From NCBI GenBank assembly GCA_028700905.1, contig JAQVRT010000026.1:1-10148 (forward strand): DNA of 10,148 nt, read 5' to 3'. The notes below the pieces were generated by a model that was given only the letters and a program-made list of their open reading frames with translations, searched no databases and was not told where the DNA came from. The translations under genes were made by a program, and so were the position numbers. Shown one piece after another: positions 1 to 10,148 of this stretch. This stretch comes from Candidatus Iainarchaeum sp. (lineage in GTDB: Archaea > Iainarchaeota > Iainarchaeia > Iainarchaeales > CSSED10-239). Within the stretch, counting starts at the first letter, position 1; each line of letters starts with the position of its first letter.

Positions 1-1
1 T

Positions 2-400
2 GGTCAAGCAAAAGGTACATATACAACTTTCCATTCTCAAAGTGCTAATGAAGCTTTATTAAGGTTTAAGTCATATGGTGTTTTAGAAACTGATTTAGGT
101 GTAATTGATTTAATTATAACTCAAAGAAGATATAATAAATATTTAAAAGGTAAATCTATTGATTTAAGAAATATTACTGAAATCTGTGAAGTTATATATA
201 AAGATGGAAAAATTTCTTTAAATGTTTTATTTTATTTTGATATTTATAAAAATAAATTAATTAAAGTTAATGATTCTATAAAAATCTTTGAAAAATTAAA
301 ATTTGCATTTGATATTAAAAATAAAAAAGATTATCTTAAGATTTATAAAAAACAAGAAAAAATAATTGATGAATTGTTACTTAAAAAAGATTATGATTGA
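2..400 (+). CDS. Type II/IV secretion-family ATPase (archaeal FlaI/TadA/VirB11-like pilus-assembly ATPase), C-terminal 132 codons; 5' end lies outside the window
   Basis: Absent from the supplied track because it has no start in the window. Frame 2 is open from nt 2 to TGA 398-400. Hand translation: GQAKGTYTTFHSQSANEALLRFKSYGVLETDLGVIDLIITQRRYNKYLKGKSIDLRNITEICEVIYKDGKISLNVLFYFD... The G..G..TTFHS.SA.EALLR stretch resembles the His-box region of secretion NTPases. The stop overlaps the start region of the first of two T2SSF-like membrane protein genes. Confidence 0.55.
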   Translation, partial: GQAKGTYTTFHSQSANEALLRFKSYGVLETDLGVIDLIITQRRYNKYLKGKSIDLRNITEICEVIYKDGKISLNVLFYFDIYKNKLIKVNDSIKIFEKLKFAFDIKNKKDYLKIYKKQEKIIDELLLKKDYD

Positions 401-1139
401 TTATATTTTTTTAAAGAAAGAAATTTTTACAAGAAAGAACTTTTTGTTATTTATTATTCTCTATTTAGTAATTTTAATTATTTTTTTATTAATTGATTCA
501 GTGGTTATTAGTTTATCTTATAGTTATTTATTTAATTTATTTATAATGTTTTTCTTTATGTTCTTTTTTATTATTTTTTTTAAATACAAGATTAAGCTTC
601 AAAATCATCAAAGACAAATAAATAAAGAAATTCCTTTCTTTTTAAATAACCTTGCAAACGATTTAGATAAGAATATTTCTTTAAAAATTGCTTTAGAAAA
701 TAGAGTTGATTCTTCTTTAATAGGTCAAATTATTAAAAAAGTTTTATATAAAGTAGATGTCTTAGGTTATTCTCTTTCTGAATCTTTTATTTCTGTTGGT
801 GTTGAAAATTCTGATTTAAAGAGAGTTTTTTATCAGATTGAAGATGTTTTGTCAACTGGTTCTTTAAATAAATCTGAATCTTTAAGAACATTATCTTCAA
901 GTATTATTGAAAAACAAAATTATTTAATTAAAAACTATTCCACTAAATTAAGTCTTTTATCTTTAATCTATATTGTTGTTTCTGCAATTGTTCCTGCTTT
1001 GTTTTTAATGTTTTTATTAGTTGGGAGTAATTTTTTAGAATTATCGTTTACTCCTTTATCTGTTATTTTTATAATTGTTATTTTATTTCCAATAATTGAT
1101 ATGTTTATATTTTTAACAATGAAGGCAAATCTTCCATAA
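366..1139 (+). CDS. T2SSF-domain polytopic membrane protein (TadB-like half of a type IV filament platform)
   Basis: ORF track. It has N-terminal hydrophobic helices, a soluble helical domain with the T2SSF-like motif EIPFFLNNLANDLDKNISLKIALEN, and then two C-terminal TM helices. The track start at 366 is TTG. ATG 369 or ATG 393 (ATGATTGA overlap with the ATPase stop at 398-400) are equally plausible starts. Confidence 0.6.
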   Translation: MMNCYLKKIMIDYIFLKKEIFTRKNFLLFIILYLVILIIFLLIDSVVISLSYSYLFNLFIMFFFMFFFIIFFKYKIKLQNHQRQINKEIPFFLNNLANDLDKNISLKIALENRVDSSLIGQIIKKVLYKVDVLGYSLSESFISVGVENSDLKRVFYQIEDVLSTGSLNKSESLRTLSSSIIEKQNYLIKNYSTKLSLLSLIYIVVSAIVPALFLMFLLVGSNFLELSFTPLSVIFIIVILFPIIDMFIFLTMKANLP

Positions 1140-1161
1140 ATAAAAATGAGAGTAAATAATT

Positions 1162-1866
1162 ATGAAATTAATGAAGTATGTAAATTACTTATTTGGAGAT
1201 TATTTTTTTAGTATTAAGAGAAAGAAATTTGAAGATGCTTTAATAGATGAAGTTTTAAGAATCTCTGGGTTTGTTAAAACAAATGATCTAAAGGTTATTT
1301 TAGTAAAGCTTGCATCTTCCAGTAATCAATTAATTTCTTCTGAATTTAAATTAATTTTAAATAAAATAAACAAAGGGCATACCCCAAAAGAAGTGTTTAA
1401 TATTTTAAAAAATAAATATAATTCTTCTTTTCTTTCAAATTTTTTAGATCTTTTAGAATATTCTGTTTTTACTGGAACAGTAACTTCTAAAGATTATAAA
1501 AACTTAGTTAAAGATTTTTTAAAATCAAGAGAATTGTTTGATGAAAGAACTTCAATTCTTTTAATGCAAAAATATACTATTCTTTTTGCAGGAGGTTTTA
1601 TTGTTCCTGGGATTTTAGGGGTTGTAATTTCTTTGGTTAAAAGTTTAACTGGAATTGTTGATATTTCAGTTGTGGGTTTAACTTCTAATTCTAGTTTGTT
1701 TATTGTAAGTTATTATTGTGCAATTGTTTATTTAGTTGAATATGTTATAATTTCTTCAATTTATTTATCACAGATTGATAGTAATTCAAAGAAAGTTTGG
1801 ATTTATTTATGTTTTTTACTTCCAGTAAGTCTTTTAATCTTTTTTGTATCTAGTTATATAGTTTAG
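1162..1866 (+). CDS. Second T2SSF-like membrane protein (TadC-like half of the platform)
   Basis: ORF track. The N-terminal soluble helical domain of about 135 aa (EFKLILNKINKGHTPKEVFNIL resembles the G-x-s/t-x-x-E-A/V motif of T2SSF domains) is followed by three TM helices. It lies 22 nt after the previous gene on the same strand. Confidence 0.5.
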   Translation: MKLMKYVNYLFGDYFFSIKRKKFEDALIDEVLRISGFVKTNDLKVILVKLASSSNQLISSEFKLILNKINKGHTPKEVFNILKNKYNSSFLSNFLDLLEYSVFTGTVTSKDYKNLVKDFLKSRELFDERTSILLMQKYTILFAGGFIVPGILGVVISLVKSLTGIVDISVVGLTSNSSLFIVSYYCAIVYLVEYVIISSIYLSQIDSNSKKVWIYLCFLLPVSLLIFFVSSYIV

Positions 1867-1896
1867 ATATCTTAAAAAGAAGAATTAAGAAAGCTT

Positions 1897-2499
1897 ATGT
1901 TTGAAGAATTGATTTTATTTTTGTCTGATTATTTAACTGGATTTGTTGGACATTTATTAGTTTTTTTATTAATGACTATTGAAAGTTCATTTATCCCTTT
2001 CCCTTCTGAGATTGTAATGGTTCCTGCAGGAACTTTTGCATATGTAGGTAATTTAAATATATTTCTTGTAATTCTTTTAGGAACTTTAGGTTCTGTTTTT
2101 GGTGCATTAATAAATTATTCTATAGGTTATTATTTAGGAAGGAGATATCTTTTAAGACACCAAAGAATATTTTTTATAAATGTTTCTCATTTAGAAAAAG
2201 CTGAGTTTTTTTTTAAAAAATATGGTAGTTCTGCAACTTTTTTTGCAAGGTTAATACCTGTTGTAAGACAGTATATTTCTATTCCGGCTGGGTTTTCTAA
2301 AATGCCTTTAAAAAACTTTATTCTTTATACTTTTTTAGGATCTTTTTTATGGGTTTCTTTTTTAACAATTCTTGGTTATAAGCTTGGAGAGGAAATTTCA
2401 AAATCAGTTTTAAATTATTTTAATGTTTTAATGATTGTTTTAGTTGGTTTAGTTGTGTTATCTATTGCTTTTTGGTATTTTTTAAAAAAGACAAAATAA
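1897..2499 (+). CDS. DedA/VTT (SNARE-associated) family membrane protein
   Basis: ORF track. DedA signatures are present: ESSFIPFPSEIVMVPAG near the N-terminus and FFARLIPVVRQYISIPAG in the middle. About 200 aa with 4-5 hydrophobic segments. Confidence 0.8.
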   Translation: MFEELILFLSDYLTGFVGHLLVFLLMTIESSFIPFPSEIVMVPAGTFAYVGNLNIFLVILLGTLGSVFGALINYSIGYYLGRRYLLRHQRIFFINVSHLEKAEFFFKKYGSSATFFARLIPVVRQYISIPAGFSKMPLKNFILYTFLGSFLWVSFLTILGYKLGEEISKSVLNYFNVLMIVLVGLVVLSIAFWYFLKKTK

Positions 2500-2595
2500 C
2501 CTGTGTTTTTTAGATGAAATTTTATAAGGAGATACAAATATAAATGTTTTTGTGCATTAATTTATTTATAGTTTAACTATTTAATTTAGTATAAA

Positions 2596-2603
2596 TTTAT
2601 AAT
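2596..2603 (+). promoter_or_regulatory. TATA-like box (tttataat) about 24 nt upstream of tRNA-Asp
   Basis: The position relative to the mature tRNA 5' end matches an archaeal TATA box, and a near-identical tttataag sits 26 nt upstream of tRNA-Ser. In DNA this AT-rich the match could be chance. Confidence 0.3.
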
Positions 2604-2619
2604 ATTTAAATAAAGTAAA

Positions 2620-2691
2620 GCCCCAGTAGTCTATCGGTTAGGATACGACCCTGTCAAGGTTGTGGGGCGGGTTCGACTCCCGCCTGGGGCG
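2620..2691 (+). tRNA. tRNA-Asp (anticodon GTC), 72 nt, no encoded CCA
   Basis: Folded by hand. Acceptor stem GCCCCAG (2620-2626) pairs with CTGGGGC (2684-2690), discriminator G2691. Anticodon stem CGACC/GGTTG with loop CTGTCAA (GTC at 2653-2655). T arm GCGGG-TTCGACT-CCCGC. D stem is 4 bp with two G.T pairs. Confidence 0.9.
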
Positions 2692-2802
2692 CTCTTTAAT
2701 CTTTTTTTAAAAATTTTCTTAATTTTTAACTATTTTTTATCAAAGTTTCGCAATGTTTCACCTAATCTATTTAAATAATAATGTTTATAATTATTTTGTA
2801 GT

Positions 2803-2859
2803 TTATAACTTAATGTAGCTTTAATTATTTTTAGAAAGCTTATTTTACATAAGTTATAA
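2803..2859. repeat. Imperfect 57-bp inverted repeat / hairpin upstream of the 515-aa secreted-protein gene
   Basis: ttataactt(a)atgta (2803-2817) is the reverse complement of tacataagttataa (2846-2859) apart from one bulged A. A nested arm pair agcttt (2817-2822) / aaagct (2835-2840) adds 6 bp. About 19 paired positions in total. The repeat ends 34 nt before ATG 2893. Confidence 0.35.
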
Positions 2860-2877
2860 TTTTTTTAAAAAATAGAA

Positions 2878-2883
2878 AGGTGG
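2878..2883 (+). promoter_or_regulatory. Shine-Dalgarno-like aggtgg, 9 nt before ATG 2893
   Basis: The same G/AGGTG-type element occurs with a 9-10 nt spacer at 8913-8917 (gene 8927), 9675-9680 (gene 9690) and 8747-8752 on the minus strand (gene 8736). Confidence 0.45.
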
Positions 2884-2892
2884 TAATAACAT

Positions 2893-4440
2893 ATGAATAT
2901 TTTAAAAAAAATAATTCCAGTTATTCTGTTAGCTTTTATATTTGTTGCTGGAACTTTAGCTCTTCCTTCAATAAATGCAGATAATATAACAGAAATGATT
3001 GTAATTGATGAAAATACCCCAAATCTTAATGTGAATGCAAATATTACTATAGATACAATTGATAATTCTCAAGGAAATATTGATGAAATCTGTCCTGCTG
3101 TTTGTGTGCCTATGTGGGTTATTTCTCCAAAAGTAATTGATTCTCAAATTGCAATTACTGATTCAGAAGTTTCTTCTCGTGCTGCAGTAAATTCTAATTC
3201 AGTTTCTGATAAAAAAGAAATAGAATATACTTGTGAATTTATAGAATGTGGAAGTGGTTGTGGAGTTGACAATATTAAATCTTTTGAAACTGAACAAGAA
3301 TGTAAGATTGGTATTGAAAAATTACTTGAAAATAATAAACCTCCAGTAACTGAAGATAAATTAGGTTTAAGTGTAAAGTTTACTCCTGTTGTAAATGATA
3401 ATTCTGGATTTATTTATGAAAATTCAAAAATACATGCAAGAGTAGTTTCTTCAAAAGAACTTTTAAAAGAAGAATATAATTTAGTTTTTAAAATGACTCC
3501 TTTATTTGATGTTTCAACTTCTGATAAAGTAGTTTACTTAATGGTAGATCGAGAAGGTGGGATTACAGTTCCAACAGAAAGAGATGATTCTAGTGTTTCT
3601 GTAAATAAATCTTCTGAAATTGATGTTTCAACTGTTAAAGCTGAAGTTTATACTCAAGTATCTTCTTCACAAAATTTAGAATCTATTAAAAATATTGAAA
3701 GAGTTAGAGCATCTGTTTCTGCTTCAAATCAAGTAAATAATTCTAATTCAGGATCAGTTTCAGCAAATACATCAGTTGCTAATAGAAATCAAGCAAATAG
3801 TGTTTTACCTGAAATGAGAAGAGTATACACTTATAATTATACAGTGTCTATTAAAGAAAATCTTGCTTTAATTGAAAAAGTATTTGGAAAAGAATTTAGA
3901 GATAATAAATATTCCATTGAAGTAAGTTTAATTAATAGAAGAATAGTTGATAGTCAAGATCCTCTTTACAAAACTATTGTTTCTGAAAAGTTTGTTGTAG
4001 CTTTTGCTCCAATTGATTCTCTTCCAGAACAAGCACAAGAACAATTACAAAATAAAATTATTGCTCAAGAACAAGTAAAGATATCTAATGTTTCAATTAA
4101 TGCTGAAGCTAAAAAAGACCTTAGAAAAGAGAAAGGTAAAGATGTTTTAATTGAGACTTTAGAAGACTATGAAGTGTTTGCAAATGAAAACATGACTGAA
4201 ATGTATGTTTCAAATAATGAAAAGGTTAGAAAAATAAAACCAATTAATAATGTTTTAATTGAAAATAATATTAAAACAGAAAATGTTATTGGAAATGTTG
4301 AACTTGTTTCTGTAGATAATAAACTTGAATATATTTTAAAAGTTAAAGAACAAAGAAAATTGTTTGGGTTTATTCCTTTTGGACATAGAGAAAAGTATGT
4401 TTCTTTAAATGCATCTGAAGATATAGAGATAACTGAATAG
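2893..4440 (+). CDS. Secreted hypothetical protein (signal peptide, N-terminal 6-Cys cluster, Ser/Asn/Val-rich low-complexity segments)
   Basis: ORF track. N-terminus MNILKKIIPVILLAFIFVAGTLALPSINA/DN looks like a cleavable signal peptide. SD at 2878-2883. A T-rich tract follows directly after the stop. No family recognised. The C-terminal LEYILKVKEQRKLFGFIPFG is only vaguely PepSY-like. Confidence 0.6.
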   Translation: MNILKKIIPVILLAFIFVAGTLALPSINADNITEMIVIDENTPNLNVNANITIDTIDNSQGNIDEICPAVCVPMWVISPKVIDSQIAITDSEVSSRAAVNSNSVSDKKEIEYTCEFIECGSGCGVDNIKSFETEQECKIGIEKLLENNKPPVTEDKLGLSVKFTPVVNDNSGFIYENSKIHARVVSSKELLKEEYNLVFKMTPLFDVSTSDKVVYLMVDREGGITVPTERDDSSVSVNKSSEIDVSTVKAEVYTQVSSSQNLESIKNIERVRASVSASNQVNNSNSGSVSANTSVANRNQANSVLPEMRRVYTYNYTVSIKENLALIEKVFGKEFRDNKYSIEVSLINRRIVDSQDPLYKTIVSEKFVVAFAPIDSLPEQAQEQLQNKIIAQEQVKISNVSINAEAKKDLRKEKGKDVLIETLEDYEVFANENMTEMYVSNNEKVRKIKPINNVLIENNIKTENVIGNVELVSVDNKLEYILKVKEQRKLFGFIPFGHREKYVSLNASEDIEITE

Positions 4441-4474
4441 TTATTTCTCTTTTTTTTCTTTTTTTTATTTTTTT
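4441..4474 (+). terminator. Oligo-T tract (archaeal-style terminator candidate) after the 515-aa gene
   Basis: ttatttctcttttttttcttttttttattttttt immediately follows the TAG stop. Confidence 0.35.
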
Positions 4475-4552
4475 AACTTTAAATATTTTTTAACTTAACC
4501 TCTTTTATAAGAATAAAAGCTTTTATAAATATTTAATATACTATATATTATT

Positions 4553-5485
4553 ATGAAATATTATAAGTTTCTTTCACTATTGTTTATATTTTTTATATCT
4601 TTTAATCTCTATGCATACAATATTGAAAAAATAGATACTTTAATAGTAATTAGAGAAGATGGTGTTTTACAAATTTCTGATAAGATTCTTTTTACAGAGG
4701 TTGTAAAGTCTGACCAAATAGTTCTCTCTATTGTTCCTGTTTATGATTTAAAAATAAAAAGTGATTATAAAGATCTTAACTATTCTTATTCTTTAGATAA
4801 TTTAACTATTAATGCATCTGATTGTTGTATTTTAGATAATACTCTTTCTCTTGAAATTATATATTTAACAGATGTTTTTTCTTACAAGAATGAAAATGTA
4901 TGGTCTATTAATTATATTCCAATATTTAGAGAGTATACAGATTCTTTTGTTTTAAGATTTCCTAAAAATACTGAAATTAATAATTTGTCTGTTGATTATA
5001 AGTTTGTTGAAATTGTAAATAACCACTTTGTTTTAAATATTAATGAAACAGTTTCAAAAGTAGATGTTAGTTATTCTATCAATCGTCCTGGCATTGAGGA
5101 AAATTCTTTTAATTGGAGTTTATTTTTTATAGTTTTCTTTGTATTTTTTATCTCTTCTTTTTTAATCAGAAGATATGTTTTTTTAAAAAAGAGTAAATCT
5201 TCTTCTTTCAAAAATACAGATAATAATTTGTCTAAAGAAAACTTTCTTTCTAAAGAAAATAAAGAAGATCTTCTTTTAGGACTTAATGAAAATGAGCAGA
5301 AAATAATTAAGATAATTCTTGAAAAAAACGGTATGTTGCAAAAGAATCTTTCAAAAGAATGTTTCCTTCCAAAAGGAACAGTTTCAAGAAATCTTAAAAA
5401 ACTTGAAAGTAAAGGGTATATTGAGATTAAAAGGTATGGTGTTAATAAGAAAGTTTTTTTAGGAGAAGTTTTTTTAAAAAAGTAA
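4553..5485 (+). CDS. Membrane-tethered transcriptional regulator: signal peptide + extracytoplasmic beta-rich domain + one TM helix + C-terminal winged helix-turn-helix (COG2512-like architecture)
   Basis: ORF track. Signal-like N-terminus MKYYKFLSLLFIFFISFNLYA. TM helix WSLFFIVFFVFFISSFLI (about nt 5114-5167) is followed by the positive cluster RRYVFLKKSK, consistent with a cytoplasmic C-terminus. C-terminal NENEQKIIKIILEKNGMLQKNLSKECFLPKGTVSRNLKKLESKGYIEIKRYGVNKKVFL (about nt 5279-5461) has the MarR/ArsR/TrmB-type wHTH pattern. There is no SD; a TATA-like ttttataaata lies about 25-30 nt upstream, so the mRNA may be leaderless. Confidence 0.65.
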   Translation: MKYYKFLSLLFIFFISFNLYAYNIEKIDTLIVIREDGVLQISDKILFTEVVKSDQIVLSIVPVYDLKIKSDYKDLNYSYSLDNLTINASDCCILDNTLSLEIIYLTDVFSYKNENVWSINYIPIFREYTDSFVLRFPKNTEINNLSVDYKFVEIVNNHFVLNINETVSKVDVSYSINRPGIEENSFNWSLFFIVFFVFFISSFLIRRYVFLKKSKSSSFKNTDNNLSKENFLSKENKEDLLLGLNENEQKIIKIILEKNGMLQKNLSKECFLPKGTVSRNLKKLESKGYIEIKRYGVNKKVFLGEVFLKK

Positions 5486-5531
5486 AAAAATACCTTTAAA
5501 TACTTTTAGAAGCATAAATATTTACTAATTG

Positions 5532-5539
5532 TTTATAAG
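5532..5539 (+). promoter_or_regulatory. TATA-like box (tttataag) 26 nt upstream of tRNA-Ser
   Basis: Same sequence class and spacing as the box upstream of tRNA-Asp. Confidence 0.3.
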
Positions 5540-5557
5540 AAGAATATAACAAATAGA

Positions 5558-5640
5558 GCAGAGGTGGCAGAGTGGTCAAACGCGCTAGCCTGCTAAGCTA
5601 GAGTCTCACGACTACACGGGTTCGAATCCCGTCCTCTGCG
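5558..5640 (+). tRNA. tRNA-Ser (anticodon GCT), type II with long variable arm, 83 nt, no encoded CCA
   Basis: Folded by hand. Acceptor stem GCAGAGG (5558-5564) pairs with CCTCTGC (5633-5639), discriminator G5640. Anticodon stem CTAGC/GCTAG with loop CTGCTAA (GCT at 5592-5594). Variable arm AGTC-TCAC-GACT. T arm ACGGG-TTCGAAT-CCCGT. The D stem is weak (G-C, C-G, then A.C). Confidence 0.9.
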
Positions 5641-5642
5641 CT
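5595..5642 (+). repeat. Left copy of a perfect 48-bp direct repeat (tRNA-Ser positions 37 to 3' end plus 2 nt); putative attL
   Basis: Compared base by base with 7990-8037: 48/48 identical. Flanking bases differ on both sides (T5594 vs A7989; T5643 vs A8038). Confidence 0.9.
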
Positions 5643-5830
5643 TTAACTGGTTTAAGTCAGGTTTAAAGTGCGATGCTTTTGTATCTTAAATATTTTTTTA
5701 AATTAAAATAAAACTAAATATGTTTTTCTTAAATATAATCAAATATTTATAATTATAAATAAATAGTAATTAATTTAAAGTTTATTATTATTTATAATAC
5801 TTATAAAGTATATTTATATTTAGGCTAGAG

Positions 5831-7972
5831 GTGAGTTTTATTAAAAAATATTTATTATTTTTTATAGTTTTTTTATTTTTAATTGGTATAATTTTATCTG
5901 TTTTTTTTATTAATTCTAAAATAGGATATGCAACAAAAAGTTTAAATTTAAATAATAAAACTGATAGTTTATCTGAATTTAAAATTCCTACAAAAGAATC
6001 TTTAGATAATAGTCTTATTTCACAAAGATTTACTGAAAATACTAAAATTATTTTTACACTAAATGAGCCAATAAATGCAATGGCAGTATCTGGAAATTTA
6101 ACTTTATTATCAAATGTAGGTTTAGTTAGAATTATACTTGTAGATAAAAATAATAAAGAATATTTAGTTTATGAAATGGATAGTTTATTAGCAAAAAATA
6201 ATAAATACATTAATTTTGAAAATATATGTGAAGAAACTTGTATTTTAGATCAGTCAATAACTCCTGTTGCAATTAAAATACAATTAGAAGATGCTATATT
6301 AAATATTTCAACAGTTAATACACTTTCTCAATCTAAATCATTTACAAAAATTAAAGATATTAAAAATTATAAACAACAAATGTTAAGATCACAAGATCAA
6401 GCTAAGATAGAAAAATATAACTTTTCTCAAGACAGTTGGATTGCAGGAGAAACTTCTGTTTCAAGTTTATCTTATGAAGAGCAAAAAAAATTATTTAAAA
6501 ATCAAGATGGTGTTATTCCTGAATATCTTCCAAATCTTCAAGGTTTTTTAAATTACAAAGGTGGAATATTTGTTTTAGCAGAAACAAATAAAGATAATTT
6601 AAAATCTACCATTCCAGAAATTTCTGAAGAACCTGATTTAATTCTTCCAAATTCTTGGGATTGGAGAAATGTACACGGAGAGAATTGGTTGACCTCTGTA
6701 AAAGATCAAGGATCTGCTGGAACTTGTTGGGCTCATTCAAATGTAGGGACATTAGAATCTCAGATAAACCTCTATTACAATCAACACATCAATTTAGATT
6801 TATCTGAACAAATGCTAGTTGATTGTCTAAATGAAGGCCCAATCGAGGAGTTAAGTCAAATACGTCCAGAATGTAGCGGAGAAAATAGCTGTTATCCAGG
6901 AAGTCATTATTGTGACATAATATATGAAGGTATTGCAGATGAAGCTTGTGATCCTTATGTTCAAAGAGAATTTACATATAATCCTAGTGTTTGTGATTAT
7001 AATCATATTTGTAATGATTGGAGTTTAAGGAGTTGGAAAATTTCTGATTTTCACGATTATAAATTTGGTCATGATTATGGAACACCTAATTGTCAAAAAC
7101 AAACAATGGATACAACAGAAGAAGAATTTAAAAGAGTTTTGATAGAAAAAGGGCCTCTGTATAGTGCAATAAGATCTTGGAATCATGCAATGATATTGGT
7201 TGGTTATAATAATGTAGGAGATTGGAATGGTATAGAATTTTGCTCTAGTATTTATTCATATCCATATGGGAGTTTTTGTTCTGGGAGTAGTTGTTTAGAA
7301 AGAGATTGTTCAATTTATTCTATTGGGGATGAGATTAAAACCTGTGGTTTAATTGAAAAATTAGATTTATCTTTTCAATCAGATATAAGAACATATACTT
7401 GTACTAATACTTCTTATGGTAAATTATGGGTGTATTCTGATACTGAATATTGTGATGAAAATGAAATATGTGTTGATAATAGTTGTCAAAACATTAGTGA
7501 AATAGAACCTGGATATCAGATTTGTAAAAATCTTAATCCATCTGATACTTCTTATTTTTATTATTTATCTGAAGTTAGTGAATATACTCCCGGGAATGGA
7601 GATGTTATTTGGATTTTTAAAAATAGTTGGGGGGAAGATTGGGGAGAAGAAGGTTATGTGATGATATCAGTTAGTCTACAAAATCTAGGTTATGGTTCAA
7701 TACCTCTAGGTCCATTTACTCCTCCTGAAAATACCGCTTATTGGCCAGAAGGTTTTGATAATACTATTAATTGTGAAGACATAGATGGTGATAAATACTG
7801 TAATTGGGGAATATCTGAAGAAAAACCAAGTACTTGTCCTTCTTTTTGTAAAGAAGAAAAAGATTGTGATGATTCTAATCCAAATATTTTTGGTTTTATT
7901 TCTGAAACAAATTTAAATTGTAGAAAGAATATTAATATAAGTATTATTTATGACCAAAACTTACAAAGATAA
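5831..7972 (+). CDS. Membrane-anchored/secreted papain-family (MEROPS C1) cysteine peptidase with a large Cys-rich insert and a Cys-rich C-terminal extension
   Basis: ORF track. N-terminal hydrophobic anchor LLFFIVFLFLIGIILSVFFI. Canonical C1 motifs are present. LPNSWDWRNVHGENWLTSVKDQGSAGTCWAHS carries the oxyanion Gln293 and catalytic Cys299 (tgt 6725-6727). NHAMILVGYN carries His452 (cat 7184-7186). IFKNSWGEDWGEEGY carries Asn598 (aat 7622-7624). The start is uncertain: GTG 5831 overlaps a gaggtg (5828-5833) identical to the SD of gene 9690, so either GTG is used on a leaderless or short-leader mRNA, or in-frame ATT 5840 is the start. Confidence 0.85.
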   Translation: MSFIKKYLLFFIVFLFLIGIILSVFFINSKIGYATKSLNLNNKTDSLSEFKIPTKESLDNSLISQRFTENTKIIFTLNEPINAMAVSGNLTLLSNVGLVRIILVDKNNKEYLVYEMDSLLAKNNKYINFENICEETCILDQSITPVAIKIQLEDAILNISTVNTLSQSKSFTKIKDIKNYKQQMLRSQDQAKIEKYNFSQDSWIAGETSVSSLSYEEQKKLFKNQDGVIPEYLPNLQGFLNYKGGIFVLAETNKDNLKSTIPEISEEPDLILPNSWDWRNVHGENWLTSVKDQGSAGTCWAHSNVGTLESQINLYYNQHINLDLSEQMLVDCLNEGPIEELSQIRPECSGENSCYPGSHYCDIIYEGIADEACDPYVQREFTYNPSVCDYNHICNDWSLRSWKISDFHDYKFGHDYGTPNCQKQTMDTTEEEFKRVLIEKGPLYSAIRSWNHAMILVGYNNVGDWNGIEFCSSIYSYPYGSFCSGSSCLERDCSIYSIGDEIKTCGLIEKLDLSFQSDIRTYTCTNTSYGKLWVYSDTEYCDENEICVDNSCQNISEIEPGYQICKNLNPSDTSYFYYLSEVSEYTPGNGDVIWIFKNSWGEDWGEEGYVMISVSLQNLGYGSIPLGPFTPPENTAYWPEGFDNTINCEDIDGDKYCNWGISEEKPSTCPSFCKEEKDCDDSNPNIFGFISETNLNCRKNINISIIYDQNLQR

Positions 7973-7989
7973 ATGCACTTAATTTAATA

Positions 7990-8037
7990 AAGCTAGAGTC
8001 TCACGACTACACGGGTTCGAATCCCGTCCTCTGCGCT
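7990..8037 (+). repeat. Orphan 3' half of tRNA-Ser(GCT), exact copy of 5595-5642; putative attR
   Basis: It starts exactly at tRNA position 37, the first base after the anticodon, and runs through the variable arm, T arm, acceptor 3' strand, discriminator and 2 trailer nt. No 5' half is adjacent; the upstream sequence is the protease stop plus AT-rich DNA. Confidence 0.9.
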
Positions 8038-8161
8038 AACCGGTTTCGCTCGGTTAACGCGCAATAGTCCTTTTAAGAAAAGTGCTTCAAAGAAAAAAGA
8101 ACTGGTTTTGGTCAGTTGACACCCAATAGTCCTTTTAAGAAAAGTGCTTTAAAGAAAAAAG
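8038..8161 (+). repeat. Tandem repeat, 2 x 62 bp (8038-8099, 8100-8161), homologous in its 5' part to the trailer of the intact tRNA-Ser (5645-5668)
   Basis: Hand alignment gives 54/62 identities with no gaps. Seven of the eight differences fall in the first 24 nt. Each unit begins with a hairpin: aaccg-gtttcgct-cggtt in the first and aactg-gttttggt-cagtt in the second. The only stem difference is a compensatory C-G to T-A change. The last 38 nt (caatagtccttttaagaaaagtgctt[c/t]aaagaaaaaag) differ at one position. Confidence 0.85.
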
Positions 8162-8189
8162 AAGGTTATTTTAATAATTAATTCTTTTA

Positions 8190-8215
8190 GGAAAGAAATT
8201 TTGTTCTTCCTTTCC
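8190..8215. terminator. Hairpin (ggaaag ... ctttcc, 6-bp stem, 14-nt loop) in the convergent intergenic region, flanked by T/A runs
   Basis: Inverted repeat seen by eye. A6 at 8242-8247 gives T6 on the minus strand right after the stop of gene 8251..8736. Function as a terminator is a guess. Confidence 0.25.
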
Positions 8216-8250
8216 CAAAGATTATTCTTTTCTATTTTTTTAAAAAAGAT

Positions 8251-8736
8251 TTAACAAATACCTTCTTTAACTATAGGTATTTCTCCTGCAACACATGGGT
8301 TTGAATAGGTTATTCCATTTTCTCCACATACAGGGTTATATTCTTTTGTACAAACTTTATCTTCAAAGATATATTCTCCTTTAAGGCATTCTCCTCTGTA
8401 AAACATCCATTCTTCACACTCTGAATTATCTTTAAAGACACAAACTCCATATTCTCCTTTGTCTGTGTTTCTTATATCTAAAGTTCCTTCATTTTCTATA
8501 CAGAAAGTAGATGCTGGATTTGCAACTTCTAAGTTTTCACATTCTCCTATATGTAAGATTTCTGCCTTTTGTGCATCAGCCATACATTGATTACCATAAG
8601 TAACACCATCTGTTCCACAAACAGGCATGTATTCCATAGTACATGCAACATTTTCAGTTTCTTTGTTTAATACTATAAATGTTGTTATTATTCCTATTAT
8701 TAGTATTATTCCAATTATATAATATATTTTTTTCAT
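8251..8736 (-). CDS. Membrane-anchored Kazal - DUF333 - Kazal protein (putative serine-protease inhibitor)
   Basis: ORF track. N-terminal anchor [20 protein letters not shown]. Residues 32-66, [35 protein letters not shown], and 129-161, [33 protein letters not shown], match the Kazal core (compare ovomucoid third domain [20 protein letters not shown]). Residues 72-117, [46 protein letters not shown], match the DUF333/COG3042 pattern (NPAS..C...G......G..G.C.F.D.S.C.EW...RGEC). SD aaggtg lies 10 nt upstream on the minus strand. Confidence 0.75.
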
Positions 8737-8810
8737 ATTGTTTTTTCACCTTTATATTTTTTTAAATAAATATATATGCAAATAATACTTTATAAATAGA
8801 AATTTATTAA

Positions 8811-8831
8811 AAGGTTTTTTCCTTATTATTT
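8811..8831 (+). repeat. Copy 1 of the 21-bp motif aaggttttttccttattattt (divergent promoter region, 7 nt upstream of a TATA-like tttataaa at 8839-8846)
   Basis: Exact match to 9599-9619, found by eye. Confidence 0.7.
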
Positions 8832-8926
8832 TTGTATATTTATAAATATATAGTATCTAAGATATATCTGTTAATTTAAATAATTAAGTTATTTTAAATT
8901 TATAAAAAAAAAGAGGTATTAAATTT

Positions 8927-9559
8927 ATGAAAAAAATATATAGAACGTTACTAATAATTCTTGGAATTTTAATACTTTTAGGAGGAATATATGCTGTTGT
9001 TCTTCCTATCTTAAACCCACCAGTTGCAAGAAAACCAGCAGTCTACCTATATCCTTTACAAGATTCTTTTATTTCTGTTAATTTAGAAGTTAATGGTAAG
9101 ATTATAGAATCAATTCCAGATTATAAAGAAGGTTGGAATGTTTTTGTAACTAAAGAAGGTATTATTGAAAATAATTTAGATTATTTATTTTATGAAGCAA
9201 AGTTAAATAAATTAACAATTCCAAAAGAAGGTTTTGTAGTTTCTTCTTCTGATCTTGATTCTTGGTTTGATAAAAATCTTAAGGAAATGGGTTTAAATGA
9301 AAAAGAACTTTCTCAATTTAAGGAATATTGGATTTCTGAACTTAATGGTTCTAAGTATTATATTATAAAACTATTATCTGATGATTTTTTAACTCAAAAT
9401 ATGAATCTTTTAGTATCTCCAACTCCAGATACAATGATAAGATTAAATTTTTATTTTAAAGGTGTAGATAAAATTGTTAAGTTAGAAGAGCCTGTTATTA
9501 CAACCCCTGTAAGAAATGGTTTTACTGTTGTTGAATGGGGTGGAATCTTAGAGGAGTAA
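8927..9559 (+). CDS. Membrane-anchored hypothetical protein (single N-terminal TM helix, about 180-aa extracytoplasmic domain)
   Basis: ORF track. Anchor LLIILGILILLGGIYAVVLPIL. SD gaggt at 8913-8917 lies 9 nt before the ATG. A T-rich tract follows the stop. Motifs KPAVYLYP ... YLFYEA ... EWGG look like a conserved uncharacterised family that I cannot name. Confidence 0.6.
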   Translation: MKKIYRTLLIILGILILLGGIYAVVLPILNPPVARKPAVYLYPLQDSFISVNLEVNGKIIESIPDYKEGWNVFVTKEGIIENNLDYLFYEAKLNKLTIPKEGFVVSSSDLDSWFDKNLKEMGLNEKELSQFKEYWISELNGSKYYIIKLLSDDFLTQNMNLLVSPTPDTMIRLNFYFKGVDKIVKLEEPVITTPVRNGFTVVEWGGILEE

Positions 9560-9560
9560 T

Positions 9561-9580
9561 CCTCTTTTTTCTTTTTTTTT
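9561..9580 (+). terminator. Oligo-T tract after gene 8927..9559
   Basis: cctcttttttcttttttttt starts 2 nt after the TAA stop. Confidence 0.35.
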
Positions 9581-9598
9581 AATGAAAAAATATCCTTT

Positions 9599-9619
9599 AA
9601 GGTTTTTTCCTTATTATTT
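9599..9619 (+). repeat. Copy 2 of the 21-bp motif aaggttttttccttattattt (17 nt upstream of a TATA-like ttttatat at 9637-9644)
   Basis: Exact match to 8811-8831. Here taagg-tttttt-cctta can form a 5-bp hairpin. Confidence 0.7.
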
Positions 9620-9689
9620 ATTCCTCTTTTTAAATCTTTTTATATAATAATTAGTTAATTAAACTTATAGTTATGAGGTGATTTAAAAA

Positions 9690-10148
9690 ATGAGCTTTAA
9701 AGAACAATTAATAAGATTAAAAGAAAATTGGTTAATAATTCTTTTAGTTGTTGTTGCATTTTTAGTTTTAACTTTTTTAGTTTCAAATGGAACTAGTTAT
9801 TCTGCAAGAGATTCTTTTGCAATGAATGAGAGTGCCATGTATTCTAAATCTATGGAATATGCTGGTGGTTATGGTTTAAGCTATACTCAAGATTTTGCAC
9901 CAGAAGTTGAAGATAGAAAAATTACAAAAAATTCTAGTCTTTCTTTAGAAGTTAAAGGTGGAGAATTTACATTTGCAGATTCAAAAGTAAAGTCAATTGT
10001 TTCTTCTTCTGATTCAATAGTTTTAAATGAAAGCTTAAATACAAGAAAAAATGGTAATAAAGAAGAATTTTATGCATCTTACTCTATTAAAGTTGAATCT
10101 TCAAAACTTGATTCTGTAGTTTCTCAATTAAGAGAGATAGGTAAAGTT
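9690..10148 (+). CDS. DUF4349-like membrane-anchored protein, N-terminal 153 codons; 3' end outside the window
   Basis: Absent from the track because there is no stop in the window. ATG 9690 is preceded by gaggtg (9675-9680) with a 9-nt spacer, and the frame is open to the window end. Hand translation: MSFKEQLIRLKENWLIILLVVVAFLVLTFLVSNGTSYSARDSF...RKITKNSSLSLEVKGGEFTFADSKVKSIVSSSDSIVLNESL...FYASYSIKVESSKLDSVVSQLREIGKV. The pattern R-K-I-x-K-x-x-x-L-x-L-x-V followed by ...V....fd.....l...G.v is typical of the start of DUF4349 proteins. Confidence 0.55.
   Translation, partial: MSFKEQLIRLKENWLIILLVVVAFLVLTFLVSNGTSYSARDSFAMNESAMYSKSMEYAGGYGLSYTQDFAPEVEDRKITKNSSLSLEVKGGEFTFADSKVKSIVSSSDSIVLNESLNTRKNGNKEEFYASYSIKVESSKLDSVVSQLREIGKV

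Follow-up and report, generated by a model that had tools for sequence, protein, structure and literature searches.

The tRNA-Ser(GCT) gene of Forterrea/Iainarchaeum-like DPANN archaea is a repeated insertion site of SSV-type ("suicidal", PF16795) integrases, and the tRNA fragment that lies behind a secreted cysteine peptidase gene in a Candidatus Iainarchaeum sp. genome is one of their att cores. We analyzed a stretch of 10,148 nt from this genome (the window) together with related sequences, which are given L numbers below. On balance, the region is probably a composite, decayed integration array at tRNA-Ser(GCT), the site of SSV-type integrases, in which the peptidase gene, enclosed by att cores, makes up a module without an integrase. 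Gene capture of this kind is already known; the lineage in which it is seen here is new.

A tRNA-Ser(GCT) gene with a repeated 3′ half

The live attachment site is an intact tRNA-Ser(GCT) gene at positions 5558 to 5641 of the forward strand (ARAGORN; Rfam RF00005, 60.4 bits over 5558-5640). Its sequence, including the variable arm, is the same in Ca. Forterrea multitransposorum (L016). The first core copy (5595-5642, forward strand) starts at the first base 3′ of the anticodon, canonical position 37, and runs to the discriminator plus 2 nt. It recurs with 100% identity and in direct orientation at 7990-8037, at a spacing of 2395 nt (repeat family D3). An earlier note on this DNA had described a perfect 48-bp repeat of the tRNA 3′ half with these limits, and the repeat search, ARAGORN, and Rfam agree with it. 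A 28-nt sub-pattern of the core has two matches in the window, against 0.00 expected from shuffled sequences. The 48-nt extent stands for the window, but not for those further assemblies of the species in which the second copy is covered to its end (L001-L004, L051, and L060); there, this copy ends in ...CTGCGTTAACC, and the block common to both copies is 46 nt long and stops at the discriminator. At least 15 independent contigs span or reach both copies, so the misassembly that the earlier note wished to exclude is not the source of the repeat.

The sequences 3′ of the two copies are homologous yet clearly diverged, as had been noted before, and each contains a hairpin of the form AACYGGTTTNNNNCRGKT. 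Immediately 3′ of the tRNA, at 5645-5676 (forward strand), lies a hairpin-containing unit (AACTGGTTTAAGTCAGGTTTAAAGTGCGATGC). It is a degenerate copy of a ~31-nt unit found 3′ of tRNA-Ser or of orphan 3′ halves in relatives; the flanks behind the tRNA in L006 and L014 and the attR flank of L017 are its homologs. Note that the flank of the full tRNA thereby resembles native or attR-type flanks (those of L014 and L017); a native position of the peptidase fits this equally well, which speaks against an array.

The orphan 3′ half is an att core of SSV-type integrases

The second copy (7990-8037, forward strand) is a tRNA-Ser 3′ half without a 5′ half: ARAGORN reports no tRNA at this position, and Rfam recovers the T arm only. 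Comparison with relatives shows that this orphan is an att core of SSV-type integrases targeting tRNA-Ser(GCT). In L019, L026, L036, L038, L048, and L054, the tRNA-Ser(GCT) gene is followed by an in-frame PF16795 integrase or by its C-terminal part, Int(C); in L036, ~130 codons starting from the tRNA contain no stop, and a start codon is lacking ahead of position 488. Orphan 3′ halves that start in the anticodon loop occur in L017/L041, L031, L034, L049, and L022/L032. An 88-aa open reading frame (ORF) with an RHH-like N terminus, the N-terminal integrase part Int(N), reads through the orphan copy of L034, and the flank downstream of that orphan is the one found behind the intact tRNA in L040. 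The integrases of these relatives match PF16795 (E = 1e-25) and the catalytic domain of the SSV1 integrase (PDB 3UXU/3VCF/4DKS; E ~1e-9). All of the integrase homologs (62/62) belong to one family, and 60 of the 62 carry PF16795. A search of the viral collection found neither a free circular element nor a matching att. The tRNA-integrase fusions and the orphans starting in the anticodon loop bear out the earlier view of the repeat as an integrase att footprint.

Judged by its sequence, the orphan and the next 124 nt make up the stump of an SSV-type integrase gene. Two 62-nt tandem units at 8038-8161 (forward strand; family D2, 87% identity) are the remnant of the first ~50 Int(C) codons and form the right arm of the att site. 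Unit 1 matches the post-tRNA integrase frame of L017 at 29 of 33 nt, unit 2 matches the integrase frame of L054 at 30 of 33 nt, and tblastn with Int(C) gives an alignment at 7990-8160 (E = 9e-7). These ~50 remnant codons are broken by stops, and L001 has three copies of the unit versus two in the window.

The orphan is not a textbook right junction of an SSV-type element, because it lacks an upstream Int(N) and begins just 17 nt past the peptidase stop codon; an Int(N) fragment upstream of the orphan is likewise absent in L006 and L017. Its identity with the tRNA begins at AAGCTAGAG, 8 nt further 3′ than in the Int(N)-bearing orphans, where it begins at AGCCTGCT. Either edge would be consistent with the cleavage positions reported for the SSV1 integrase, which cuts at the borders of the anticodon loop (PMC8371274). 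The earlier note had pictured a single element with attL at the tRNA and attR at the orphan. This simple picture fails, because the orphan is followed not by host flank but by an attL/attP-type right arm, the 5′ part of the integrase frame.

The peptidase module

Between the two cores, an AT-rich spacer (5677-5830, forward strand), which is the presumed promoter region of the peptidase and part of a recently exchanged tract, leads into the module cargo, a C1 (papain-family) peptidase of 713 aa at 5831-7972 (forward strand; Pfam PF00112, E = 1.5e-24) with a membrane anchor or signal at its N terminus. ORF scan and Pfam agree with the earlier description of an interior whose one ORF is a C1 peptidase, as this is the sole ORF of at least 100 aa between the cores. 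The repeat-bounded segment contains no integrase gene (ORFs, Pfam, and tblastn with Int(N) and Int(C)), and the window contains no PF16795 tyrosine recombinase (Pfam and tblastn). Besides the tRNA-derived codons and the ~50 remnant codons 3′ of the orphan, tblastn with Int(N) and Int(C) detected no recombinase in the window; the earlier note had likewise reported none in the interior. The two att cores thus stand in direct orientation without recombination genes in between, the layout of an integrase-less module. Peptidase composition is host-like (GC3 of 0.105 versus 0.07-0.14 in neighboring genes), contrary to the atypical composition expected of an island; this host-like composition is a further observation against an array. 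The 17-nt junction from the peptidase stop to the orphan (7973-7989, forward strand) contains the 11-mer CACTTAATTTA, which recurs upstream of an independent class-B orphan in L017/L031/L041 (weak evidence).

The nearest peptidase-carrying relative, L006, has the tRNA-peptidase-orphan order of the window, with an integrase gene directly after the orphan. Synteny extends over T2SSF, VTT, TrmB, tRNA-Ser, and the peptidase, and the peptidase-orphan junction is the same, with 16 of 17 nt identical. The L006 orphan lies at 8685-8787, and a 198-aa, N-terminally truncated PF16795 gene lies 170 nt beyond it. In this orphan, the T loop is altered and lengthened (TTCGAAT to TTTTAAAT), so that the conserved TΨC loop is lost.

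Divergence between the window and L006 is uneven. The spacer at 5677-5830 shows 91% nucleotide identity over 153 aligned nt, versus 59-83% for other intergenic regions. The fraction of identical codons at conserved residues is 0.875 in the peptidase and 0.63-0.70 in the four flanking genes, with a saturation expectation of 0.61-0.66 (Fisher P = 1.5e-15). The module interior is therefore far less diverged than the flanking genes, which shows horizontal exchange in the past. Along the peptidase gene, divergence is mosaic; such a mosaic could arise without movement of the module, by ordinary allelic homologous recombination, and this, too, counts against an array.

The core alleles add a second kind of evidence. 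The variable-arm allele is TCTCACGA in the window and ACTTACGT in L006, and the two copies match inside each genome. That both cores carry the resident allele in each genome implies gene conversion; conversion from the selected tRNA would keep the two cores identical within a genome. The earlier note had argued against an old, neutrally decaying duplication, and the agreement of copies within genomes (2/2), with alleles differing between genomes, sustains that argument.

A 3.9-kb block is missing from the closest named genome

The earlier note had taken the unit to be 2.4 kb long, but the segment by which the window differs from the nearest genome measures 3.9 kb (5647-9567). This block is missing from Ca. 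Forterrea multitransposorum, the closest named genome, whose T2SSF proteins are 98-99.6% identical: L016, L043, and L039 align with positions 1-5646 and then with 9568-10148, so that the tRNA-Ser gene is directly followed by a DUF4349 gene. The complete Forterrea genome has one core copy. In L040, the tRNA is followed by the Kazal gene described below, and both the peptidase and the orphan are missing. Forterrea (L016, L043, and L039) and L040 thus display a presence/absence polymorphism with its break at the tRNA 3′ end.

Besides the peptidase, the block contains the orphan and two further genes. The first encodes a secreted Kazal/DUF333 protein (8251-8736, reverse strand; Pfam). This gene stands behind the tRNA or an orphan in several relatives: on the reverse strand, it comes next after the tRNA in L040 and next after the orphan in L034 and L049, and in L041, a 173-aa ORF lies between the orphan and the Kazal gene, again on the reverse strand. 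The second gene, of 210 aa (8927-9559, forward strand), is a strain-variable insert, missing in L051 and L060 of the same species. Imperfect 48-nt repeats flank it at 8800-8847 and 9588-9635, and the last 307 nt at its 3′ end recur with 95% identity in a distant host (L017/L041), as a fragment joined to a truncated integrase.

Origin of the region

The array reading involves the following order of events and agent of transfer, both of which are our reconstruction. The att core of these integrases, the part of the tRNA between the anticodon loop and the 3′ terminus, lies in the integrase reading frame, so integration leaves two junctions: a restored tRNA followed by Int(C), and an orphan 3′ half behind Int(N). 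The orphan at 7990-8037 and its two 62-nt units would be the left end of such an element, with the integrase deleted in the window and an integrase gene retained at the exactly corresponding position in L006. The module (5643-7989) would sit between the live tRNA and this older junction, inside an accreted array. It may have been a later element, inserted into the tRNA and since stripped down, or a gene picked up through aberrant recombination at the anticodon-loop crossover point. The module would now be fixed in the species, and it passed between lineages earlier, as an interior much younger than its flanks shows. This transfer could have taken place by recombination at the cores, with a related integrase acting in trans, or by homologous recombination anchored in the conserved cores. 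Among the readings of the earlier note, the eroded island is thus the best supported, although as an accreted part of a composite array and not as one simple element. Against an array also stand the missing Int(N), the 8-nt shift of the orphan edge, the lack of a cassette-less variant among the contigs of the species, and the negative search of the viral collection.

The peptidase could instead be an ordinary neighbor of tRNA-Ser, behind which an SSV-type element joined its own core and right arm, either by integration at a pseudo-site or by aberrant excision and re-insertion. The orphan would then have arrived with the element, no host tRNA half would have been displaced, and there would be no peptidase cassette as such. 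We consider this possible but unlikely. It agrees with the left edge of the orphan at the anticodon loop, where SSV-type integrases cut, with the lack of an upstream Int(N), with the host-like composition of the peptidase, and with the unrelated chromosomal contexts of peptidase homologs in other DPANN genomes. In L006, moreover, the full-tRNA flank is homologous to the native flank of L014 and the attR flank of L017, and the orphan is followed by an integrase arm. However, the supposedly native flank carries what is a degenerate copy of an element-arm unit, so the label of host flank is uncertain. A native gene by itself also fails to explain the low divergence of spacer and peptidase relative to the flanking genes, or the absence of the gene from closer relatives (Forterrea and L040) with a break right at the tRNA 3′ end. 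Somewhat more doubtful is an active non-autonomous cassette, as the earlier note had contemplated, in which an SSV-type integrase acting in trans would still excise the 2.4-kb module and insert it as a circle. The module does lie between two directly repeated cores without a recombinase, an integrase of the right specificity adjoins in L006, the interior is younger than the flanks, with tract boundaries at the cores, and split-integrase elements can be excised by a related exogenous integrase (PMC8371274). Furthermore, Logan contig L005, from three samples, spans exactly 5595-8019, that is, 2395 + 30 nt, the shape of a cycle at k = 31. Yet any direct repeat in a de Bruijn graph is expected to take this shape after a short repeat-rich flank is clipped, and contig L062 ends exactly 30 nt into the repeat, as this explanation predicts. 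Every informative contig of the species (at least 15) carries the module, and the empty site, cassette-less variant, and circle that an active cassette might leave were found in none of them. The window has no integrase, and at least one 368-kb contig of the species has no further core copy. The core alleles are of the resident type on both sides, which is not the outcome of a single site-specific crossover, and L006 has a damaged orphan T loop and an N-terminally truncated integrase.

Two further explanations dispense with an integrase altogether. A segmental copy of the tRNA 3′ region, with its similarity kept by gene conversion, would account for the homologous flanks behind both copies, and Forterrea genomes are reported to be shaped mainly by homologous recombination (PMC5905446). 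Such a copy is nonetheless very improbable, as several independent loci with Int(C) or Int(N) have their left edge at the anticodon loop, the sequence behind the orphan is integrase-frame sequence, and an integrase gene adjoins the orphan in L006. We regard as extremely improbable that the orphan is a functional RNA, whether the 3′ half of a split tRNA, as the earlier note had allowed, or a structured 3′ end of the peptidase mRNA. The orphan does begin right behind the anticodon, and the T-arm and variable-arm stems are kept in both the window and L006, but elsewhere protein-coding Int(N) frames run across equivalent orphans. A split-tRNA gene was rejected: the full-length isoacceptor gene stands 2.4 kb upstream at 5558-5641, ARAGORN and Rfam found no other partial tRNA, 5′ half gene, or complementary leader, and the TΨC loop is destroyed in the L006 orphan.

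Significance and comparison with known systems

The region is a worked example of gene gain, trapping, and shuffling at a tRNA hotspot in DPANN archaea, whose mobile elements are barely described. The self-splitting SSV-type integrases of Forterrea/Iainarchaeum-like archaea fall outside the host range of a 2021 review, which places this integrase type in Sulfolobales, Thermococcales, Archaeoglobales, and Methanosarcinales only, presents it as a trait of hyperthermophiles, and never mentions DPANN (PMC8371274). The element in the window is itself a relic, with a mechanism of a type known before. Its cargo, a secreted cysteine peptidase that is a candidate host-interaction protein, crossed lineage boundaries while its composition is still host-like. 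The att-bounded layout also yields a concrete hypothesis, that integrase-less modules are moved in trans. We tentatively suggest, while thinking it improbable, that the peptidase module is a minimal mobile unit of one gene plus att core, moved between DPANN lineages by the SSV-type integrases of co-resident elements and accreting beside their tRNA-Ser(GCT) junctions. If so, SSV-type integrases would run a cassette exchange in DPANN archaea that are not known to be thermophilic.

The closest parallel is with SSV-type integrated elements and "gene capture" at archaeal tRNA genes, reportedly described by She and colleagues in 2001, 2002, and 2004 and by Badel and colleagues in 2020. The relatives carry PF16795 integrases whose catalytic domain is similar to that of SSV1 Int, and their att core is the tRNA 3′ part within the integrase ORF, with Int(C) beside the restored tRNA and Int(N) extending into the orphan. 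As in archaeal tRNA gene capture, trapped elements decay and leave cargo between direct repeats. Unlike those elements, however, the present ones have low-GC DPANN hosts from groundwater, sediment, and activated-sludge metagenomes. The window also retains neither integrase half, save ~50 remnant codons, and its orphan lacks Int(N) and matches the tRNA from a point 8 nt beyond that of the family's canonical orphans.

The split tRNA genes of Nanoarchaeum equitans and Caldiarchaeum also have a 3′ half that starts beside the anticodon loop, and here, too, the host is a DPANN-type archaeon. In contrast to them, there is a full-length gene for the same isoacceptor and neither a 5′ half nor a complementary leader, and the orphan decays in a relative (L006). 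Tandem islands at bacterial tRNA genes share the intact tRNA at one end, the serial orphan 3′ fragments, and the successive modules; here, however, what comes after the orphan is an arm of element type and not host flank, and the cargo is indistinguishable from the host in composition.

Bacteria also provide CIMEs and the site-specific accretion of ICEs and phages, for example, ICESt1/ICESt3 of Streptococcus thermophilus. The present case differs in being archaeal, with a split-type integrase and a single-gene, 2.4-kb module. Like a CIME, this module is flanked by att sites and lacks recombination genes; its neighbor at the tRNA/att locus is an N-terminally truncated integrase gene in L006 and an integrase stump in the window. 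It could move if a related integrase acted on the outer sites.

A tRNA half repeated around a peptidase gene

ARAGORN placed a tRNA-Asp at 2620-2692 and a tRNA-Ser(GCT) at 5558-5641, and Rfam confirmed both (60.4 bits for the tRNA-Ser). The perfect 48-nt direct repeat of the tRNA-Ser(GCT) 3' half described in an earlier note was recovered by a repeat search of the window: one copy lies in the tRNA gene (5595-5642) and a second, the orphan, at 7990-8037, with a spacing of 2395 nt. The repeat extends from the base after the anticodon to 2 nt beyond the discriminator, and a 28-nt sub-pattern of it matched twice in the window against 0.00 expected from shuffles. The copies are separated by 188 nt of AT-rich DNA, a single ORF (5831-7972) for a 713-aa protein of the Peptidase_C1 family (E = 1.5e-24), and 17 nt; we refer to the gene with its spacers as the module. 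The note's picture of one C1 peptidase gene unaccompanied by a recombinase was borne out, with none detectable across the whole window by Pfam domain search or by tblastn with Int(N) and Int(C), the integrase halves left after integration. The window has a G+C content of ~25%, and a composition test of the peptidase against its host gave no signal of foreign origin. Compared by eye, the sequence upstream of the orphan did not convincingly resemble the tRNA 5' half, and its likeness to the coding end of Int(N) was doubtful. An 11-mer (CACTTAATTTA) common to the junction at 7973-7989 and to the sequence upstream of the orphans in relatives L017, L031 and L041 is too short to carry a firm claim at this AT-richness.

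The 3' flanks of both copies are related yet diverged, each containing a hairpin with the pattern AACYGGTTTNNNNCRGKT. Downstream of the second copy, the hairpin is part of a 62-nt unit that occurs there twice; Tandem Repeats Finder did not report this array, and a separate repeat search did. The hairpin, with a 7-bp stem and a 6-nt loop (window 5645-5662, 8038-8055 and 8100-8117; L006:6341-6359; L040:7093-7112; L054:6882-6903), sits 1 to 4 nt past the tRNA or orphan 3' end in many lineages, and its stem shows compensatory changes (AACCGG/TCGGTT, GACTGG/TCAGTC, AACTT/AAGTT). It is absent from some att variants (L038, L048 and L049). Two roles are conceivable for the hairpin, a core-type inverted repeat for a recombinase or a signal for the tRNA 3' end. 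Downstream of the full tRNA, the flank is similar to flanks of native or attR type, but its motif is in turn a degenerate copy of the element-arm unit.

The locus in other assemblies and in Forterrea

The exact peptidase was found on five further contigs of the species and the exact upstream TrmB-like protein on 13. On every contig long enough to tell, the peptidase lies between both copies, so the repeat is not a misassembly, a concern of the earlier note that is thereby removed. The look-up with the TrmB-like protein returned no cassette-less variant: all 11 informative contigs carried the peptidase, and the empty site that the note had predicted was not among them. The 48-bp identity holds for the window; in the other assemblies showing that end, the second copy finishes in ...CTGCGTTAACC, so that the two copies there have 46 nt in common, up to the discriminator. 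L001 carries three units of the 62-nt array. Two Logan contigs in the same look-up break at the repeat. Such breaks are predicted by a k = 31 graph, and L062 ends 30 nt into copy 1. Logan contig L005 equals 5595-8019, that is, 2395 + 30 nt (one period plus k-1), and has the shape of a cycle in three samples. We rejected it as evidence of a circle because a chromosomal direct repeat yields the same graph shape.

Two T2SSF-like proteins of the window are 98 to 99.6% identical, and a VTT protein 93.5% identical, to those of Ca. Forterrea multitransposorum CP045477, a complete DPANN (Diapherotrites) genome. Identity drops towards the tRNA, to 85% for a 515-aa protein and 61% for the TrmB-like protein, and from 96-100% down to 56% in sliding-window nucleotide comparison. 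The stretch at 2500-5500, which encodes the 515-aa protein and the TrmB-like membrane protein, is 56 to 90% identical to the Forterrea reference against 96 to 100% for neighbouring genes, with divergence rising towards the tRNA-Ser hotspot. It is also hypervariable within the species (93% or 76% identity between strains whose flanks exceed 99%). Forterrea populations are reported to be shaped mainly by homologous recombination (PMC5905446).

In Forterrea (L016, L043, L039), an identical tRNA-Ser stands directly before a DUF4349 gene whose window counterpart begins near 9691. The alignment covers window 1-5646 and picks up again at 9568. The intervening block (5647-9567), absent in Forterrea, holds the peptidase gene, the orphan, the 62-nt units, a Kazal/DUF333 gene and a gene for a 210-aa protein, and the core pattern is single-copy in the complete Forterrea genome. 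In a further relative, L040, the tRNA-Ser is followed by the Kazal gene, with peptidase and orphan both missing.

The Kazal protein at this hotspot (window 8251-8736; L034:2521-3228; L017:5210-5866) differs among relatives in its number of domains: L034 and L017 have more Kazal-type units than the window, and the L034 copy lacks the DUF333 part. A secreted protease inhibitor adjoins a secreted cysteine peptidase. The 210-aa gene (8927-9559, in the stretch 8893-9598) is missing from most same-species contigs (L051, L060), and an imperfect 48-nt direct repeat flanks it on either side (8800-8847 and 9588-9635). In a distant host (L017/L041), a fragment joined in frame to a truncated integrase shares 95% identity with the gene's 3' 307 nt, and the gene is probably recently transferred element cargo.

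SSV-type integrases at the same tRNA in relatives

Core-pattern scans of genome and metagenome collections returned 42 loci. At L019, L026 (integrase at 6172-7080), L036 (101-991), L038, L048 and L054, the tRNA-Ser(GCT) is followed by an integrase whose frame is continuous from the tRNA 3' half, with the common peptide KLES.DYTGSNPVLC. The L036 frame is open for ~130 codons from the tRNA without a start codon, and so long a startless frame in such AT-rich DNA shows a coding sequence without its own start. The proteins match Pfam PF16795 (E = 1e-25) and catalytic-domain structures of the SSV1 integrase, and most of the 62 homologs are of Int(C) length. One protein, P0175 (337 aa), is unsplit, with an RHH-like N-terminus and the tRNA-derived peptide in mid-protein; at L034 (3364-3630, minus strand), an 88-aa ORF with a P0175-like N-terminus continues through an orphan tRNA half. 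Downstream of this orphan, the flank is identical to that of the intact L040 tRNA.

Frame continuity, Int(N) at the orphan and PF16795 together define the SSV-type "suicidal" integrases, which cut at the borders of the anticodon loop (PMC8371274). A 2021 review of archaeal tyrosine recombinases calls them a hyperthermophile feature and lists them only for Sulfolobales, Thermococcales, Archaeoglobales and Methanosarcinales, with DPANN unmentioned (PMC8371274). We find that PF16795 integrases targeting tRNA-Ser(GCT) are common in Forterrea/Iainarchaeum-like DPANN archaea. On the same host flank, the variable-arm allele of the tRNA goes with the type of element (L015 and L036 versus L017, L026 and L041), as would follow if the tRNA 3' half comes with the element.

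In some variants, the tRNA-derived core itself contains a start codon in frame, namely TTG at L017:94-96 (variable-arm allele TCTTTGGACT) and, in P0121 (N-terminus MGSNPILC), an ATG in the T stem with compensatory changes. Judging from these codons, Int(C) might be translated after integration, making such variants non-suicidal. Between tRNA and orphan, L017 and L041 hold a decayed element with a second, divergent tRNA-Ser(GCT) (L017:2316-2399; L041:4861-4944), transposase-like ORFs and a methyltransferase. No element was recovered complete with its two ends, L054/L055 having no second core within 10.8 kb, and searches of a viral collection with the 27-mer core, the degenerate core pattern and the peptidase relatives gave nothing useful.

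The orphan as the stump of an element

The 33 nt after the window's orphan match the post-tRNA integrase frame of L017 at 29 of 33 positions, and with L054, the second 62-nt unit agrees at 30 of 33. An Int(C) tblastn alignment covers 7990-8160 and nothing beyond. Together, these matches identify the orphan and 8038-8161 as what remains of the left end of an element.

The only close peptidase ortholog, P0002 (71% amino acid identity), lies on L006, which is syntenic with the window and shares 16 of 17 nt between stop codon and orphan. There the repeat is ~102 nt, the orphan (8685-8787) has its T loop altered from TTCGAAT to TTTTAAAT, and a 198-aa PF16795 gene follows 170 nt downstream, with a stop-interrupted frame upstream of it. 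The integrase therefore sits just outside the repeat-bounded segment, and the peptidase module is located between the live tRNA and the junction of an older element. Contigs L052/L053 lengthen L006 by just ~0.5 kb. A cyclodipeptide synthase gene (PF16715; L052:1710-2393, minus strand) directly follows the post-orphan integrase in this genome type and is possibly element cargo.

Int(N) precedes the L034-type orphans but not those of the window, L006 and L017/L041, in which the identity starts 8 nt later, at AAGCTAGAG rather than AGCCTGCT. These 8 nt make up the anticodon-loop region, where strand exchange is expected, and we infer a junction made at the crossover point.

Age and exchange of the module

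Between the window and L006, the identical-codon fraction at conserved residues is 0.63-0.70 in four flanking genes, where saturation lies at 0.61-0.66. For the peptidase (n = 488) it is 0.875 against a saturation of 0.645 (Fisher p = 1.5e-15 versus pooled flanks). Nucleotide identity is 91% in the non-coding spacer 5677-5830 and 98% over the last 55 peptidase codons, compared with 59 to 83% in other intergenic regions. The TrmB-like gene is saturated in its C-terminal part; thus, the young tract reaches from the tRNA, or a point just beyond it, to the orphan. The module was exchanged between the two lineages long after their divergence.

Two peptidase patches (6780-7180 and 7660-7740) have a nucleotide identity of only 41 to 57% and an amino acid identity of ~0.5, and synonymous identity of conserved residues stays high around them. 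This mosaic pattern suggests that the catalytic-domain region of the secreted protease has undergone recombination or diversifying selection. The variable arms of the two genomes carry compensatory differences (AGTCTCACGACT in the window versus AGACTTACGTCT in L006), and each genome has its resident allele in both copies. Such matching would not arise from a single site-specific crossover; gene conversion from copy to copy, or transfer between allele-matched sites, is needed.

A probable composite array at tRNA-Ser(GCT)

The best-supported reading is a composite, decaying array built by SSV-type integrases at tRNA-Ser(GCT), in which the peptidase gene forms an integrase-less, att-bounded module. 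The peptidase could be the remnant of a later element, could have been captured through aberrant recombination, or could be a native neighbour beside a secondary-site junction. These routes are not separable on the available data; the flank past the full tRNA looks native or attR-like, but its motif is a degenerate element-arm copy. The earlier note had also considered a cassette mobilised in trans; current mobility of this kind within the species is possible but unsupported. Its further possible reading, that the orphan serves as a split-tRNA half, is rejected, given the intact tRNA-Ser(GCT) isoacceptor gene, the decay of the orphan in L006 and the coding nature of equivalent orphans elsewhere.

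Compared with SSV-type (type I) systems, the window itself has neither an integrase nor Int(N). The mechanism matches archaeal "gene capture" by type I integrases, and the module resembles the bacterial cis-mobilisable elements that form by accretion. We file the window as a relic that works like these systems, in a lineage outside those for which the 2021 review describes the integrase type (PMC8371274).
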